Below, one piece after another: positions 1 to 64,000 of a stretch of DNA of 64,000 nt. Under the pieces are notes generated by a model that was given only the letters and a program-made list of their open reading frames with translations, was not told the DNA's origin and made no database searches. How positions within the stretch are numbered: position 1 is the stretch's first letter; the number at the start of each line of letters is the position of its first letter. Position numbers and translations under genes: made by a program. Source of the stretch: a virus. Its lineage: Duplodnaviria > Heunggongvirae > Uroviricota > Caudoviricetes. Location: positions 23,562-87,561 of the IMG/VR virus record IMGVR_UViG_3300046779_000230; one strand, given 5' to 3'.

Positions 1-1585
1 CAGTACCAAAGTCTTCTTCTTCATTACGCAGAGCACGACCAATAGCTTTATTGTGTGCTTGTGCAGTTTTGTGCTCTGGTTCAGCGTCTGGAACTGGGTT
101 CTTTAGCTTGTACTTTGCACCACGAGAAGCATCCATCATCTTACGCTTGATAGCGTTTTCTTTGTTACGTTCTTCGATCTGCTGAACTTCTTCTTTTAGA
201 TCGCTGTGTTTGATAGTAGTCTTTGGACCATCATTGGCAGAGTGTAAGTGAACATTATCACCATCACGCTTGGCAGTCCAGTGGCGACCAGTCTCGTCTT
301 TGAACTTGTGTTCTTGTTGATCCTTCAACGCATGAATCGCTTGGTGGTGTTCTGGGTGTAACGGAATAGAGAAAGAAGAACCGTGATGTACAGTCTTCAT
401 AGTACCCCAAGAATACTTTTTAGTTTCTACTGTTGCTTCAGTGATTTCTTGCTCTTCTTTACGCAACAATTTAAAATCATGCTTGTCTAGTTTGCCGTTC
501 TTATTCTTGTCCAACTTGTGTTGGTCGCCTTTAAGTTCTTCTTTGGCAAGTTTAGTTGCAGTTGCATACATAACAGACTTGGCATCAGCACCGTATCTGT
601 CTTTAAATGAGCTAAGATTTTTCTTCATACCTTTTACGATGTCCTCTCGTTTTTTCATTTGTTCATCAGACATCTCTTCTTTAACATTAGTTGGGTGTCC
701 GTTAATTGGCTTTTTAGTAGCCTTGTATGCTTTGTGTTCTGGAGTACCTTTGATGTACTTACGATCTAGAGTTGGAGCAACTGGAGCATGCTGCTCTGTT
801 GCATATTCTTCGCGGTGAACAGTTGCACCTTTGATCTTACGTGCAACATTAGTAGCATGAGATTGAGAACCAAAAGTCTTCCACTTTTTACCGTTGATGT
901 GAACGGCATGTGGGTGATCAGCTTGCTTGGCAGGTTTGTGGTCATCCCAACCTTCATCGTTGGCACCACCATCAAGATGATATGCAAGAGATTGACGCTT
1001 GCCCATACCACTAACGCTAGACTTGTAGTCGCGAGTATATGCATCATCACGACGACCATACGCTTCTTCTACAGCTTCTTCTTTAACAGGTTTACGCCAT
1101 TCTTTATTACCATGGTAACGATCAAGATGTTTCGCAAGAGATTCTTTATCGCTGGCAGAAGCCTTTTTATGGTAGTATGCTTTCTTTGCAGAATCTGCGC
1201 TATACATTCTTGGGTTGCTTGCGATTTCACTTGGATCAAATGATTCATCAAGATCTAATTCTTCTGATACACCACGATAATGATTAAGAGCATCAGTGTG
1301 GTTATTCATTTTAGATGCCTCAAGCGCACGTTTGTTCATTTTTCGCGCATAATCTTTTTGTGCTTGTGTAGAATCTTTAGATGAAAGATCTTTTAAATGT
1401 TTAACAGCAAGGCGTTTATATGTAGTAGCCACGTCTAAGATTTCTTCTTTGACTTCTTCTTTCTTGTCAGCGTCGAACACAATGTGACGTGCTTTATATT
1501 TCTTACCAGAAGCAGAAACCTTGTAGTCTGCAGACTCGACTTCGCCTTCTTGTATTTGTTGTACGATTTCTTTAAATGTTTTCAT
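1..1585 (-). CDS. hypothetical Lys/Glu/His-rich protein; N-terminus in the window, C-terminus beyond the left edge (at least 528 aa); contains an EF-hand-like loop DKNKNGKLDKHD
   Basis: This ORF is absent from the supplied track because it has no stop inside the window. I checked every in-frame triplet from the ATG at 1585-1583 (MKTFKEIVQQIQEGEV...) down to position 2 and found no stop codon. The ATG lies 1 nt after the stop of the upstream gene (1587-1589). Only short antisense ORFs otherwise cover 1-1586. Confidence 0.7.
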   Translation of the reverse strand, partial: MKTFKEIVQQIQEGEVESADYKVSASGKKYKARHIVFDADKKEEVKEEILDVATTYKRLAVKHLKDLSSKDSTQAQKDYARKMNKRALEASKMNNHTDALNHYRGVSEELDLDESFDPSEIASNPRMYSADSAKKAYYHKKASASDKESLAKHLDRYHGNKEWRKPVKEEAVEEAYGRRDDAYTRDYKSSVSGMGKRQSLAYHLDGGANDEGWDDHKPAKQADHPHAVHINGKKWKTFGSQSHATNVARKIKGATVHREEYATEQHAPVAPTLDRKYIKGTPEHKAYKATKKPINGHPTNVKEEMSDEQMKKREDIVKGMKKNLSSFKDRYGADAKSVMYATATKLAKEELKGDQHKLDKNKNGKLDKHDFKLLRKEEQEITEATVETKKYSWGTMKTVHHGSSFSIPLHPEHHQAIHALKDQQEHKFKDETGRHWTAKRDGDNVHLHSANDGPKTTIKHSDLKEEVQQIEERNKENAIKRKMMDASRGAKYKLKNPVPDAEPEHKTAQAHNKAIGRALRNEEEDFGT

Positions 1586-1586
1586 T

Positions 1587-2027
1587 TTAATCCTTTAAAC
1601 TAGAGCGAAGCATCCACTTGTGTTTTTTATGTGAATCTAATCTGGCTGCAGCATAATCTGCTATACTATGCTCATTCGCTGCTGTTGCTGTGGTGAATAA
1701 TTTATTTAGGTTATTAAGCACTTCTTCATTTGCAAGAGACAGCTTCAATAACATAGTAGAAACCGATTGTGGTTCCTCGTCATCTTCTGGTATAGACTTG
1801 TATGCATACATCTCAGAAATACTACGTGGAGCATACTCATCTAAGATTCTTAGGTATTCTGCTGTCTTGTCGATAGAGCCATAGACATCAGAGTATATCT
1901 CGGCAAAGAAATCATGGTACTGTGAAAAGTTAATACCCTCAACATTCCAGTGATAAGAGTGTGCTTTAAAGTACATGACAAACTGATTTGCCAGTAGTGT
2001 TTTTAGCGCTAATTTCAATTCGTCCAT
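1587..2027 (-). CDS. Dps-family ferritin-like protein
   Basis: The 146-aa product has YFKAHSYHWNVEGINFSQYHDFFAEIY, which matches the Dps ferroxidase helix pattern (HW.V.G..F..H..F.E.Y). Its size is typical of a four-helix bundle. Confidence 0.75.
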   Translation of the reverse strand: MDELKLALKTLLANQFVMYFKAHSYHWNVEGINFSQYHDFFAEIYSDVYGSIDKTAEYLRILDEYAPRSISEMYAYKSIPEDDEEPQSVSTMLLKLSLANEEVLNNLNKLFTTATAANEHSIADYAAARLDSHKKHKWMLRSSLKD

Positions 2028-2028
2028 A

Positions 2029-2514
2029 TTAACTTCCTACAGCGTTGACATTATCGTAAACAGAGAACTCTGGAGTTTCAACTTTAGACTTCCAGCCCAT
2101 TTTACGCAACTTCAAAATACAATGACCTGGACCATCAAAGATCAATCTAAAGTCTTTATCAGCATAAATTCTATCTGCAAACGCATTGTGGTCAAAATCA
2201 TAATATCCAGCATTAATTAGATAATAATGATTGTGCATTAAACCAGTACCGCCGTTAACGATACGAGTAACATCAAGTTGTTTATCTTTTTTAAGACCCC
2301 ACCATATTCCAGTAATATAAACGTGAGATCCAGTATACTGAGCAAAGTGTCCGTCTGTTTCTGGAGAATCTCCAGCACCTGCTACATATACTTGTGTTGG
2401 TGTTGTTAGTACAGTACTTAGGCTAAGATCAACTGTTTGTCCAGCGGCTTCAGTTGTGTAGATTTTAAGTACAGCTTCGGTTTCTGTGTTTTTAAGAATG
2501 TGTATATTGGCCAT
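2029..2514 (-). CDS. hypothetical protein; paralog of the head-module ORF 48739-49170
   Basis: Both proteins share an N-terminus (ILK.TETEAV.K), an ITG..WG motif and a C-terminus (LKLRK..G...KVE..EF..YDN...VGS). I moved the start to the ATG at 2514-2512, which gives a TAATG overlap with the upstream stop. The track starts this ORF at 2526. Confidence 0.55.
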   Translation of the reverse strand: MANIHILKNTETEAVLKIYTTEAAGQTVDLSLSTVLTTPTQVYVAGAGDSPETDGHFAQYTGSHVYITGIWWGLKKDKQLDVTRIVNGGTGLMHNHYYLINAGYYDFDHNAFADRIYADKDFRLIFDGPGHCILKLRKMGWKSKVETPEFSVYDNVNAVGS

Positions 2515-3125
2515 TAGCAGTTCCACTTTCTAAGCGCCAAGGCTTTACGAGTTGGGCGACCCTTTTCGTCTTTCATTGGACCTTCCATACCGCCCATGCG
2601 AGCACAGAAAGACTTGCGACGTTTTGCAGCTTTGCTGTCTGGGTTTAATTTAGAAGGTGGAGTTGTGACTGGAGCTTTTAGGTTCGCACCTTTGGCATTG
2701 TAAGCGTCACGACCCTTTTGAGTCAGACCACCAGTAGAACTCTTATGTCCTTTTGCATCAACTGCATACTCCAGCAATTCTTGATCAGAAACTTCTTCTA
2801 GAGTTTCCCAGATTGATTCTACTTCTAGATTATGTTCTTGTGCTAGTTCTTCAACAGCTTGCTCGATCAAATCAAACTGAGCTTCAACAGATTCTGCCGA
2901 TGCTTTAAACGCTGCTGCAGTTGGAGCACCTTTGCTTCCTGGCTTACGCATCTTTTCACCAGAACCATTTTTGATTCTTTCACGTTTAGCGTGGATGTTA
3001 TCCCACAAGCCATTCTTACCTTCTTTGATACATGAACCTTCAGCGCATGGAGCAGTTCCAGGTTTACGCTTGTATCCTTTCCAGCAATCACATTTTTCTT
3101 CTAGGAATTGATTGAAACTTAGCAT
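2514..3125 (-). CDS. hypothetical protein with a Cys knuckle (CDCWKGYKRKPGTAPCAEGSC) and a basic C-terminus (SFCARMGG...ALRKWNC)
   Basis: The 203-aa ORF abuts its neighbours on both sides. No function was recognised. Confidence 0.5.
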   Translation of the reverse strand: MLSFNQFLEEKCDCWKGYKRKPGTAPCAEGSCIKEGKNGLWDNIHAKRERIKNGSGEKMRKPGSKGAPTAAAFKASAESVEAQFDLIEQAVEELAQEHNLEVESIWETLEEVSDQELLEYAVDAKGHKSSTGGLTQKGRDAYNAKGANLKAPVTTPPSKLNPDSKAAKRRKSFCARMGGMEGPMKDEKGRPTRKALALRKWNC

Positions 3126-3126
3126 A

Positions 3127-5475
3127 TTAGTTAGCCTTTGTGAATGTGTCGTGAGACAATCTTGATTTTTCTAGTTGGCGAATTCTTGGAACAAGTTTCA
3201 TTGCAACTCTGCCAATGATAGCCTTACGGTTCTGTAACATTCGCTCAATGCGTTCTTTTTCACCAACAGAAAGAGAAGACATATCTCTACCACGAAGGAT
3301 ACGCTTCTTCATAGTTTTGATAGCTAATCTGCGAGCACGTTTGTTGATAGTAGAATTATTAGAGTGACGACGTAAGGCTAGCTGTGCTGCACGTTCGCGT
3401 TTAGCTTCAGTCTTGCGCATACGGAATTTAGCTTTCATTCGCTCAATGCGCGAAAGAACTTCTAAGATAGCTTGTTCATTAACAGAAAATTCTAATTCAT
3501 CTCCGCTTTCTGGATCGATAACTGCAAGTTCGTCTTCGTCGTAATCATTGACAATATCATCGTCTGTGATTAGATTCAACAACTCGTCAATCTCATTTTC
3601 TGGAACGTCTTGTTCAGGTTGTCCAGCAGTAGAAATTTCTATCTTTTGATTTTCGTAAGCAGCGTCACAAGATGTTTCTTCCATTAGTTGAGCGTAGTGA
3701 GCCCAGCTGTTTTCTTCTGCTAGTTTAGATCTGTTGAGATTTTCAATTTCTTTCTTGACCTTTAGCGTATCATTACCATATTTTCTATGGTGATTGTGTA
3801 CAGCTGTTAGGTAAGCCAAACGCTTTTTAGCTGCTGTCTTATCAGACAACAGAGAGCCTTTGTCCATTTGTTGGATTTTCTTCCAATCGTCTGTTTGGCT
3901 TTCGCTCATATGTTTGATCTTCATCTTGCGAACAGTATCGCTTTGACCATGAGAAACTGAGTGACCAAGTTTTTTCTTATCAGCTGGAGACATAATATCA
4001 CCTGCTAGATTAGAGTTGCTGCTTGTGTCAACTTTAGCAACAGTGGCTTCTTTTAGTTTATTAGGTTTTAGGGTAGCGTCGTAGTCAATACCAACTTCAG
4101 TAGCCAACACTAACATCTTGTCTAAGATTGCAAGAGCTTCTGCATTCAGCGCTTTGGTTTTAACTTTACGTAGAGCATTGTTGACCAATGACTCTGGATT
4201 AGAAGAAGACTCAGCAGTTTCAATGCCGAGAATAGTAGCGATCATTCTCGCGACTTTAATCTTGTCTGTAGATTTCAAAGTCTTGTCTGTTAGTCCTTCG
4301 TTCATCTCGTCCTTACCTTTTTCTTTGTAATTAGTTAAGAAGCCTTCAATCTCATGGCGGTGCATGTGCCAGTAATCTTCGTGGTGCATAAACTCACCGA
4401 CTCTGTCTAGAGATTCTTTAGCTTTCTCGTGGTAGTTATTCCAGTCTTGTACTTCTTGTTGTGTTAGTTCTTCACCCTTTAAGTGGCGGTCATTGATAGC
4501 CATATAAGCATCAGTGCTCTTGAGAGCATTTAGAACAGCAACAGGATCTTTTTCGCCAGATCTAGCGATTGTGTCTTGGAATGCCTTCGACGCTGACTCT
4601 GCTTGGTCGAAGTTTTTAGTTGTATATCCCTTGAATGTGATTTGCTTTTTAGCATAACCAGTAGAGACATCTTCTTTTATTTGGTTTTCTGAAAGTGTAA
4701 CATCTTGGATCCACTTACGAGAAACATCGCCATTAGAATTGGCAAGGACAAGGTAATTGCTACCTCTGTCTAAAATTTCATAGCGTTGGTTGTTAGACTC
4801 AACAAATTGTCCAATGTGATAGATTTGACCTTTGTGGTATTTTTCTCTTAGAGAATCTACATCGAACTTGACATTTTCTTTTATCGCTTCAAGACCCATA
4901 CCAGAACGAATATCGTTCATTAGTCTCTTGCCATCAATGTCACGCATTGATGAAGGCAGACCAGTCTTGAATGTGGCGTAGTCGCCTTTAGAAGCCAGCG
5001 AACGCATTTTAGTGGCAGACATACCAGAAGCATCATCGGCGTCTGGATCTCGTTCACCAGCAGAAACTACTTGAATTGTATCAAAGTGGAATTCAGATCC
5101 ATTGTACTTGTTCAGCAGTTTCTCGTACTCTGGAATACGGTCACTGCCAGCAACCATAATCAGATTCTTGTACTTTTTGTTTAGTTCTTTTGCAGCTTCG
5201 ATGAATGTTCTAACTTGAGCGTTGGCTGCAACAAAGTGTGTGCGTGGAAACATAAGGTTCAAATAGTGAACCTTTTTATCTACTGGTAATGGATTCTTTT
5301 TAGCGTCTTGAGATTTTGACGCATAGATCGCATGGTCGGCACCACGCTGTGTGGCTAGTTTCTTAACTGCCTTGACTAGAAGTTCGTGTCCTGTAGTTGG
5401 TGGATTAAATCTACCAAAGGCGAACACAACTGATTTTGACGGTAATTCTTTTATTAATTGTCTGTAGTTTTTCAT
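3127..5475 (-). CDS. cytidylyltransferase/NMNAT-like nucleotidyltransferase domain fused to a C-terminal extension of about 580 aa with no recognised function
   Basis: The N-terminus has FGRFNPPTTGHELL (GxFxPxHxGH-type motif) and MSATKMRS (ISxTxxR-type motif), as in archaeal-type NMN adenylyltransferases. The rest is Lys/Glu-rich with a basic tail. A TATAAATA late motif lies 31 nt upstream. Confidence 0.6.
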   Translation of the reverse strand: MKNYRQLIKELPSKSVVFAFGRFNPPTTGHELLVKAVKKLATQRGADHAIYASKSQDAKKNPLPVDKKVHYLNLMFPRTHFVAANAQVRTFIEAAKELNKKYKNLIMVAGSDRIPEYEKLLNKYNGSEFHFDTIQVVSAGERDPDADDASGMSATKMRSLASKGDYATFKTGLPSSMRDIDGKRLMNDIRSGMGLEAIKENVKFDVDSLREKYHKGQIYHIGQFVESNNQRYEILDRGSNYLVLANSNGDVSRKWIQDVTLSENQIKEDVSTGYAKKQITFKGYTTKNFDQAESASKAFQDTIARSGEKDPVAVLNALKSTDAYMAINDRHLKGEELTQQEVQDWNNYHEKAKESLDRVGEFMHHEDYWHMHRHEIEGFLTNYKEKGKDEMNEGLTDKTLKSTDKIKVARMIATILGIETAESSSNPESLVNNALRKVKTKALNAEALAILDKMLVLATEVGIDYDATLKPNKLKEATVAKVDTSSNSNLAGDIMSPADKKKLGHSVSHGQSDTVRKMKIKHMSESQTDDWKKIQQMDKGSLLSDKTAAKKRLAYLTAVHNHHRKYGNDTLKVKKEIENLNRSKLAEENSWAHYAQLMEETSCDAAYENQKIEISTAGQPEQDVPENEIDELLNLITDDDIVNDYDEDELAVIDPESGDELEFSVNEQAILEVLSRIERMKAKFRMRKTEAKRERAAQLALRRHSNNSTINKRARRLAIKTMKKRILRGRDMSSLSVGEKERIERMLQNRKAIIGRVAMKLVPRIRQLEKSRLSHDTFTKAN

Positions 5476-5505
5476 CGTTTTCCATCTATATAAAGTAATT
5501 ATATC

Positions 5506-5513
5506 TATTTATA
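5506..5513 (-). promoter_or_regulatory. T4-type late promoter motif TATAAATA
   Basis: The motif is an exact TATAAATA on the minus strand in the 42-nt gap upstream of the ATG at 5475. A gp55 late sigma gene is present in the window. Confidence 0.55.
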
Positions 5514-5517
5514 ATTC

Positions 5518-6747
5518 TTATCTCTGCCAACCTTTGATAACGTCTGGAGAGAAGTTAGCTTTACTGAATTCTAAACGATCTACAATCTTAACAGCGCCAC
5601 CAGTTAGGTGATCAATGGCAACAAAGCCTTCGACTCCAGTTACCCTAAAGCCACTTGATGTCTTTAAGAATGTGGATATATGACCAGCTTCGTTCATCTT
5701 AGAGATTATTAGCTGCTTGGCATCAGCTATTAAAGTTGACAGTTGGAAGATTTCTGCGATTCTTCTTTGATCATGGTCTGCAAAGAACTTGACGATACGC
5801 TGGCGCTTTTCTTCGGCAGCAGCCTTGCCCTTTTCAGTCTTCTTTGAGTCAATGTCTTTTTGATAGCGAGCATGGATCCAGTCGTATAAACCTTTTACAT
5901 GGGCACGGGTGTCAGTTATTCTTTGACCTGCACGAACTTTGGTGTTGTTGTATGTATTGATCAACATATTCAACTCGTCGTCAGCAGCCATCTTGTTTAA
6001 GGCAACTGTGTCTATAACGCTAAACAACTTACCAGCGTTGGAAAGGATAGCAGTTACCTTGGCAGTTTCTTGCTTGGTGAATGTTGCTGTACCAGAGTAG
6101 TCTTTGTAAGTGGCATCGTCCATCCAGATTGTTGATACTTGATTGAACTTTGAGGCTATGTCTTTACCAAACGCAGCAGTCATAGTTTCAAACGAAGTGC
6201 CAGTGTACGTTGTGTGCCATACCACACCAATCTTTGCAGATCTTATCTTTCTACCCAACTCTGACTCAAAAGGCACAGCGTACAAAATAGTGTTTGGGTG
6301 GAATGTAATATACTTCTCACCGTCAATAGTTTCAACCTTTGTATCATCAGTGAACATCAAGTCACCTTGATAAACACCAGACTTGATACCAAGTTTTGAA
6401 AACTCAGCCAGTGCTACCTTTAATTTAGCAGCTAGATCGCCACTTGTGTCGGCATCAATCTCTGCTGCAGTTTTGTAGACCTTTGGCTCTTTGTTAAAGA
6501 CACCCTTTTTGGCAATAAAGAATTTACCGTCACGTGGATCAATACCAGCAAACACTGCTGGCGCACCGTCCCACTTGACAGTTGCTGTAATCTTAGAAGC
6601 TGAATTACCAGCCAACATGTCTCTTAGGTTTCTAAGAAAGTTAATGGCTTGACGTGTGCCATTAACTCCACCATCGAAGACCAAGTCCTCGATGTGTGTC
6701 ATGTGTGTATTCTTTTGCTCTAGAACAAATGTCTTTAAAGTTTTCAT
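5518..6747 (-). CDS. covalent nucleotidyltransferase (RNA/DNA ligase-like) protein
   Basis: Motif I is TVKWDGAPAV (KxDG), motif IV is GVEGFVAID, and motif V is GAVKIVDRLEFS. The protein is distinct from the canonical ligase at 22008-23291. Confidence 0.55.
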   Translation of the reverse strand: MKTLKTFVLEQKNTHMTHIEDLVFDGGVNGTRQAINFLRNLRDMLAGNSASKITATVKWDGAPAVFAGIDPRDGKFFIAKKGVFNKEPKVYKTAAEIDADTSGDLAAKLKVALAEFSKLGIKSGVYQGDLMFTDDTKVETIDGEKYITFHPNTILYAVPFESELGRKIRSAKIGVVWHTTYTGTSFETMTAAFGKDIASKFNQVSTIWMDDATYKDYSGTATFTKQETAKVTAILSNAGKLFSVIDTVALNKMAADDELNMLINTYNNTKVRAGQRITDTRAHVKGLYDWIHARYQKDIDSKKTEKGKAAAEEKRQRIVKFFADHDQRRIAEIFQLSTLIADAKQLIISKMNEAGHISTFLKTSSGFRVTGVEGFVAIDHLTGGAVKIVDRLEFSKANFSPDVIKGWQR

Positions 6748-6748
6748 A

Positions 6749-7963
6749 TTACTTTAGACCAAATGTACCAACAACGCCTCTGTGTGGTCCAGAAGAACCT
6801 TTCATTGTCATAGTGGCAACACGAGAAATCTTACCAGTTTCTTTGTGAGTGCCACGGATAACAGCAGAGATACCTTGGTGAACAACGTGAAGATTCTCGT
6901 AGTTCTTTAGGTGTTCGCTGGCGATACTGTCTGAAGGTTTAACAACTGCCTTAGAAGAGCCATCGCTTTGCACGTGGCTGTGCGCGACTGTGTGTGGAAT
7001 ATGTGTTGGAGCAGAAACGTGATCTGTTACAAGTTTACGTAACTCTTGATCAGATTTAGTACCGATTGCTTCTGCGAACTTTTTGGCCAGCGCTTGTTTA
7101 CCAACTAGCGCAGACGCCTCAGCTTGAGAAGCACGAGTTGCTGAATGTTGAGCAAAATGCTCTTTGTCTTTTGCTTGGTCGTGAGCGTTAACAAACATCT
7201 CTAGGTGCTTGTGCAAGTTCTTTTCTTTGGCAGATAGTTTTCTGTCTGTGGCAACCAAACCAGTTAAACGAGCATGCTCGGCACGAGCCTTGTCAATACC
7301 CATTTTATCAACTTTCCACTGAGCGTGGCGGTCTTCAGCAGAACCATGATACCCAATAGTTTCCATATTGGCATGGTGGTTTTTCATCAATCCGTTAAGT
7401 GTACCAGATGATAGTCCAGCAGTTTTCTCTAGAGAGTCAAGACCTGGATTGCGATAGTTTGGTTCTTTATTAGTACCGTACTTTGCAGAAACACCATGAT
7501 GACCAACAACCTTGCCATCTTTATGTAGCGTCATAATCAAGTCAGCGTTAGAGTTAACGTCCTTGATGCCAGTAGTCTTTTCGTGGTCGCCAGCTTTTGT
7601 TGCTTTATCTGGGTTTGATGTCCAGTGGACATTACCAACATTAACACCATTACCAAGATGACCTTCTTTGGTCAAGTGCTTTAGCAACGCTTTGGCAGTA
7701 TCTTTTGAGTGGGAATCGATCTCATTATAAGCAGCATCACCAATCTTCTTTTTAAGACGGTCATGTACTTGTTGAGGAGTACCAGCGTGGTCTTCGTTCT
7801 CAGACTCAGAACGGTGGTGTTCTGGTAGAGTGCCAGCTGGATGTAAGTGTTTTGCAAGCAGCAGTTCGTGCAGCTTGCCTTTGTCGTCAGAAGAAACAGA
7901 ACTGCTTAAAGCAGCTTCTTTGAGAACTATTTTTTCTGTTAAGAAATTCTTTAATCGTAGCAT
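6749..7963 (-). CDS. hypothetical His-rich protein
   Basis: I moved the start to the internal ATG (MLRLKNFL...), which follows the RBS AAAAGGA and lies downstream of promoter 7991-8018. The track start at 8011 falls inside that promoter. A weak PD-(D/E)xK-like pattern (NADLIM...VSAKYG) was noted but is not supported further. Confidence 0.5.
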   Translation of the reverse strand: MLRLKNFLTEKIVLKEAALSSSVSSDDKGKLHELLLAKHLHPAGTLPEHHRSESENEDHAGTPQQVHDRLKKKIGDAAYNEIDSHSKDTAKALLKHLTKEGHLGNGVNVGNVHWTSNPDKATKAGDHEKTTGIKDVNSNADLIMTLHKDGKVVGHHGVSAKYGTNKEPNYRNPGLDSLEKTAGLSSGTLNGLMKNHHANMETIGYHGSAEDRHAQWKVDKMGIDKARAEHARLTGLVATDRKLSAKEKNLHKHLEMFVNAHDQAKDKEHFAQHSATRASQAEASALVGKQALAKKFAEAIGTKSDQELRKLVTDHVSAPTHIPHTVAHSHVQSDGSSKAVVKPSDSIASEHLKNYENLHVVHQGISAVIRGTHKETGKISRVATMTMKGSSGPHRGVVGTFGLK

Positions 7964-7990
7964 ATCAATCCTTTTGAATTCAGTGTTGAA

Positions 7991-8018
7991 ATTATACATT
8001 AGATTGTACAAAAGTCAA
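7991..8018 (-). promoter_or_regulatory. sigma70-type early promoter TTGACT-16-TATAAT
   Basis: The minus strand reads TTGACTTTTGTACAATCTAATGTATAAT, ending 27 nt upstream of the ATG at 7963. Confidence 0.55.
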
Positions 8019-8041
8019 CAGATAACTGAATTATTTAGGAC

Positions 8042-8734
8042 TCATGCTAAATTGGTATACTTTCTGTCCCACTTGTAGATCTGCTGATACAGCTTGGGTA
8101 TGGCAGCATTGTTTCTGTGGTCGTAGTTGAAAGTCTTTAGGATGTACTTTAGAGTAGTAGAACCTCTGGTTGTACCAGAAGCCAGTAAGTCTGTTAGAAC
8201 AGCCTTGGGTCTGTTTACCTTAAAGTCCAGATAGACACAGTGGGCGTATGCTTGTATCTCGTCAAACTCTGATAGGTATCTACGTTCGGAATCTATCTTG
8301 TCCTTACCAACACGCTTGTAAGGAACTACATAATCACTACATTCATCGTATCTTCTATCATACTGCATAAAGTGTATGATCTCGTGCATTAGTGTTTGGA
8401 TCAACTTGAACTTAAAACGATCCCAAGTTTCTTGGTTGAATATGAATTCGTTAAAGTGTTTGGTATGAATGTTTAACAGTATCTGTCGTTTTTCTGGATC
8501 GTACTCGCCACTGACAGCAATGTAACTTTTATAGACTTTAGCCTTTGATGGCTCTTTTAAAAAGTCTAGTCTGGTTCTCCACTTTCTAAAATAAAATGAG
8601 AGACCTGCCGCATCGTTTCGATACAGATCAAGGTCTCTCCAAACTTTAGATGGGATTAGTCTAGCCCTAAAAGGTCTTTCCTTGAAGTTCAACAACTTCA
8701 TCCAATCGTAATTAGCTGTTTCTAGGAATTTCAT
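8042..8734 (-). CDS. putative zinc metallopeptidase-like protein (HExxH)
   Basis: The 230-aa product contains TLMHEIIHFMQ. No other motif was recognised. Confidence 0.4.
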   Translation of the reverse strand: MKFLETANYDWMKLLNFKERPFRARLIPSKVWRDLDLYRNDAAGLSFYFRKWRTRLDFLKEPSKAKVYKSYIAVSGEYDPEKRQILLNIHTKHFNEFIFNQETWDRFKFKLIQTLMHEIIHFMQYDRRYDECSDYVVPYKRVGKDKIDSERRYLSEFDEIQAYAHCVYLDFKVNRPKAVLTDLLASGTTRGSTTLKYILKTFNYDHRNNAAIPKLYQQIYKWDRKYTNLA

Positions 8735-8755
8735 AACACCTAGAAAGGTCTTGCA

Positions 8756-9361
8756 TTACCTAATAGAATTCTCCAAGAAGGCAAGAACTTTCGCTTGTTC
8801 CTCTAAGTTAGTGTTGTTAAACTCAGTAATATAGGACATCAGTTCAAAATTTGATAGCAAGTTACTATATTTAGTTTCTCTGCCTCTTAGGAATTGTTCG
8901 GACTGGTCTGAGCCACGATCCTTGTAGCGTTGCTCCAGTAGTTCTTTTGGAGCCTTGAGATACACAACAATCAACTCAGTGTTTGGCAAGTTCATACAGA
9001 ACTCCAAGAAAGATTGATTAAAGACTCGGTCACCTTCGAACAGGATGTTACAGTTGTTAGAAGCGATCCACTCTTGTAGTGGTGGTTGAACTGCCATGGA
9101 CAAGCGATCTGTACCAGCGAATAATTCACCTTCGTTGTACTTACCAAGGATGTACAAGTCATGCTCTTTATTATAGAGAGCAGACACTAACTTAGCAGGT
9201 TCAGTACCGATAAATTCTTTACCTTCCATGAACTTACGGAATAGCGTAGTCTTGCCTGTACCTGGACTTCCACCAACGGCAATGATCTTTCTAGTCTTGA
9301 CTTCGTTCTTGATCAACTTAACTTCGATTCGATCTGAAATACCAAATTTATCAATTAACAT
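8756..9361 (-). CDS. P-loop kinase-like NTPase (candidate DNA or nucleotide kinase of the modification cassette)
   Basis: The 201-aa product has the Walker A motif AVGGSPGTGKTTLF. Its start overlaps the upstream radical SAM gene by 7 nt. Confidence 0.55.
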   Translation of the reverse strand: MLIDKFGISDRIEVKLIKNEVKTRKIIAVGGSPGTGKTTLFRKFMEGKEFIGTEPAKLVSALYNKEHDLYILGKYNEGELFAGTDRLSMAVQPPLQEWIASNNCNILFEGDRVFNQSFLEFCMNLPNTELIVVYLKAPKELLEQRYKDRGSDQSEQFLRGRETKYSNLLSNFELMSYITEFNNTNLEEQAKVLAFLENSIR

Positions 9362-10785
9362 CTTACACCTATCATTCTCTTGTATTGTTGGAGTTTCATC
9401 TTGTTGATGGACGAAACATTGTATTTAGACTCTAGTTCATTATATCTCAGCTTTAAGATTTCGTCAATCTTAATTCCTAGATTTGCAACTGTCATGATTT
9501 GAAATTCTGCAATCTTGTTTATTGGGTCTCTACGAGACATTATAGAATTAGCGTACATGGAACATATAGTATAGTTAAGGTTCTGACTCTTTAATGTCCA
9601 TGTATTGTTGTCTGTTATTTCATATCCATAAATTTCTGGATTTAAACTAAATTCAGAACCATAGTCACCCTTGTTCTTTTTGAATAACATTAGTGGATAA
9701 ACACTTATATGGTCAACAGGATTATTTTTATCCATAATCCAATCATTGGTTTCTTCAAAATACTCTACGGTGTCATAAGGTAATCCATAGATCAAACCAA
9801 TACCTATGTTTACTTTACCATTCCACTTTTCTTTTAACCAAGACAATCTATCTTTGACTTTGTTCGGCGCGAGACTTTTACCAATGGCAATACCACTTTG
9901 CTTATTGAGCGTTTCAACTCCAAAGAAAGTGCCAACTAATCCAGCTTCTCGTAGCAAGTCAGCTTGATGTGGATACTTGTTTAACAAGTCTAGTCTAAGG
10001 TAACAAGAAAAGTTAATCTTGAAAGGCAGAGATGTGAACAGTTTGTGTATTGCTTCAATCTTGTCGTTGTCATCATTGAAGGTATCATCTGTTATGTAGT
10101 AGTTGGTACATCCAGTTGCTTCCCAAGTTTTTATCATGTCATCTCTGACTTCTTCGATGTCTCTTAAGTAAGTACCTTTCTTTTTACCAATCAAAGAATA
10201 CCCACAGAATTTACATTTGAAGATACACCCACGCGCCAACTCCAGCGGTAGAGACTCTCCGTCAAGAATAGAAAAGTCTTTTCTCCACCAATGAGTCTTG
10301 ATGTTATCCATCTTTGGCTCTGGGAATTGTTTGGAATCAAAAATCTTTGGTTGCTGTACACCATCTGCCACACCCTTTGTGTATTCAATGATAGCATCAT
10401 CTGCGTATCCTAGGATGTAAGTATCAATGCGATCATCAGAAGCCCACAAGGATCTAACACCACCATAGATCAACTGCACATTAAACTGTTTGATGTATTG
10501 AAATAGTTTGTCTACATCTGCTGGTGTCATGTGTGGAAATAGCGTTTGGTCTCCCCAGAAAAAGGTAGAAGAAAAACCAACCCATAATGTATTGTCACTG
10601 ATGTGAACACTCAATGCTTGTATGATTTCATCAACAGTAAAGTATTGAGTAAAGTCAATAACTCTAGATGTATAACCAGCGTTTTCAAGAGCAGAAGCTA
10701 TTCTGTAAGAACCCAAGTTTCTTTGGATCTGAGAATAGGTTTCTGGAGACGTTGGTCCAGCAGCAATAATAATGCAATCAATCAT
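9355..10785 (-). CDS. radical SAM enzyme with an N-terminal B12-binding-like (class B-type) domain
   Basis: ELARGCIFKCKFCGYS carries the CxxxCxxC motif. It follows a Rossmann-like N-terminal domain (MIDCIIIAAGP...LGSYRIASALENAGY). Confidence 0.8.
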   Translation of the reverse strand: MIDCIIIAAGPTSPETYSQIQRNLGSYRIASALENAGYTSRVIDFTQYFTVDEIIQALSVHISDNTLWVGFSSTFFWGDQTLFPHMTPADVDKLFQYIKQFNVQLIYGGVRSLWASDDRIDTYILGYADDAIIEYTKGVADGVQQPKIFDSKQFPEPKMDNIKTHWWRKDFSILDGESLPLELARGCIFKCKFCGYSLIGKKKGTYLRDIEEVRDDMIKTWEATGCTNYYITDDTFNDDNDKIEAIHKLFTSLPFKINFSCYLRLDLLNKYPHQADLLREAGLVGTFFGVETLNKQSGIAIGKSLAPNKVKDRLSWLKEKWNGKVNIGIGLIYGLPYDTVEYFEETNDWIMDKNNPVDHISVYPLMLFKKNKGDYGSEFSLNPEIYGYEITDNNTWTLKSQNLNYTICSMYANSIMSRRDPINKIAEFQIMTVANLGIKIDEILKLRYNELESKYNVSSINKMKLQQYKRMIGVRC

Positions 10786-11804
10786 TAAAAGAATTCTTCT
10801 AAACCAACTTGAACAGGTTTCTCATCATCAAACAACCACTCTAGGTTTTCCATCTTGCCACTACGTAAGAACAATGGAAACTTTTCTTTGTCAATACCAC
10901 GCTTGGAATCTAGACGCAAGTCAATAGTTTCGTTACGGGCTTGCCACATAACATTCCAATCAATACCATGCCAACCGTCGCCTTCGCATTTGATAATCTC
11001 TTCAGCTTGGCGATCAAGGTAGTAACCAAGATAACGCCCATGATTTTCTCTAAAGATTTTCTTAAAAGAACACAGGCATGTTTCCATGGTAAAGAAATCA
11101 ATTTGGTCTGTTAGATCTGGGAATCTTCTTCGCGTTTCTTCCAGAATGTCTCTGGCTTGTACTTCAAGAGATCCATACTCGCTTCCAGTGAGTTTTCTAT
11201 CATAATCGTCATCCTTGCCAAGGGCAAGTAGTAATCCATTACGATGAGAACGGGAACCATCATAATCGTCCAACATGAGAGAAGTAGGAGTAACAAGCAC
11301 ACCAGCAGTATGTTTAAGGTGCTGAAGATAAAACCAAGTGCTGTAACGCCCAAACTTATGCAAGCTGTTTTTAAGTACTGACCACAACGCATCAAAGTTT
11401 TGCGTCTCATTATCTCCGTAGTACGATTCGAGTGTTTCACGTTGATCTTTCTTTCCAATAAACTTTTGATACGATTCGAACATGGCAGGCAAGTGACCTT
11501 TGTTCCACTTTGTATCAGTTTGATATCTTAATCGCTTGTAGTTAGCAGTATTCCACTGCTCCATTCTATCAACAGTAGCCAACTCAAAGTCAGGAAACTC
11601 ATTCATTAGAATCCAAGCTGTTGGTAGATAGTATGTGTTACCATATAACCAACACAACCACAATCGTTGTTCATCGTTGTGTTCGTATCGCTCGTTCATG
11701 TAGTTGGTAGCCCAAACAGCTGGATCGCAGTCGTCATACTTTAACGACCATGCATACCAACGAATAAAGGCTTCACGTCGATTTTGTTTTAATCTATAAT
11801 CCAT
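10785..11804 (-). CDS. conserved hypothetical, predicted all-alpha, Trp/Tyr/Arg-rich protein; positional candidate for an aGPT-Pplase-like transferase
   Basis: The 339-aa ORF overlaps both neighbours by 1 nt. The functional guess rests only on its position within the cassette. I cannot verify any family motif from memory. Confidence 0.35.
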   Translation of the reverse strand: MDYRLKQNRREAFIRWYAWSLKYDDCDPAVWATNYMNERYEHNDEQRLWLCWLYGNTYYLPTAWILMNEFPDFELATVDRMEQWNTANYKRLRYQTDTKWNKGHLPAMFESYQKFIGKKDQRETLESYYGDNETQNFDALWSVLKNSLHKFGRYSTWFYLQHLKHTAGVLVTPTSLMLDDYDGSRSHRNGLLLALGKDDDYDRKLTGSEYGSLEVQARDILEETRRRFPDLTDQIDFFTMETCLCSFKKIFRENHGRYLGYYLDRQAEEIIKCEGDGWHGIDWNVMWQARNETIDLRLDSKRGIDKEKFPLFLRSGKMENLEWLFDDEKPVQVGLEEFF

Positions 11805-12445
11805 TATTTTAAAAAGTCTTCAAGAGATGGCTGATCCATCAGTGCATCTCGTAGCCATGCTTTACCAACTGTATCAATAGCAGCTTGAGTCTTTGCTTTC
11901 TTTTTGTCACCCCAAGTGTAAGACTCTAAACCTTCGCGACGGAATTGTTCACGAGCTTTTTGTGGTGGTAATGCTTGTAGTGGATTTACGATGGCGTTGT
12001 CTCTGTAAGCAATTTGCTCGGCACGTGTAGCGAATAGTGGTTGGTCACTGCGGAGTGAACCTGTTGGATCAACTGCCCAGAAGACCAAACCATTGCGTAT
12101 GTGCCAGCTGACAGAGGTTGGTGTACAAGAGATTTTAAGTCGTTGGACTTTTCGTTCTTCAACTGCATATTTGATCCAAGAGTCCCAGCACTTTGACGCA
12201 TATCCCTTTCCTTCTTTACCTTCAACTGTAACGATTTCATACAGGTTTGCATAGCCATCTCGATTGAATGTGGCAAAGATTAAAGAGACAACTTCACCGT
12301 TGTCTTCGAATGCCATTGGCAGATTCTTTTCATAATTATGAAAGCGAGTCCATAATGAATGTGCAGCCGATAAGAACTTGGTGTTCTTACCAGCTGGACT
12401 TGAATCAATAATTTGTTGAACTTTAGTTGAGTTAATGAATATCAT
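11804..12445 (-). CDS. GNAT-fold N-acetyltransferase-like protein
   Basis: VTVEGKEGKGYASKCWDSWIKYA matches the acetyl-CoA loop pattern (Q/R-x-x-G-x-G/A). It is followed by RLKISCTPTSVSWHIRNGLVFW. Confidence 0.5.
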   Translation of the reverse strand: MIFINSTKVQQIIDSSPAGKNTKFLSAAHSLWTRFHNYEKNLPMAFEDNGEVVSLIFATFNRDGYANLYEIVTVEGKEGKGYASKCWDSWIKYAVEERKVQRLKISCTPTSVSWHIRNGLVFWAVDPTGSLRSDQPLFATRAEQIAYRDNAIVNPLQALPPQKAREQFRREGLESYTWGDKKKAKTQAAIDTVGKAWLRDALMDQPSLEDFLK

Positions 12446-13142
12446 GTTGATAATCTACAGCGCTTTTAATAGAGACTGCACGCAATTCCATTTTCAAGTC
12501 GCCATCAAGTTTAATGTATGTATTCATTGGAACTTCCATAGTTGGAAGAAACAATCCAGCACGTTGTGGAATATCGGCAGTAGAAGTAATTATACTACCA
12601 TTAGTCATTGTAGTCAAATATAATGGTCGTTTGCCATTACGGTAAACAGTTACCTCTTTGGTAGATGCAATAAGTTGACAAACAGCCATGGACATATTAC
12701 TGAACTCTTCTAGTGGACTTTTTGCGTGTAGCACCAATTCACTGTCGTTCTTTGTTTCAGTTTTATAACCGTACAACTCTTGCCACTTTTCTGGCAGTTC
12801 TTGGGTAATAACACCATTGTGAACAATAGCAACATTATCGTTACCCAACGGTTGGTTATATTCCAAGTCGCTAGTTGAATAACGGCAGTGTCCAATCATA
12901 TACAAGTTTCCATCTTCATTCAAGAATGATTTGAAGTTATCATTATGCATGTGTTTCTCAACGAATTGATCAGCTGGGATCGCTTCTTTGATTGTAACAA
13001 GGTTACCTTTATTCCAAGCAGGAATAAAAGAAATACCAGTGGCGTGCAAACCACGAATCTTTGATTCAACGAATACACGTTTTAAGGATTCAAAATCCTT
13101 CAGAGAAGGATTCTGTATAACTGCTCCGATAACGGCACACAT
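12432..13142 (-). CDS. stand-alone class-II (Ntn) glutamine amidotransferase domain
   Basis: The protein starts MCAVIGA, giving the nucleophile Cys2. It also has IGHCRYSTSD..NQP, VHNGVITQ and KNDSELV. At 236 aa it has no fused synthase domain. Confidence 0.8.
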   Translation of the reverse strand: MCAVIGAVIQNPSLKDFESLKRVFVESKIRGLHATGISFIPAWNKGNLVTIKEAIPADQFVEKHMHNDNFKSFLNEDGNLYMIGHCRYSTSDLEYNQPLGNDNVAIVHNGVITQELPEKWQELYGYKTETKNDSELVLHAKSPLEEFSNMSMAVCQLIASTKEVTVYRNGKRPLYLTTMTNGSIITSTADIPQRAGLFLPTMEVPMNTYIKLDGDLKMELRAVSIKSAVDYQHDIH

Positions 13143-14536
13143 TAGAAGAAACTTTCAAGTGAATTAGATTTATCTGACTCTGGGTGATACTTCAACAACA
13201 CTTCTGCGCCAAGTTTTTTCTCGCAGTAGTCATACCACTCTTGACTTTCCCACATACCAGCAGAAACACCATTCCAAAGATGACGCTCAGAGCCGTCTTC
13301 GTTTCGGTGACCTGCATGCTCTTTGTTCAAACGACGAGATTCAACAAACTCATAACGGCAGTCTTCATACTCTTTTGAACCAAGTTCAAGCATCTTTTCA
13401 CGGAAATAACAAACCAGTGAAATACGTTCGGCTTCTTCATCCAACAATTCAATTGGAGTGTTACCGTGCATAACTTCGTGGTTGTTGATCAACAGCAAGT
13501 CGCCTGGACGTACATTGACAGCAACGCGATACTCTGGAGCAATTAGATAACCACCCTTGTAATTGCCGTTGTTAGAAAGAACCAACAAGTTAGAAAGACC
13601 ACTATTCAAGTCGCCTGCATCAAAGTGTGCTGCAGTACGGAATGTTTTGTTAACAGTGATTGTAGTGAATGGAGTTTCTGGAACCAAGAATTGTGGATCA
13701 AGTTTCTTGGCAGCTTCCATTTGATTATTGTAACGCCATGGCATCAACTCTTTAAAACCTTTGGCAAGAGTCTGTAGGAATGGGAATGCCATCTCAAACT
13801 TCTCACGATTCTTTTCAGTATAAGAAGTTGCACGACCATAAGGGATACGTGGGTAACGATCAAACCAACCAGCAATACCAGAGAACACACCGTTGGCATA
13901 AGTTGTTTGACAAACATATTTCTGCACAACACGCTTGGCTTCGGCACGTTGTTCATCCAAACTCAATTTACGAGTACGCTCAACCCACTCATCAAAAGTG
14001 AAATTGTCCTTTTTAACCGCCTGAATACTCCAAACATTGTTCTTATTAGAAGGCTGTTCTTTCTTGTTGGCGTGTTGACGCTTTAGTTCTTCGATTGGAT
14101 CTTCACCAAAGATGTTGGCTTTGGGATTAGAAAAGTAATCAATCACATCGTACTCATACTCAGTGACCCACTCTCTGTTACCCAACTTGTCTTTTCGTGG
14201 ACCAGCTGCGATGCCACGGTTTTGAGTCTCAACAGCTGCTTCACGTAGCCCAACATATGCAGCCAACTGTTCTTCTTTTGAGAAGAAGTTCTTACGGAAC
14301 TTAAATGCAATACGCATTTCATCCGTACCTTTAGGGCAGCTGGAGCAGTCTTTGTCTGTGTCGCAAGATGCTTGTTGAGCGATATCGCAGTTTACTGGCA
14401 TGTAAACGTCGGCGTCATAATCAACTAGAATATCGTAATGTGATTCGTCTACAAACTGACCCAGAAGATGAGAACAGTCGTGCTTTTTATCAGCCACGAT
14501 AATTTTAACATTTCTACCTTCATCTATTTTACTCAT
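13142..14536 (-). CDS. 2OG-Fe(II) dioxygenase of the TET/JBP family
   Basis: FRTAAHFDAGDLNSGLSNLLVL (HxD..[ND].N.G), KGGYLIAPE, HEVMHGNTP and ERISLVCYF align with the catalytic-core strands of metazoan TET as I recall them (AHxHRDxHNxxNG; GGVAVAP; HATTP; RISLVFY). There is an N-terminal Cys cluster, NCDIAQQASCDTDKDCSSC. Confidence 0.75.
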   Translation of the reverse strand: MSKIDEGRNVKIIVADKKHDCSHLLGQFVDESHYDILVDYDADVYMPVNCDIAQQASCDTDKDCSSCPKGTDEMRIAFKFRKNFFSKEEQLAAYVGLREAAVETQNRGIAAGPRKDKLGNREWVTEYEYDVIDYFSNPKANIFGEDPIEELKRQHANKKEQPSNKNNVWSIQAVKKDNFTFDEWVERTRKLSLDEQRAEAKRVVQKYVCQTTYANGVFSGIAGWFDRYPRIPYGRATSYTEKNREKFEMAFPFLQTLAKGFKELMPWRYNNQMEAAKKLDPQFLVPETPFTTITVNKTFRTAAHFDAGDLNSGLSNLLVLSNNGNYKGGYLIAPEYRVAVNVRPGDLLLINNHEVMHGNTPIELLDEEAERISLVCYFREKMLELGSKEYEDCRYEFVESRRLNKEHAGHRNEDGSERHLWNGVSAGMWESQEWYDYCEKKLGAEVLLKYHPESDKSNSLESFF

Positions 14537-14547
14537 TTATCTTCTCC

Positions 14548-15954
14548 TTAAAACTTGAAACTGTCGTAATTGTCTTCTCTATGTATTCGTTTACCAAAAG
14601 AGCTTTTATCAAAAACAGGTCCATCATCCTTTTCCTGTCCAGAATCTGACAATCCTTGCTGTGCAGATTCTTCAACATCATATAACTTCATCTTGGAACG
14701 ATCGATACCAACTACGAATCGTTTATAGAAGCTAGGGTCATTATAACGGTTCTTCAATTGCTTGACGATAATCTGATTCAAGGCTTCTAACTCTTCGTTT
14801 GATACCAACGCAAACATAAAGTCGGCAGTGGCAGGTAGACCAAACGATTCAGATGTATCTTCAAGACCTGGGTCTGAATTGGAATAACCAGAACGAGTAG
14901 TTTGTGTAGCCGAAAGAATCGGAACATTATACTCAACAGCTAATCCACGTAGTTCTTCTGCAATGCTCTTGATATATGTATAAGAGTTTACAGAACCACC
15001 TTGCTTCATACGCTGAGACGCACAAATGTTCAAATAGTCAATCATAATAATATCAGGGGCGAAATCTCGTTTAAGTTTCAGTTCTTCCAACAGCGCTCTA
15101 AAGTGACCAGCATGAGCACTTGCAGTTGGATATTCTTTGATGATCAGTTTACCTTTGGTCTTGTTGGCAATCTTTTGAAGACGATTATCAAAGATGTCTT
15201 TATCAACAACCTTCAATTCATCCATTGTCAAGTTCAACAAGTTGGCATCGATACGTTCAGCGATACGTTCTTCAGCCATTTCCATGGTAATGTAAAGCAC
15301 ATTACGCCCTTGGGTCAAACATCCAGCAGCCACGTGACACATGAACAATGATTTACCAACACCAGTACCAGCCAGTGCAATGTTTAGAGTTTTCTTGGAC
15401 AGACCACCTTTAGTGATCTTATTGAACATCTCTAAGTCAAAGGCAATCTTTTCTTCAACGCGATGGTAGTAATCAAAACGTGCATCATGATCTCCCAAGT
15501 AATCGTGACCAACGTGACTGTCAAAACAAACAGACAACGCTTCTGAAAGGATACTTGGGATAGCGTCTTGTGTGTGTTGCTTGTCTCTGCCGTCAATAAT
15601 TTTGATTGAATCAACAATCGCGTTATAGACAGCTTTGTCTTTACAAAACTTTTCTGTGTTAGTGACTAACCAATCACTGTTGATTGGAGCTTGTGCTAAT
15701 CCATCAATGACTTCGTTAATCTCAACCAATTCTTTATCGATAAGATCAGTACGGTTACTGACCTCAATGGACAAGATTTCTTTGGTTGCTGGTTTATTAT
15801 ATTTGTTAAAGAATTCGATAATCTCTGAAATGATCACCGACTCTTTTCTGTCGGCAAAGTAACTCTTCTTAAGGAATGGAATTACTTTGCGACAGTACTG
15901 TTCATCATAAATTAAATTTGCTAGAATCGTCTGTTCAATTCTCATCAATACCAC
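14548..15954 (-). CDS. gp41: replicative DnaB-like helicase (T4 gp41 homolog)
   Basis: It has the Walker A motif LAGTGVGKS, NVLYITMEMAEERIAERIDANLL and SAIAEELRGLAVE, which closely parallel T4 gp41. The start may instead be the ATG at 15945. Confidence 0.93.
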   Translation of the reverse strand: MVLMRIEQTILANLIYDEQYCRKVIPFLKKSYFADRKESVIISEIIEFFNKYNKPATKEILSIEVSNRTDLIDKELVEINEVIDGLAQAPINSDWLVTNTEKFCKDKAVYNAIVDSIKIIDGRDKQHTQDAIPSILSEALSVCFDSHVGHDYLGDHDARFDYYHRVEEKIAFDLEMFNKITKGGLSKKTLNIALAGTGVGKSLFMCHVAAGCLTQGRNVLYITMEMAEERIAERIDANLLNLTMDELKVVDKDIFDNRLQKIANKTKGKLIIKEYPTASAHAGHFRALLEELKLKRDFAPDIIMIDYLNICASQRMKQGGSVNSYTYIKSIAEELRGLAVEYNVPILSATQTTRSGYSNSDPGLEDTSESFGLPATADFMFALVSNEELEALNQIIVKQLKNRYNDPSFYKRFVVGIDRSKMKLYDVEESAQQGLSDSGQEKDDGPVFDKSSFGKRIHREDNYDSFKF

Positions 15955-16237
15955 CAGTATATGAAATACTATTATTCTGTAATTCTTCGAGAATAATAAA
16001 TTTCAGTAGTTCACCGATGTACATTTCAAATTCTTCGGTCTTATAAGTGACGCCAGCATCTTCATGTACATCATACTCAAAGTTCATCTTGCAAGTGTCA
16101 TCAACACCATCGTTGATTTCCTCAAATGAAACTTTCCCATAAGAGAAAATTATACCTGAGAATGGACCAGAGGTCAACTTAACTGCCTCTACTCCACTCT
16201 TGCGAGACTCTACAACAATGTAAGGTTTGTCACTCAT
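15935..16237 (-). CDS. hypothetical acidic protein
   Basis: The 100-aa ORF overlaps both neighbours. No motif was recognised. Confidence 0.45.
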   Translation of the reverse strand: MSDKPYIVVESRKSGVEAVKLTSGPFSGIIFSYGKVSFEEINDGVDDTCKMNFEYDVHEDAGVTYKTEEFEMYIGELLKFIILEELQNNSISYTGGIDEN

Positions 16238-17300
16238 CGAATTCTAGTTCTTCTAATGCTTTGTCAAGGTCTTCGCTTTGTACCATATCGACTGTGCCGA
16301 TAGAGTATTTGTCCTTCACAAAATCATAGAAAGACTTTTGCTGCAAGATAGGTAGCCAGAAGTCTTTGGTATCTGTATCCTTGATGCGATACTTCTTGTC
16401 TTCAATGACACCAGTTTCTAAATCTACCTTTGAATACCAACCATTGCTAGGCTTGACAACATGTCCTGACTCGAGTGCAAGATCAAGTAGACCGCTCCAC
16501 TTGCTAATGCCACCGTCAAAAGATACGGAAACAGGGATCTTAGATTTTTCTTTAACATGACGAGATTTTTCAACGTTGATAATAAAGTTGTAACCTACAA
16601 CTTCAGTGCCTTCTTTTTCTTGCTGGCGACCAAGGATATAAATGTTATCAGCAGAGTAGTATGAACCAGTGCCACCACCAACGATGTCTTTAGGATACAA
16701 ACCAATTTCTTTGTAGGTGTGGTTAACAACTACCATTGGAATGTCTTTAAGTGTCAAGTGTGGAGTAATCATTCGGAACAATGACTTCAACTGCTTGGCA
16801 CGACTCATGTCTGCAACAGACTTACCATCTAGGGCATCTTCAACTTCTTTCTTAGAAGCCAAGTTACCAATAGAGTCGATGATAATGATAACGTGTTCAC
16901 CACGTTCGATGTTTTGCAGCTGCTGCATGCAGTCAAACTTTAATTGTTCAATGTCGGTAATAGGAACATGAACAACTCTTTTAGTATTAATCCCAAAAGC
17001 GTCAAAGTAAGACTGAGGAGTACCAAACTCAGAATCATAAAAGAGAACAACAGCATCATCATATTTGTCCTGATATGCTTTTGCCATTAGCAAAGAGAAT
17101 GCAGTCTTAAAGTGCTTTGATGGACCAGCCCACATAGTAAGACCTGGAGTTAGACCACCATCAAGGCGACCAGCCAGCGCGACGTTAATGACTGGGATTG
17201 AAGTAGGAATCATATCCTTCTTCTTAAAGAACTTGGAATCCGATAGGATAGAAGTATCTTTGATTGTAGAATTCTTTCGGATTTTATCTAGAATACTCAT
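16230..17300 (-). CDS. uvsX: RecA-like recombinase UvsX
   Basis: It has the Walker A motif WAGPSKHFKT (T4 has GPSKSFKS), a size of 356 aa, and the expected position next to gp41. Confidence 0.9.
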   Translation of the reverse strand: MSILDKIRKNSTIKDTSILSDSKFFKKKDMIPTSIPVINVALAGRLDGGLTPGLTMWAGPSKHFKTAFSLLMAKAYQDKYDDAVVLFYDSEFGTPQSYFDAFGINTKRVVHVPITDIEQLKFDCMQQLQNIERGEHVIIIIDSIGNLASKKEVEDALDGKSVADMSRAKQLKSLFRMITPHLTLKDIPMVVVNHTYKEIGLYPKDIVGGGTGSYYSADNIYILGRQQEKEGTEVVGYNFIINVEKSRHVKEKSKIPVSVSFDGGISKWSGLLDLALESGHVVKPSNGWYSKVDLETGVIEDKKYRIKDTDTKDFWLPILQQKSFYDFVKDKYSIGTVDMVQSEDLDKALEELEFDE

Positions 17301-17554
17301 TATTCACCTTTAATGAAAGTCAGTAGAGCTTGTTCGTTCATATATCCAGAACGAGAGCGAATAGTTGCACCAGTGTCATCAACGATAACTACCATTGGTA
17401 CACCGCGAACATTATATTGTTTGGCGACTTCCATGTTCTGGTCGATGTCAATGTCTTCGATTGTGATATCAATCTTGTCGCCAGCTTCTTGAATGACACG
17501 TGACAGCATCTTGCAAGGTTGGCACCATTCGGCGTAAAATTTTAACATTTTCAT
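17300..17554 (-). CDS. trx: thioredoxin
   Basis: The 84-aa product contains the WCQPCK active site. Confidence 0.85.
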   Translation of the reverse strand: MKMLKFYAEWCQPCKMLSRVIQEAGDKIDITIEDIDIDQNMEVAKQYNVRGVPMVVIVDDTGATIRSRSGYMNEQALLTFIKGE

Positions 17555-17577
17555 ATATTTTCTCCTAGTATTTTAGT

Positions 17578-17606
17578 ATTATACAGTATATTTTATTGTA
17601 AGGCAA
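17578..17606 (-). promoter_or_regulatory. sigma70-type early promoter TTGCCT-17-TATAAT
   Basis: The minus strand reads TTGCCTTACAATAAAATATACTGTATAAT, ending 23 nt upstream of the thioredoxin ATG. Confidence 0.55.
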
Positions 17607-18194
17607 TTATGTTTTCTTAGAACGTGGCACATCGAACACGAATGTAACTCTGACATTATCACCAATGTTCTTTGCACCGTGTGGTAATTTATTGTTAAAC
17701 CAAAGCAAAGTTCCAGGCTCTACTGTAACAGATTCATCTCCCACAGTGTATATGTATCTTCCTTGAATTGAAAGATGATAGCGATCCTTTGTTCGGTAAT
17801 AATCACCGATGTCAATGTGTGTTCCAACTACACCACCAACTGGCAGTGATAAGAAACCACATCGACTGACTTTCTTGAAGTGTCGTTTGACAAAACCAAT
17901 AACTTCAGTGTGATGTTTGATTGCTGGAGTTGGAATGCACAGTTCGGTATCTCCAACATAATCATCTATGTTTTCAATACCACCCATAATTAACTGCAAC
18001 ACACCAGCTTGAACATCTGGGAATCCATACGTAAGCATGGACTTAACGCCATCAACTCGCGTTTGAATTCCCCAGTCTTCTGGATGTTGCTCCAACTGCG
18101 CCAAAATCTTTGACACATTGAGTCCAGTTTTGATTATCTTAATGTTATCCAAAGAAGTCTTCCAGTGAACTTTCTTCTTGCGTCTTCCAACCAA
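17607..18194 (-). CDS. cupin/2OG-Fe(II) oxygenase (Asp/Asn beta-hydroxylase-like)
   Basis: GTHIDIGD (HxD) and NKLPHGAKN (distal His) lie in a beta-rich protein of about 190 aa. The annotated ATG overlaps the polymerase gene by 50 nt, so the true start is uncertain. Confidence 0.55.
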   Translation of the reverse strand: MVGRRKKKVHWKTSLDNIKIIKTGLNVSKILAQLEQHPEDWGIQTRVDGVKSMLTYGFPDVQAGVLQLIMGGIENIDDYVGDTELCIPTPAIKHHTEVIGFVKRHFKKVSRCGFLSLPVGGVVGTHIDIGDYYRTKDRYHLSIQGRYIYTVGDESVTVEPGTLLWFNNKLPHGAKNIGDNVRVTFVFDVPRSKKT

Positions 18195-20631
18195 TTGGTT
18201 CGATTACGTTTTGAAGAGCATCTAAAAACACCTTTTCAAATTGAAGGTCATAGTCTATGTATGATTCCAGATTAAACTCTTTTGGCAATTCACTGGTGAA
18301 TGCGATAACGTCTTCTTGGAATGGATTGGGTTTTCTGACATAAACAAACTTGATCTTATCACCATCACGAATGGCTTGGTACTTGTTATCAATACCAAAA
18401 CGCTTGCAGTAGTGGTTGAACAGTAAGGCACCACGAACGTGGATTGGTGTACCCTTAGTGTAGATTGGAGAACCAGCGTACTGTTTCATACCATTAACAC
18501 CACGAGGGAATGCAATCTCCTGAACAGGCAGCTTATTGAACACTTCCCTAAAGTCATTAACATACTTATGTAGTTTCTTTTCGTCACCTTCTAGAATAAC
18601 ATTAATAGAGTCTTTTAACTTATCACGAATCACAGCTGGCGTTGAAGACTTGACCATCTCAAGACCCATAACTTTGATCTTGGGTTTTGCGTATTGAACA
18701 CCTTCAGAGTTGTGCACGTTTAGAACATAACGCTTTTTGGCAGTCCAGATACCTTTGTCGGCTAGAACTTCGCGCTTCATAACCATCTTCTGACTATATG
18801 CGTTCATGTACTTTGCCAACTCTTGATAACCGTCATCAATGAACGGCTGAAGAACTTCTTCGCAAACTTTGTCCATGAACTTAATCTTGGCATTGGTGTC
18901 TTTACCCTCACAAACCTTTTCTACTAGATTCTCTAGTGTCAAGTAGATTGAGTCAGTGTCGATCGCAACAACGTAATCTTTACCATCAGTCTTCATAGTC
19001 TTGTTCATGAATGCATTTAGCTTGTTAGCCATCCAACGAATAGACAATTGACCTGAAGTTGTAATACCTTCAGCCATACGAATATCAAAGTAACGGAAAT
19101 ACTGATTACCCATGGCACCGTAAGCAGAGTTAAGGGCAATCTTCATAGCCATCTGCAAGTTATTCAATCGCGAGATGTCTTTCAACAAGTGCTTTTTAGT
19201 CTTGTCTTTTTCATACTCTTGTTGAACACCAAGCATCTGCTTCTTGAACTTGGAACGATCCTTGTACATCTTTTCCATCAACTCAGGCATAAAACCTTTG
19301 ATGTCTTTACGATAACACCAACCGTTTGCAGTTAAAGCCAAGTCACGACGATGTGCATAGCTAGTATCAACTTCTTGGTTCAGCAGCTTTTCTACCGTGA
19401 CTGGAATCTTCTCATGAGTCAAAGTCTCTGGTGAGATATTGTACTGCATAATCAAGTGAGGGTACAGTGAGTTCAAGTCAAAGGATGCCATCCACTTATG
19501 TAAACCAATCAACGGATCTTTAACGAATGCGCCTTCGAATTGAGAGTCTTTGCCAGAATAAGTCTTGGCTGGAATAACAATACGCTTTGTTCGCAAATGG
19601 TTATAGATGATAGAATCCCACATACGAACTTGAGAGTAAACATCTTCTGGATTGATCTTGGCATTATAAGCCATAGTCAAATGCAGTTCGATCAGACGCA
19701 TCTTGTCTTCCATGCGGTCAACCAATTCAACGTCGTGGATGTTATACTCAACAAACTGTTGCCAGTGGTTGGTGTAAAACTCTCGGAATGTATCTCCTGG
19801 GTTTTCTTTCTTCTTGTCGCCTAATTCTTGCTCAGCGATGTAGTCCAGTCGATAAGACTCTTGCTTGGAGTATGTATACTTTTTATACAACTCAAGATAG
19901 TCAAGCTGACTAATACCAGTAATGTCGTAGTGGATCTCTTCGTTACCTTTGATGAATGTCTTACGCTCATTCACCATACCCCAAGGGCTAATTTTATTGG
20001 CAAAGGTGTCGCCAAGTTCACGGGCAATGCGACGAACCAAATATGGCACGTCAAAGAAGTCAGTGTTCCAACCAGTAATAATGTCTGGATAGTTTTGTTG
20101 CCACCAGATCATAAACTCTTTGAGCAAGTGTTGCTCATCGCGACAGTTGATATAAACTACATCATCGCGATTGTGAACGAATGCACCAATACCAAAAGTG
20201 ATGATGCGTTTAGAGATTAGATCTTTAACAGTAATCAACAACACTTCTTCGTTGGCTGTGCGAATGTCTGGGAATCCAGACTCAGTTTTGGTTTCAATGT
20301 CAATGGTAAATACCTTGAGCAATTCCATATCCCAGTTAACATCGCCTTCATAGGTGTCACTGATATATTGATATGCGTAGTTGGTATTACCAAACACTGA
20401 AAAGCCTTGGACGCCATCATAACGCTTGACAAAATCTCGCGTTTCTCTGATCGATCCAGGCTTTACTTCATCCACGTAGATACCTTCAAGAGTTTTCCAA
20501 TTAGATTGACTCTTGGAAGTCACATAGAGTGTTGGGTAAAAGTCTACTTTACGATTGTATGCTCTACCTTTATCATAGCCTCGAACGAAAATCTTATCGC
20601 CGATGGCATATACTGATGTGTAAAATTCCAT
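18145..20631 (-). CDS. gp43: family B DNA polymerase (T4 gp43 homolog)
   Basis: The motifs are Exo I FTIDIET, motif A FDLNSLYPH, motif B KIALNSAYG and motif C VAIDTDSIY. Confidence 0.95.
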   Translation of the reverse strand: MEFYTSVYAIGDKIFVRGYDKGRAYNRKVDFYPTLYVTSKSQSNWKTLEGIYVDEVKPGSIRETRDFVKRYDGVQGFSVFGNTNYAYQYISDTYEGDVNWDMELLKVFTIDIETKTESGFPDIRTANEEVLLITVKDLISKRIITFGIGAFVHNRDDVVYINCRDEQHLLKEFMIWWQQNYPDIITGWNTDFFDVPYLVRRIARELGDTFANKISPWGMVNERKTFIKGNEEIHYDITGISQLDYLELYKKYTYSKQESYRLDYIAEQELGDKKKENPGDTFREFYTNHWQQFVEYNIHDVELVDRMEDKMRLIELHLTMAYNAKINPEDVYSQVRMWDSIIYNHLRTKRIVIPAKTYSGKDSQFEGAFVKDPLIGLHKWMASFDLNSLYPHLIMQYNISPETLTHEKIPVTVEKLLNQEVDTSYAHRRDLALTANGWCYRKDIKGFMPELMEKMYKDRSKFKKQMLGVQQEYEKDKTKKHLLKDISRLNNLQMAMKIALNSAYGAMGNQYFRYFDIRMAEGITTSGQLSIRWMANKLNAFMNKTMKTDGKDYVVAIDTDSIYLTLENLVEKVCEGKDTNAKIKFMDKVCEEVLQPFIDDGYQELAKYMNAYSQKMVMKREVLADKGIWTAKKRYVLNVHNSEGVQYAKPKIKVMGLEMVKSSTPAVIRDKLKDSINVILEGDEKKLHKYVNDFREVFNKLPVQEIAFPRGVNGMKQYAGSPIYTKGTPIHVRGALLFNHYCKRFGIDNKYQAIRDGDKIKFVYVRKPNPFQEDVIAFTSELPKEFNLESYIDYDLQFEKVFLDALQNVIEPIGWKTQEESSLEDFFG

Positions 20632-21050
20632 TAGTTAGTTTTCTCTGCTAAATCTTTATAACCTGCCCAGCTTGGATGAATTCCATCAGGTTGTATTCTG
20701 TTAATTGGTAACACAGTGTCACCGAAATTCTTGGCAATAATTTGAACCCAATCTTGTACGATCTTGATATCTACATTGCTGGCTTTTAAATTACCTGCTG
20801 GTAAAATCCAGAACACACGCTTGCCTTCTGCACGTTGCCGAATAGTTAGTAGTTCTTTAAATGTATGAACACCGCTGTGATCATTCGACCCAAGGCTGAT
20901 AATAACTGTCTCAGCTGGCTGCATTTTGTGGGCGTAGTTTTTATTAAACTGCCAAGTGTTAATACCACCCTTGCCAACTAGAACACAATCTGGGCGTTGC
21001 TGATGTATACCAACAGCAATACTATCACCAACAATTAGACAATCAATCAT
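20631..21050 (-). CDS. SGNH/GDSL-family hydrolase
   Basis: It contains LIVGDSIAVG (GDS block), LGSNDH and DGIHP (DxxH). I moved the start to the ATG at 21050, which gives an ATGA overlap with the upstream stop. Confidence 0.6.
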   Translation of the reverse strand: MIDCLIVGDSIAVGIHQQRPDCVLVGKGGINTWQFNKNYAHKMQPAETVIISLGSNDHSGVHTFKELLTIRQRAEGKRVFWILPAGNLKASNVDIKIVQDWVQIIAKNFGDTVLPINRIQPDGIHPSWAGYKDLAEKTN

Positions 21051-21619
21051 ACTTGCTTTCCATATAACAACATCATAACATCCAGAGCACAATCGTGTAC
21101 TGGGTGATGTTTGATAACATTATGTCGCGCGAATTCAGGATGCTCTACGCTACAATAACCATTAGTAGAACCGTACATGATATCCACTGCAGTTCTAATA
21201 TCTCGCCACTGAGCATAACCAGTTATCTCTTGCATACCACATTTGGTTGAAAGAGAATCAATGGCAAGTTGATCCAATGAACCGCGAGCCCACATAGTTT
21301 GTTTGTGGGCATTCGGGAACTTGTTCATATAGTTATGTAGTTCAGTGATAGCTTCTTCTGCAGTTAGATCAAAGGCACTTGGATCCAAAGAAACTTTTCT
21401 AACATACTCATGTTGATTTTGCCACCACTCTAGAGTTGATAGAGTTACAGTTCTACCCAAACGCTGTACTTGATCCTTAGATTTTAGCTTAACGAAACAC
21501 GCTCCGTCAAGTAATTGTTGATAAGTTGGTTGTTGCTCTGGGTCAAAATGAATCAATGCTGCCGATAAAACGACAGCATTAGATTCGACACCCAGCGTTT
21601 CTACGTCGAAGATAAACAT
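21047..21619 (-). CDS. DEDD-type 3'-5' exonuclease (DnaQ/RNase T-like)
   Basis: MFIFDVETLG is an Exo I DxE motif. HHPVHDCALD is an Exo III HxxxD motif. Confidence 0.7.
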   Translation of the reverse strand: MFIFDVETLGVESNAVVLSAALIHFDPEQQPTYQQLLDGACFVKLKSKDQVQRLGRTVTLSTLEWWQNQHEYVRKVSLDPSAFDLTAEEAITELHNYMNKFPNAHKQTMWARGSLDQLAIDSLSTKCGMQEITGYAQWRDIRTAVDIMYGSTNGYCSVEHPEFARHNVIKHHPVHDCALDVMMLLYGKQV

Positions 21620-22011
21620 TAACTATTCTTTCTGTTTTGGTATTCTTGTTCGTGTTCATCACACAAAGTTCTAATCCATCCACCACTACGACGCGAACCA
21701 AGGTGTCCACATGTTTCGCATGTTCGCGCAGCCCAAGATTCTGCCATTGAAACTAATCCATCGATGTAATCGTCTCCGCCTTGGTAATAAAAACGAAGTC
21801 CACCAAACTTTTCTTTGATCTGTTCAACAACAACTTGTGTGACAGAACCTTCTTTAGTTTTATTGCGCCAATCAATGTGTGTTTGAATATGTGAACACAG
21901 CACTTGAATAATAGGCAACCATCCATCACCAACAGCAACGCCACCGTATTGCCCAGCAAACATCTTAGGATAAGTTTCCTCTAGATGTTTCTGGAATTCT
22001 TCATTTGTCAT
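21619..22011 (-). CDS. hypothetical protein with a C-terminal zinc-ribbon-like motif CETCG...LCDEH
   Basis: The 130-aa product contains QIKEKFGGLRFYY. Its function is unknown. Confidence 0.5.
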   Translation of the reverse strand: MTNEEFQKHLEETYPKMFAGQYGGVAVGDGWLPIIQVLCSHIQTHIDWRNKTKEGSVTQVVVEQIKEKFGGLRFYYQGGDDYIDGLVSMAESWAARTCETCGHLGSRRSGGWIRTLCDEHEQEYQNRKNS

Positions 22012-23291
22012 TTAATATCTCCACTGGCATCAGCCACTTCTTTATCATCACGAATCTCTAGAACGATAGGCAAGAAAAGAGATTCTTCACCAGCCTTGTT
22101 TTTGATACGCATGTTATACTTGATAGCAGCAATTTTACCGATAATTTCTGCACCTTGTTTACGTTGGTCATCGTTAAAACCAGAGCCAACAGAAACCTTA
22201 ATCACACCATCAGAAGACTCGCATTTGATAGCACCAAGCAGACCAGCATACTTGCCAGTGCCTTCTTCGATGCCAACAATCTTTAGATCGCACTCTAGTT
22301 CACCCTTGAATTTAATCTGAGTTTTTGAACGCTTGTCTTCCCAGATACCATTCATGTCTTTGAGGATGATACCTTCTTCACCACGCTGCAGCATTTCTTC
22401 GAACAGAGCCTTTGCAGTTTCGTAGTTATCCACTTCCCAACTCTTGACCAAAGAAACTTTCTTAGGCATTTTAATAGCTTGTAGAGTTTCGAAACGATCC
22501 TTGTACTTGCTAGTGCCTTTACCGACAATAAAGTCTTCATATGGAATCACATCCCAGATGGTAGCTTGGACTTTACTAGCTTCATCAGCTTTAATCGTAC
22601 CTTTGTTGGCTTTGTTTAGAATACCATTACCAGTTTGGCGATCAAGAATAACACCATTATCGCGCACAAGTAATTCGCCGTCAAACACAACATTCTCATT
22701 ATCGGCTAGGGCGATAAACTCTTTTTCTAAATTACCAAGCAGTTGAATCTCTTTACCATTACGACTACGGAATTCGCACTTACCATCCTTTACGATGGCG
22801 TTGAATCGCATCCCGTCCATTTTGAGTTGGACGTAAGCTGGGAACTTTACCTTGTCCACCAACTTTTGCTCGAACTGGCTGCACAACATTACTGGATATT
22901 CTAGCACCAAACCAGTCCACACTGCGTTTGCGGTTGATACTTGTACCCCACATTTTAAATCCTTTTGAATAATACGCTCAATAACCTTTGCGTCATCGGC
23001 TGACACAACTTCTAGAATAGCAGTTAGACGATCGATGGCTGCATTGCCAGTAACAACGCGACCAGACAAGTCACCAAGTGAAGGCAACATCGACTGCAGC
23101 GATGCAGCATGTGCTGTGGTGTTGGGGGTGTACTTTGGAATCTTACGCTGATAGAATTGAGTGAATGGGTCTAGAGCCAGACGAACCACTTCACGAAGAA
23201 CTGCATTGTCTTTATTAAGATTCAGCTGCTCGATTTTAAAATTACGAGAAGAGTTGGCAGCAAGTTCATCAAAAAAGACATTCAGATTCAT
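22008..23291 (-). CDS. ATP-dependent DNA ligase
   Basis: Motif I is VQLKMDGMR, motif IV is GEEGIILKD, and motif V is TQIKFKGE. Confidence 0.9.
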   Translation of the reverse strand: MNLNVFFDELAANSSRNFKIEQLNLNKDNAVLREVVRLALDPFTQFYQRKIPKYTPNTTAHAASLQSMLPSLGDLSGRVVTGNAAIDRLTAILEVVSADDAKVIERIIQKDLKCGVQVSTANAVWTGLVLEYPVMLCSQFEQKLVDKVKFPAYVQLKMDGMRFNAIVKDGKCEFRSRNGKEIQLLGNLEKEFIALADNENVVFDGELLVRDNGVILDRQTGNGILNKANKGTIKADEASKVQATIWDVIPYEDFIVGKGTSKYKDRFETLQAIKMPKKVSLVKSWEVDNYETAKALFEEMLQRGEEGIILKDMNGIWEDKRSKTQIKFKGELECDLKIVGIEEGTGKYAGLLGAIKCESSDGVIKVSVGSGFNDDQRKQGAEIIGKIAAIKYNMRIKNKAGEESLFLPIVLEIRDDKEVADASGDIK

Positions 23292-23470
23292 TTCAATTCC
23301 TTAAATTTACGGTAACGTGTGTCAAAGCCGATTGGTTTCTTAAACTTAGTTACCTTCTTTGTGTTGACATTATAGAATGCCACCATCTTGCTTTTGTCGT
23401 CAGTTAGGTAGTAGATGTGATTGGTCACATTACCAACCCAGTCACTGGTGACTTCTTGGAAGGCTTTCAT
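23288..23470 (-). CDS. hypothetical small protein
   Basis: The 60-aa ORF overlaps both neighbours by 4 nt. Confidence 0.4.
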   Translation of the reverse strand: MKAFQEVTSDWVGNVTNHIYYLTDDKSKMVAFYNVNTKKVTKFKKPIGFDTRYRKFKELK

Positions 23471-23679
23471 AGCGAGCGTGAAGGATAGCCAACAGCAAAG
23501 CCACTGGTGCCAATTTGGAAACTGCGAGAGGCTTTAGAACTCATTTTCTGAGTGGTGCGACGACGAGACTTTTTGGCTTTGACCACTTCAATCTGACCAC
23601 CACGAGCAAGGAATTGCTGTACAGCTTCAGATGTTTCTTCACGAACTTGTGATTTGGTTTTGTAGATAGTTGCTTGCAT
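23467..23679 (-). CDS. hypothetical small basic protein
   Basis: I moved the start to the ATG at 23679, which follows the strong RBS AAAGAGGA. The product contains FLARGGQIEVVKAKKSRRR. Confidence 0.45.
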   Translation of the reverse strand: MQATIYKTKSQVREETSEAVQQFLARGGQIEVVKAKKSRRRTTQKMSSKASRSFQIGTSGFAVGYPSRSL

Positions 23680-23698
23680 GATATAGTCCTCTTTCAAA

Positions 23699-23896
23699 TT
23701 AAACAAAATCGTAATAAGTCTCAGAACACATGGTACCCATCATGATACCTGCAGTCACTTCGGTATAGATTGCATTGAAAACTTTGACGGCAGTCTTTGA
23801 GTCACGTGTATTCAGGAACAGCGTACCATTCGTGAATGTAGCTGGAACATTGGTAACTGATTCAACCACTGCCAAAACTTTGTTTTCGAATTCCAT
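23699..23896 (-). CDS. hypothetical small protein
   Basis: I moved the start to MEFENKV, which follows the RBS GAGAAAGG. The track's longer ORF (to 24016) runs through a promoter and a terminator. Confidence 0.45.
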   Translation of the reverse strand: MEFENKVLAVVESVTNVPATFTNGTLFLNTRDSKTAVKVFNAIYTEVTAGIMMGTMCSETYYDFV

Positions 23897-23926
23897 CTTA
23901 GTACCTTTCTCAATCACAATAGAGTT

Positions 23927-23955
23927 ATTATACAGCAGGTGACCATAAAAGACAA
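23927..23955 (-). promoter_or_regulatory. sigma70-type early promoter TTGTCT-17-TATAAT
   Basis: The minus strand reads TTGTCTTTTATGGTCACCTGCTGTATAAT. It shares TTGTCTTTT...CTGTATAATA with the promoters at 42693 and 37726. Confidence 0.6.
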
Positions 23956-24012
23956 CAAAAAGTTGCAATGACCCCACAGGTTTGAGGGGCTTGTAAGTTG
24001 TTGATTTATAAA

Positions 24013-24036
24013 GCAAAAACCCTCCTATCGGAGGGT
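24013..24036 (-). terminator. rho-independent terminator
   Basis: The hairpin is ACCCUCC-GAUA-GGAGGGU followed by UUUUG, 20 nt after the stop of 24058-24357. Confidence 0.75.
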
Positions 24037-24057
24037 CTAAAAAGTAATACCTAAGTG

Positions 24058-24357
24058 TTACATTTTTGGCATCGCGCCAGCAGGGACGATCTGAATACCA
24101 GAACCGAATACACGGTTATATTCATTTACCATCTTTTGATCAGGTTGAGCTTCTGACGCAATAGCTGATTTATACAAATTAACATTACCATCAGCATAAG
24201 GCATATATGGAGCGATACCAACGCCCATTTGTCCAGAAGATGTTTGTTGAATTATAATATTCGCTGGGTTTTTTAATTCAAGATGTTTATCATAATGGTT
24301 AAACACTTCAGAAATTAGTTCTTCACCATTAATCAATTTAAATACTTTAACATTCAT
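24058..24357 (-). CDS. hypothetical protein; weak resemblance to ORF 42816-43169
   Basis: The 99-aa product has the N-terminal pattern KLINGEELISEV...LELKNP..I. Confidence 0.45.
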   Translation of the reverse strand: MNVKVFKLINGEELISEVFNHYDKHLELKNPANIIIQQTSSGQMGVGIAPYMPYADGNVNLYKSAIASEAQPDQKMVNEYNRVFGSGIQIVPAGAMPKM

Positions 24358-24359
24358 AA

Positions 24360-24563
24360 TTATTCCTCTATAACAAGATTTTCAATAAAATCGACAGCTT
24401 GGTGTTGATCAAAGAAAAATCTAAGATGTATTTTCTCCATATCAAAACCATGCATAGCCATAACTAATATCTGTTTGTTTTTATAAACAGATACTTTTAA
24501 AACCCAGTTACCTCTTCGCACAGTAACAAAGGAAATTAAATTGGGGGATAGTTTTGCTCTCAT
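24360..24563 (-). CDS. hypothetical small protein
   Basis: The 67-aa ORF is tightly spaced between its neighbours. Confidence 0.4.
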   Translation of the reverse strand: MRAKLSPNLISFVTVRRGNWVLKVSVYKNKQILVMAMHGFDMEKIHLRFFFDQHQAVDFIENLVIEE

Positions 24564-24572
24564 ACCTAGTAT

Positions 24573-25130
24573 TTAGGTATGACGTCTCCAGTAAAAATCA
24601 AATACTCTAAAATTGTTTTTAAAGTACATATCATATAAAGCCACTCGATCCATATAAACATCTTTTGCTATTGTGGATGGAGTTGCTGGCTCAATATTAA
24701 CTCTGGCATCTGACTCACCATATTCACTGACAACTACCATAGAGTTTTTCTTGGCAATGTGACGCATGGCTTGATTCTCAGTTAGGCAATGCATAAACAC
24801 ATGAGTGATACCACGTGTTCTCAACCATGTTACTGCACGTTCAAACATGTGTTGAGCCAAGCCTTGTCCTCTATAATCCTTATCAACAGAACATCCTAAT
24901 TCAGCTTCGTTATTAACGACAGCAACGTGGCAAGCAGCCACAAGATGTCCGTCTATATGATCTATACCAAACCACTTTGAGTCAGTCTTGAAAGAGTTTT
25001 CAATATATGATTTGATGTAATCGTCGGAGACTCCACCACCGAATCTAAGTCGACGGTCTTCTCCTTGTAAACTGGTCAAGTGAACAACCAGCTTTGTCTT
25101 ATCTAACAGCGATAATTTTCTTGGTACCAT
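24573..25130 (-). CDS. GNAT-family N-acetyltransferase
   Basis: VDKDYRGQGLAQHMFERAV is an R-x-x-G-x-G/A acetyl-CoA loop. The protein is 185 aa. Confidence 0.75.
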   Translation of the reverse strand: MVPRKLSLLDKTKLVVHLTSLQGEDRRLRFGGGVSDDYIKSYIENSFKTDSKWFGIDHIDGHLVAACHVAVVNNEAELGCSVDKDYRGQGLAQHMFERAVTWLRTRGITHVFMHCLTENQAMRHIAKKNSMVVVSEYGESDARVNIEPATPSTIAKDVYMDRVALYDMYFKNNFRVFDFYWRRHT

Positions 25131-25131
25131 G

Positions 25132-25156
25132 ATTAAAAAGGGGCATAAGCCCCTTT
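25132..25156 (-). terminator. rho-independent terminator after hsp20
   Basis: The hairpin is AAAGGGGC-UUAU-GCCCCUUU followed by UUAAU. Confidence 0.7.
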
Positions 25157-25158
25157 AA

Positions 25159-25635
25159 TTACTCTTGTAAAAGAGACTTGTCGCCTTTAGCCTTTACTGG
25201 CACTTTCTTTGGCTTAGATGCTTCTGGAATAAGACGCTCAAGAGCGATCTTAAGCATGCCATTGAAAAGTTCAGCGTCCTTGACTTCAACTTGATCGTTT
25301 AGCGCAAAAGTGCGAGTGAATGCACGTGCTGCGATACCCTTGAATAAAAAGTCTTCAGATTCGTCTGCTTTGACATTACCCTTAACAACTAGCTTACCAC
25401 CGTCAATCTCGATGTCAATCTCGTTCTGACCAAAGCCAGCAACTGCCATCTCAATGACGTAATGAGTGTCATCAACCTTACGGATGTTGTATGGAGGATA
25501 GTTTGGGATATTCTTAGTAACGTCGTCGTGCAGTTTTTGCATTTTCGAGAATTGCTCATCGAAACCGACGAAGAACTTGTCAAAGTCCTTGAACACGTCT
25601 TGACTAAAGAATGATGGAATGAATGATTTGCTCAT
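25159..25635 (-). CDS. hsp20: small heat-shock protein (Hsp20/alpha-crystallin, IbpA-like)
   Basis: YNIRKVDDTHYVIEMAVAGFGQNEIDIEIDGGKLVVKG is a typical alpha-crystallin domain. Confidence 0.9.
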   Translation of the reverse strand: MSKSFIPSFFSQDVFKDFDKFFVGFDEQFSKMQKLHDDVTKNIPNYPPYNIRKVDDTHYVIEMAVAGFGQNEIDIEIDGGKLVVKGNVKADESEDFLFKGIAARAFTRTFALNDQVEVKDAELFNGMLKIALERLIPEASKPKKVPVKAKGDKSLLQE

Positions 25636-25660
25636 ATGTTTCTCCTATTAAGCGAGGTTA

Positions 25661-25845
25661 TAAAAATTACCACCCGAAGCATGGTAGTGCTGGTTACTTT
25701 ATCCAGCGGCAATTAACGAATGCCAGTGAAATCTCTCGGACGCCATTGACCGTAGCATCAACGTTCCCAAGGTAGTGGGACAAAATAGTATGCGTTTTAA
25801 CTTATGGCGTAGGGCGCATCCCCTGCCACTTCCCATCCCTGAGAA
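25661..25845 (-). ncRNA. candidate structured RNA or leader ending in an intrinsic terminator
   Basis: This is a 210-nt non-coding gap that is visibly more GC-rich than its surroundings. Several hairpins can be drawn: CGUUGA/UCAAUG, GCUGG/CCAGC and AGGG/CCCU. A long-range pairing GGGAAGUGG/CCACUACCU is also possible. The heptamer CACUACC occurs twice. The 3' end is a UUCG-tetraloop hairpin plus AUUUUU (25661-25686). Confidence 0.35.
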
Positions 25846-26013
25846 TTATTCTGTTTGTGCAGCAGCTGCTTGTTCAGCACGCAACTGATCGATCTGTGCA
25901 TCACCTTGTTGCTTGATCTTCAAGATAAGAGCAACAACTTCATCAAATGGGTGCTTGCCCAATACGCGAAGAATAGTATTTACGTCAGATGGATTCAATT
26001 CAAGTTTAATCAT
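25846..26013 (-). CDS. hypothetical small protein (55 aa, below the track cutoff)
   Basis: The product is MIKLELNPSDVNTILRVLGKHPFDEVVALILKIKQQGDAQIDQLRAEQAAAAQTE. Its start forms an ATGA overlap with the regA stop. Confidence 0.4.
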   Translation of the reverse strand: MIKLELNPSDVNTILRVLGKHPFDEVVALILKIKQQGDAQIDQLRAEQAAAAQTE

Positions 26014-26429
26014 TTTGTTTTCTTTCCTATGTTATATTTAGCTACCAATTCCCATTGATCCTTTTCTTTGTAAGAAACGACCTTAATTTGAGACAAAGAT
26101 GCTTTTTGTTCAGACTTCTTAGTATCTAGGATCTTCAATAAATCCCAATCTTGAAGCAATGAAGCAATAGCATTTCTACGCTCTACATCACCTTGGGTAA
26201 TGTTCGATTCTTTACCGTCCAATGCAAATAGTTCTTTGAAGTGTACGATAAAGTATCTGCCTTGCTTGTGTAAGATATGGCAAGACTGATATAATTTATT
26301 CTCTTTTCTGGAAGCGATACCAATTCTGGTAAGAGTTTCGCGGACTTTTAGGAAGTTGTCTGGTTCTGGCAGACTCACCTCAAGCATGGACTCAGGAGTC
26401 CAATCGTAGTAAACCATCTCGATAGTCAT
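26010..26429 (-). CDS. regA: translational repressor RegA
   Basis: FLKVRETLTRIGIASRKENKLYQSCHILHKQGRYFIVHFKELF closely matches T4 RegA (FLKVKETLTRMGIANNKDKVLYQSCHILQKKGLYYIVHFKEML). Confidence 0.92.
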   Translation of the reverse strand: MTIEMVYYDWTPESMLEVSLPEPDNFLKVRETLTRIGIASRKENKLYQSCHILHKQGRYFIVHFKELFALDGKESNITQGDVERRNAIASLLQDWDLLKILDTKKSEQKASLSQIKVVSYKEKDQWELVAKYNIGKKTK

Positions 26430-26806
26430 TATTTTCCACCTTTATATAATTTTTCTTTTATCATAGTAAGTTGTTCATCTGAAAGGACAGTTAGTGCCTC
26501 TTTCGCCTTTTCGTCAGAGTACTTAAAGTACTCTTTAACTAAGAGCATGGATTCTGAGCTGGCATCTTTTTTAGCCCACTTACTAAATCGCTTGCGCTTA
26601 GGTATAGTATTTAGGAAAAAGAAAAACTGCCAGTCCTTATCGATGAAGCTGAGACGGTTCATCTCATTAGCATACATGACGGTGTCTGGAAAATATGATA
26701 ATCCTCGGTTTACAATATAAGGTAAGTAGTCCTTTGAAGCTGTTGGGTCTTCGAATAAATTTCTTTTGTTATCACAAATCGCATTAATAAAGTCAAAAGG
26801 TGTCAT
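26429..26806 (-). CDS. gp62: clamp-loader small subunit (T4 gp62 homolog)
   Basis: PKRKRFSKWAKK parallels T4 PRGKRYGKWAK. The gene has the expected position between gp44 and regA. Confidence 0.8.
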   Translation of the reverse strand: MTPFDFINAICDNKRNLFEDPTASKDYLPYIVNRGLSYFPDTVMYANEMNRLSFIDKDWQFFFFLNTIPKRKRFSKWAKKDASSESMLLVKEYFKYSDEKAKEALTVLSDEQLTMIKEKLYKGGK

Positions 26807-26976
26807 TCGTTAAGTACCCAATTCTCTGCTGCGTCTTCAGCTTTGTCTAGACTGTGATATGTTTCGTACAATTCTTCACCAGAAACAGTGTCAGTGAATA
26901 CTACTTGGTAGTCACCAGTGATGATTGACTCAACTGTTGCTATTCTTGTTCCTTGTTGATATGTGCTAATTTCCAT
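26803..26976 (-). CDS. hypothetical small protein (57 aa, below the track cutoff)
   Basis: The product starts MEISTYQQGTRIATVESIITGDYQVVF. Its ATG abuts the upstream stop and its stop forms an ATGA overlap with the gp62 start. Confidence 0.4.
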   Translation of the reverse strand: MEISTYQQGTRIATVESIITGDYQVVFTDTVSGEELYETYHSLDKAEDAAENWVLNE

Positions 26977-27300
26977 TTAAATAAATCCTACTTCTTTTAG
27001 GTTTTCTGATGTTGCATTGAACTTCTTGTTAGGGAATCTCTTTGCAAGTTCTTTTTCTAACTCGTCACGAGTCATGCCTTGACCCATAAACTCATCACTT
27101 TCAGAATTAAATACATACAGGGCTTCGCCATGTTTTTCGATCTTAATCGGAATGGTGTTTTCTTTGATAGTATTTACCATGTCTGTTTCAAGGTCATCTA
27201 GCATAGATGACACAATTTTCTTGGCATAACGCTCACGTTGTACCCATCCAAAAACAAAACCCAAAACAAACGCGATAACAAAAGCAATAACGAGTTCCAT
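26977..27300 (-). CDS. hypothetical membrane-anchored protein
   Basis: The N-terminal hydrophobic helix is MELVIAFVIAFVLGFVFGWV. Confidence 0.45.
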   Translation of the reverse strand: MELVIAFVIAFVLGFVFGWVQRERYAKKIVSSMLDDLETDMVNTIKENTIPIKIEKHGEALYVFNSESDEFMGQGMTRDELEKELAKRFPNKKFNATSENLKEVGFI

Positions 27301-27309
27301 ATATGTATC

Positions 27310-28263
27310 TCACTTAAATTTACAGTTAGCCATGATCTCAGTAAGAGCAGCCATGATATTCAATTCTTGATCAGCCACGAAAGCTGCCTTGTATTGATAG
27401 TCAGCCAAGATAAGAACCATCTGTGGAATGCTAGGTGGTTCCATGTAAGTAGTAGATGTATCATAAAACTGACGGAAAAGACCAGTAATATCAGCATCTG
27501 AATTCTTTGCAACCCAAGAGCGAACTTCAGTAAAGTTCTTTTCTTTCAAGAATCCAATCAGAGTCTTGTAAGATTCTTCTGACATATTGATAAGAATACC
27601 AGAATCAATCTTACCAGCCACAGAGTATTTCTGTAGTTCATTCAAGATTCGGCGATAGTCAGGAAAGTGTTTGGTAGTTAGCTCAGCAACAGACTTTGGA
27701 TCAAACTCAATACCTTCTTGCTTCAAGATTTTAGTTGCACGTTTAAAGAAAGTAGCAGCAATCTCTTGCTTGTCTTTGTTCTCAATCTTAAAATCTACGT
27801 TGGCACATCGTGAACGCAGTGGCTCAATGATTTTATTCTTGAAGTTACATGTAAAGATAAAGCGACAGTTAGCAGAGAATTCTTCCATGAAAGAACGCAG
27901 TGCTGGTTGAACAGAATCTGATGTCATGTAATCAGCTTCGTCGATAATAACAACCTTCTTGGCATCAGTCAAAGAAACAGTCGAAGCAAATGCCGTGATT
28001 GTAGTTCTAAGAGTATCAATCTTACGACCCTCGTCAGAACCGTTGATCATCAGATACTCTGCACCAATTTCATTACACAAGGCTTTAGCCACAGTTGTCT
28101 TACCAACACCAGCTGTTCCAGAAAACAAAAAGTGTGGTAGTTCACCTTGAGCAATATATTCCCTGAATGTCTTTTTCAGAGACTCTGGCAGAACACAATC
28201 ATCAATTTTCTGTGGGCGATACTTTTCAACCCACAGAAATTGTTCTTCACGGCTATCAATCAT
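27310..28263 (-). CDS. gp44: clamp-loader large subunit (T4 gp44, RFC-like AAA+)
   Basis: It contains EKYRP, the Walker A motif GTAGVGKTTVAKAL, the Walker B motif VIIDEAD and LRSRC. I chose the ATG at 28263, which follows a GGAG RBS. The track starts this ORF at 28284. Confidence 0.92.
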   Translation of the reverse strand: MIDSREEQFLWVEKYRPQKIDDCVLPESLKKTFREYIAQGELPHFLFSGTAGVGKTTVAKALCNEIGAEYLMINGSDEGRKIDTLRTTITAFASTVSLTDAKKVVIIDEADYMTSDSVQPALRSFMEEFSANCRFIFTCNFKNKIIEPLRSRCANVDFKIENKDKQEIAATFFKRATKILKQEGIEFDPKSVAELTTKHFPDYRRILNELQKYSVAGKIDSGILINMSEESYKTLIGFLKEKNFTEVRSWVAKNSDADITGLFRQFYDTSTTYMEPPSIPQMVLILADYQYKAAFVADQELNIMAALTEIMANCKFK

Positions 28264-28276
28264 TATAAAAACTCCA

Positions 28277-29734
28277 TTATTCAAATTTCAAAACATATCT
28301 ATTCTGCTCTAGCAAAGTCTTGTGATCAATCAATGCTAATTTAGAAAAGTCACTCAAGTAATTATTATACATCGACATTTGATTGGAGACAACTTTTTCT
28401 CCATGTGACTGCATAAAATTACTACTAATAGTATTCACATCAAACAAACCAAGACCATCCATAACTTGTATCCAGTTTGTTTCACTAAACATAGTCCAAT
28501 TACCAGAAAAGTACATTCTAGTTGGCATTGCACTCTTGAATGTTTCTAAGTTTTCTCTAATAAAATCTGTCTTGGTTATTTCGTTTTTCACTGTCTTCCA
28601 AAAATCACTATCTGACCGTTTTGTCATATAATGTAGTTGAACGAAATCAACAATATTATCAAATGAAGAAATAAACTCTTTATTGTAATGGTCAGAAGCC
28701 TTTCGGTTGACTACCCAATACTCAAAAGACTGAACAAACCCCATAGCTTGTAAAATAGAATTACCAATACTAGATGCTTCTAAAGGTTCAACGAACGATG
28801 CAGACAATCCAATAGAAAGACAATTATTAATCCAAAATCTATCTACTCTACCAGCTTCAAATTTAATATCTTTGGCAATATTAACTTGTTCGGTGTATAC
28901 AGATTGTACCTCATCATGTGCTTGAGATGAATTTATAAAATCATCACAGAATACATATCCATTACCATAACGACCACGTGTGGAAATTCTCCAATTCCAT
29001 CCAGAAGACAATGCTCTAGATAATGTATATGGAGATAACTGAGAGACATCATCAGTTGGGAATGCCAATGCATGATTCATTGGAAGATATTTCTTATAAG
29101 AAATCCATTTAGCTCCAAGTTTAGAAGCTAAGAATTTCTTAAATCCAGTGCTATCAATAAAGAAATCAGCATCGAATACTTCACCAGATTCAGAAACTAC
29201 AGAACCAATATCGCCATTCTCTAAGATATTTACATCTGTTAAAGTTGTCTTGACGATGTTAATATCGCGCTCTATACATTTCTTATGTAAGTATTCATTT
29301 AACTTAAATGTATTAAAATGGTATTGGAATGTTGTGTTAATTCCACCAACCATTCTAACCATATCTGTGCCAACGGTAACATCAACAAGTTGAATACCTT
29401 TGTGTATACAAGTCTTTTCTAATAAGTGGTCTTCTTGGGTTTGCCAAAAAGGTTGACCAATCGCATGAAAATAGCTTTTACCATCTCCATTCCAATTCTC
29501 AAACTTGATGCCTTTCTTCAAGGCACCATCAGTCTCGCGAACTAATTCTCGATTGTCGAGACCTACATAATCACAGAACTGAGACCAATGCTCAGTCGAT
29601 CCCTCTCCAACCCCAATAATACCAATATCTGTAGATTCGATAATGGTTATGGGGTAGAGTGGATATGCTTTACGTATAATCAAGGCAGAAATCAGACCTG
29701 CAGTCCCGCCACCTACGATTACAAATTTCTTCAT
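28277..29734 (-). CDS. flavin-dependent (tryptophan-type) halogenase
   Basis: It has VGGGTAGL (GxGxxG), IGVGEGS, LKKGIKFENW (region of the catalytic Lys) and SSGWNWRIS (WxWxI motif). Confidence 0.8.
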   Translation of the reverse strand: MKKFVIVGGGTAGLISALIIRKAYPLYPITIIESTDIGIIGVGEGSTEHWSQFCDYVGLDNRELVRETDGALKKGIKFENWNGDGKSYFHAIGQPFWQTQEDHLLEKTCIHKGIQLVDVTVGTDMVRMVGGINTTFQYHFNTFKLNEYLHKKCIERDINIVKTTLTDVNILENGDIGSVVSESGEVFDADFFIDSTGFKKFLASKLGAKWISYKKYLPMNHALAFPTDDVSQLSPYTLSRALSSGWNWRISTRGRYGNGYVFCDDFINSSQAHDEVQSVYTEQVNIAKDIKFEAGRVDRFWINNCLSIGLSASFVEPLEASSIGNSILQAMGFVQSFEYWVVNRKASDHYNKEFISSFDNIVDFVQLHYMTKRSDSDFWKTVKNEITKTDFIRENLETFKSAMPTRMYFSGNWTMFSETNWIQVMDGLGLFDVNTISSNFMQSHGEKVVSNQMSMYNNYLSDFSKLALIDHKTLLEQNRYVLKFE

Positions 29735-29737
29735 ATA

Positions 29738-30394
29738 TTAAAAGTCGAATGTAGAATCAGATTCAACAGCAACGTAATACACTAGATCACCAGCAGACTT
29801 AAAGCGAGAGATTTTCTTGCTGGAAATACTAACAGTATATTCACCTGGGAGCATCTTAAGGTTTTCAACTTTCAAGTTGACTTTGAAAGACTTGTCTGTG
29901 GATCCAACTGGCTCGCTGAAAGAGTTACCAGTTGCATTCTTTTTATCGCCAACTACAGCAGTAATAGTAGTGCCGTCACCAACAATAGAAACGTCGGATG
30001 CACGAAGAACTGAAGCAGTCTTGTGAATCATGTTCAACATGGCAGCAGTCATTGTGAACTCGATGTCAGCATTCGGGAATGTGATAGACTTTTGCGGAGC
30101 AGTCAAGACAGTTGCATCAGCTGCAAAGTATTTGATGCTCATGTTACCTTGCTTGATAGTAACATACTTTGTATCAAAGTCCAATTCAGGATCTTCGAAC
30201 AACGACATGGCACCAAGGAATTCGTTTAGATCGTAGATACCAAAGTCTGGGAATGTCTCAGAAACAACAGCGTCTGCCATCACGTTCTTTTGAGCAGAGA
30301 TTGTTGCCAGTTTATTACCTTGCTTCAACAGAAGGTTTCCATTGATGCCTGCAAAGTTCTTAAACAGGGCAAGGGTTTCTTTTGATAGTTTCAT
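29738..30394 (-). CDS. gp45: sliding clamp (T4 gp45 homolog)
   Basis: MKLSKETLALFKNFAGINGN parallels T4 MKLSKDTTALLKNFATINSG. The C-terminus YYVAVESDSTFDF parallels T4 NYVVALEADSTHDF. Confidence 0.95.
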   Translation of the reverse strand: MKLSKETLALFKNFAGINGNLLLKQGNKLATISAQKNVMADAVVSETFPDFGIYDLNEFLGAMSLFEDPELDFDTKYVTIKQGNMSIKYFAADATVLTAPQKSITFPNADIEFTMTAAMLNMIHKTASVLRASDVSIVGDGTTITAVVGDKKNATGNSFSEPVGSTDKSFKVNLKVENLKMLPGEYTVSISSKKISRFKSAGDLVYYVAVESDSTFDF

Positions 30395-30432
30395 TATTTC
30401 TCCTAAAATATATTACTATGTATAATAGATTA

Positions 30433-30456
30433 TGCCTGAAAACCAAGTTTCAGGCA
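30433..30456 (-). terminator. hairpin terminator candidate (weak U tail)
   Basis: The hairpin is GCCUGAAA-(6 nt loop)-UUUCAGGC, 9 nt after the rubredoxin stop. It is followed by AUAAUC rather than a U run. Confidence 0.45.
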
Positions 30457-30464
30457 AATTATTT

Positions 30465-30596
30465 TCACTCCATCAGGACGTAGTCGTTCTTGGAAACACC
30501 ACATTCTGGGCAGTTGACTTCATCTGGAAGACTCAACCAATCAGCTTCTGATAATTGGTGACCACAAACGATACAAACATAAATTCGTTCAGACAT
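30465..30596 (-). CDS. rubredoxin-like small protein (43 aa, below the track cutoff)
   Basis: The product is MSERIYVCIVCGHQLSEADWLSLPDEVNCPECGVSKNDYVLME, with CxxCG and CPxCG knuckles. Its start overlaps the rubrerythrin stop (TAATG). Confidence 0.6.
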   Translation of the reverse strand: MSERIYVCIVCGHQLSEADWLSLPDEVNCPECGVSKNDYVLME

Positions 30597-31045
30597 TATA
30601 GGCTCTCCTTAACTTTTTGGTATGCTTCAGCGTGACGCTTTTCAACTTTAGCAAGGGCAGCGAATCGCTTTTCAGCCAATGCCAACACTTTCTTGAACTG
30701 CTCAGCGTGTTCTTTAGATTCAGCTGCTTGGTAGCGAGCTTCTAACATAGCTTCGTCGTTCTTTTCCAACTCAGCTTCTTCTTCCATGCGTGGATACATT
30801 TCTGTAAACTCATGGGTCTCACCGAGAATGGCAAGATGCAAGCATTCTTTTGTAGATGGTTTACCGATCAGCAACTCAAGATGACCCCAAGCGTGAAGGA
30901 TCTCTTGATCAGCTGTATGTTCAAAGTGTTTAGCAACATCCTCGAACCCTTCAGCGCGTGCCAACTTGGCGAAATAACGATACTTGATATGAGCCATGGA
31001 TTCGCCAGCCAATGCGCTCTCAAGGTTTTTAATTGTTACAGACAT
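30596..31045 (-). CDS. rubrerythrin-like di-iron protein (ferritin-like domain only)
   Basis: LAGESMAHIKYRYFA, DQEILHAWGH, ILGETHEF and AESKEHAEQF provide the paired E...ExxH motifs. Confidence 0.8.
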   Translation of the reverse strand: MSVTIKNLESALAGESMAHIKYRYFAKLARAEGFEDVAKHFEHTADQEILHAWGHLELLIGKPSTKECLHLAILGETHEFTEMYPRMEEEAELEKNDEAMLEARYQAAESKEHAEQFKKVLALAEKRFAALAKVEKRHAEAYQKVKESL

Positions 31046-31059
31046 ATTTTCCTTTTAAT

Positions 31060-31593
31060 TTACCAGTCAGAACTTGGACCAGAGTCAGAACTTGATGAGT
31101 AAGAACTCGATGAATCAGAACTTGAACTCCAAGATGATTTTGGGCTAGATGTATCAGAATCACCCCAGCCATATGATGATTCATTTGTTTTTACGCTAAC
31201 AGATCCAGTGTCTTCATTTTTAGTGACAACACCAGAAATACTGTCAGAATTAGAATTAAGCAGTGTATTAATAACAACAGCAGTCATAACACCATCCATA
31301 AAACCATCATCGTGAGATTTAACAGATTGTGTTGGTGATGGAGCATAAGAAACAGTTGTTTCTTTTCCACGAGGTGGAACAGCGCGAGTATTATCTACAG
31401 CTACAGCCTTCATTTTAGCTTGAAAGTTTTTACGAGACTGACGAGCAATTTCGATTTCTCGAAGACGCTCTTGCTCAGCTTGTTCTTCTTTAAACTTTTT
31501 ACGACGTTGATTGATTCGGAGTTGAGCACGAATCGCCAGAATGGCTAAAGCCACCCCAGCAATCGCCACAGCAATTACTAGGATGTCGTCCAT
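31060..31593 (-). CDS. hypothetical single-pass membrane protein with a Ser-rich C-terminus
   Basis: The N-terminal helix is ILVIAVAIAGVALAILAI. The C-terminus is SSPKSSWSSSSDSSSSYSSSSDSGPSSDW. Confidence 0.45.
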   Translation of the reverse strand: MDDILVIAVAIAGVALAILAIRAQLRINQRRKKFKEEQAEQERLREIEIARQSRKNFQAKMKAVAVDNTRAVPPRGKETTVSYAPSPTQSVKSHDDGFMDGVMTAVVINTLLNSNSDSISGVVTKNEDTGSVSVKTNESSYGWGDSDTSSPKSSWSSSSDSSSSYSSSSDSGPSSDW

Positions 31594-32390
31594 TATTTAC
31601 CTACAACAACTTGACCACGGAAGTCGAATGGAATAACAACAGTGTTTACTTTACCGTTCTTAATACCTTCGGCGATATCAGCTTGAGCCTTTGCTTGCAT
31701 ATAAGCAATTGATTGAGCGCCTTGATTAGCCAACGCTTGCATACGACGAGCCTCAGCTTCAGCAGTCTTTACTTCAACTTCTTTTTGCTTGAATTCATTC
31801 TTTGAACGAACCAATGCGTTGGCAGATTCAACGACGCTATCAGCAGGCACTACGTTACGTACAAGAACCTGAGTAATAGTGATACTACCATCCAGCTTTT
31901 CGTCAGTCAGTGTCTTTTGAATTTGTTCTTTGATAGACAATTCCATTGCTTGACGAGCATCAGCCATTTCCAACGCTTCGTATTTACGCGCTTCTTTGTA
32001 GATAGCGTTACGTGCAGCATTGTGGATATAGTTAAACATCAAGTAAGTATCGCCATCGTGTTTAACGTGGAATGCCTTTGACTTGGTGTTATAAAGTTCA
32101 GCAACCTGAGACTGATTCAAGCTGTAGATAACGATGGCATCAAAGTCTTTCATTGTGCTGTTATCTTTGGCAATTGGAGTCATGTCGTCCAATTTCACGT
32201 TAACATCTTTGACAGGGAATGTCAGAACATCACCAACCAAGACTTGATTGAAAGAACCTGGAAGCAATTCCTCATTCTTAACTTGCTTATCAAAACCAAC
32301 TCGCAAACCAACTTCACCAGTTTCAATACGGGTGCAACCAGTCAGCAATACAGCGCCAGCCAAAATAGCCATAGAGACAAGACGTTTCAT
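31593..32390 (-). CDS. SPFH/band-7 (prohibitin-like) lipoprotein
   Basis: It has a signal peptide with the lipobox LLTGC. This is followed by ETGEVGLRVGF and a long coiled C-terminal region typical of SPFH proteins. Confidence 0.75.
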   Translation of the reverse strand: MKRLVSMAILAGAVLLTGCTRIETGEVGLRVGFDKQVKNEELLPGSFNQVLVGDVLTFPVKDVNVKLDDMTPIAKDNSTMKDFDAIVIYSLNQSQVAELYNTKSKAFHVKHDGDTYLMFNYIHNAARNAIYKEARKYEALEMADARQAMELSIKEQIQKTLTDEKLDGSITITQVLVRNVVPADSVVESANALVRSKNEFKQKEVEVKTAEAEARRMQALANQGAQSIAYMQAKAQADIAEGIKNGKVNTVVIPFDFRGQVVVGK

Positions 32391-32391
32391 A

Positions 32392-32478
32392 TTAAATAAA
32401 TCCTTTTACCATTAGAAAGAAACACACAACAAAACCAAGAACAAAATACAGTGGGCGGAGCCAGACATCATTAATCAT
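32392..32478 (-). CDS. possible 28-aa hydrophobic peptide
   Basis: The product would be MINDVWLRPLYFVLGFVVCFFLMVKGFI. It fits exactly between neighbouring genes, but it is very short. Confidence 0.2.
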   Translation of the reverse strand: MINDVWLRPLYFVLGFVVCFFLMVKGFI

Positions 32479-32486
32479 AATTCACC

Positions 32487-32663
32487 TTAGAAAGTTAGGA
32501 CAATTGCAGTCAAACAAGCCAGAGCAATAAATGCAGTCATGAAACTGTAGAATACTGCTTTGATCAGATCAAATTTTGCAGCTGGAGAAATGTGCCAGAA
32601 GTAACTGAGACCAAAGAACACCACACCCCACACTGCAAGGAATACCATAATAGCACGAATCAT
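32487..32663 (-). CDS. hypothetical small membrane protein with two predicted TM helices (58 aa, below the track cutoff)
   Basis: The product is MIRAIMVFLAVWGVVFFGLSYFWHISPAAKFDLIKAVFYSFMTAFIALACLTAIVLTF. Its start forms an ATGA overlap with the upstream stop. Confidence 0.4.
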   Translation of the reverse strand: MIRAIMVFLAVWGVVFFGLSYFWHISPAAKFDLIKAVFYSFMTAFIALACLTAIVLTF

Positions 32664-32956
32664 TTTTTAATTCTTTCTAAGAATTCTTGAGAGAGTTTAT
32701 TGTGTTGTTCAATAGAACAATAAAGAATCCACTCACAAGGAACTTTTACATTATCTTTATCCAATAAGAAATAACCAATAAGGGTATAAGGAATACCTTC
32801 ATCGATATTTCTTTCGATCGAAAAGACATCTAAGTTATCCCAATTGACAACAAAGTTACACGAAGCAAGATCAGCCTCGCGTAGATTGTCATTTTCTAAT
32901 TTCAAAGACTTAATAGTCTCTCGAGCTTCACGTAGTTCGCTAAACAAGTTCAACAT
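32660..32956 (-). CDS. hypothetical protein
   Basis: The 98-aa ORF overlaps its neighbours. Confidence 0.45.
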   Translation of the reverse strand: MLNLFSELREARETIKSLKLENDNLREADLASCNFVVNWDNLDVFSIERNIDEGIPYTLIGYFLLDKDNVKVPCEWILYCSIEQHNKLSQEFLERIKK

Positions 32957-33279
32957 TATACATCCTTTGAATACTTCACATCATGCTCATACAAGAAAGC
33001 CAAGCAACACATAGCGTGAGCCAAGTGGTGAATGCCAGACTCTGGATCAACTTGTTCGCCCATTTTCCATGCCCACACATGACGCTCAAGCGCAGCAAAG
33101 TAACGTCGCTTAGAATCAGGAACCAACTGCCAATTATCAGGCGCATATTTTTGAGCACCAAAGGTCAAAACTTTGACCATCTCTGCTTGAGCAAGAGGTG
33201 GAATCAGATCATAGCGAAGTTTATCGCCATCAAACTTACGACCATCGGGTGTAGCTTCTTTTTGTTTTTTAGTAACCAT
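32956..33279 (-). CDS. small all-alpha protein resembling the phage dATP/dGTP diphosphohydrolase-type (DUF5664-like) domain
   Basis: RKFDGDKLRYDLIPP...FGAQKYAPDNW...HHLAH resembles the K(Y/F)DxGKxRxxL...KY..NW pattern I associate with that family. This comparison is from memory only. Confidence 0.4.
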   Translation of the reverse strand: MVTKKQKEATPDGRKFDGDKLRYDLIPPLAQAEMVKVLTFGAQKYAPDNWQLVPDSKRRYFAALERHVWAWKMGEQVDPESGIHHLAHAMCCLAFLYEHDVKYSKDV

Positions 33280-33329
33280 ACTATCTCCAGTGTATCAACT
33301 ATGGGCACTCATAGAATGCCCATAAGCAA

Positions 33330-33590
33330 TTAGCCGCGAGTGAAAATGGTAGCACCAGCAACATGATTTGCAATTGCAATCATACGCTTGCTTGGCTTAC
33401 CGATGCGGTACTTAGTTGTTTCTGTGCCATCGGACAGAGTAGCTTTGTTGCTATAGATGCAATGACCTTGCATGCGCAATTGATGAATTGCATCATGTGG
33501 GTTCTTCAAACCAAAAGAGCCAGCGATCTGGCGAGCAGTGACTGTAGCACCATTTTTAAGATGATTCAATAGCTTTGCTTGTTTAGACAT
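33330..33590 (-). CDS. hypothetical protein, possible winged-helix DNA-binding protein
   Basis: The 86-aa product contains GATVTARQIAGSFGLKNPHDAIHQLRMQG, an HTH-like segment. Confidence 0.35.
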   Translation of the reverse strand: MSKQAKLLNHLKNGATVTARQIAGSFGLKNPHDAIHQLRMQGHCIYSNKATLSDGTETTKYRIGKPSKRMIAIANHVAGATIFTRG

Positions 33591-33617
33591 AATATCTCCA
33601 TACCATCAACAAAAAGA

Positions 33618-33650
33618 GGACGTAAGAGAGATGGTGTATCCCTTACGCCC
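33618..33650 (-). terminator. hairpin terminator candidate
   Basis: The 9-bp stem GGGCGUAAG/CUUACGUCC has one G-U pair and a 15-nt loop. It is followed by UCUUUUUGUU. Confidence 0.5.
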
Positions 33651-33655
33651 TGTAA

Positions 33656-34153
33656 TTAAATTTCGATGCCGTTTTCGCGGAGGATCTGATTGAAGTCCTC
33701 TGTGTCGTCATCGTATGCATCAGATTCAGCGATGACACTTTGCAAGCGTGAAGTATCCATAGTAGATTCTTTCTTCACAGCCTTGGGTGCGACAGTTTTA
33801 GTTTTAGTCTTGGTCTTAGCCACAGTAGTCTTAGCGACTTTGGCAACTTTAGCTTTAGCAGCCTTAACAGGATTCTGCTTGGCATCAAGTTCAAGATTGA
33901 ATGCCTTCATTTCCTCTGCAGTGGGAACTGGCAGTTGGTACACACCACGCTCAACTTTGTTCTTGTTGAACAACCAGTTGGGGTAACCAATCTTTTCACC
34001 CTTAACACCATTGCGTTGTTCGCGCAAGATGTAATAGATGGAAGCACACTCTTTGAGTGTAATTTGTGGGTCTTTCTTGTATTGTGGTTTTTCTGCAAGA
34101 ACAGCCACAACAAAGCGTTTCTGGGAAAGAGTCAGGTTTGCAAATTTCAACAT
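33656..34153 (-). CDS. hypothetical protein with a histone-H1-like Lys/Ala/Thr-rich segment
   Basis: It contains KAAKAKVAKVAKTTVAKTKTKTKTVAPKAVKK. I moved the start to the ATG at 34153, which follows the RBS GAAAGGA. Confidence 0.45.
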   Translation of the reverse strand: MLKFANLTLSQKRFVVAVLAEKPQYKKDPQITLKECASIYYILREQRNGVKGEKIGYPNWLFNKNKVERGVYQLPVPTAEEMKAFNLELDAKQNPVKAAKAKVAKVAKTTVAKTKTKTKTVAPKAVKKESTMDTSRLQSVIAESDAYDDDTEDFNQILRENGIEI

Positions 34154-34200
34154 AATATATCCTTTCAAGATTACAAAACATTACCGAAGTAACAGATGTT

Positions 34201-34229
34201 ATTATACAGGAACTAACAATAAAAGGCAA
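34201..34229 (-). promoter_or_regulatory. sigma70-type early promoter TTGCCT-17-TATAAT
   Basis: The minus strand reads TTGCCTTTTATTGTTAGTTCCTGTATAAT. The leader contains a UUCG-tetraloop hairpin. Confidence 0.6.
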
Positions 34230-34290
34230 GTCTTTTTTGTAATAACCCTACAGCCCGTGGGGTTATTAAAAGTAAACCTAAAGTGTTACT

Positions 34291-35415
34291 TTAGAAGGGG
34301 ATTTCCTCTTCATAAGGCTGGGGAACTACTTTTTGGGGCTTGACAGGCTCTGGTTCAGGAGAAGCCACTTTATCGTACAAGTCGATAAATGCAGTCCTAG
34401 TCGAAGCATCAAACCGATTGCAGCACAGCTGTACGGCTTTTTCGCGATTCTTAAAGATTGCAAAGGCTCGAACAATGTGAATCATACGACGAGTTGTAAT
34501 AGTCTCATCGCAACCACCATCAGCAAAAGTTCTACGAATAGCTTCAGCCCACTTGACTAGAGTTTCAGCAAATTCTTCATCAACACAAGAGTATGTATCC
34601 ATCAGATTTTTAATAATCTTAACTTCAATCTTTGCGTTGGGATAGTCTTGATCAAAGGTAACAGCAAAACGCTCAAGGAACGCTTCGTTCAGAATGTTAG
34701 TACCAATGTAACGACCATCATCACTGCCTTTACCTTTTGTGTTGGCAGTGGCGATAATGTTAAATCCCTGAGCAGGAACAATCATCTCATTTTTAAGTTT
34801 GAAGTAGTATGGCTTGCCTTCAAGGATAGGTTGCAAGCACAACAAGGTGTTGGCAGCGCCAGCATCAATTTCATCCAACAGCAGAGTACAACCTGTGCGC
34901 ATGGCGATTAGCACTGGACCTTCGACAATTTCAACATTACCCTCTTGAAGAGTCTTGGAACCAATAAGTTGTTCTTCATCAGTCATCATGTTAAGGTTAA
35001 CACGAATCAATGGCTTCTTGTGCTTGGCACAAATTTGCTCAACCATTGTTGACTTACCATTACCAGTTGGACCAGAGATATAAGTTGGGTAGAAGATACC
35101 TTCTTTGATAATAGACTCAATGTCTGAGTAGTTACCAAATGGTACAAAGTTAGGATCTTTAACAGGAATCAAAGAATTGGATTCTTGAACAACTTCTTTC
35201 GTTGGGCTTTGAGCAGCTTGCTTCTTGGCAACAGAATATGAGCCACGACCAACTTTTTCAGTCATGAGCCAAACAGGATACTTGCTAGTGCCAAGATCAC
35301 TCATAACTTCCAACAGTTGCTGTCTGGTAACAACACCATCTGCAGAAACTGCAGGGAACATCTCATACATTCGGTTCTCAAAAGAACCACGAAACTCAGA
35401 ATCAATTTTAGCCAT
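34291..35415 (-). CDS. MoxR/CbbQ-class AAA+ ATPase (CobS-like)
   Basis: It has the Walker A motif ISGPTGNGKST and the Walker B motif TLLLDEIDA. At 374 aa it is followed downstream by a VWA partner gene. Confidence 0.8.
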   Translation of the reverse strand: MAKIDSEFRGSFENRMYEMFPAVSADGVVTRQQLLEVMSDLGTSKYPVWLMTEKVGRGSYSVAKKQAAQSPTKEVVQESNSLIPVKDPNFVPFGNYSDIESIIKEGIFYPTYISGPTGNGKSTMVEQICAKHKKPLIRVNLNMMTDEEQLIGSKTLQEGNVEIVEGPVLIAMRTGCTLLLDEIDAGAANTLLCLQPILEGKPYYFKLKNEMIVPAQGFNIIATANTKGKGSDDGRYIGTNILNEAFLERFAVTFDQDYPNAKIEVKIIKNLMDTYSCVDEEFAETLVKWAEAIRRTFADGGCDETITTRRMIHIVRAFAIFKNREKAVQLCCNRFDASTRTAFIDLYDKVASPEPEPVKPQKVVPQPYEEEIPF

Positions 35416-35441
35416 AATAAATTACTCCATTCACTAACATA

Positions 35442-35470
35442 ATTATACTGTAGTTATTGTTGCAAGTCAA
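35442..35470 (-). promoter_or_regulatory. sigma70-type early promoter TTGACT-17-TATAAT
   Basis: The minus strand reads TTGACTTGCAACAATAACTACAGTATAAT, ending 26 nt upstream of the ATG at 35415. Confidence 0.6.
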
Positions 35471-37707
35471 GCAACATATCCAATGAATCGGTTCAACAAA
35501 ACACGACTTGTTTTCTTGACATTTAGATAATTACTAAACTTTCTAGAAATAGCAGAAGCACTCATATTTGAAGTTGCTTCAAGTTCACCATCATCAATCT
35601 TAGTTGAAGATTGTGGAATCAAGAACAAGTCATCTCTGCCAGTGCCACTAATAGAAGCAAAGCCAGCATTCTTAAAATCTTTTCTCCAGTCTTCAATCAA
35701 TTCTTCGTAGTTACCCTTGAAGTCTGGAATGTTGCAACGAATAACACTTCTAAGATCTCGCAATGAGTTCTTAGAAATATAAAAGCCAACGACTGCAACA
35801 CCATAACGATCCTTAATCATACGAAGGATGACTTCGGTTTGCTTGGAAGAATCTGAACTAAACTCATAAGTCTTTTGTGTTTGTTCATCACGGATAAAAT
35901 GCTTTTGTGTGATTCTCTTATACTGACCATTGATATACTCATTCGAGTAAGAGTGTAAACCTGCACGAGAACCAACATATGGACCAATAGAACCACCTTC
36001 ACCATCGGTCAGTGTGATGAAAGTCATCTTTTCAATATTGTTGTTCTTGATGTACGTACCAAGATTGTTGTAAACCCAAACAAGAGCCTGATTCAATGGA
36101 GTTGCACCAAGGTCATAACCTTCATTCAAAAAGAATTTTGGATCAAGTGTGCGTTTAGCCATAGTGTTAAATTCACTGGATGTCATTTTATCAGAGAACA
36201 ATTCCAGCAACCTAAAGTTATCATTGGTCTTTAGAGTATCTCTGTTCTTGCTAACAGATGGAGATGGAGATTTATATCCATAACGATCTATTGTCTTCAA
36301 GTGATATTGAGATGTGAAAGCCAAAACACGGTATGGAATCTGAACCTTTGAACAGAACATAGCCAAGTTAATAACTTGTTGTAGTGTTTCTGTTATAACA
36401 TTAGACATGGAACCAGACCAGTCCAACAAGAAAATCATACCGTGATTTTTACCAGTGGGTAACACAGTCACACGTTTGAACAAGTCATCATTTAGTTTAT
36501 ACGACCAAATTTTACGCATGTCCAGCGAACCAACTTTAGAAGTTTGTGCACGCTTGTACATCTGAGCAGACTTACGCATATCAAATTCTTTGACAAGGTA
36601 ATTCACAGTGCGCACAGATTCACTTTTGAATTTCTCAAAGTCTGCATCAATTTCTTTTTGACGGTTGACCATCTGTTCATACCAACTATTACGGTATGGC
36701 ATATCGTCAATAGTCCAAGTTTTTTTGATCTCGTTCAAGATAGTCTTGTAAGAGATAACAGGATCTTCTTGGTAATGAGTATCGTATTTCCAGTAAAAAT
36801 AATGAGTGCTGTCATCAGCCAAACTTTCCAGTTGCTGACTAAATGCTTTGTCTGTTAGAGACTCAAGTTCATCTTCAGTTGTATCTTGGTTTGACTCAGC
36901 AGGAGTTTCAGTCTCTTCCTGTTCACCGCTTGGCTTACCATTTGGTTGTTGCTGATCATCAGAGTCTTGCTCTGCGTCAGAGTCATCCGAGTCATTAGAA
37001 GCAGGGGCTTCATCTTCTTGATCGTCTTCTTCTTGATCGTCTGCAGAACCAAATGTCTGGCTTGGATCATCTTGGTCATCATCTTCTTCTTCTTCTTGAT
37101 CTTCGGGAATAGATGACTTAGAAGAGTTTTGCTGGCGCTGTTCTTTTTGTTGCTTGATCTGATCCTTTGAAAACTCATAAATTTCATGAGCCAGTTCAAT
37201 GACTTCTTCAACAGTCTCACATCGTTCAGCACGATCTACGAATTCACGCTCAATAGAATTGAACTTAACACCACAATCAAAACCAGCTTTGTAGTACATG
37301 TTGATTTTGTCAATCAACAAAAGTTTGTCAAATGATTGGACTTGTTTAACCTTAAAGAAGTCACGATCGTTAAGTTGTTTGTAACCAGCACTCATGCGTT
37401 TACGCAGACCTGGATACTTACGTTTGATTAGTTTTTCAATGCGCACATCCTCCAGCACATTAAGGTATGTCATAATGCGAGGATTCTTTTCGATGGGTTC
37501 GATGTACTTTTCGCCTGTGTAAAGAGCGTGACCAACTTCGTGAGCGATCAACATGTCTTCAATCTCTGGCGTCATGTCTTTCCAGAGTGGCAAAGTTAAC
37601 ACACGTGATCTGATATCAAAAGATGCAGTACGTGTTGTGGCGCGAACAACAGTTAGGTTTTCTGTTGCAAGAAGTTTAGCGGATAGGTCTGATGTTGCAG
37701 TGTGCAT
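35467..37707 (-). CDS. VWA-domain protein with an N-terminal HExxH metallopeptidase-like domain (CobT-like/DUF2201-type partner of the MoxR ATPase)
   Basis: It contains LIAHEVGHALYT (HExxH), an acidic linker of about 90 aa, and IFLLDWSGSM (DxSxS MIDAS motif). I moved the start to the ATG at 37707, which follows the RBS GGAGAT. Confidence 0.75.
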   Translation of the reverse strand: MHTATSDLSAKLLATENLTVVRATTRTASFDIRSRVLTLPLWKDMTPEIEDMLIAHEVGHALYTGEKYIEPIEKNPRIMTYLNVLEDVRIEKLIKRKYPGLRKRMSAGYKQLNDRDFFKVKQVQSFDKLLLIDKINMYYKAGFDCGVKFNSIEREFVDRAERCETVEEVIELAHEIYEFSKDQIKQQKEQRQQNSSKSSIPEDQEEEEDDDQDDPSQTFGSADDQEEDDQEDEAPASNDSDDSDAEQDSDDQQQPNGKPSGEQEETETPAESNQDTTEDELESLTDKAFSQQLESLADDSTHYFYWKYDTHYQEDPVISYKTILNEIKKTWTIDDMPYRNSWYEQMVNRQKEIDADFEKFKSESVRTVNYLVKEFDMRKSAQMYKRAQTSKVGSLDMRKIWSYKLNDDLFKRVTVLPTGKNHGMIFLLDWSGSMSNVITETLQQVINLAMFCSKVQIPYRVLAFTSQYHLKTIDRYGYKSPSPSVSKNRDTLKTNDNFRLLELFSDKMTSSEFNTMAKRTLDPKFFLNEGYDLGATPLNQALVWVYNNLGTYIKNNNIEKMTFITLTDGEGGSIGPYVGSRAGLHSYSNEYINGQYKRITQKHFIRDEQTQKTYEFSSDSSKQTEVILRMIKDRYGVAVVGFYISKNSLRDLRSVIRCNIPDFKGNYEELIEDWRKDFKNAGFASISGTGRDDLFLIPQSSTKIDDGELEATSNMSASAISRKFSNYLNVKKTSRVLLNRFIGYVA

Positions 37708-37725
37708 AATGTATCTCCAGATAGA

Positions 37726-37754
37726 ATTATACACCAAAACCGTATAAAAGACAA
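37726..37754 (-). promoter_or_regulatory. sigma70-type early promoter TTGTCT-17-TATAAT
   Basis: The minus strand reads TTGTCTTTTATACGGTTTTGGTGTATAAT, directly after terminator 37761-37787. Confidence 0.55.
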
Positions 37755-37760
37755 CACCAA

Positions 37761-37787
37761 TAAAAAACCCTGTCAGAGACAGGGTTT
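37761..37787 (-). terminator. rho-independent terminator after gp46
   Basis: The hairpin is AAACCCUGUC-UCU-GACAGGGUUU followed by UUUA (UUUUUU counting the last stem bases). Confidence 0.8.
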
Positions 37788-37791
37788 GCGG

Positions 37792-39510
37792 TTAGTTAGT
37801 TGCAATAACTGAAAAGTCGTTTCGTTTTTCAAACTTGATCACACTTCTAAACTTATCGAACAACTGGTCACCTTTGTGAGAGATAACAAAGACATTCGAA
37901 TGTTCTCCAAGAGTATTCATTAGATTCAAGAAGTAATCAGTACCAGCTGTGTCCAAACTTGAATCAAAAATCTCGTCTAATAGCAACAAGTTTGTGTTCA
38001 CTGAGTTTTTCATCTTGGCAATTTGTCGCCATGTAAACAAGATTGATAAGTCGATACGCATCTTTTCGCCTTCAGAGAAACTTGCATAAGTAAACTCATC
38101 GCGATGACGAGATTTGACAATCTCGTTAAAGTTCTCATCAAGTTCAAAGTGAATGTAAGCATCCATGGCATTCAGATACTTGTTAATCAACTTGTTCATA
38201 ACTGGCAAGTATTCACGAATGATAGCAGTTTTGATCCCAGTGTCTTTTAACAACAAGTTTGCTACTTCTTCGAGATTACGGTGTTCTTGTAGAGTAGTTT
38301 TCTGCTTGATCAATTCCATGGCAGCACTTGCTAGTTCTTTCAACTTACGCTTTTCTTCATCAACATTGGCTGTGTCCATAGTCGATTCTTCGACTTCAGC
38401 TTGAAGAGTCTTGTTCAACTTGTTCAACATAGAGATGTTGGCATTAAGCGTTGAAAGTTTGATATTTAAATCAGTGATTTCTTTTAGAACAGTGTTCATG
38501 TCTGACAAGTCGTTATTCAACTTGCTAAAGATATCTTCTAAATCAGACAGTCTCTTGTTCTCAAATTCAATCTTGGCATTTAGTTCTTGAACAATGGTTT
38601 CTTTATGATCGTGCGGAATGCCTTGTGAGCAGGACGGGCATACGCTGTTCTCATCAAAGAATTCGGCATGATGTTTGTGTTGCTCGACGATGGAAAGTAG
38701 TTTATTTTTAAACCCCTTTGCCTTTTCAATGTCACTATCAACCTTACTCTTGTTAGCAGTTTGTAGTTGGAGTGAGGTAATCTCAGCAAGTGTCTCAGCC
38801 ACCGCTGTTTCGCTTCGCTGTATTTCTGAGTTATTAGCTTCGATCTTAGATAGTAGAGATCCAATAGCTTCTGACTTGGCATTTGTAAGAGTTTTAATGA
38901 GTAACGATTGTCCATCAACCTTAGTCTTCGCAGTTGCAATCTCCCCTTCAATCCTCTTGATAGTGTCACGTGTTTCATTGGCTTTTTCTTTCAACAACTG
39001 ATTCATAGTCGAGAAGATACGAATATCAAGAATGTCTTCAATAACTTCTCGGCGTTGACTTGGAGACAACTGCATGAATGGGACAAACGAAGCTGAACCC
39101 AAGATAACAACCTGTGTGAAGGTTTTGTAGTTCAGTTTTAAAATCTGTTGCTCAAGAACTTTTTGGTAGTCTTTGGCAGCAGCATCTTGGTTCATTAAAA
39201 CACTATCAACCCAAATTTCAAATTTGTTGGGTTTGATACCACGAATAACTTTATACTTCTTGGCACCAATACTGAATTGAACTTCAACAAGACAGTTCTT
39301 ACCATTGATAGAGTTAATCAGTTGTCCCTTGTTGATATTACGAAATGGTTTACCAAACAAAGCAAAACACAAGGCATCTAGAACAGTGGATTTACCTTCA
39401 CCGTTCTTGCCAATGATAAGAGTGGTTGTTGATTTGTTCAGTAAGATTTTGTTAGCAGAATTACCAGTTGATAGAAAATTCTTCCATTCAATACTTTCGA
39501 AAACAATCAT
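37792..39510 (-). CDS. gp46: Rad50/SbcC-like recombination ATPase (T4 gp46 homolog)
   Basis: It has the Walker A motif GKNGEGKST, a long coiled coil with a CPSC zinc hook, the signature FSEGEKMR and the Walker B motif LLLLDEIF. Confidence 0.9.
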   Translation of the reverse strand: MIVFESIEWKNFLSTGNSANKILLNKSTTTLIIGKNGEGKSTVLDALCFALFGKPFRNINKGQLINSINGKNCLVEVQFSIGAKKYKVIRGIKPNKFEIWVDSVLMNQDAAAKDYQKVLEQQILKLNYKTFTQVVILGSASFVPFMQLSPSQRREVIEDILDIRIFSTMNQLLKEKANETRDTIKRIEGEIATAKTKVDGQSLLIKTLTNAKSEAIGSLLSKIEANNSEIQRSETAVAETLAEITSLQLQTANKSKVDSDIEKAKGFKNKLLSIVEQHKHHAEFFDENSVCPSCSQGIPHDHKETIVQELNAKIEFENKRLSDLEDIFSKLNNDLSDMNTVLKEITDLNIKLSTLNANISMLNKLNKTLQAEVEESTMDTANVDEEKRKLKELASAAMELIKQKTTLQEHRNLEEVANLLLKDTGIKTAIIREYLPVMNKLINKYLNAMDAYIHFELDENFNEIVKSRHRDEFTYASFSEGEKMRIDLSILFTWRQIAKMKNSVNTNLLLLDEIFDSSLDTAGTDYFLNLMNTLGEHSNVFVISHKGDQLFDKFRSVIKFEKRNDFSVIATN

Positions 39511-40568
39511 TAAACAACCTCAATGTTAACTGCTTCAGTGTATAAACTGCGCATGTATGTTTTAATCTTTTCTTTATCCATATCAGTCTCGATAGAATCA
39601 ACGTAGTGACCAAGAACAGAAAGCGTATCTTCTAGATTGATATTTTCATCATCAAGTTCGCCGTCACTAAACTCAGACATATCTTCGACAACTTTGATAT
39701 CTTGACATCCTTTATTATACAACTTTTGAATAAACTTATCAAACTTGTAATAGTCAGTTTTATTGACAACAACTAATCTAACATACTTGCCTGTTAGATC
39801 TGATTTGTCAAGGTCGAAGGGTTCTTTATCCTTGTCGTCGTACTCAATTCTCTCGAACATTCGATAAGGATTGCGAATGAAGTCGAGGTTTCTTGTGTCG
39901 AGGTCAAACAAGTGAAATCCTCGGGGATCGTTATAGTCTTGCCATGTAAGCTCATATGGGTTTCCGAGGTAGTAGATCTGCTTATCATCAGACTTGTGAT
40001 GATAATGCCCAGAAAAAACCATGTCAAACTTGTCGAATGTTTCTTTAGAAAGTCCATCATGCGATTCCATACCTCTGTACATAGCAAAGCCAGCAATTTC
40101 AAAGTGACCCATACAAATTTCGGCTTTTGTACTTTTCATATGGTCAACGCATTCAGAATAATTATCTGTACAGATCCAAGGAATCATACAAATAGAAACA
40201 CCATCAATGACGATGGTTTCTGGTTTAGAGATAACATCTATGTTGGCATACTCGTTCAACAATAAGTCTGGTGAGTTGACATCATTGGTATTCTTGAAGT
40301 AAGTATCGTGATTACCTGCCAACATATGAACTCGAATTCCTCTACGCTCAAGTTCATCAAAGAACATTTTCTTGGCTCTGTCAAGAGCGTAGAAGTTTAC
40401 GTACTTACGGCGATCAAAAGTATCACCAAGAATAAGAACAGTATTAATATTGTTTTTATCCAGCGTAGGAAAAAATACATTTTGATAAAACTTTTCAAAG
40501 AAATCCAAGAATGTGATGCTGTCGTTGCGAGCACCAAAATGTTGATCAGTTATTAACGCTACCTTCAT
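39510..40568 (-). CDS. gp47: Mre11/SbcD-like nuclease (T4 gp47 homolog)
   Basis: The phosphoesterase motifs are ITDQHFG, LGDTFDR, LAGNHD and SGHYHH. Confidence 0.9.
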   Translation of the reverse strand: MKVALITDQHFGARNDSITFLDFFEKFYQNVFFPTLDKNNINTVLILGDTFDRRKYVNFYALDRAKKMFFDELERRGIRVHMLAGNHDTYFKNTNDVNSPDLLLNEYANIDVISKPETIVIDGVSICMIPWICTDNYSECVDHMKSTKAEICMGHFEIAGFAMYRGMESHDGLSKETFDKFDMVFSGHYHHKSDDKQIYYLGNPYELTWQDYNDPRGFHLFDLDTRNLDFIRNPYRMFERIEYDDKDKEPFDLDKSDLTGKYVRLVVVNKTDYYKFDKFIQKLYNKGCQDIKVVEDMSEFSDGELDDENINLEDTLSVLGHYVDSIETDMDKEKIKTYMRSLYTEAVNIEVV

Positions 40569-40576
40569 GCAATTCC

Positions 40577-40801
40577 TCAGAATGATGTTGGTTGTGCTAC
40601 ACCACGAACAAGAGCCATCAGACCAGTTTGTAAGTCTGTTGCACCGATACTAATCCAACGCTGATCCAGAGTAGGTTGTGAGCGTAGACGTTCAACCAAT
40701 TCTCCAAGTTCAGCACCTTTGGCTTTGATCTCATTCATAAGATTAATCTCATCTTGAGAAAGATCACGATAGCCTTTAATTTGTTTGTGTTGATTGTCCA
40801 T
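40577..40801 (-). CDS. hypothetical small protein
   Basis: I moved the start to MDNQHKQIKGYRDLSQDEINLMN, which follows the RBS AAGGAG. No motif was recognised. Confidence 0.45.
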   Translation of the reverse strand: MDNQHKQIKGYRDLSQDEINLMNEIKAKGAELGELVERLRSQPTLDQRWISIGATDLQTGLMALVRGVAQPTSF

Positions 40802-40940
40802 CAGGAATCTCCTTGTATAATTTAATTTCAATGACATCTCCAGTTTTAACAGTTAGTGAAAACTGACTAGCTTCACCAAACGTGTTAAACCACTTAAAAG
40901 CCACCATTGACCCAGATGTGTAGTATGTAACTTTATACAT
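40776..40940 (-). CDS. possible 54-aa protein (below the track cutoff)
   Basis: The product starts MYKVTYYTSGSMVAFKWFNTFGEASQFSLTVKTGDVIEIKLYKE. Its start overlaps the AAA ATPase stop (TGATG) and its 3' end overlaps the next gene by 26 nt. Confidence 0.3.
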   Translation of the reverse strand: MYKVTYYTSGSMVAFKWFNTFGEASQFSLTVKTGDVIEIKLYKEIPDGQSTQTN

Positions 40941-42124
40941 CAATAAAAACCAACCTTTCTGGAATTCTTTGAATTCTTGACACCATCAGATTGCTTGTTG
41001 AAAATTTCAGCAATGCTGTACTTGCCAGTGGCACTGTCAGTTGGCGCAGCGACGCCAAGTTTGTCAGCCAATACTTTGGCTTGTGATGTATCCAACTGAT
41101 CAAAGGTAACGATGTCAAAACAACGACCTGGACGCACCAAGGCAGAATCAACATCGCGAATGCTTGGCAAATTTGTAGAGAAGATCATCTTCTTACCGCG
41201 AGTTGTAACCAAACCATCACCCACGTTCAAGAAACGGTGCATCATTGTGTTACCGTCACTACGAGACTTCAAGAATGCATCACTGTCTTCCAACACCATG
41301 ATTTCAGTGTCGTCTTCGATAAAGCGTGCAAAGAAACCATCCTTCTCAAGGATTTGAGAATCGTAAGAAACGATTGCGGATGCGTTGCGGTGAGACAGCA
41401 AGCCACGGATGAATGTAGTCTTGCCAGTTCCAGGTGGACCAATCAACAGCAAGATGTTTGCTGAAGAATTCATATATCGATCGTAGTAGCTTTCCAGAGA
41501 TTCACCATTAAGGAATGGATACATCTCAGCAACTGGCAAACGATCACGGTTAAGAGGGACGCTCACAGAATGACCATCGCTGCCGTAAACCCATTCGATG
41601 TGAGATGTCACAACAGAGAATGCGTCTTCAACCATCTCGATGATCTCAGTAACAAACTCTTGGCTACCATATGCACGAACATTAGTTGAGTTTGAGCTAA
41701 CGCTGTATGTGATGTATTCGTTGGTTGCTTCAATGACGATAAAGCCAGAAGAAGAACCACCTTGAACAATCAAATCACCATCAAAGTTTTGTTCAACCCA
41801 ATTAGCCCATGTGCGACGATTGGCAAGCACAGTTGTATCGCGGTGGAGTGTGCGTTGGTTTGCGTCAACGCGACGCTTTAAAATTTCTGATGTGATCAGA
41901 TCATCAAAGTCGTTAACACCAAGAAAGATTTTGTTGTCAGTTTGATTGTTCATATATGTATTCAAGTTCAAATAATTATCATCTGCAGAAATTGTTCTAC
42001 GCTTTAGAGTTCTACCACTTCTTGCTCTAATCGCTCTAGCCCTAGCGGGTCTGTATGCTATTGCTCGTTCAATACCACCATTACTAAGGCTATTGATCAA
42101 GTCCCTCACGCTCTGTGACATCAT
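40940..42124 (-). CDS. classical-clade AAA ATPase (BCS1-like)
   Basis: It has the Walker A motif LLIGPPGTGKTT, the Walker B motif IMVLEDSDA and ALVRPGRCFD. The N-terminal domain of about 220 aa is of unknown function. Confidence 0.8.
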   Translation of the reverse strand: MMSQSVRDLINSLSNGGIERAIAYRPARARAIRARSGRTLKRRTISADDNYLNLNTYMNNQTDNKIFLGVNDFDDLITSEILKRRVDANQRTLHRDTTVLANRRTWANWVEQNFDGDLIVQGGSSSGFIVIEATNEYITYSVSSNSTNVRAYGSQEFVTEIIEMVEDAFSVVTSHIEWVYGSDGHSVSVPLNRDRLPVAEMYPFLNGESLESYYDRYMNSSANILLLIGPPGTGKTTFIRGLLSHRNASAIVSYDSQILEKDGFFARFIEDDTEIMVLEDSDAFLKSRSDGNTMMHRFLNVGDGLVTTRGKKMIFSTNLPSIRDVDSALVRPGRCFDIVTFDQLDTSQAKVLADKLGVAAPTDSATGKYSIAEIFNKQSDGVKNSKNSRKVGFY

Positions 42125-42656
42125 CTACTCCATCATCAATAAATTCATCTAAGTTTGGTTGCTTTTTCTTTTTCTTTTCTTTTTTGCGTTCAATAAACGT
42201 ATCGTCAAACGTCTGATTGGCTTGCATAAATTCAAGATAAGCATTGTGGTATCCTGTACCTTCGTCTTGCTCTTGCAGTTCAAACATCTCAAAGGGCATG
42301 TCTTGTATCAACTTGCCTTTGATGTATGATTGTTTCTTTTCTTTTGCTATCCTACGCAAGAATGCATAGTAAATAATTTGGGTGAAGTATGCAAAAGGAT
42401 TGCTGGACTTGTCTGGGTTAAAGTTATCAATGTACTGAATGCAGTTCTCGATACCGTCGAGAATCATATCATCACGATATGAGTAGTTGATAAAGTTTGG
42501 CTTGTACGAAAGGTGATTGGCGATCTTTAAGATGCATTCACCGATGTAGTTGCTAATGATTGGCTTGGGTCTGCCTTCTTGTTTAGCCAACTCCACAGAG
42601 TCTCTATACTTAATTAGTGCATCTAAAAAATCTTTGTTATTTACGTAGTGAGCCAT
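42090..42656 (-). CDS. gp55: late-transcription sigma factor (T4 gp55 homolog)
   Basis: YVNNKDFLDALIKY parallels T4 YVNNKELLQAIIDW. NPFAYFTQIIYYAFLRRIAKEKK parallels T4 [23 protein letters not shown]. Confidence 0.9.
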   Translation of the reverse strand: MAHYVNNKDFLDALIKYRDSVELAKQEGRPKPIISNYIGECILKIANHLSYKPNFINYSYRDDMILDGIENCIQYIDNFNPDKSSNPFAYFTQIIYYAFLRRIAKEKKQSYIKGKLIQDMPFEMFELQEQDEGTGYHNAYLEFMQANQTFDDTFIERKKEKKKKKQPNLDEFIDDGVDDVTEREGLDQ

Positions 42657-42692
42657 ACATGGGCGTTCCTCTTGTAGTTCAAGTTATCAAGT

Positions 42693-42721
42693 ATTATACA
42701 GCAACAAGTGTGAAAAGACAA
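42693..42721 (-). promoter_or_regulatory. sigma70-type early promoter TTGTCT-17-TATAAT
   Basis: The minus strand reads TTGTCTTTTCACACTTGTTGCTGTATAAT, ending 36 nt upstream of the gp55 ATG. Confidence 0.6.
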
Positions 42722-42815
42722 ACTTTCTTTTGTAGCCAAAGCATTGCAAAATACATTTGCTTTTTTATTTGACTTGAGGCATAATTCAGGGTGTTAGGGT
42801 TGGTAAAGATATAGA

Positions 42816-43169
42816 TCAATTAATCGTATCGTTACCGTCCATTATGAATCTGTAGGATCCGTCATCCTCTGCTTCTCTCTCAGGACGCTCATCTTCTTCT
42901 GACTCTGTCAGCCTGATGTATGTTTTTATAAATGGCTCAGCCAGATTTTTGATAAACATTACATCTCTCTTGTCCAAGATGAATTCAGAATCTTCAGTGA
43001 AGGGACAGAATGGAGCAGCTGCAAGATGTTCTCTACCATCTGCAAGAGATGGCACAGACTTGATCACAAGAGGATTATTCAGCTGAACAAAATTTTCATC
43101 CTCAGCCCCTAAGACAGACATCAACGTCTCTCCAGAAACAAGTTTCAACACAACATAGACATCATTCAT
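42816..43169 (-). CDS. hypothetical protein with an acidic C-terminus
   Basis: The 117-aa product has the N-terminal pattern LKLVSGETLMSV...VQLNNP..I, which weakly resembles ORF 24058-24357. Confidence 0.45.
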   Translation of the reverse strand: MNDVYVVLKLVSGETLMSVLGAEDENFVQLNNPLVIKSVPSLADGREHLAAAPFCPFTEDSEFILDKRDVMFIKNLAEPFIKTYIRLTESEEDERPEREAEDDGSYRFIMDGNDTIN

Positions 43170-44653
43170 TGTAAGTCAACTTCCACAAGTTTTAGTTTAA
43201 ATTGTTCTTCAGCGTATGTCTTGTAACGCTCAGCAGCATGATTTAGTGTATGATTCTTCCAAGACTTCCAATGCAAGTCATCTGCAATGTCGTAAAGTTT
43301 ACAAGAAACCTTACCGTCCTTTAAACGCAAACCACGACCAATGGATTGTAAATTTCTAATTTTTGATTTTGATGGCGACGCAAAGATAACATTCTCGATG
43401 GATGGTATGTTGATACCTGTGGAGAACGTGCCATAAGATGCGATGATGATTGCATCGTCTTCACCTTCTGTGATGTGACGAACTGCTTCTCTATCAGCTG
43501 TGTCTGTTCCACCGTACACAAAAAAGACTTTTCTGTCATCGTGTACTTTATCTTTTATAAGATCGTAGAGAACTTTACCGTGCTTTTCAACGTATTGAAA
43601 AAGAACGAGCGTATTACCTTTAGAATTTACTGCCAGATTTCTGATGAACTTGTTACGCTTTTCGTTCGTAACTAGCCAATCCATTTCTTCTTGGTACGTG
43701 TTTTTATTACGTTCTTTACGAATTAACTCACTATATTTTAATATAAGACACGTTATATTTAGTTGAGTCAATTTTCCAGAATCCATCAACGCTTTGGTAG
43801 TTGTCACACGATGTACTGGACCAAAGATACCTTCAAGGACTAGCTGGTGAATCTTTTTATTGTCTAGTGTACCAGTTGTGCCAATGCGATATTGGATGGT
43901 GTCCATCTTTTCCATAACACCAGTTAGTGACTTGGCTTTAAAGTTATGAGCCTCATCTCCAAACATAACATGGAACTGTTTGAACCATGACTTTGGTTGC
44001 AAGTAGATGGATTGCCAAGTTGTGATCAACACATGCTTGGTAAAGTCTTTTGGAAACCCACTGTATAACTTTTGGCAGTGGGTACCAACATCAAACCCAT
44101 TTGCTGATGAATAGTCTTCAAAGTCAGCGTACATCTGTTCAACTAGCGAAGTTGTTGGAACAATAAGAATACACTTACGTCCTTCATTCAAATGCCAACG
44201 CATTGTAGTGTATATGATGAACGACTTACCTGACGCAGTTGGCGACAGTAGTAATACACGCTCTTTGTTAAGAGCAGTCTGTACAGCTTCTACTTGATAA
44301 TCTCTAATCTCAATTGGCTTACCACGTCCATGTGGATTTAACCATTTGGCAAACTCTTCAACAAGTTCTGTTGTTATATTGTTGTTTGGAGCAAAGTTGT
44401 CTTTTAGTTCTACTGTATATTGATTGCGTTCGGCGAACTTGACAACATAATCTAACAATCCAATGTACAGAGTTTTTCTTACTTGATCATATAGACGCAC
44501 CTTACCGTCCCACAATCTTGCTCTGTATTGAGGAGTGTATTTTGCACCTGGATATTCATATGTGAAGAAATCAGCGATCTCCTGTTCAACAGAAGGGTCA
44601 CTGAATACTCTGACGTAAACTTCGTCTAGCTTTTCTACTTTTATTACATTCAT
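43166..44653 (-). CDS. uvsW: UvsW SF2 helicase
   Basis: It contains LLSPTASGKS, MFGDEAHN, GTTGT and QSIGRGLR. I chose the ATG at 44653, which gives a TAATG overlap with the uvsY stop. The track starts this ORF at 44680. Confidence 0.9.
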   Translation of the reverse strand: MNVIKVEKLDEVYVRVFSDPSVEQEIADFFTYEYPGAKYTPQYRARLWDGKVRLYDQVRKTLYIGLLDYVVKFAERNQYTVELKDNFAPNNNITTELVEEFAKWLNPHGRGKPIEIRDYQVEAVQTALNKERVLLLSPTASGKSFIIYTTMRWHLNEGRKCILIVPTTSLVEQMYADFEDYSSANGFDVGTHCQKLYSGFPKDFTKHVLITTWQSIYLQPKSWFKQFHVMFGDEAHNFKAKSLTGVMEKMDTIQYRIGTTGTLDNKKIHQLVLEGIFGPVHRVTTTKALMDSGKLTQLNITCLILKYSELIRKERNKNTYQEEMDWLVTNEKRNKFIRNLAVNSKGNTLVLFQYVEKHGKVLYDLIKDKVHDDRKVFFVYGGTDTADREAVRHITEGEDDAIIIASYGTFSTGINIPSIENVIFASPSKSKIRNLQSIGRGLRLKDGKVSCKLYDIADDLHWKSWKNHTLNHAAERYKTYAEEQFKLKLVEVDLQ

Positions 44654-45090
44654 TACATTCCAGCTAGGAACTTTTTCCATTCCACGTGTGTTTTAATCTG
44701 CCAATCTCTGGCTTTGATTTGACTTAATATAGACTCAAGCAGGTATATCATTGTTTCAAGATACTCAATCTTGACTCTCATTGTATTTAGATCTGAGTCC
44801 CCTTGAAGGAATTCGTCCATCTCATTCTTTAGTGGCTTAATACCTTGCCACTGTACCCAGCCGAGTTCATTCAATTCATCGCGGCTGAGTTCACCCCTGT
44901 AGTACCTAAACTTATTCTTGCGAAGTTGGTTATGGTCTGATGAAAGTTTTGTGTGTTTGAGTTTAACCCCTACGAGTAATCGTAGATATTTTGCGTGTAG
45001 CTTTGGGGTTGCTGTGGCTTGTTCGCCGAGAAAGTTATCATTAATGGAACAGTCTTTGTCCCATTCATCTTGTAGCTGTTCAATATTCAT
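44653..45090 (-). CDS. uvsY: recombination mediator UvsY
   Basis: The 145-aa product has the expected position next to uvsW. Its helical pattern is similar to T4 UvsY (LQ.E...D........A...P.L..K....). Confidence 0.8.
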   Translation of the reverse strand: MNIEQLQDEWDKDCSINDNFLGEQATATPKLHAKYLRLLVGVKLKHTKLSSDHNQLRKNKFRYYRGELSRDELNELGWVQWQGIKPLKNEMDEFLQGDSDLNTMRVKIEYLETMIYLLESILSQIKARDWQIKTHVEWKKFLAGM

Positions 45091-45114
45091 AATATCCTCA
45101 AAAATTATGTAGAC

Positions 45115-45143
45115 ATTATACTACATAATTGTAATAATTTCAA
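45115..45143 (-). promoter_or_regulatory. sigma70-type early promoter TTGAAA-17-TATAAT
   Basis: The minus strand reads TTGAAATTATTACAATTATGTAGTATAAT, ending 24 nt upstream of the uvsY ATG. Confidence 0.55.
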
Positions 45144-45673
45144 TTAAATTTGTAATAACTGTATCTGAATGTGGCGTTACCTACTAGGTATTGCACGTCT
45201 TGATTTGTTGATTGGAAGTTAAGAGATTCCAAAGAAATTGGAAATAGATCAATAAAACTAACTGTTTGAATAGCTTTATTGTTAGATCCTAAGATTTCTA
45301 GAGTTGCATCAGAATAGTTTTTAGCTAATTCAGAAACAACACCACGTTGGTCTTCGTTGATAAAATTAACGTACTGATTGTAGTCATTAGGAAATCCCAA
45401 TGCAATAATCCAGTTGTATATGGATTTGTAGTTCTCCATACTTTCGTCTACCAAAAACTGAACATTCAAAGTATCGTAAGTAAGAGACTCACCTGGAATT
45501 GGTGTTGTGTGGAATGGGTTTCCAAACTCTGGTGAACCAATCAAAATCCCTGGAAGATTTACTTGCTGACAGAAGAATGATACGCTTGGTAATTTTTGAA
45601 TGGCAAAATTGAACCCATTTGGTGACAATGGATTTAAATTTGCTGGAAGAGGACAGGTAAGTGTTGTAGCCAT
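45140..45673 (-). CDS. gp19-superfamily tail protein; by size and synteny a gp3-like tail-tube terminator
   Basis: At 177 aa it contains FNFAIQKLPSVSFFCQQVNLPGI...LNVQFLVD...F.YSYYKF. This parallels the tube protein in this window (FRVELTFPSFV..FLCKAATLPAS...WSVTVYND). It sits directly after gp23, where gp3 lies in T4-like cyanophages. Confidence 0.55.
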   Translation of the reverse strand: MATTLTCPLPANLNPLSPNGFNFAIQKLPSVSFFCQQVNLPGILIGSPEFGNPFHTTPIPGESLTYDTLNVQFLVDESMENYKSIYNWIIALGFPNDYNQYVNFINEDQRGVVSELAKNYSDATLEILGSNNKAIQTVSFIDLFPISLESLNFQSTNQDVQYLVGNATFRYSYYKFN

Positions 45674-45687
45674 AAAATTATTTAGGA

Positions 45688-45715
45688 ATTAAAAAAGGCT
45701 CCCGAAGGAGCCTTT
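45688..45715 (-). terminator. rho-independent terminator after gp23
   Basis: The hairpin is AAAGGCUCC-UUCG-GGAGCCUUU followed by UUUAAUU. Confidence 0.85.
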
Positions 45716-45750
45716 GAGTACCTATCTTACGTAGGTTCTATCTTACTTGA

Positions 45751-47028
45751 TTACATCAAGTTTGTAACTTTAACCTTGCGGTAGTATACGTTTTGGCCAG
45801 AAGCCATGCTAGTGAATGGGTTTGCAACCATACCGTAGCGAGTCTTGAAACCAATCTTTGGTTGGAAAGTGTTTGGATCAACTGCACGAACCATTTGTAG
45901 AGGAACGTATGGGCAGTAGAACAAACCAGCGTCAAAGGCAGAAGTACCTTTGTAACCAACAACGAAGAACTGGCTAGCAGACACGTTTGCAGAGTATGGA
46001 TCAACATACACTTTGTACTTGCCGTTTAGAACACCAGCGAAAGTAGTAGAAGTGTCGTCAACGTTTAGACCATTGTTACCAGCCAAAGCAGGAGTGTAGT
46101 CTAGAACACCAGCCATCGCCAATGCAGAAGCAACGTCTGCAGAAGTGATGATGAAGTTACCACGACCACGACGAGTTTGTTGACCGATAGCGTTTGCTTC
46201 ACGTTCGATTTGGAACATCAAGCCCTTGAACTTTTCAACAGACCAGCGACCATTAGAGTCAACGTCCAAGTCGAAAGTACCAGCAGTAGCAGTACCAACT
46301 TGGGCACCAGCCTTAGCAGCAGAGTAAACAGTACGAACAACTTCGCGGTTGATTTCTGCAGTGATTTCAGAAGACAAGATGTTAGACAATTCGCCTTCAG
46401 CATCCAAACCATGAACTGCCTTCAAGTCTTGAGCCAATTCAATAGTGTATTCTGCTTTCAAAGCACGAGTTTGTGCAGTAACAGTAGTCTTCTCGATAGA
46501 GAATGCCATTTGGTTGAACGCTGTTGCGCCACCTAGATCTTCAGCAGTAGCTGTAGAAACTGGAGTACCAGTAGTGTAAGTACCGTCAACTGGGTTAGAA
46601 CCAGCGTGAGTACCAGCACCAGAGAAGTCAGTATCTGCTTCGTTAAATAGAGCTTCAGCGCCAGCTTGGTTAGTGTACTTGCTCTTCATAGCGAAGATTA
46701 AACCAGTTGGTTGAGTCATTGGCTGAACACCAGCGATGTCATAAGCGATCATCTGTGGAGCAGCACGGCGAACCAAGCTGATTAGAACTGGATCGTAACC
46801 AGCCATGTTTGCGTTAGTACCAGCACCACCCAAAGCGATACCGTCGCCACCAGCGTTAGCTGGAGTAGCTTCGAACAATGCTTGAGCTTGCTTTGCCATT
46901 TCGCGTTCTTGGTTTTCCAAAAGAACAGCAGTAACTTCCTTACGGTAGTTGTCTTTGATAGATGGTGCAGATTCTGCGTTTAGAATCGGTGCCCATTTTT
47001 CCATTAGTTGTTGACGTGATGCAGTCAT
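45751..47028 (-). CDS. gp23: major capsid protein (T4 gp23 homolog)
   Basis: IELAQDLKAVHGLDAEGELSNILSSEITAEINREVV parallels T4 IELAQDLRAVHGMDADAELSGILATEIMLEINREVV. FQPKIGFKTRYG parallels T4 FQPVMGFKTRYG. Confidence 0.95.
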   Translation of the reverse strand: MTASRQQLMEKWAPILNAESAPSIKDNYRKEVTAVLLENQEREMAKQAQALFEATPANAGGDGIALGGAGTNANMAGYDPVLISLVRRAAPQMIAYDIAGVQPMTQPTGLIFAMKSKYTNQAGAEALFNEADTDFSGAGTHAGSNPVDGTYTTGTPVSTATAEDLGGATAFNQMAFSIEKTTVTAQTRALKAEYTIELAQDLKAVHGLDAEGELSNILSSEITAEINREVVRTVYSAAKAGAQVGTATAGTFDLDVDSNGRWSVEKFKGLMFQIEREANAIGQQTRRGRGNFIITSADVASALAMAGVLDYTPALAGNNGLNVDDTSTTFAGVLNGKYKVYVDPYSANVSASQFFVVGYKGTSAFDAGLFYCPYVPLQMVRAVDPNTFQPKIGFKTRYGMVANPFTSMASGQNVYYRKVKVTNLM

Positions 47029-47054
47029 TTTATTTTCCTTTTAAATTGTTGAGA

Positions 47055-48038
47055 TTATTTGCGGTTTAGTGCTTGTAGATACTTTGCCATTGTTGGGTCA
47101 ACTTTCTTTTCCTCGAACAATGCTTCTACTGGAGCGTCTGATACAACAGAAGATACTTCTGCTGCTGGTTTTGCGACGAAATAATTTTCGCGGATTGTTT
47201 GAACTTTACCTTTGAAAGATTCTGAATCTTCAAAGACTAATTCTTCTGCTAGACCTTTCAACTTCTCGACTTCAGTTGCCGCCAAACCTTCGCATGCCAT
47301 TGTAACGATTTCGTTACGAGTCATTTCGCTGACAGTTTTTGTCAACTCAACGTTGGCTGCTACTTGTTCGTCCAACTTAGCGTTTAGTTGTTCAATCTGT
47401 TCTTCTAAAGAACCTAGTACATCAAACTTCTCTTCTGGAACTTCGATATAGTGTTCTTCGAATAAACCTTTTAGTCCAGCAACAAATCCTTCTAGGATTT
47501 CCGCCTTCATACCACGCTCAAGGGCTAATTCATTCTGTGCCATCCACTGCTCGGCAATATAGCCAAGATATCCATCAACTTGTTCAACAATTCCCTCGAT
47601 ATTCTGTGCTAGTTGTTCATCCAACTTAGCTTCGAATGCTTCTTCTAGTTTAGCAACTTCTTGCTTAACTCTAGATACTACAGCTGCTTCAAAAATAGTT
47701 GCAGCTTTAGTTTTAAATTCTTCTGACAATTCTTCGCCGTTGATTAGAGCAGCAACATCAGCAGAAACGTCTACAGACAATTCTTCTTTAACTGTTGGCT
47801 TTGCGTCTTGTGCAGATGCGTTTGCTGTTACTTTGTTAGCCTTCTTAGAAGTACCACCTTCAGCAGACTTTTCATCTTCAACATCATTACGTGCGTTGTC
47901 TGGGTTCTGTGCAGCAGACGGAGCTTTTAGAGCTTCTTCGTCTAACTCATCTTCTACTAGATCTTCGGACAATTGCTCTTCAATTTGAGCTTCCTTAGAT
48001 TCAGCTAGAAGTTTAGCGATTTTTTGTTCGATTGACAT
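47055..48038 (-). CDS. gp22: prohead scaffold/core protein (gp22-like)
   Basis: The 327-aa protein is highly acidic and coiled-coil. It lies between the protease and the major capsid gene. Confidence 0.75.
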   Translation of the reverse strand: MSIEQKIAKLLAESKEAQIEEQLSEDLVEDELDEEALKAPSAAQNPDNARNDVEDEKSAEGGTSKKANKVTANASAQDAKPTVKEELSVDVSADVAALINGEELSEEFKTKAATIFEAAVVSRVKQEVAKLEEAFEAKLDEQLAQNIEGIVEQVDGYLGYIAEQWMAQNELALERGMKAEILEGFVAGLKGLFEEHYIEVPEEKFDVLGSLEEQIEQLNAKLDEQVAANVELTKTVSEMTRNEIVTMACEGLAATEVEKLKGLAEELVFEDSESFKGKVQTIRENYFVAKPAAEVSSVVSDAPVEALFEEKKVDPTMAKYLQALNRK

Positions 48039-48072
48039 CGTGTTCTCCTGTAACTGGAATAGTTCTATTAAA

Positions 48073-48088
48073 TTATTTATTATTTATC
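48073..48088 (-). promoter_or_regulatory. late promoter motif GATAAATAATAAATAA (two overlapping nATAAATA boxes)
   Basis: The motif lies 42 nt upstream of the gp22 ATG and overlaps the gp21 stop codon. An identical 16-mer occurs at 58101-58116. Confidence 0.55.
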
Positions 48089-48737
48089 TGATTTCACTCA
48101 GAAATTTCTTGAAAGCGTAAGCCTTTGCTTCTTCTAAATTCTTTGATGAAGTTTTCTTAATTAAAGACTTGACAGCATCAATATGTTTTTCCACAAACTT
48201 TCCATCAACAAATACCCACTCTTTAGATTCCATAATGCCTCTAACGAAAGCATCTGGAGCAGATGGGTCGGCAACGATATCAGCGGCTGTTGAAAGCATA
48301 AAATCGTCTTGTACAACTTGAACACCTTCTTTGTTCATCTGTAAAGAACCAAGAGCACGACTAGAAACGCCAAGGTTTGCTCCACCGTCTAATAGACCAC
48401 GTGCAATATTACCCATTGGTGTTTCAAGAATCTTTGCTCTACCGATATAGTTGGTACCTTCTTTACGAAGATCAACAATAAGATGAGACACTCTGTCTAA
48501 GTTAATAGATGGTGTGTCTGGGTGGCCAAGTTCACCGTAAGCGCGATTTGCTTTAACATATGATTCCATATATCTTGCAACTTCTTTATCCATGATTTGC
48601 TCTGGATAAGATCTACCATTACGGTTTATTAGTTCTGATTGAAGAAAAATACCTTCGATAAAGTATTGTTTACTTTTACCTAGTTTTTCTTCAACGATAA
48701 ATTTTGTATCTAGAACTTCTTCTCTGATAAGTTTCAT
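48084..48737 (-). CDS. gp21: prohead protease (T4 gp21 homolog)
   Basis: GELGHP parallels T4 GELNHP. LGVSSRALGSL parallels T4 PGVSSRGLGSL. Confidence 0.9.
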   Translation of the reverse strand: MKLIREEVLDTKFIVEEKLGKSKQYFIEGIFLQSELINRNGRSYPEQIMDKEVARYMESYVKANRAYGELGHPDTPSINLDRVSHLIVDLRKEGTNYIGRAKILETPMGNIARGLLDGGANLGVSSRALGSLQMNKEGVQVVQDDFMLSTAADIVADPSAPDAFVRGIMESKEWVFVDGKFVEKHIDAVKSLIKKTSSKNLEEAKAYAFKKFLSEIR

Positions 48738-48738
48738 T

Positions 48739-49170
48739 TTAGCTTCCTACTGTAGTTGTGTTGTCGTAAGAACCGAATTCTGCGTCTTCTACTTTAGGTG
48801 CATATCCAGAAACTTTACGTAGTTTTAAATATAACTCTACATAACCAGTACCAGTTTGCGCGACTTCAATGTCGAATGTGTTCGCTGTATTCTCTGATGG
48901 CAACTCTTGACCATCAAAAGAAATCATATCAGCTTGTTCAGTTGGTAGTGTCAAAACTCTTGTTGAGTTTCTAGAAACTGCAATAACATTGGCATTCTCA
49001 CCACCCCAACGAACACCAGTAATATTAACTGTTTGTGTCGCGCCAGAGATAGCTTGGTTGCTGTCTAAAATGTCTGCTTGAATATCAATAGTAGCAGTGC
49101 CGCCATTACCTGCGACTTTAACAACAGCTTCTGTTTCTGTTAGTTTTAAAATGCTTTTAGTTAGTGCCAT
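48739..49170 (-). CDS. hypothetical head-module protein; paralog of 2029-2514
   Basis: See the entry for 2029-2514. The two proteins share their N- and C-terminal blocks. Confidence 0.5.
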   Translation of the reverse strand: MALTKSILKLTETEAVVKVAGNGGTATIDIQADILDSNQAISGATQTVNITGVRWGGENANVIAVSRNSTRVLTLPTEQADMISFDGQELPSENTANTFDIEVAQTGTGYVELYLKLRKVSGYAPKVEDAEFGSYDNTTTVGS

Positions 49171-49606
49171 TTTGTTCCTCTAATTTATCGAGCACATATA
49201 GAAAGTTTTCTTTTGACTCTCTCATATACTCAATAATATCTTTTTGATTCTGTAACAAATTATTTAGGCGTTCTTGAGTTTGTTCTGAAATTGCTACAAT
49301 TGTTTTGTCTGACAGAACATAATGTATCTTGTTCTCAACTAATCTATCAATTTTGTTGTATTTACGCAGTTCACAGATAACAGGGTCTACTGAAAAAATA
49401 TTAGAAGCAGCTAACTCAACATATGACTCTATCAGAGTATCTGTTACTCTAACATCATGATGTTCTTTGATTATTTCTGCTACCTTTGAAGATGGAATTT
49501 CTTCGTAGGCTTCTTTAACTACTTCTTCTACAACATGATCAGTTGATGGCTTACCCACAGACTTGCTGTGTATATTCATTGAACCAACAAACTGTTTATA
49601 ATTCAT
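49157..49606 (-). CDS. hypothetical protein in the position of the T4 prohead-core gene gp68
   Basis: The 149-aa ORF lies between the portal and protease genes. The call rests on synteny only. Confidence 0.4.
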   Translation of the reverse strand: MNYKQFVGSMNIHSKSVGKPSTDHVVEEVVKEAYEEIPSSKVAEIIKEHHDVRVTDTLIESYVELAASNIFSVDPVICELRKYNKIDRLVENKIHYVLSDKTIVAISEQTQERLNNLLQNQKDIIEYMRESKENFLYVLDKLEEQNGTN

Positions 49607-49788
49607 TACTCAGCTTCTGCCTCTGTTTCTGTCTGTTGGACATTGAACATATTTTGAGCAACTTGTACTCTCATATCATCTAGCTTCACAGATAATTTTT
49701 CTGCCATAGCGGCATTGAATGCAGATTCTGTATCAACAGCATTACCTGTAACAATAGCAGAAATAAGATCTTTCACAGTATCAGTCAT
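49606..49788 (-). CDS. hypothetical small acidic protein in the position of the T4 prohead-core gene gp67
   Basis: The 60-aa ORF has the C-terminus ETEAEAE. The call rests on synteny only. Confidence 0.4.
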   Translation of the reverse strand: MTDTVKDLISAIVTGNAVDTESAFNAAMAEKLSVKLDDMRVQVAQNMFNVQQTETEAEAE

Positions 49789-49798
49789 TTAGTTCTCC

Positions 49799-51472
49799 TC
49801 AATTTGGCCATTTGCCTTTAGTCGGCTGTTTATTTGTTTGTTGCGTTTGGTCGTCTGCTGGTTGCTCATCTTGCGGAGCAGCGTCGGCACCTTGGTCACC
49901 ACCATCTTGTCCTTCAGGTTGAACCATGTTCTGCGCCATAAAGTTTTGTGCAGCTGTTTGTTGAGCGCCATCTAGTGTGCCCAATTGTTCAGCGTGTGAT
50001 AATTGGTCAGCTTGTTCAGATTCGATTTGGTTTTCGATTTCTTCAATCTCATCATCTTTCAATTGAAGAACATTCTTACGAACCCATTCTTTTGAATAGT
50101 ACTTGCCAACGAATGGATCTAACTGAGCTAACATGTTAACACGTTGTAACAATACTTCTGAATCTTTTAGTTCTGAGTAGTGATTGTCTTCAACAAAGTC
50201 GTAACGAATGTCTTGCTTGATATCATCCCACTCTTCTGGGCGAATGATATTCTTTGCGATTAACTGAACACGTAGCGCATCAGTAAACATTGTAGAGAAT
50301 TTTCTACGCAGTCTAACGATAAACTTATTAAACTTAATTTCTTCTCTGCTGATTTCAGTTGAACGACCAATAGAAAAACCTTGCTGCTCTTGCAAACGGC
50401 TAATTGGCACGTTTAGTGAGTGGTACAACTTGGATTGGAAGTATTCAATATCTTGAATCTCACCAAGGTTTTGTCCACCTGGAAGTGTAGTAATTTCTGT
50501 GCCTTTACCGCCTTCACGACGTGGCATCCAGAAGTCTTCCATCATTGAAAGGTGTTTACGATCGTCACGTGTTTCACCAGTAGTTGCGTCATAAACAATC
50601 TTGTTACGGAACTTGTTCATAATATCGTTAACATACTGTTCAGCTTTTAGCTTTGGTAAGTTACCAACGTCAACGTAGAAAATTCTACGCTCTGGGGCGC
50701 GTGAAATACGATAGATGACTAGGGCGTCTTCGATAAGTTTTAATTGGTTTACTGGTTTGATTGCCTTATGTAGATAAGACATCATCATGCCAGTGTTCTG
50801 GTCAATGTAACCAGATGGTACATACAACACAGAATCAAGGGACATCTTCACCCCTTGTGTAGCTGAGTCAGTGATACCTTTATCATTGTAAAGATAAAAC
50901 TCTTCGACTGTCTTTACAACTTCTAGTCCTTGAGCGTTTTTTTCTTTTACAATGTTTTTAATTCTACGAATCTTACGAGGATCAATGTATCTAAGTTCTA
51001 CGATACCTTGCTTGACATTCTTTTCGTCAATCAAGATATGAAAATACAATCTTCCGTCAATGTACCAATTACGGAATAACTCGTGTGCGCGATCGTTGAA
51101 TTTTAAAATCTTTAAGACTTTTGCAAATTCTTCTGAGATCTTTTTCTTGATTGCAGAAGAAACATTAACATCGTCTAATACAATACTGACTGGTGGATGC
51201 ACTCCATCAGCCACTATAGATTCATTAACAATATCATCAATAGCACCATCACAATCGCTGTACTGAGCAGTTTCACGATAACGACGAATTAAATCATTCT
51301 CGTTTTTTACGATGCTATCTAAGTCGATGACCATGCCATAATAACCACCAGAATTGACTCCAAAACTGGTGTTTACTACAGTTGCACCATCACCATCAGC
51401 TGCGCTCGGAGCAACAATACTCAGAGGCGCAGCTTGGTCTTTACGTTTTATCTCGAACCCAAAAATATTCAT
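49799..51472 (-). CDS. gp20: portal protein (T4 gp20 homolog)
   Basis: At 557 aa it contains a YRISRAPERRIFYVDVGNLPK core block like that of T4-type portals. It has the expected position between gp19 and the prohead genes. Confidence 0.88.
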   Translation of the reverse strand: MNIFGFEIKRKDQAAPLSIVAPSAADGDGATVVNTSFGVNSGGYYGMVIDLDSIVKNENDLIRRYRETAQYSDCDGAIDDIVNESIVADGVHPPVSIVLDDVNVSSAIKKKISEEFAKVLKILKFNDRAHELFRNWYIDGRLYFHILIDEKNVKQGIVELRYIDPRKIRRIKNIVKEKNAQGLEVVKTVEEFYLYNDKGITDSATQGVKMSLDSVLYVPSGYIDQNTGMMMSYLHKAIKPVNQLKLIEDALVIYRISRAPERRIFYVDVGNLPKLKAEQYVNDIMNKFRNKIVYDATTGETRDDRKHLSMMEDFWMPRREGGKGTEITTLPGGQNLGEIQDIEYFQSKLYHSLNVPISRLQEQQGFSIGRSTEISREEIKFNKFIVRLRRKFSTMFTDALRVQLIAKNIIRPEEWDDIKQDIRYDFVEDNHYSELKDSEVLLQRVNMLAQLDPFVGKYYSKEWVRKNVLQLKDDEIEEIENQIESEQADQLSHAEQLGTLDGAQQTAAQNFMAQNMVQPEGQDGGDQGADAAPQDEQPADDQTQQTNKQPTKGKWPN

Positions 51473-51492
51473 AATTAAGTTTTTAGTTTAAC

Positions 51493-52080
51493 TTATAGAG
51501 GTAGAGAACCAACTGGTGTATCAATAGAAACATTGACACCAAAGCCAGAAGTCGCACCAGTGTTAGAAGTAAAGAAGTTGTATTGGAATTCAACATCAAA
51601 CTGCTCAATGGCATTTTGTTGTTCATAATCCAAGCCAATAGCTCCAATTACAGTTGGGAATGCGTCTACAAACTTATAAGTCTTGACAGTTGCACCATTA
51701 CGATCTAGTTGGTGAACAGCTAGGTCAACTTGATAGTCAGATGGGTTTACACGACCGCTAGTAGTGTCGTAGTTCTGAATACCAGACTGCCATTGTTCTA
51801 GAGCATTACGAATACCGAATGTAGTATCGTTATACACAGTAACTGACCATGGTTGGAAAGTGCGTTCACCAGCGAAGTTTACTGGGCGACCACGATACAA
51901 AACTGGAATAGTTTCGATAGTAGAAGCTGGTAGTGTTGCTGCCTTACATAAGAATTGAGCACGTTGTCCTGCAACAACACCCAATGTCACGAATGACGGG
52001 AATGTTAGTTCAACACGGAATTGATTAGGGCGAGCACCGCCCCCAATCATTTGTGCCTTAAAATCAGCGATATTTGCCAT
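51493..52080 (-). CDS. gp19: tail tube protein (T4 gp19 homolog)
   Basis: RPNQFRVELTF...FLCKAATLPAS..ETIPV...GERTFQPWSVTVYND parallels T4 gp19 RPNLFQVEISY..FQCKATALPAG..EKIPV..GDRTFDDWTVTVMND. Confidence 0.9.
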   Translation of the reverse strand: MANIADFKAQMIGGGARPNQFRVELTFPSFVTLGVVAGQRAQFLCKAATLPASTIETIPVLYRGRPVNFAGERTFQPWSVTVYNDTTFGIRNALEQWQSGIQNYDTTSGRVNPSDYQVDLAVHQLDRNGATVKTYKFVDAFPTVIGAIGLDYEQQNAIEQFDVEFQYNFFTSNTGATSGFGVNVSIDTPVGSLPL

Positions 52081-52099
52081 TTAAATCTCCTTGTTCCTT

Positions 52100-52107
52100 T
52101 ATTTATC
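52100..52107 (-). promoter_or_regulatory. late promoter motif GATAAATA
   Basis: The motif lies 20 nt upstream of the gp19 ATG. Confidence 0.5.
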
Positions 52108-52116
52108 TCTTACTTC

Positions 52117-54285
52117 TTAAGCGCCGATTTCGCTAAAGTTGATACCAGAGCGAGCAGCCACGAAGTTCAAGCTGATAAAGTTGATAGAACGGTTTGGTTT
52201 AACGAAGATATCGGCAACGAATTCGTTACGGTCAATAACCTCACCAGTGTTGTTAGATTCGTCGCACTTAACAACGAAGTCTGTGATACCACGGCGACCT
52301 TGTACATCACGTAGGAATGGCTCGACCAAGTTCTTGAACTGAGCGCGAGTGAAACCATCGTTGAATTCAAACAACTGGTACTTAGCAGCAGTAGCGATTG
52401 CTTTCTCAAGAACGATAAACAAACGACGAACGTTGATACGATCAAACGCAGATGGCTTGCTTAGAAGAGTCTTGTCGCCAAATAAGACAGTACCTTCGCC
52501 TGGGAATGTAACAACTGGGTTTACGCCAGCTTTGTACAAGTTATCGCGATCAGTCTTGTGTAAGAATACACCTAGTTTAACAACATTCTTGATTTGACCA
52601 CGGTTTAGACCACCTGGAGAGAACCATGGGTCATTAGTATAGTCAGTGCGCGCACATAGACCAGCAACATCACCGTTCAATGGGATCCAACGATACTTGT
52701 CGTTGTAACGGTCATATTGATATTTGTAACCAGAGTCCATCACTGCATAAGAAGTAGACGGAAGAGCATTTCTATACTCGATAATCTGATCAACAGCAGA
52801 AGATCCATTTAGGATAACTTCTCCAGTATCTACGTTTTCTGGTGAAATGAACACAACACAATCTTTACGTGTTTCAGCAACGTTGTTAATAACATATGTT
52901 GCAACAGTGGCAGAAGCCTTGCCCAATGGAATCAAGCTGATGTCGTATTCAGTGTCGTTGGCTAGCAATTCCCATGCTGTCATTAGTTCACCATCAGTTG
53001 GCATACCACCATCAACACCACCAGATAGACGGTAATCGCTGTAACCAGCGTTTACGAATGCTGTATTGTCAGCAACACCACCCCAGTTAGTTCCACCAAC
53101 TGGATGATCCATCCACCAGATGTACTGAGAGCGAGAGTTAATAACATCTTTGTAGTAGTTGTTTGTTCCATCAGATTTCTTGGCATTTAGAGCTTTAGAA
53201 ACAAATGCAAACTTTTCTAGAACACCGCCTGGAGTTCCAGTCCAACGACCATCAGCGTCAATAACGATAACGTGTAGTTCATCATTAGAACCAGAAACAG
53301 AAGCAGCAAAATCTGAAGTTCCTGGAGCTGAATCGAATTCAGACTTATGATCCCAAGTAGCCCATTCACCTGCATCACACACACCAACGTAAATAGAGTT
53401 ACCAAGAGTACCTGGATACTTAGCAGCCCACTGCCCGATAACAGCAGCGCCATCGTGGTAGTTTTGTAGATAATCTGAAGAGTTATTAACCTTAACACCA
53501 GAAACTACTACAGTAGCTGTTGCAGTCGCTGCTGTTCCGCCGCCACCTGCAGGTGCATTGATAGTAACAGTTGGCGCAGATGTGTATCCAGAACCAACGT
53601 TAGAAACAAAAATACTAGTAATAATAGAATTACCTATTGTAACAGTGCCTACTTCTGCACCTGTGCCATTACCAGAAATAACAGCAGATGGAGAAGAAGT
53701 ATAACCAGTACCAGCATTAGTGATTGTGATACCAGTAACAACACCGCTAGAAATAATAACAGTACCTTGGGCTCTAACACCACCAGTTACTTGTGGTAGG
53801 GCAAAATCTACAGTAGCTGTAGTGTATCCAGATCCACCGCTAGAAATTGTAGCAGCAGTAACACCGCCGCCAGATAATCTTGCCACACCAGTTGCAGTAA
53901 CACCACCTGGAGTCTGTGGATTTGAGAATGTTACTGCTGGAACATCAGTGTAACCAGAACCTGGTGTAGTCACTGTTACACCAGTAACCATACCAGTTTG
54001 AACTGCTACGGCGTTTCTTGCCTGAGCAGAATCTGTTCTAACTGCGATTAAATTGTTTGTATATGATAGGAAGTTTGCAGCAGTGAAAAAGTCTGCAGCG
54101 TTGTGTTCTTCTGGTTTGCCAAAGTTACGAACCAATTCATTTTCTGAAGACACTGTTGTAGGAGCCAATACTGGACCCCACTGGAAATGCCCAGCAAAAC
54201 CGCCAGCAGAACTAGATACTGCTGGAACGATTGAAGAAAAATCTTTTTCTGTGACTGCAACGCCTGGAGATAGTTGGAACGGCAT
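52117..54285 (-). CDS. gp18: contractile tail sheath protein (T4 gp18 homolog) with an inserted four-fold repeat
   Basis: The C-terminal block is GVNPVVTFPGEGTVLFGDKTLLSKPSAFDRINVRRLF, typical of sheath proteins. The gene has the expected position between gp17 and gp19. Confidence 0.9.
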   Translation of the reverse strand: MPFQLSPGVAVTEKDFSSIVPAVSSSAGGFAGHFQWGPVLAPTTVSSENELVRNFGKPEEHNAADFFTAANFLSYTNNLIAVRTDSAQARNAVAVQTGMVTGVTVTTPGSGYTDVPAVTFSNPQTPGGVTATGVARLSGGGVTAATISSGGSGYTTATVDFALPQVTGGVRAQGTVIISSGVVTGITITNAGTGYTSSPSAVISGNGTGAEVGTVTIGNSIITSIFVSNVGSGYTSAPTVTINAPAGGGGTAATATATVVVSGVKVNNSSDYLQNYHDGAAVIGQWAAKYPGTLGNSIYVGVCDAGEWATWDHKSEFDSAPGTSDFAASVSGSNDELHVIVIDADGRWTGTPGGVLEKFAFVSKALNAKKSDGTNNYYKDVINSRSQYIWWMDHPVGGTNWGGVADNTAFVNAGYSDYRLSGGVDGGMPTDGELMTAWELLANDTEYDISLIPLGKASATVATYVINNVAETRKDCVVFISPENVDTGEVILNGSSAVDQIIEYRNALPSTSYAVMDSGYKYQYDRYNDKYRWIPLNGDVAGLCARTDYTNDPWFSPGGLNRGQIKNVVKLGVFLHKTDRDNLYKAGVNPVVTFPGEGTVLFGDKTLLSKPSAFDRINVRRLFIVLEKAIATAAKYQLFEFNDGFTRAQFKNLVEPFLRDVQGRRGITDFVVKCDESNNTGEVIDRNEFVADIFVKPNRSINFISLNFVAARSGINFSEIGA
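53500..53994 (-). repeat. four tandem protein repeats of about 40 aa (G[ST]GYT..P.V.I/F) within the sheath gene
   Basis: Residues of about 98-262 carry TTPGSGYTDVPAVTF, SSGGSGYTTATVDF, TNAGTGYTSSPSAVI and SNVGSGYTSAPTVTI. Confidence 0.7.
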
Positions 54286-54360
54286 TGTTGTTCTCCTTGT
54301 TTAATAGTTTTACTCTAGACAATTTTATGTCTACATTTTATTTAGTTTTTACAGGATTTC

Positions 54361-55938
54361 TCAAAAGTCTAAGGGGTCTGATTCTGGCTGTCCATCATCA
54401 TAGAAACCGAATGGAGTCAATTCCTCTTCAATTGCCTGAATTTGCTTCTTATACATAATTTCTCTTAGGTTTATGTTATTTAGGTCTTTAAAATAACTGT
54501 TTGTAGACAACCAGCTAAACAAGACCAAAGGCATAACCAAGTCATCATGATAACCTTCATCTGCTTCATACGAACCTTTCTTTTCGATAAATGTCGAAAT
54601 TTCAGATATCGTGTCTGCGTCATTAATAATAAGTTTATTTTCTTCTACCATAGCTTTAAAGTTATGGCATCCGATTCTCTTGATTTTCTTGTCAGTGACA
54701 ACACCAAGTTGTGTTTTACCACCACCAAATCCACCAGAAACTACCTGTCCACCATTTGTTCTGGTAACCATCAAAATATTCTCATACTCTAATTCTTGAT
54801 ACAAAATATGAGCCACTTGCTCAGAGATGTTAATCTCTAATAACACAAACGCTTCGTTGTAGTCTTTACCAACTTTGTAGATTACGTTTGGATATAGCAG
54901 TGGACTGATTTCGTTATTTCTGTACTTTGCAACAATTCTGTACGGTGTTTCTGTTATGTCAATAACTTGGAAGGCTGAGTAGTCGCCACCAACACCTTTG
55001 GCAACGTCGGCTATCATACAGTAAGTGTGTCCAGCTTGTGGTTTCACATAGACATCTAGACCATCTTTACTATACTGAATAGTATCTACTGACATTCTAG
55101 CAATAACATCGGCATTGACTAGGGTTAAACTAGAACCCAAGAATTTACACAAAACTTCTTGGTTGTACTTGAGATCACCAAGCATGGCTTTTTGTTCGTT
55201 CGCCCATGCTTCATCTCGACCTGGAATTTCCCAGTAAGGAATGAATAGTGGAACAAAACCGTTGCGACCATTTTCAGCGTCATTCCAAAACTTCCAAAAG
55301 TGGTTGTAACCAAGTGGAGTTGAACTCAATAGAATCTTGGTAGTTTGACCAGCAGAAATAGTTGGATATACTGATGTAAAGAATTCTTCAGCAACGTTGT
55401 TTGGAATAATCGCAGCTTCGTCAACGTACAGCATGTTAACAGACTTACCACGAATACCAGACTTACCAGTTGCAGCAGTGAATACCTTTGAGCCGTTTTC
55501 TAGTTCAATGTCACCTTTGTTCCAAGTAGTAACACCTTGCTGCATCCACTTTGGTAGTAACTCATACATTGTTTGGTAACGATCCAAAACTTCACGGGCA
55601 GCAGTAGCTTTGTTGGCTAGAATAGCAACAGTTTTATTTGCTTGGAATAAGGTGTACCAAAGGATGTAAGCAGCAGAAGTAGTAGTCTTACCTTGCTGTC
55701 GTCCTTCCATAAGAATAACGCGACGGTTATTGTGGATGATGTTTACTTTATTTTTCTGACAGTCGTACAGTTTGAATAACTTTAGACCATGATCCAGAGT
55801 AACGATCTGGCAGTAGTTTTCAATAAAGTAAATCGGATCCTGAGAACACTTAATGTACTCTTGGATATTCTGTGGTGTAAACTCAACTGTAACGCCAGCC
55901 GCTTTAAGGTTGGCGTTACTATTATAAATCTCAGCCAT
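54361..55938 (-). CDS. gp17: terminase large subunit (T4 gp17 homolog)
   Basis: It has the Walker A motif EGRQQGKTTT and the Walker B motif MLYVDEAA. At 525 aa it has the expected position before gp18. Confidence 0.9.
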   Translation of the reverse strand: MAEIYNSNANLKAAGVTVEFTPQNIQEYIKCSQDPIYFIENYCQIVTLDHGLKLFKLYDCQKNKVNIIHNNRRVILMEGRQQGKTTTSAAYILWYTLFQANKTVAILANKATAAREVLDRYQTMYELLPKWMQQGVTTWNKGDIELENGSKVFTAATGKSGIRGKSVNMLYVDEAAIIPNNVAEEFFTSVYPTISAGQTTKILLSSTPLGYNHFWKFWNDAENGRNGFVPLFIPYWEIPGRDEAWANEQKAMLGDLKYNQEVLCKFLGSSLTLVNADVIARMSVDTIQYSKDGLDVYVKPQAGHTYCMIADVAKGVGGDYSAFQVIDITETPYRIVAKYRNNEISPLLYPNVIYKVGKDYNEAFVLLEINISEQVAHILYQELEYENILMVTRTNGGQVVSGGFGGGKTQLGVVTDKKIKRIGCHNFKAMVEENKLIINDADTISEISTFIEKKGSYEADEGYHDDLVMPLVLFSWLSTNSYFKDLNNINLREIMYKKQIQAIEEELTPFGFYDDGQPESDPLDF

Positions 55939-55941
55939 ATT

Positions 55942-56688
55942 TTAGAATGTGTCTTCCCAACTCTCGCTAGTTACTTGTGCTGTAGCTGGATCGCCAGTTG
56001 CAGTATATGTTTGATTTGGATTAGTCAAGTCAGCATTATTGCCGACATTCGCGTTGACTGTTTGAATAACTTCTTTACTGCCAATTCCACCAAATATGTT
56101 GGTTTTCATTTGGAATTGTAGAGTGTGTGTTACGAATCTACGTGTTTGAAAGTCGCCATCATACTCATCGGATACGCTTACACTATTCAATATGATAGGA
56201 ACATCCAATTTAACATTCATGTCTGGTACAGCATTGATAGTTAGCGTGTACTCTGGAGTGAATGTTGGAAGTATTTGCTCTAATATCTGTAGACCATCTT
56301 CTTGAGTCTTTGTCAAGATATACAATGAAATATCAATGTTGTATGGCACTGGAGTGTACAGAGTTGGCACTGAACCCAAACCGCCACCACACTTTATTTG
56401 TTGCATACGATTCATCTTACGAGTTGGATCATAAGAATATCCATTGATCTCGAAAGACATTCTTGGTAGAGAAACGTATGTGTTGTTGTCTAGGTTTGGA
56501 TCTGAATCTATTCTAACCAACCACTTTTCTTTTGGTGCATACGCAAGAGGAACTTGTAATCTTTGTACAGTTGTACCAGTCACAGAGTCGCCTTGCTTTC
56601 TGTCGATATAGATGTCACTGAACAGTCTACCGAATGCTACGATAGACTTTCTAATTATTCCGTGATAAAAAACATTACCGTTTAACAT
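55942..56688 (-). CDS. gp15: tail sheath stabiliser/terminator (T4 gp15 homolog)
   Basis: FSDIYIDR, VPLAYAPKEKW, LPRM and LQILEQILPTFTP parallel T4 gp15 FSNIQIKR, VPITYASKEHF, LPRI and FQIVEQILPYFQP. Confidence 0.85.
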   Translation of the reverse strand: MLNGNVFYHGIIRKSIVAFGRLFSDIYIDRKQGDSVTGTTVQRLQVPLAYAPKEKWLVRIDSDPNLDNNTYVSLPRMSFEINGYSYDPTRKMNRMQQIKCGGGLGSVPTLYTPVPYNIDISLYILTKTQEDGLQILEQILPTFTPEYTLTINAVPDMNVKLDVPIILNSVSVSDEYDGDFQTRRFVTHTLQFQMKTNIFGGIGSKEVIQTVNANVGNNADLTNPNQTYTATGDPATAQVTSESWEDTF

Positions 56689-57344
56689 TAAGCAACCTCA
56701 CCGAATGGGTTTGATTCATTGAACAATACATCAGCTGCTTGAGTTTTATATGCATTGTTATCGCCGTATGACTCTTGTACATCGATATCTGGTGCTTTGT
56801 CTACATCAAATGTTTTTAGATTTTCAAAGGCATCAACTTCAGCAACGCCAGTATTGATAATCTCTGACGAGTACTGGAATAGTTCTACTTGCAATTTGTA
56901 CACGTACAACTTTCCTATTTGATAGAATGGATCTTGGTGTTTGACAAACTTGATCTCAAACAATCCCTTTGTCAGAGGAAAGAATATCAAATCACCTTCA
57001 GCTGGACGATTAGGTAGTATAGAAATGTTTTGTGACCCAACGACTTGCTCCCATCTACGGCGAGAGACTACAAGCGTTGCAGACTGTTCCATCATAAGAC
57101 CAAACTTTTGAACGAATGCGCCTTGTCCATCAAAGTTGTCGATGTTTTCAAAATACATCTCTAGTGGGACAGCGTGTTCAAATTTACTTAATCTGTCTTC
57201 GCCAAGAATTTCATCTTTTGATACCAGAGATCTTGGAATGTAAAGAACATCATTACCATACATCTTCAACGATTCGATGATGATATCCTCAATGAGATTT
57301 CTCTCATTGGTAGTGCCGTGTGAAAAGTATGGATTTGTTGCCAT
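56688..57344 (-). CDS. gp14: neck protein (T4 gp14 homolog)
   Basis: PAEGDLIFFPLTKGLFEIKFVKHQDPFYQIG parallels T4 gp14 [31 protein letters not shown]. Confidence 0.85.
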   Translation of the reverse strand: MATNPYFSHGTTNERNLIEDIIIESLKMYGNDVLYIPRSLVSKDEILGEDRLSKFEHAVPLEMYFENIDNFDGQGAFVQKFGLMMEQSATLVVSRRRWEQVVGSQNISILPNRPAEGDLIFFPLTKGLFEIKFVKHQDPFYQIGKLYVYKLQVELFQYSSEIINTGVAEVDAFENLKTFDVDKAPDIDVQESYGDNNAYKTQAADVLFNESNPFGEVA

Positions 57345-57346
57345 TA

Positions 57347-58084
57347 TTATCCCAAGAAAAAGTCTAGTGGAGCAGACTTGTTCATTAGATCGTCTTCTAA
57401 ATCTTTGATCTCTGTAACGGCTTCGTCGTACAGCTTATCACCGTCCAAGATAACACCGCCTGGAAGTTGAATTCCAGAAAACTTCTTAATGTTTATAGCC
57501 CACTGCTTTTTAAATAGTGCAGTCACGTAATGTTTCAACCAAGACTCATTCCACATCTTAGTGTATGTAGTTGGGTCTAGAGCGCGATAACATTCTACTA
57601 CCACGTATTGCCCTTCTTGCACATCTGATTCCCAATTCACATCCAACATCAATCTGCCTTGGATTCTATTGAAGCGATAAAGCGTTGCGCCATTCAGCTC
57701 CATATCCAACAAAGACAAGTGACTCATAATAGTCTTGTAGTAGATGATAGAAGTTGAAGTCAAGTCATACAAGTCGTGTAATCTCAGTTGGTACTGAACG
57801 TCGAATAGACTCTTAGAAGAAGATGAATGTGAGAAAGGAATAACGCGAGTAACACCATAAACTAAGTCTGGCATTGGAAGATATTGATTTGCGATATCTT
57901 CTGCAGTCACTTGGTGTTTTAGATAAACCTTTTCAGAACCATCCCAGTGATATTGTCTCCAGTATTCGATAGCTTCGTCTATTCTATCTTCTAGCTGGAC
58001 ATTATCTACGTTAATTTCGACAACAGGTGCACCCAGCGCTCTAAGCGCATATTCTTTTAGTTGTTCTCTAGTGCTTACTGCCAT
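57347..58084 (-). CDS. gp13: neck protein (T4 gp13 homolog)
   Basis: The call rests on its position upstream of gp14/gp15 and on the N-terminal pattern LKEYALRALGAPVVEINV...QLEDRIDEAI. Confidence 0.75.
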   Translation of the reverse strand: MAVSTREQLKEYALRALGAPVVEINVDNVQLEDRIDEAIEYWRQYHWDGSEKVYLKHQVTAEDIANQYLPMPDLVYGVTRVIPFSHSSSSKSLFDVQYQLRLHDLYDLTSTSIIYYKTIMSHLSLLDMELNGATLYRFNRIQGRLMLDVNWESDVQEGQYVVVECYRALDPTTYTKMWNESWLKHYVTALFKKQWAINIKKFSGIQLPGGVILDGDKLYDEAVTEIKDLEDDLMNKSAPLDFFLG

Positions 58085-58100
58085 GTTATTTTCCTGAGTG

Positions 58101-58116
58101 TTATTTATTATTTATC
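58101..58116 (-). promoter_or_regulatory. late promoter motif GATAAATAATAAATAA
   Basis: This 16-mer is identical to the one at 48073-48088. It lies 24 nt upstream of the gp13 ATG and overlaps the stop of 58112-59149. Confidence 0.55.
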
Positions 58117-59149
58117 CAGTAAAAATGTTCTGATAGTCGTCTAGTAAGAACAACCACTCAGGCTCATGGATAGAAAATGTTGAAATCTTTTTTGGTTTAT
58201 TTCTAGCATAGTGTTCCATACCTCGATCCGCTAGAAAGTCTCTCATCTGCCATCTGTGTGTAGAAGAGTCGCCTTTAACTTTTGTAAATGGTTCGTTGGT
58301 GCTAATAGCCCACTGCTGAAATTCAATAGAATCAAAAAACCCATGAATCATTTTAGCTTTTTCTGGACTAAGAAGAATCTTGTGTTCGTATATCGCTGTA
58401 TACCAGTCTAGGTTAAAAATGCAATACCATCTAAGGTCTGCAATAGTTTCTATTTTTCTTGGTGAAGTTTGAATAATTGGGTTTAAAAATTCAAGCAAGT
58501 CTTCATTAACATTACCGATATAAGACTCATATATCGTTTCTTTGTTACCTAGTGTATGATGAAACATAGCCTTATCACCAGTAGCAAACATATCATCAGT
58601 TGGTCCAAACAATTGATTGCCACACATACCACTAACAAAGATAGAATCATCAGTATTGTGAAAGCTAAAGTTATTTCTGGCTCCAACTCTAATATCAAAT
58701 AAGAAATCGTTCTTTATCTTAGAGTCAAAAAGATCGCCAGATTCTATGATAGAATTATATGTACCGAACACTCTTACTTGATCTTTATCTACAGCAAACT
58801 CTTTTAAAATGTAAAGAATATATGTACTGTCGATGCCACCAGACCACATAACATTAATTTTCTTACCAGTAGATAGAAGTTCTTTAGCTCGACGCTCTGC
58901 AACTTCATGAAAGCTAGTGTTATAGTTTTCTACTCGTTTTGGGATTGGATGAAGGTTTGGAGTTATATCGAGAAAGTGTTTCAGGTTTCCAGTCCTATCA
59001 TAAACAGCATTATGCTTGTTTAGACCGAACCACTCATAACTCTCGAATACATCTCTTGTATTGGCTAAGAATGGTGTTGACTCTATTGTTTCTCGACTTC
59101 CAGTTAGAAGTTCTGATATTAGTTGTGGGTTATAATATAAAATAGACAT
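58112..59149 (-). CDS. PP-loop ATP pyrophosphatase (asparagine-synthetase-domain-like adenylating enzyme)
   Basis: INVMWSGGIDSTYILY carries the SGGxDS PP-loop. At 345 aa it has no glutaminase domain. Confidence 0.7.
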   Translation of the reverse strand: MSILYYNPQLISELLTGSRETIESTPFLANTRDVFESYEWFGLNKHNAVYDRTGNLKHFLDITPNLHPIPKRVENYNTSFHEVAERRAKELLSTGKKINVMWSGGIDSTYILYILKEFAVDKDQVRVFGTYNSIIESGDLFDSKIKNDFLFDIRVGARNNFSFHNTDDSIFVSGMCGNQLFGPTDDMFATGDKAMFHHTLGNKETIYESYIGNVNEDLLEFLNPIIQTSPRKIETIADLRWYCIFNLDWYTAIYEHKILLSPEKAKMIHGFFDSIEFQQWAISTNEPFTKVKGDSSTHRWQMRDFLADRGMEHYARNKPKKISTFSIHEPEWLFLLDDYQNIFTG

Positions 59150-59168
59150 AGTGCCTCTAAGGAATCAA

Positions 59169-59184
59169 GGGAGCCGAAGCTCCC
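59169..59184 (-). terminator. UUCG-tetraloop hairpin (weak terminator candidate)
   Basis: The hairpin is GGGAGC-UUCG-GCUCCC followed by UUGAUUCC. Confidence 0.4.
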
Positions 59185-59189
59185 CTTTA

Positions 59190-60137
59190 TCATTGCAATT
59201 TAATTTTTTCTACTAATCCAGGTGAGAAGTAGTCTTGGAATTTATCATATACTGTAGAAGTGATTTCTCTAAACTTAGATTCTTCTTCTTCACTCATCTT
59301 GACAACTTGAATGTCATTTTGTTTACATTGTTCAAGAATATTTGGGATATCAGCAACAGACTCTTTACGCTCTTGACGCGCTGCGTTAAATGCAGCAGTA
59401 GTCATAATCTTCTGAGTCTTTTTATCAAATTGCTTAAAGAAGTCTTGATTAACAATAATAGAAGTTAAGAACAAGCTATGTGATGTTTCGTTAACTATCT
59501 TGAAAGACTTATATTGATCTAATGGGAAAACACGAACGTATGTAGACTCACCTGCAGCAATCTCGCCTTTGTCTGCATACTGGTTCATTTCTTCCAAAGT
59601 GATATCTTCGCGTGGAATAGAACCAAGAGCCTTAAATGTTTCAACGGCAACTGGAGAACGAGAAGTTCTAACCACTTTACCTTTCCATGCATCTACAGTG
59701 TTTGCAGCAAATGTAGATGGAACAATACGGTAACCACCAGAGTATGTAAATGACATAGCTTTAATGTTGGAATTCTTAGAAACCCCAGCCAATAGTTCTG
59801 TGCCAATTTCACCTTCTAGAACACGGTCAGCGTGTTCATGATCTTTGAACAAAAACGGCAGATCAAATGCATGTAGATCTTTGTTGTAGTCACCAAGCCA
59901 AGTAGTGTAGATGTGAGACATCTCAATCTTACCTGTATTGATTAAATCCATAAGATCGTATTTTGTTACTTTCTTACCATCGTTATATTTTTCAGCATAG
60001 TCAGAAAGAGACAAAACTTCGATGTCAAACGCACCGTCCGTTTTCTCGTTAACTTCTTTTGCAAATCGTTCAGCTACCTTCAAAAACAAGCCGATTGGCT
60101 CGTGGGCGATAACCCATTTGACATGTTTAGTAGTCAT
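59190..60137 (-). CDS. TRAP-type (DctP-family) solute-binding protein homolog without a signal peptide
   Basis: Three blocks match the DctP pattern: FDLPFLFKDHEHADRVLEGEIG, GKVVRTSRSP..ETFKALGS and GEIAAGES. The N-terminus MTTKHVKWVIAHEP lacks a hydrophobic leader. Confidence 0.7.
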   Translation of the reverse strand: MTTKHVKWVIAHEPIGLFLKVAERFAKEVNEKTDGAFDIEVLSLSDYAEKYNDGKKVTKYDLMDLINTGKIEMSHIYTTWLGDYNKDLHAFDLPFLFKDHEHADRVLEGEIGTELLAGVSKNSNIKAMSFTYSGGYRIVPSTFAANTVDAWKGKVVRTSRSPVAVETFKALGSIPREDITLEEMNQYADKGEIAAGESTYVRVFPLDQYKSFKIVNETSHSLFLTSIIVNQDFFKQFDKKTQKIMTTAAFNAARQERKESVADIPNILEQCKQNDIQVVKMSEEEESKFREITSTVYDKFQDYFSPGLVEKIKLQ

Positions 60138-60436
60138 TTTAGTTCCTCTAAAACTTTGGTTTCAAAAAACCATTTTTCTGTTTGTGATTTTAAATCTATT
60201 TGCCTTCTTAAGAAGGGAGTTCTATTATTTATAAGAATCCTAATAATACTCTCTTCTGGAATTTCTTCTTTATTTAGGATCTGGGATGTCGGTATAACCG
60301 TATCTCTGTAACCATATTCCTTCGCAGAAGAGTCGTAAAAAAAGTAGTCCTTGACCGTGAATCCCTCACATCCACTTAGCGGAGATCTAGGGTACTGATT
60401 TATCTCGAATAGAAATTCATTAATATATGGTGTCAT
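60134..60436 (-). CDS. hypothetical protein translationally coupled to the rSAM gene and the SBP-like gene
   Basis: The 100-aa ORF has 4-nt overlaps at both ends. Confidence 0.45.
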   Translation of the reverse strand: MTPYINEFLFEINQYPRSPLSGCEGFTVKDYFFYDSSAKEYGYRDTVIPTSQILNKEEIPEESIIRILINNRTPFLRRQIDLKSQTEKWFFETKVLEELK

Positions 60437-61806
60437 ACTGATACGATCGGAATTACTTTTTTCTTGGTTTCGACTTTTCCATTAATCATCCAGAAAATGT
60501 CTTTTCTGTCTTGTCTTAGTGGTCCATCGATATAAACTGGAATGTGTCCTGTTAAAATTTCAATAGCTGCACAAAAAATGACAATGTTGTCGCTAAATGA
60601 GTTATCGCATGTGGCTTCCCATAATGGACCAGTTAAAAAGAAACAAGCACCTTTACAGATGTGTAACACAGGGCACTTAGAACATTCTTCTCGATCACTC
60701 CAATGCGTTCCTGTTTTTATCTCAATATTTTTAAGATCTTTAACATTACCCAAGTGGTGTGAAATTCCAGATGGATTATGCGAAACTGTAGATACATTCT
60801 GGCAAGTTAAGACATTACCCTTTAAGTCTATAGCAATATTTTCAGACTTGTCCATACCACATTTCTGAGATAAGGTTTCTTTTCTAACTCCAGTTTCCAG
60901 AGACTTAATAAAGTTACTTATTTTTGTTTGTATTGTGCTGTATCGAGTAACACTGTCTGCGCGAAGTTCGTCGAATGTAAATTTTCTATAGTTAATATGA
61001 GATTCATCATTCATTAAAGAGTTAGCAGTACCACCCTCGTCGTATGCGTCAATAAAAGTGCCTTCGCCGATTGATAGGTACTTTACATATTCTTCACCAA
61101 GTTCTTTTCTGATTAACTCTTCGAAAAATAATTGAATGTTTTTACGGCTAATATTTTTGTTAGTTATCATAGAATTGAAACTAACACGACCTAGAGGAGC
61201 TAAAGTTTTATATGCGTAGATGATACCTTCTCTACTGGATGGGTCATCTAGTGGGTCTGGACCGCGAATAAATTGACCAACCGCATCATGAGAAATACCA
61301 ACAGTAAACCTTAAGTTGTTTAACCAATCAACCTTTTCTTTGTCTAGTAGACTACCATTAGTGATAATAGAAAATTCTGAGTTTGGATACTTAGCGCGAA
61401 TTTCTTCAGCAAGAGGTTTCAAGGTCTTCCAATATACTAGAGGTTCACCACCCCAAAATTCAAAGTATCTATTCGAACCCTTACCGTCTTCTCCACCATC
61501 AAACCATGATGGTATTTGTTCTACAAATTCTTGAATATCATTTGGGTTTGTAGAATCTGCGTGTGGCACAAATCTCTGATTGCAGTAATCACACTCGAAA
61601 TTACAAGAAAGACCAAGCTGTATCTTAACAGTTTTTGGTGCCTTGCCAATTTCTAGTTTTTTCTGAGATTGTGGGAGATTGTTTATTCTAGTTTCGATGA
61701 CAGCGGTGCCATCTTCCCATGTTAGGGTGCTAAACGTAGAATTATAGATCAATTTTTTAGTTAGACCGTCTTTTGGGTTAACTGATGTTATTACAAATTG
61801 TGACAT
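60433..61806 (-). CDS. radical SAM enzyme with a C-terminal SPASM domain (peptide/protein maturase type)
   Basis: GLSCNFECDYCNQ carries CxxxCxxC. The SPASM pattern is CGMDKSENIAIDLKGNVLTC (C-x13-G-x4-C), then CSKCPVLHICKGAC (CX2CX5CX3C), plus a downstream Cys. Confidence 0.85.
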   Translation of the reverse strand: MSQFVITSVNPKDGLTKKLIYNSTFSTLTWEDGTAVIETRINNLPQSQKKLEIGKAPKTVKIQLGLSCNFECDYCNQRFVPHADSTNPNDIQEFVEQIPSWFDGGEDGKGSNRYFEFWGGEPLVYWKTLKPLAEEIRAKYPNSEFSIITNGSLLDKEKVDWLNNLRFTVGISHDAVGQFIRGPDPLDDPSSREGIIYAYKTLAPLGRVSFNSMITNKNISRKNIQLFFEELIRKELGEEYVKYLSIGEGTFIDAYDEGGTANSLMNDESHINYRKFTFDELRADSVTRYSTIQTKISNFIKSLETGVRKETLSQKCGMDKSENIAIDLKGNVLTCQNVSTVSHNPSGISHHLGNVKDLKNIEIKTGTHWSDREECSKCPVLHICKGACFFLTGPLWEATCDNSFSDNIVIFCAAIEILTGHIPVYIDGPLRQDRKDIFWMINGKVETKKKVIPIVSV

Positions 61807-61824
61807 TATATACCTTAAATGAAA

Positions 61825-61845
61825 TTCTGGGGACTAGCCCCAGAA
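61825..61845 (-). terminator. hairpin between the late motif and the rSAM start (terminator or 5'-leader structure)
   Basis: The hairpin is UUCUGGGG-CUAGU-CCCCAGAA followed by UUUCAUUU. Confidence 0.5.
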
Positions 61846-61846
61846 G

Positions 61847-61854
61847 TATTTATC
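61847..61854 (-). promoter_or_regulatory. late promoter motif GATAAATA upstream of the rSAM operon
   Basis: The motif lies 40 nt upstream of the ATG at 61806 and overlaps the stop of 61853-62632. Confidence 0.45.
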
Positions 61855-62632
61855 AAGAAATTGTTATGGTAAAATCAGCTATACCTGTGTATTTTCTATG
61901 ACCAGCCTTAACTCTCACTAAGTCTCCAACATCCATACCAGTAGTTAAAAGTTTAAACGAACCAGAACCATTGGTTAATGGCACTCTAAGTTTATTTGGA
62001 ATTCCATAAACTTGCTCTAAATAAACTTCCTTGACAGTAGGGCTAGAAGAAACATCAATAGTAATACTAGAGTCTACTCCGACAGAAGACTGTGTAGAAG
62101 ATAATGTCACTGGAGCTATTAGATCTCTAGTGAAACGAACTGTTTCGCTTGTGACATGTTGAGCAGATGGACCTTCTACGATATAATCTACATCATCGCT
62201 ATCTTTGATAACATATGTAAAGTCCGTGAAATCTCCCTCAGAATCTTCAACGAAAATTCCAAACGGTGTGTAGAAAAAACCAGATTCCTGAGAATACCCT
62301 TGTTTCTTAGAGACTAGTGTTTCTGCCAATAAATCTATGACCATTGGCGCGCAAACTGGATGGTGTGTATTATTCCCATCAGAATCTAATAATGGATAAC
62401 AACTTTCTACAATAGTCCACACAGACTGATCACAGAAACCTTTTGATGCCTTTAATGTTTGTAAAGACATTTCACACCAAAATATTTCTTTGTACTCTCC
62501 ATCTTTATTCACAGAGACTTTAACTTCTAGTGTTTCAGGTTGTATATTCAAAAATATCTTGGGTGGTGTTAGGTTTTCACCCGCTTCTTTATTGAAGATT
62601 GTGTTTGGCGTTTTCGATCTAATAATTCTCAT
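61853..62632 (-). CDS. hypothetical protein, possibly virion-associated (beta-rich C-terminal domain)
   Basis: The 259-aa ORF lies between the fibre-like gene and the rSAM operon. No motif was recognised. Confidence 0.4.
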   Translation of the reverse strand: MRIIRSKTPNTIFNKEAGENLTPPKIFLNIQPETLEVKVSVNKDGEYKEIFWCEMSLQTLKASKGFCDQSVWTIVESCYPLLDSDGNNTHHPVCAPMVIDLLAETLVSKKQGYSQESGFFYTPFGIFVEDSEGDFTDFTYVIKDSDDVDYIVEGPSAQHVTSETVRFTRDLIAPVTLSSTQSSVGVDSSITIDVSSSPTVKEVYLEQVYGIPNKLRVPLTNGSGSFKLLTTGMDVGDLVRVKAGHRKYTGIADFTITIS

Positions 62633-62640
62633 AGATTACC

Positions 62641-63786
62641 TTAACAGTTGCAGTTGCAGTTACAATTATGTGCACGAAGAACCATGTTAGTTCCTTGTCT
62701 AATTGTATCATACCAAGTTGTGTCATGTCCTGGGGGATTACGTGAAGCATTACCCATACAGTTACCTACAGCTCGACCACCACCACCGTCAACGAAGAAA
62801 CCATAGTTACCTAAGTTGTTAACGAATTGAGATAGGTGACCTGGACGACCTTGTACGTTACCCCATGGAGTCACTTCAGCATAGAATGCATATCCAACGT
62901 TAGTTACGCTAACTGCTCCAGTGTTACCTTGAACAGATGTAACTGGGACTGAGACTACAACTGCGCCAGTGTTACCTTGAACAGATGTAACATGAGCAGA
63001 AACTGTTGGATTACCAGCAACACCATCTCCGTTAGAAACTGTAATACCACCACCAGCAACAATAGTTCTTGTTGCCATAGAACCAGTACCAGTTCTTGAA
63101 AGCATACCAGTTGTTGTCAAACCAGAAAGAGCAGACAAGTCAGAGTCGAATGGCTGAACGTCAGTACCGATTGTTAGACCAAGAGTGGCACGAGCAGTTA
63201 TTGCATCGCCATCGTCTAACAGAGTTCTGGCATATGGCGTCAAGCTAGTAGTATCGGCAGTGCCAAGACCTGTGTAATAAGGCAATGTATTTGCTGCAGA
63301 TGTTGTTGCAGCTAGGGCATCTAACTCTAGATTCCATGCTTGTACATCAGAACCAATGGCTAGACCCAAGTTAGTTCTAGCGCCAGCTGATGTAGATGAG
63401 CCAGTACCACCGTCTGCGATTGCCAAGTCTGTGATACCTTGGATTAAACCACTGGTAATCGCTGCTTCACCAGAATGTTTACCACTAAAATCTGCAGCTG
63501 TGATTACGTTGGCTTCAAAGTTACCTGAAGCATCACGAACTACTGCAGAGCTTTTATCAGCACCAGCTGGTAGCAATACAGATGCACTATAACCATCTAG
63601 TAAGTCGGCATCTAAGCCAGAACCGCTGCCGTCAACTGTTTTAAGTTTAGTTAAGATATCAGCTGCATTATAATCAACAGCTGTTAATTTTGTGGCTAAT
63701 TCGTTGTTCAGGTTACTAAAGTTTGCATCGACTTCAGCGTTAGTCAGCGGACTTCCTTTAGTACCTCTTAATGTAATAACTGCCAT
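62641..63786 (-). CDS. tail-fibre-like protein ending in (Asn-Cys)4
   Basis: The N-terminus [24 protein letters not shown] is a common phage-fibre N-terminal motif. SVQGNTGAV fibre repeats occur twice. The region between is Gly/Thr/Ala-rich and beta-type. The C-terminus is [11 protein letters not shown]. Confidence 0.75.
62644..62667 (-). repeat. codon-level tandem repeat encoding NCNCNCNC at the extreme C-terminus
   Basis: The minus strand reads AAT TGT AAC TGC AAC TGC AAC TGT TAA. Confidence 0.9.
62918..62991 (-). repeat. 26-bp direct repeat at a 48-nt period
   Basis: ccagtgttaccttgaacagatgtaac occurs at 62918-62943 and again at 62966-62991. It encodes [11 protein letters not shown] twice. 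Confidence 0.9.
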
Positions 63787-63797
63787 TTAAGGATCCT

Positions 63798-64000
63798 TTA
63801 TTTTTGCAAAATTTGGAGAATCAAAGATTTTATCTCTTGCAATTCATTCTTTATATTATTTATCTCTTTGGTATTATGAGAAATTTGATCCATCTTTTCC
63901 TTTTGGATTCTGGCTTCTTCTCTTCTCTGTAGATACCTTTGAACTTCGGTCTTATCAGTATTTATGATAGCCCCGTTAGAGACATCCCTAACTAGGCTAT
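63798..64000 (-). CDS. 3' end of a coiled-coil hypothetical protein running off the right edge (or a 31-aa ORF from the ATG at 63893)
   Basis: I checked the frame by hand and it is open from 64000 to the TAA at 63800-63798 (...EARIQKEKMDQISHNTKEINNIKNELQEIKSLILQILQK). It is not in the track. Confidence 0.35.
   Translation of the reverse strand, partial: SLVRDVSNGAIINTDKTEVQRYLQRREEARIQKEKMDQISHNTKEINNIKNELQEIKSLILQILQK
63857..63864 (-). promoter_or_regulatory. late promoter motif GATAAATA
   Basis: The motif lies 71 nt upstream of the fibre-like gene's ATG, inside the preceding ORF. Confidence 0.4.

Follow-up and report, generated by a model that had tools for sequence, protein, structure and literature searches.

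What does the substrate-binding protein of a bacterial transporter do in a phage that supplies it with neither an export signal nor a permease? The question is raised by a gene of a marine or freshwater T4-like phage, studied here within a 64-kb stretch of DNA (the window, meaning the whole stretch analysed). A preliminary description had called its product a leaderless, presumably cytoplasmic DctP-type binding protein, unlikely to be a transport component, that could be a ligand sponge or sensor or could present substrate to a neighboring radical SAM (rSAM) enzyme. The gene and its translation signal are placed as follows.

59190..60137, (-) strand: leaderless DctP-family binding protein, 315 aa (ORF call, Pfam, NCBIfam, AF2, Foldseek and alignments)
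60144..60148, (-) strand: Shine-Dalgarno sequence GAGGA, 6 nt ahead of the start codon (ATG at 60137), taken straight from the nucleotide sequence

The family assignment, first made from sequence blocks, is borne out by profile and fold, and is far beyond chance. The protein matches Pfam DctP (PF03480) over residues 20-300 with E 3.7e-43 (148.3 bits, cut-off 23.4) and NCBIfam NF037995 (TRAP_S1) with 101.8 bits against a cut-off of 50, and falls below the cut-off of the narrower TIGR00787 (113.5 bits vs 175.05). Its AF2 model (pLDDT 97.1, pTM 0.93) has the two-lobed type II binding-protein fold with the long spanning helix; Foldseek superimposed it at TM 0.86-0.88 on the solved TRAP binding proteins 4nq8, 4pdd, 4xeq and 8te9, and by this comparison the predicted structure is that of a standard closed TRAP binding protein. 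Family profile, fold and mature-protein length are thus those of SiaP, DctP and IseP.

The strand GKVVRTSRS, noted at the outset for an arginine that usually binds a carboxylate, does carry that residue: R157 aligns with the conserved Arg of 4p47 and 4xfe and with R147 of SiaP, and R137 aligns with SiaP R127. R157 is present in 95% of viral copies. In the DctP family the conserved Arg is the carboxylate selectivity filter, found in 96.8% of the family at large (PMC4646407). The match of R157 and R137 to SiaP R147 and R127 suggests that the ligand would be a carboxylate. SiaP H209 also has its equivalent; unlike SiaP, the protein has Ser at the N187 position, and the subfamily has invariants of its own that include H12, S133-G135 and R202. 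Nearly invariant pocket-lining positions, with pocket residues placed by sequence alignment only, are H12, S133-G135, E197, R202 and H220; H102 is invariant in alignment A1, and the subfamily motifs are WVIAHEP, LPFLFKDHEHA, FTYSGGYR, ESTYVR and HSLFLT. Because of the change at N187, the extra invariant Arg (R202) and the several invariant His residues, ligand or chemistry may differ from those of classical TRAP proteins. The gene is the most conserved of its cassette, with pN of 0.12-0.24 vs 0.21-0.54 in its neighbors (a comparison in which synonymous sites are saturated); the subfamily is under strong purifying selection, at half to one third of the neighbors' pN.

The leader is truly missing. 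Upstream of the ATG the frame is closed by a stop at a distance of 9 codons, and the stretch between holds no other start; this leaves no room for a signal peptide and rules out upstream extension of the reading frame. The first β-strand of the mature fold begins at residue 4 in the AF2 model, and a search for a hydrophobic segment in the protein gave none. The absence of signal peptide and lipobox, as first described, therefore holds, and the one thing named as able to overturn it, an upstream in-frame start adding a signal peptide, was looked for and does not occur. The ATG overlaps the TGA stop of the preceding gene, orf100, as ATGA, which suggests translational coupling. Separately, a lipobox lipoprotein is encoded in the window itself.

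All 85 viral homologs examined are likewise leaderless. Among representatives at 50% identity, 5-8 residues precede the first strand in leaderless proteins, vs 25-45 hydrophobic residues in secreted ones, and the best 120 of 2053 database matches are nearly all 313-316 aa and phage-type. The same phages do equip other proteins for export. Three TctC-like proteins beside the leaderless DctP in locus L006 have signal peptides, and in loci L126 and L131 the leaderless copy is directly preceded by genes for DctQ, DctM and a second DctP, of 362 aa and with a signal peptide; BLASTP detects no similarity between the two DctP paralogs. That phages leave this protein leaderless, yet signal-tag proteins needing export, supports a non-transport role.

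Permeases are as rare as leaders are absent. No polytopic membrane protein was found on the coding strand of the 64-kb window, no importer is encoded in it, and a Pfam scan of its other ORFs gave neither DctM nor DctQ, in keeping with the earlier remark that TRAP membrane subunits are not encoded nearby. DctQM was absent from the 97 loci of L001-L099, and scanning of L100-L155 found it only in L126 and L131, each with its own signal-peptide DctP; unlike typical TRAP binding proteins, then, this one lacks a DctQM neighbor, both in the window and in 83 of 85 viral loci. TctA, TctB or TctC-like genes occur in 12 viral loci besides these two, an importer part lies within 5 genes in 14/85 viral loci, and an MFS gene was found in 6 Bdellovibrionota loci. 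Recurrent neighbors are BKACE, SDR, AMP-ligase, carrier protein and AspH-like oxygenase genes, along with importers. From the uniformly leaderless viral copies, the signal-bearing neighbors and the rarity of DctQM linkage we infer a cytoplasmic location; the same evidence supports the original view that the protein is not a transport component.

Relatives were found in 2053 protein clusters and on 506 IMG/VR contigs, making up a large and previously undescribed DctP subfamily; the literature searched describes no phage DctP-family gene and no cytoplasmic DctP protein. The 50,697 GenBank phage records gave 6 weak matches and no relative above 26% identity, the 10-kb region around the gene has no nucleotide match in cultured phages, and there is no close host-like homolog among 5.8 billion proteins. 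Basal members of the subfamily are secreted and mostly from Bdellovibrionota, while a derived leaderless clade joins phages with some Bdellovibrionota chromosomes; the neighbor-joining tree has no support values, so that a single loss of the leader is only suggestive. The closest signal-bearing relative has 46% identity among the 50%-identity representatives, and about 50% among loci of cellular, mostly Bdellovibrionota, genomes. Linkage was counted for 85 viral loci, 19 leaderless cellular copies and 32 secreted copies. The secreted relatives adjoin no DctQM; an AMP-dependent ligase lies within 5 genes of 10 of the 32, often with carrier-protein and MBOAT genes in Dlt-like clusters. They have the same invariant residues as the leaderless proteins, and the conserved Arg at the R157 position in only 49%.

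The constant neighbor of the DctP-like gene is an AsnB-type synthetase, on which the preliminary description is silent, and not the rSAM enzyme.

58112..59149, (-) strand: stand-alone AsnB-type PP-loop synthetase, 345 aa, with WSGGIDST and no glutaminase domain; conserved partner of the DctP-like gene
59169..59184, unstranded: palindromic GC-rich hairpin GGGAGCCGAAGCTCCC in the 40-nt spacer between the DctP-like and synthetase genes

In the window the synthetase gene begins 40 nt downstream of the DctP-like gene; the intervening hairpin could be an RNA stabilizer or attenuator. An AsnB-like gene is adjacent in 60 of the 85 viral loci, within 3 genes in 70 and within 5 in 74, with 11 having none within 5 genes; it is also near 6/19 leaderless cellular copies, vs 0/32 secreted copies. 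The link persists across two gene orders and between PP-loop subtypes of about 20% identity. Beyond the PP-loop motif, Pfam, NCBIfam and PHROG found nothing in the AsnB-like protein, and its likeness to AsnB-type enzymes lies in structure alone (10-15% identity, Foldseek TM 0.35-0.41, for a structure predicted from an alignment of database homologs). The synthetase-domain fold and the SGGxDS PP-loop are common to it and to AsnB, beta-lactam synthetase, carbapenam synthetase and TsnB9. The partner differs in that its entire N-terminal (glutaminase-type) domain is missing; in beta-lactam synthetase and CarA this domain contributes to keeping the substrate in place, and for the partner the separate DctP-like protein may do the binding in trans.

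The pairing with an AsnB-like enzyme itself sets the protein apart from TRAP binding proteins, and other known systems offer partial parallels. MqnA/MqnD, THI5/NMT1, HisG and the effector domains of LysR proteins are intracellular examples of the periplasmic-binding-protein fold put to use in ligand handling or catalysis. To our knowledge none of these belongs to the DctP family, and we know of no case in which a cytoplasmic protein of this fold is paired with an AsnB-type synthetase; the Pfam scan of the DctP-like protein gave DctP only, with no sequence relation to any of the four. The PstS of cyanophages and pelagimyophages is likewise a transporter binding protein of marine T4-like phages, encoded in variable regions. 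It closely copies the host protein, to which its structural TM-score is 0.98 (PMC12379486), and is taken to act with the host permease in the periplasm, whereas the DctP-like protein is leaderless, is partnered with an enzyme and has no close equivalent in the host. The orphan 'Bug'/TctC binding proteins such as AdpC have no encoded membrane partners and often lie beside enzymes that act on carboxylates (PMC5812351); these are of another family and still exported, and the phage TctC-like neighbors keep signal peptides where the DctP-like protein does not.

With the export signal lost and the AsnB-like gene almost always adjacent, the likely ligand of the protein is an organic acid, bound inside the cell, and its role is probably not nutrient uptake. 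AsnB-type enzymes adenylate carboxylates. The explanation that we prefer, and to which we give about an even chance, is that of a cytoplasmic carboxylate binder feeding the adjacent AsnB-type amidoligase, the evidence for the partnership being gene adjacency. A TRAP-type ancestor of the DctP family would have lost its export signal and its link to DctQM while keeping the fold and the Arg pair, and its cytoplasmic descendant would form a conserved two-gene module with the stand-alone PP-loop synthetase. An organic acid, imported in some relatives by a TRAP, TTT or MFS system encoded beside the module, would be captured in the cytoplasm by the binding protein, which would hold it or present it to the synthetase; the synthetase would then convert the carboxylate by way of an acyl-adenylate to an amide, lactam or similar product. 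The hand-over, physical or functional, and its chemistry are what we infer here from the observed fold, family, leader absence, conservation and linkage. Since the module lies in a host-recognition cluster, the product might modify the virion or cell surface. Against a two-gene unit, the 40-nt spacer with its hairpin comes before the synthetase gene, whereas the ATGA overlap joins the DctP-like gene to the orf100/rSAM side. The 11 viral loci with no AsnB-like gene in reach, the lack of an importer gene in the window and the Ser at the N187 position also weigh against the explanation.

A wider form of this proposal, which we consider rather unlikely, has Bdellovibrionota and T4-like phages of aquatic habitats share a Dlt-like pathway of surface decoration, whose first, cytoplasmic steps would fall to the leaderless DctP-like and the AsnB-like protein. 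TRAP, TTT or MFS systems would bring in a scarce organic (amino) acid for the cytoplasmic binder to trap; BKACE, SDR and AsnB-like enzymes would tailor it, an AMP-ligase would load it onto the carrier protein, and an MBOAT protein would pass it to an envelope polymer, where the secreted paralogs would act. For phages, the point of carrying the module among their host-recognition genes would be a new decoration of the infected cell's surface or of the phage fibers. If this is true, a TRAP binding protein would for the first time be seen in the role of an intracellular subunit for substrate capture.

The other side of the DctP-like gene holds the remaining genes of the cassette.

60134..60436, (-) strand: orf100, conserved 95-118-aa protein, no family assignment; in type-A loci always immediately upstream of the DctP-like gene
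60433..61806, (-) strand: radical SAM enzyme with SPASM/twitch C-terminal domain, 457 aa, CNFECDYC; overlaps orf100; phrog_1802, E 4e-64
61825..61845, (-) strand: terminator-like hairpin in the sequence upstream of the rSAM gene
61853..62632, (-) strand: orf259, conserved neighbor (cluster c10) between the fiber-like and rSAM genes
62641..63786, (-) strand: tail-fiber-like protein, 381 aa, C-terminal end NCNCNCNC; candidate rSAM/SPASM substrate

The hairpin at 61825..61845 may mark the start of an rSAM-orf100-DctP-synthetase transcription unit. A T4 late-promoter motif, TATAAATA at 60226-60233 (89 nt upstream), was set aside, its frequency in the window being not above chance. Pfam, NCBIfam and PHROG searches of orf100, orf259 and c13/c17 gave no assignment. 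The cassette sits in the late structural region, between fiber-like genes and neck genes, a location known as the 'host recognition cluster' (PMC7029224).

This arrangement is the ground for a dedicated partnership with the rSAM/SPASM enzyme, in which the DctP-like protein and orf100 would bind or present its substrate, maybe the fiber-like (Asn-Cys)n tail, and the four-gene cassette would mature a virion protein, the AsnB-like protein acting as a lasso-type cyclase or amidase. AsnB homologs are known to cyclize peptides in lasso-peptide biosynthesis. In the window ATGA overlaps join the rSAM gene, orf100 and the DctP-like gene, the order rSAM-orf100-DctP-synthetase recurs in about half of viral loci, the cassette's place between fiber-like and neck genes fits, and (Asn-Cys)n-tailed proteins occur in 34/47 loci with an rSAM gene and 0/39 without. 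These tailed proteins are the more likely substrates of the rSAM/SPASM enzyme; they track the rSAM gene, however, and not the DctP-like gene. The coupling to the rSAM enzyme pointed out earlier is real in the window and weakens across loci: an rSAM gene is within 3 genes in only 45/85 viral loci and 0/19 leaderless cellular loci, against the 74/85 viral loci with an AsnB-like gene within 5. The 40/85 viral loci and all leaderless cellular loci that have no rSAM gene or (Asn-Cys)n protein still include AsnB-like genes (6/19 of the cellular ones); the cellular loci and, generally, those viral loci also have no orf100, though it is present without an rSAM gene in L033 and L038, and in L023 and L136 the rSAM gene is on the far side of the synthetase. 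Nor would a dedicated partner be expected to change slowly beside a fast-changing enzyme, and the DctP-like protein evolves two to three times slower than the rSAM enzyme. We judge this partnership unlikely.

A sponge or sensor that acts alone, tying up a metabolite or signal of the host (and so starving, say, a host pathway or a defense system) with no hand-over to an enzyme, would suit a high-affinity binder fold in the cytoplasm under very strong conservation, and the 11/85 loci with no synthetase nearby. Phage-encoded sponges are an established strategy, and an Acb2/Tad1-hairpin-domain protein, encoded elsewhere in the window, can be counted on the same side. We nevertheless find the idea quite improbable: in phages and on Bdellovibrionota chromosomes alike the pairing is almost constantly with a single family of enzymes, which favors a metabolic or pathway role, the recurrent neighbors are importers and biosynthetic or catabolic enzymes (BKACE, SDR, AMP-ligase, carrier protein, AspH-like oxygenases), and the gene lies in the late structural region, not among early anti-defense genes. 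PADLOC had no match for the DctP-like protein, orf100 or the synthetase, and on the rSAM enzyme only a generic match to the viperin-like radical SAM core. Decidedly improbable as well is a binding-protein fold turned enzyme, with the invariant His, Ser, Glu and Arg residues carrying out a step on the bound acid as a candidate activity. Cytoplasmic or enzymatic precedents on the general fold exist in MqnA/MqnD, THI5, HisG and cyclohexadienyl dehydratase, H12, H102, S133, E197, R202, H220, E256 and R257 show a conservation well beyond what binding proteins usually have, and R157 is dispensable in half of the secreted members where R202 is not. But no recognizable catalytic motif was found in the protein, its predicted structure is the standard closed one, and, as the secreted members have the same invariant residues, a shared ligand fits as well as catalysis. 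Last is the ordinary auxiliary metabolic gene, a periplasmic TRAP receptor that boosts dicarboxylate uptake through host DctQM, with export unrecognized or the start mis-called. Its database name, 'TRAP-type C4-dicarboxylate transport system substrate-binding protein', the intact fold and Arg pair, DctQM nearby in two viral loci and the phage PstS precedent (PMC12379486) speak for it. It is very improbable and largely refuted by the sequence, in that the start is not extendable, all 85 viral copies are leaderless, DctQM where present comes with a separate signal-peptide DctP, and no close host-like homolog occurs among the 5.8 billion proteins; signal-bearing relatives reach only 46% identity among the 50%-identity representatives (about 50% in Bdellovibrionota genome loci), are not beside DctQM, and lie near an AMP-dependent ligase in 10/32 cases.

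Thousands of metagenomic copies are labeled with that same transport-system name, and viral ecology would take each for a nutrient-uptake auxiliary gene; the evidence says that this reading is wrong for the lineage described here. For phage biology the locus is an unexplored metabolic cassette, absent from all cultured phage genomes searched and yet widespread, on 506 IMG/VR contigs, in the host-recognition region of aquatic T4-like phages. Small size, solubility and confident models make the proteins directly amenable to ligand screening and enzyme assays. For transporter biology, a cytoplasmic binder of this family would be a natural case of a TRAP receptor at work on the cytoplasmic side, away from periplasm and permease.

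The window belongs to a T4-like myovirus: it encodes portal, gp23, sheath, gp13, gp14, gp15 and TerL, the best TerL matches (about 50–52% identity) are to Methylophilales phage Melnitz and cyanophages, and GC content is about 39%. The minus-strand gene order is fibre-like protein (381 aa), orf259, rSAM/SPASM enzyme (457 aa), orf100, DctP-like protein, PP-loop protein (345 aa) and gp13. The cassette occupies the variable region that, in pelagimyophages, lies between VrlC and the neck genes and has been named the "host recognition cluster" (PMC7029224).

Features of the window
9355..10785, minus: second radical SAM protein, 476 aa
13142..14536, minus: Tet/JBP 2OG-Fe oxygenase
28277..29734, minus: flavin-dependent tryptophan-halogenase-family protein (PF04820, E 8e-99), among replication genes
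31596..32390, minus: lipobox protein, 265 aa, N-terminus MKRLVSMAILAGAVLLTGC, with a lipoprotein signal
58112..59149, minus: PP-loop protein
59169..59184: perfect GC-rich hairpin in the 40-nt spacer between the DctP-like and PP-loop (synthetase) genes
59190..60137, minus: DctP-like protein, 315 aa
60134..60436, minus: orf100
60226..60233: T4 late-promoter-like TATAAATA within orf100, 89 nt 5′ of the DctP-like start
60433..61806, minus: rSAM/SPASM enzyme
61853..62632, minus: orf259
62641..63786, minus: fibre-like orf381, C-terminus NCNCNCNC, an (Asn-Cys)n run

The promoter-like motif occurs only twice in the window, no excess over chance. The second radical SAM protein, the oxygenase and an "amino acid:DNA transferase" (ADDT) domain protein (PF18724) together resemble a pathway for hypermodifying thymidine or cytosine. 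One further ORF has a match to the Acb2/Tad1 hairpin domain (PF24729, E 2.4e-20), known from a family of anti-defence sponges for cyclic nucleotides.

Membership of the DctP family, proposed in the preliminary description from sequence blocks that include the Arg-containing strand GKVVRTSRS, was borne out by profile, fold and alignment. PF03480 matches residues 20–300 (E 3.7e-43, Pfam profile search); among NCBIfam models, NF037995 passes its cut-off and TIGR00787, which is narrower, does not. The AlphaFold2 model (pLDDT 97.1, pTM 0.93, from an alignment of 146 homologues) reaches TM 0.86–0.88 against solved TRAP binding proteins, and is closer to ligand-bound closed TRAP structures than to apo SiaP (TM 0.78). 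R157, the Arg of GKVVRTSRS, falls on the conserved Arg in alignments with 4p47 and 4xfe and on R147 of SiaP; further pairs with SiaP are R137/R127, S198/N187 and H220/H209, the numbering of the SiaP sequence used matching published residues. The family Arg is a carboxylate selectivity filter found in 96.8% of DctP-family members (PMC4646407).

The protein had also been described as lacking a signal peptide or lipobox, with no TRAP membrane subunits nearby, and both statements hold. A stop codon lies 9 codons 5′ of the ATG, and the stretch between them contains neither ATG nor GTG nor TTG, leaving no upstream in-frame start that could add a signal peptide. GAGGA is found 6 nt 5′ of the ATG, which itself overlaps the TGA of the 100-aa ORF ahead; the first beta-strand of the modelled fold starts at residue 4, and no hydrophobic segment was found in the protein. 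The coding strand of the 64-kb window encodes no polytopic membrane protein, and no window ORF matches DctM or DctQ.

We found 2053 relatives at E < 1e-5 in a collection of 5.8 billion proteins, nearly all of the best 120 being 313–316 aa long; 506 IMG/VR contigs encode a relative, while GenBank phage records hold none above 26% identity. Searching one representative per 50%-identity cluster told apart two kinds, leaderless forms with 5–8 residues ahead of the first strand and secreted forms with a hydrophobic leader of 25–45 residues. Both carry a signature (WV[LI]AHEP, LPFLFxDHxHA, FTYSGG[YF]R, E[ST]TYxR, HSLFLT) that is not typical of TRAP receptors in general, and W8, H12, P14, P94, S133-G135, E197, R202, H220, E256 and R257 are near-invariant. 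R157 is retained in 95% of viral, 70% of other leaderless and 49% of secreted members. A neighbor-joining tree, drawn with no support values, places secreted forms basally and the viral and cellular leaderless forms together in one derived region. Our literature search found no description of a phage DctP-family gene or of a leaderless DctP lineage.

The cellular sample, 59 loci on contigs from one genome per species, is drawn overwhelmingly from Bdellovibrionota, and some loci are from Myxococcota and Elusimicrobia; cellular relatives are concentrated in predatory bacteria. Among the 32 secreted members, 10 have an AMP-dependent ligase within 5 genes, and a phosphopantetheine carrier, an MBOAT acyltransferase, a membrane-anchored 348-aa protein and an NMT1-type ABC system each recur near 5–6. 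Gene layout around several of them resembles Dlt clusters (L039, L051–L055, L065–L072 and L086 among our numbered homologue loci, all on Bdellovibrionota MAG contigs), sometimes including a sulfatase-family enzyme and in no case with DctQM nearby. Pfam search of membrane proteins from L001–L099, one representative per cluster, found no DctQ or DctM. Leaderless chromosomal members occur in two settings, one with PP-loop family, BKACE, SDR, AMP-ligase and carrier genes (L042–L044, L084), the other with an adjoining MFS transporter.

All 85 viral copies are leaderless, and some lie beside importer genes. Two near-identical viral loci, L126 and L131, encode DctQ (PF04290, E 2e-20), DctM (PF06808, E 7e-54) and a 362-aa signal-peptide DctP-family protein (PF03480, E 2e-30), so that the phage has all parts of a TRAP transporter next to a leaderless paralog:

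L126 1563..8948: three AsnB-like paralogs, DctQ, DctM and the 362-aa DctP, immediately followed by the leaderless DctP-like gene

BLASTP detects no similarity between the two DctP-family proteins of L126. Another 12 viral loci have TctA, TctB or TctC-like genes no more than 5 genes from the leaderless copy, which brings to 14 of 85 the viral loci with part of an importer close by; in 6 Bdellovibrionota loci an MFS gene is found within that distance of the leaderless copy. No importer is encoded at the locus in the window. TctA (PF01970, E up to 7e-140), TctB and signal-peptide TctC-like genes adjoin the leaderless gene in L139, L155, L146/L148, L064 and L006, and such tripartite tricarboxylate transporter parts seem not to have been described in phages before. 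In L006 the DctP-like protein, without a signal peptide, lies between three phage TctC-like proteins with textbook ones, and the lipobox protein provides an export control within the window. With leaders on TctC-like proteins, the DctP paralog and the lipobox protein, such phages therefore add them where export is wanted. The missing leader is conserved and does not stem from faulty annotation; sequence and comparative evidence give good support to the earlier proposal that the DctP-like protein is cytoplasmic and no transport component.

Small AspH-like or cupin-type proteins also recur adjoining the leaderless gene in phages and Bdellovibrionota:

L006 7970..8569 and 9031..9588
L049 7385..7999
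L145 9744..10370

One from L006 matches Pfam Asp_Arg_Hydrox; the others were picked by eye on an HxD...H pattern, and two have no Pfam match.

The most constant neighbor is the PP-loop gene, adjacent to the DctP-like gene in 60 of 85 viral copies, within 3 genes in 70 and within 5 in 74; it is near 6/19 leaderless cellular copies versus 0/32 secreted ones. Viral loci show two recurrent layouts, type A (rSAM-orf100-DctP-synthetase) and type B (c13-synthetase of 415–435 aa-[TctC]-DctP-DUF2061-like, c13 being a neighbor-protein cluster). The PP-loop proteins of the two types share only about 20% identity, and the linkage has therefore outlasted deep divergence and rearrangement. Within the cassette the DctP-like gene evolves slowest (pN 0.12–0.24 versus 0.21–0.54 in its neighbors, with synonymous sites saturated), its product keeping 75–77% identity where rSAM enzyme and synthetase show 40–62%. 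Often beside the DctP-like gene of type-B loci, usually just downstream, is a two-helix membrane protein of 76–93 aa (...KVxTWRxxxT...HERxWN; L011, L026, L028, L029, L033, L038, L106, L112–L114, L121, L140), presumably DUF2061-like.

Sequence profiles detect only the SGGxDS PP-loop in the 345-aa partner. AsnB-type structural matches outrank GMP synthetase, NAD synthetase and LarE (over a 130-residue core only), and the protein is thus predicted to consist of an AsnB-type synthetase domain on its own, the glutaminase-type domain at the N-terminus being absent. To our knowledge, every characterised AsnB-type member converts a substrate carboxylate to an acyl-adenylate and then to an amide, lactam or hydroxamate. 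In chemical terms, a binder that clamps carboxylates and an adjacent enzyme that adenylates them make a coherent pair.

The preliminary description had instead suggested, as one possibility, that the DctP-like protein is a partner of the rSAM enzyme, a generic rSAM/SPASM protein matching phrog_1802 (its best NCBIfam match, the PapB ranthipeptide maturase, scored far below cut-off). The rSAM gene lies within 3 genes of 45 of 85 viral copies (orf100, 47). Among 86 viral loci (L009–L155), proteins with an uninterrupted run of at least 3 Asn-Cys dipeptides are encoded in 34 of 47 with the rSAM gene and 0 of 39 without; they belong to the fibre-like c4 family, orf381 included, or are a Cys/Asn-rich protein of 122 aa. 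This distribution gives the enzyme a plausible substrate apart from the DctP-like protein, and suggests a radical-SAM maturase that cross-links virion-fibre tails of Cys/Asn repeats. With this candidate substrate, and 40 viral loci that have DctP and synthetase without rSAM, the case for the partnership is weakened; in type-A phages rSAM enzyme, orf100, DctP-like protein and synthetase may still all act on one fibre tail. As proposed partner of the DctP-like protein, the AsnB-like synthetase should take the place of the rSAM enzyme.

Importer genes near this pair suggest an order in which an importer would deliver to the cytoplasmic binder, and the binder to the synthetase. Our overall reading, from comparison of sequences, is of a TRAP receptor lineage that would have turned intracellular and become coupled to an enzyme.

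Follow-up and report, generated by a model that had tools for sequence, protein, structure and literature searches.

In a 64,000-nucleotide stretch of tailed-phage DNA (the window; positions 23,562 to 87,561 of IMG/VR record IMGVR_UViG_3300046779_000230), we found that a tail-fibre-like protein ends in a run of Asn-Cys units, and that such runs and one clade of radical SAM (rSAM)/SPASM enzymes occur together across many phages and prophages. This genetic evidence, all of it read from sequence, supports a direct functional link between the Asn-Cys (NC) tail and the rSAM clade. On balance, and with modest confidence, we infer both a substrate role and a chemistry: the tail would be the substrate motif of a phage-specific rSAM/SPASM maturase, which probably installs Cys-to-Asn thioether links. 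This suggests that the fibre tips of these viruses are chemically cross-linked.

The fibre protein and its Asn-Cys tail

The protein is 381 aa long and is encoded on the minus strand at 62641..63786. We describe it as tail-fibre-like because PHROG families of tail-fibre and structural proteins are among its matches (E 1e-17 to 1e-5), and because its middle part matches annotated cyanophage and Rhizobium-phage fibre/structural proteins by tblastn. The layout is a conserved N-terminal shaft, to which the PHROGs match is limited, then a hypervariable C-terminal tip domain and finally the invariant NC tail. An AF2 monomer model built from a 60-sequence alignment was poor, with a pLDDT of 62 overall and below 50 for residues 376-381, and a pTM of 0.24.

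The tail is His-(Asn-Cys)4 followed directly by the stop (residues 373-381; 62641..62670, minus strand). The codons are CAT AAT TGT AAC TGC AAC TGC AAC TGT TAA, with the His at 62668-62670, the four Asn-Cys units at 62644-62667 and the stop at 62641-62643. There are five Cys in the protein, four of them in the tail (375, 377, 379 and 381). Since the only other one is C343, the tail cysteines are the sole clustered ones in the fibre protein, just as the initial annotation had said, and the ORF translation bears this out. C343 also sits directly after an Asn; among 60 homologues N342 is kept in 59 and C343 in 39. The 12-mer that encodes NCNC occurs three times in the window, each time within the tail, where 0.32 occurrences were expected from shuffles. 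A search for the late promoter TATAAATA gave two matches in the window against 3.2 expected, so there is no enrichment, and none of the matches lies upstream of the fibre gene.

We drew the closest 120 fibre homologues from a collection of 5.8 billion proteins, and the NC tail is retained in 119 of them. The 30-60 residues ahead of the tail are wholly different between subgroups of these homologues while the tail stays unchanged. Many homologues have His-rich stretches upstream of the tail (e.g. HLDTNHHFDPHHHHNNCTNCNCNC), and the window protein has just one His near it, H373. With that His, the HNC of the window protein resembles the C-terminal junction of an intein. We rejected this as a general reading, as only 16 of 60 close homologues have a His directly before the run.

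For motif statistics we used 124 dereplicated tails, which hold 551 x-Cys units in runs of 3 to 9. The x residue is Asn in 443 of the 551 units, followed by Ala (40), Asp (33), Val (8) and Tyr (7). The first unit is Asn-Cys in 114 of the 124 tails and the second in 117, and over the fibre family as a whole Asn precedes 248 of 310 Cys. N-C-N-C contains the N-x-x-C spacing of the NxxC systems discussed below, and NCRNCNC variants retain this spacing only in part. There are also variants that break the register of the run, such as NC-T-NCNCNC and NC-H-NCNCNC, and small Cys-rich relatives in which almost all Cys come after Asn at irregular spacing (e.g. GNCNNGNCTSNCNCGNIQCNNC). From these register breaks and irregular spacings we conclude that the conserved unit is the Asn-Cys dipeptide and not a fixed CxC spacing.

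The run ends at the exact C-terminus in 85 of the 124 tails and no more than 11 residues from it in another 32; in seven, a domain of more than 100 aa comes after it. C-F-P directly follows the run in three of these seven (gp028 of phage JWF, and one protein each from loci L187 and L171). In JWF, Pfam places the beginning of a Hint (self-cleaving) domain at the last Cys of the run, and self-cleavage by this domain would expose the run as a C-terminus. The other type of post-run domain starts with SKIICAKLY. The carriers of the tail range from 68 to 1082 aa and are not fibres alone; in some loci (e.g. L041, L100 and L131) they are three tandem paralogues of 81-98 aa. Small carriers include a 74-aa protein of L038 and an 87-aa protein of L041.

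The radical SAM/SPASM enzyme and its linkage to the tail

The enzyme is 457 aa long and is encoded at 60433..61806 on the minus strand. Its identification comes from Pfam, TIGR04085, PHROGs (phrog_1802, where it is classed as a generic radical SAM protein), invariant alignment columns and PDB matches. Pfam Radical_SAM scored 38.1 bits against a cutoff of 29.5, Fer4_12 was also matched, and the SPASM domain model TIGR04085 passed its cutoff of 27 with 34.5 bits. In an alignment of family members that are 43-62% identical to the window enzyme, the CX3CX2C motif of the SAM cluster (C68, C72 and C75) is invariant. The SPASM motif, CX9-15GX4C ... CX2CX5CX3C ... C, is complete with seven invariant Cys (C316...G-x4-C335, C375-x2-C378-x5-C384-x3-C388 and C400). 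The N-terminus has a conserved extension of about 55 aa, which is shorter than a typical RRE; as for an RRE in the neighbouring partner protein p259, the C-terminal domain there is Ig-like and not a winged helix. The enzyme matches 2,690 protein clusters at E<=1e-20.

We compared the enzyme with all curated rSAM families, and the scores were between 38 and 66 bits against cutoffs of 340-520. PapB (NF047865) is the best curated (NCBIfam) match for three divergent members, at 60.8, 59.9 and 65.7 bits, far under the cutoff of 340, so that they do not belong to that family. The tails also differ from the PapB-type Cys-X3-Asp/Glu substrate motif, being (Asn-Cys)n with Asp at 33 of the 551 x positions. 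The anSME model TIGR03942 gave 59.1 bits against 349, again outside the family, and in the profile alignment there are seven conserved Cys after the core where anSME has eight that ligate clusters, one anSME Cys having no counterpart. Nor is the enzyme a QhpD (TIGR03906; 47.3 bits against 453) or a SCIFF maturase (TIGR03974; 38 against 425). Among PDB entries the best match by profile search was 8vpo, a cyclopropyl synthase (PMC10878394); it came ahead of the thioether synthase CteB (5wgg) and anSME (4k36-39). With curated scores so far below their cutoffs and PDB matches to three enzymes of different chemistry, we gave up on assigning the reaction by homology. By homology the enzyme does fall among the peptide- or protein-modifying SPASM enzymes. 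In CteB-type thioether synthases, an incompletely ligated auxiliary cluster binds the substrate Cys. The seven-Cys pattern would be compatible with an open cluster site of this kind for a substrate thiolate, which is suggestive only.

In isolated phages the nearest rSAM homologues (42-47% identity) are those of Achromobacter siphovirus JWF and Ralstonia phage RSP15. In both, the rSAM gene comes after the tail-fibre gene and then one or two proteins of 240-290 aa. JWF gp028 has RQNCNCDCNCNCSC and immediately afterwards FPAGTMVLMADG, and the RSP15 fibre (ORF048) has SNTNCQCGN at its C-terminus. JWF gp029 and RSP15 ORF047 are homologues of the neighbouring protein p259. A scan of IMG/VR gave 41 loci. 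Bacterial genomes, sampled at one per species, added 80, most of which are prophage-like tail regions in Limnohabitans, Polynucleobacter, Burkholderia, Paraburkholderia, Polaromonas, Rhodoferax and several alpha-proteobacteria.

We tested the linkage in both directions. In the forward test we took rSAM matches at E<=1e-40 that had at least 2.5 kb of upstream sequence, and looked for an ORF within 6 kb with an (xC)>=3 run containing NC. Such an Asn-Cys-rich run, on the same strand as the rSAM gene, was present in 131 of the 136 loci, which come from viral contigs, isolated phages and bacterial prophages. Three of the five misses are short variants of the tail (NCRNCNC in L014 and L015, NCQCGN in RSP15). 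The enzymes of the other two (L216 and L230) are 34-38% identical, lie in non-phage contexts and look like outgroup paralogues. In the reverse test we searched viral contigs for a DNA pattern encoding NCNCNC and a TAA stop, which occurred in 112 stretches; where it closed an ORF of 60 aa or more, it gave 64 distinct C-termini. Of the distinct NCNCNC-ending ORFs, 46 had at least 3 kb of downstream sequence, and 41 of these had the rSAM gene. As an internal control, we counted the pattern where it occurs outside ORF ends, and there the rSAM gene was present in 0 of 27 cases. The five exceptions make up three uncharacterised families near tail genes (L084; L090/L140; L095/L120), with no rSAM gene found in the 3-11 kb flanking them. 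The NC tail may function independently of the enzyme in these families, or an rSAM gene may lie elsewhere in their genomes.

The linkage spans T4-like myoviruses, siphovirus JWF, RSP15 (recorded under Ackermannviridae) and prophages of Burkholderiales and alpha-proteobacteria, and the GC content of the linked loci ranges from 33 to 69%. Some loci have only two genes, with a small NC-rich protein and the rSAM gene 75-200 nt further on. As these do without p259, the minimal pair is the tail and the enzyme. The initial annotation had left three options for the tail (a metal cluster, inter-chain disulfides or enzyme-installed links), and had proposed looking in relatives for co-occurrence of (NC)n fibres with the rSAM gene. 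The co-occurrence is strong in both directions and favours the enzyme-installed option. The interpretation is thereby supported in part. A pure metal site is weakened by the tails that break register and by the irregular Asn-Cys spacing in small relatives.

Gene neighbourhood and module partners

The genes flanking the module in the window are T4-type, with homologues of gp13, gp14 and gp15, and we read a further flanking gene as the large terminase subunit. Over this region an uncultivated viral contig (L003) matches the window at 99% identity. Together, these surroundings and this match indicate that the host virus is an uncultivated T4-like myovirus.

All genes of the module are on the minus strand. 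The fibre gene had been placed one gene upstream of the rSAM gene in the initial annotation, and it is actually two, with a 259-aa ORF (p259; 61853..62632) intervening. p259 is a two-domain, all-beta protein with a conserved C-terminal Ig-like domain of the intimin/invasin type. A consensus scan found a terminator-like hairpin between the p259 and rSAM genes (61825..61845, minus strand) with an 8-bp stem and the tail TTTCATTTAA, and this hairpin may act as an attenuator between the structural and the enzyme genes. Beyond the rSAM gene is p100 (100 aa; 60134..60436); its start and the rSAM stop share 4 nt. Searches of Pfam, NCBIfam and PHROG matched neither p100 nor p259 to a known family. Next comes a homologue of DctP-type (TRAP) solute-binding proteins (59190..60137), identified by Pfam DctP (E 3.7e-43) and by TRAP solute-binding proteins in the PDB. 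It has no N-terminal extension resembling a signal peptide, the match beginning at about residue 20 and at profile position 13. The last gene encodes a PP-loop (SGGxDS) ATP-pyrophosphatase-like protein of 345 aa (58112..59149). Its matches are weak and at the level of motifs (LarE, QueC-like and PAPS reductase, E about 1e-2 to 1e-5), and a PDB sequence search gave no match. We regard it as a candidate accessory tailoring enzyme.

We clustered the neighbours of 133 non-redundant rSAM loci to see which genes go with the enzyme. Homologues of p259 were in 108 of them, and we conclude that p259 is a core partner of the module. Its gene is at the position where fibre chaperone or adhesin genes are usually found. 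As p259 is linked almost as tightly as the tail, it could itself be the target of the rSAM enzyme. Proteins resembling 2OG-Fe(II)-oxygenases (Pfam PF13759) were in 65 loci, frequently in two copies, while the PP-loop protein was in 22, p100 in 20 and DctP in 20. No locus contains both the oxygenase set and the PP-loop set. In T4-like phages the cluster comes with p100, which is found alongside DctP and the PP-loop protein; the linkage of PP-loop protein and rSAM extends to a Polynucleobacter prophage (L194). In one locus (L035) the p100-DctP-PP-loop block precedes the rSAM gene, with p259 on its other side, which indicates that these three genes travel as one linked group. Accessory enzymes are absent from at least 33 of the non-redundant loci that have the tail and the rSAM gene (26 + 7, with or without p259), and they are therefore dispensable for the core reaction.

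Proposed maturation, alternatives and known systems

If the tail is a maturase substrate, we would expect the fibre protein to be made in the reducing cytoplasm, with the rSAM enzyme then acting on its exposed C-terminal tail. A tail Cys thiolate would probably be bound by an auxiliary Fe-S cluster, and the 5'-deoxyadenosyl radical would take a hydrogen from a neighbouring residue, most plausibly from the beta- or alpha-carbon of an Asn. A C-S thioether would form, and the reaction could be repeated along the tail, linking residues of one chain or of different chains in the fibre trimer. This would leave a compact knot at the far end of the fibre, insensitive to redox state and to proteases. 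p259 could bring the tail to the enzyme as an adaptor or, as a partner protein, dock on the tail once this is modified. The PP-loop ATPase, the DctP-like protein and p100 may carry out further tailoring in T4-like phages, and the 2OG-Fe(II)-oxygenase-like proteins may do so in other lineages.

Thioether chemistry is favoured because both Asn and Cys are conserved, because the substitutions at the x position (Ala, Asp and Gln) resemble the tolerance of NxxcB (PMC9389541), because the nearest curated family, PapB, makes thioethers, and because the motif is at an accessible C-terminus, as RiPP cores are. The wider proposal is that the Asn-Cys tails at fibre tips are modified post-translationally in many phage lineages by a dedicated rSAM/SPASM enzyme, which works with an Ig-domain partner and, optionally, with tailoring enzymes. 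This would give a RiPP-like but virion-borne product, possibly with a new type of cross-link, and we see the case for it as about evenly balanced.

We weighed several other explanations against these data. In a fibre trimer the tail cysteines might hold metal on the fibre axis, as ions or as a cluster of the Fe-S or metallothionein kind, with the rSAM enzyme either unrelated or helping to build or insert the cluster. CxC motifs are typical of metallothioneins, and the alternating x-C-x-C comes after a beta-hairpin (predicted with low confidence) and would have all of its Cys on one face; the His-rich stretches are just ahead of the tail in many homologues, and some NC tails have no rSAM gene nearby. 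Yet Asn is conserved as strongly as Cys, the NC-x-NCNC variants and the irregular dipeptides of the small relatives fit a fixed ladder of ligands poorly, the lone His of the window protein offers little, and the near-obligate linkage to a single rSAM clade is left unexplained, so we consider a metal site improbable. Spontaneous disulfides are a more doubtful proposition still. Here the chains of the trimer would be locked to each other after lysis, and the target of the rSAM enzyme would be p259, a small molecule or something else. Cys-rich termini could do this without an enzyme, three families carry NC tails without the rSAM gene, and disulfide networks in virions have a documented example in phage Milano (PMC10811340). 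What disulfides do not explain is why about 80% of the Cys come directly after Asn, why one rSAM clade goes with the tail in nearly every locus of the forward test, and why the minimal loci share just the NC protein and rSAM genes.

A different kind of radical chemistry on the tail would keep the enzyme and change the product, either to formylglycine formed from Cys as in anSME, or to a new Asn-Cys heterocycle or modification made with the PP-loop or 2OG-oxygenase partners. The anSME match is about equal to that of the thioether synthases, the accessory enzymes are tightly linked while excluding each other, and an adjacent Asn-Cys pair is what is conserved. We still think this rather unlikely. 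The sulfatase motif is C/S-x-P/A-x-R, and the tail does not contain it; the missing anSME cluster Cys and the many tail and rSAM loci that lack the accessory enzymes count against it as well. The tail could also be a functionless by-product of slippage on a hexanucleotide repeat. In the window the same hexamer, AACTGC, encodes both middle units, and relatives carry between 3 and 9 copies. However, a single hexamer is used throughout in just 9 of the 124 tails, both synonymous codons of Asn and of Cys being common and freely used, and the motif is maintained over the whole GC range. These observations point to selection on the peptide and not to a simple DNA slippage repeat. With the tail also kept in all but one of the close homologues despite the hypervariable tip domain that adjoins it, we regard slippage as refuted.

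We therefore return to maturation of the tail by the rSAM/SPASM enzyme. An rSAM/SPASM maturase acting on a Cys-bearing C-terminal motif is already known in itself. The new elements are the class of substrate (virion fibre and fibre-like proteins), the (Asn-Cys)n motif and the three-gene core with p259. To our knowledge, the rSAM/SPASM maturases described so far act on small secreted peptides and on one enzyme subunit, QhpC. In the literature that we searched, neither the tail nor the enzyme clade nor the module is described, the papers on relatives of JWF make no mention of a tail-enzyme system, and NCBIfam and Pfam have no model for the enzyme clade, p259 or the tail-bearing proteins.

If the proposal is right, it would add a new kind of virus-particle maturation beside capsid chainmail and disulfide networks, and a motif not previously known as a substrate of rSAM enzymes. 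The module is found widely, the enzyme occurring in T4-like phages from freshwater and in prophages of Limnohabitans, Polynucleobacter, Burkholderia and alpha-proteobacteria. As the tail is at the host-recognition end of the fibre, its modification may affect adsorption, particle stability and host range. Direct testing is possible because two cultivable phages, JWF (Achromobacter) and RSP15 (Ralstonia), carry the system. A small, genetically encoded C-terminal staple installed by an enzyme could also serve protein engineering.

Among known systems, the closest in motif is NxxcB/NxxcA, a streptococcal RaS-RiPP in which the rSAM enzyme joins a Cys sulfur to the carbon of an upstream Asn. The initial annotation had cited SPASM links from Cys to Asx-type carbons as a precedent, and this precedent is real, as the product of NxxcB is a beta-thioether from Cys to Asn, with Ala, Gln and Asp also accepted in place of the Asn (PMC9389541). 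The motifs are alike as well, N-C-N-C formally containing N-x-x-C. Whereas the Nxxc substrate is a short secreted peptide from a shp/rgg quorum-sensing operon of streptococci, here it would be a virion fibre or small fibre-like protein in phages of Gram-negative hosts, with an adjacent Asn-Cys dipeptide conserved and repeated 3-9 times at the C-terminus.

PapB, the ranthipeptide maturases and CteB (the SCIFF maturase) are likewise rSAM/SPASM enzymes, and they form several thioethers from Cys of a C-terminal core. PapB-type enzymes recognise carboxylates, PapB requiring Asp, Glu or the C-terminus (PMC12373016); Asn has none, a point against the tail as a substrate of such an enzyme. The substrates of PapB and CteB are small peptides, unlike the Asn-bearing protein tail here.

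QhpD is an rSAM/SPASM enzyme that makes Cys-to-Asp/Glu thioethers in a protein, QhpC, which is retained within a functional complex. Our proposal is similar in that the substrate stays in a functional complex and is not released as a peptide. The enzyme match to QhpD is weak (47 bits), however, and QhpD is of a different family, acting on an enzyme subunit in a bacterial periplasm pathway with acidic acceptors. For the fibre itself, the tip of T4 gp37 binds iron through HxH motifs. Like the gp37 tip and phage Milano, the tail would have alternating ligand residues in a tip strand and side-chain chemistry that stabilises parts of the virion. Those two need no dedicated enzyme, whereas here an rSAM enzyme is genetically coupled to the motif.

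Genes beside the radical SAM enzyme

In T4-like phages, three genes form one travelling block beside the gene for the radical SAM/SPASM enzyme (rSAM), which is the inferred maturase of the (Asn-Cys)n tail of the fibre-like protein (the NC tail). They encode a PP-loop ATPase-like protein, a DctP-type homologue of TRAP solute-binding proteins and p100, a protein of 100 aa. In the window this block adjoins the rSAM gene, with the PP-loop protein at 58112-59149, the DctP homologue, recognized by a family match, at 59190-60137 and p100 at 60134-60436, all on the minus strand. One of the compared loci, L035, has the block on the opposite side of the rSAM gene. Because the match to DctP begins at residue ~20 of the protein, there is no space for a signal peptide, and we presume that the window homologue is cytoplasmic.

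Two intergenic gaps of the window contain G+C-rich palindromic hairpins. One, at 59169-59184, separates the DctP gene from the PP-loop gene. The other is at 61825-61845, between the rSAM gene and the gene for the 259-aa protein that precedes it (p259), and this one has a terminator score on the coding strand.

Of the 133 non-redundant rSAM loci, 65 carry 2OG-Fe(II)-oxygenase-like genes, frequently as two copies; the genes were called from PF13759 or PF13640 matches that lie near or under the cutoff. Examples are in L229 (5223-5966 and 6135-6881), L041 (4160-4807, 4755-5432 and 5429-5998) and L180 (6391-7008). No locus among the 133 has both these genes and the PP-loop/DctP/p100 set. This mutual exclusion may mean that the two sets are alternative tailoring routes, or it may reflect lineage alone.

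Asn-Cys runs in other proteins

Tandem triplets of small paralogous proteins (81-167 aa) were found in L041 (1799-2608), L100 (3830-4710), L131, L147, L150 and L121. Each paralogue combines a fibre-like N-terminus (…GNGxVTFGDGTxxxS…LSQFTNxLGNYG) with an NC tail, and L041 has two p259 paralogues besides its triplet. The paralogues may be interchangeable fibre tips.

There are also fibres where the run is internal: gp028 of Achromobacter phage JWF (L001, 4844-6295) and the fibres of Burkholderia paludis MSh1 (L187, 4778-6307) and L171 (4262-5392), all with residues C-F-P directly after the run. In gp028, Pfam places the start of a Hint/intein-like domain at the final Cys of the run. Autocleavage by this domain would make the run the new C-terminus; alternatively, the Hint thioester could be used in ligation. 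In L192 (3064-3753), L193 (3025-3930) and L144 (5168-5959, minus strand), a domain of 100-175 aa comes after the run; it starts SKIICAKLY/GKIICTKLY, has hydrophobic C-terminal segments and gave no Pfam match. The NC-protein gene is downstream of the rSAM gene in L192 and L193.

Three phage protein families of ~184-203 aa end in NCNCNC: one in L084 (4896-5450, minus strand), one in L090 (2672-3226) and L140, where the copy is a 75-aa open stretch, and one in L095 (11273-11881, minus strand) and L120. The rSAM gene is absent from the 3-11 kb of available flank in these five loci. A neighbouring 99-aa protein in L084 ends ...CGGCSCNC.

Jumbo-phage relatives

Ralstonia jumbo phage RP12 (NC_041911) has an unannotated 65-aa ORF (L233, 897-1094) that ends ...NYGSNCNCNCACTRGSL. 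Just downstream of it come ORF075 and three radical SAM genes, of which one shares 23% identity with the window enzyme; the motif therefore reaches distant jumbo-phage relatives. In Erwinia phage phiEaH2 (NC_019929), the gene for a 68-aa protein with a Cys-rich C-terminus (…HYNCGGSCSWTCSGGCSHGAGNR; L234, 3949-4155) is upstream of a 295-aa protein gene and two radical SAM genes, which makes up a RiPP-like cluster. The same pair of rSAM genes also turned up by tblastn in jumbo phages of the SPN3US-like kind.

Residues ahead of the fibre tail

The window fibre has an extra Asn-Cys dipeptide, N342-C343 (62755-62760), 31 residues upstream of its NC tail. N342 is kept in 59 of 60 fibre homologues and C343 in 39, and the dipeptide may be a further modification or pairing site. 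One fibre subgroup (P0142, P0177, P0181, P0208, P0251 and P0259 among others; L018, 3773-4978) has a His-rich stretch (…HLDTNHHFDPHHHHNNCTNCNCNC) immediately before the NC tail, which resembles the metal-binding HxH motifs of T4-type fibre tips.
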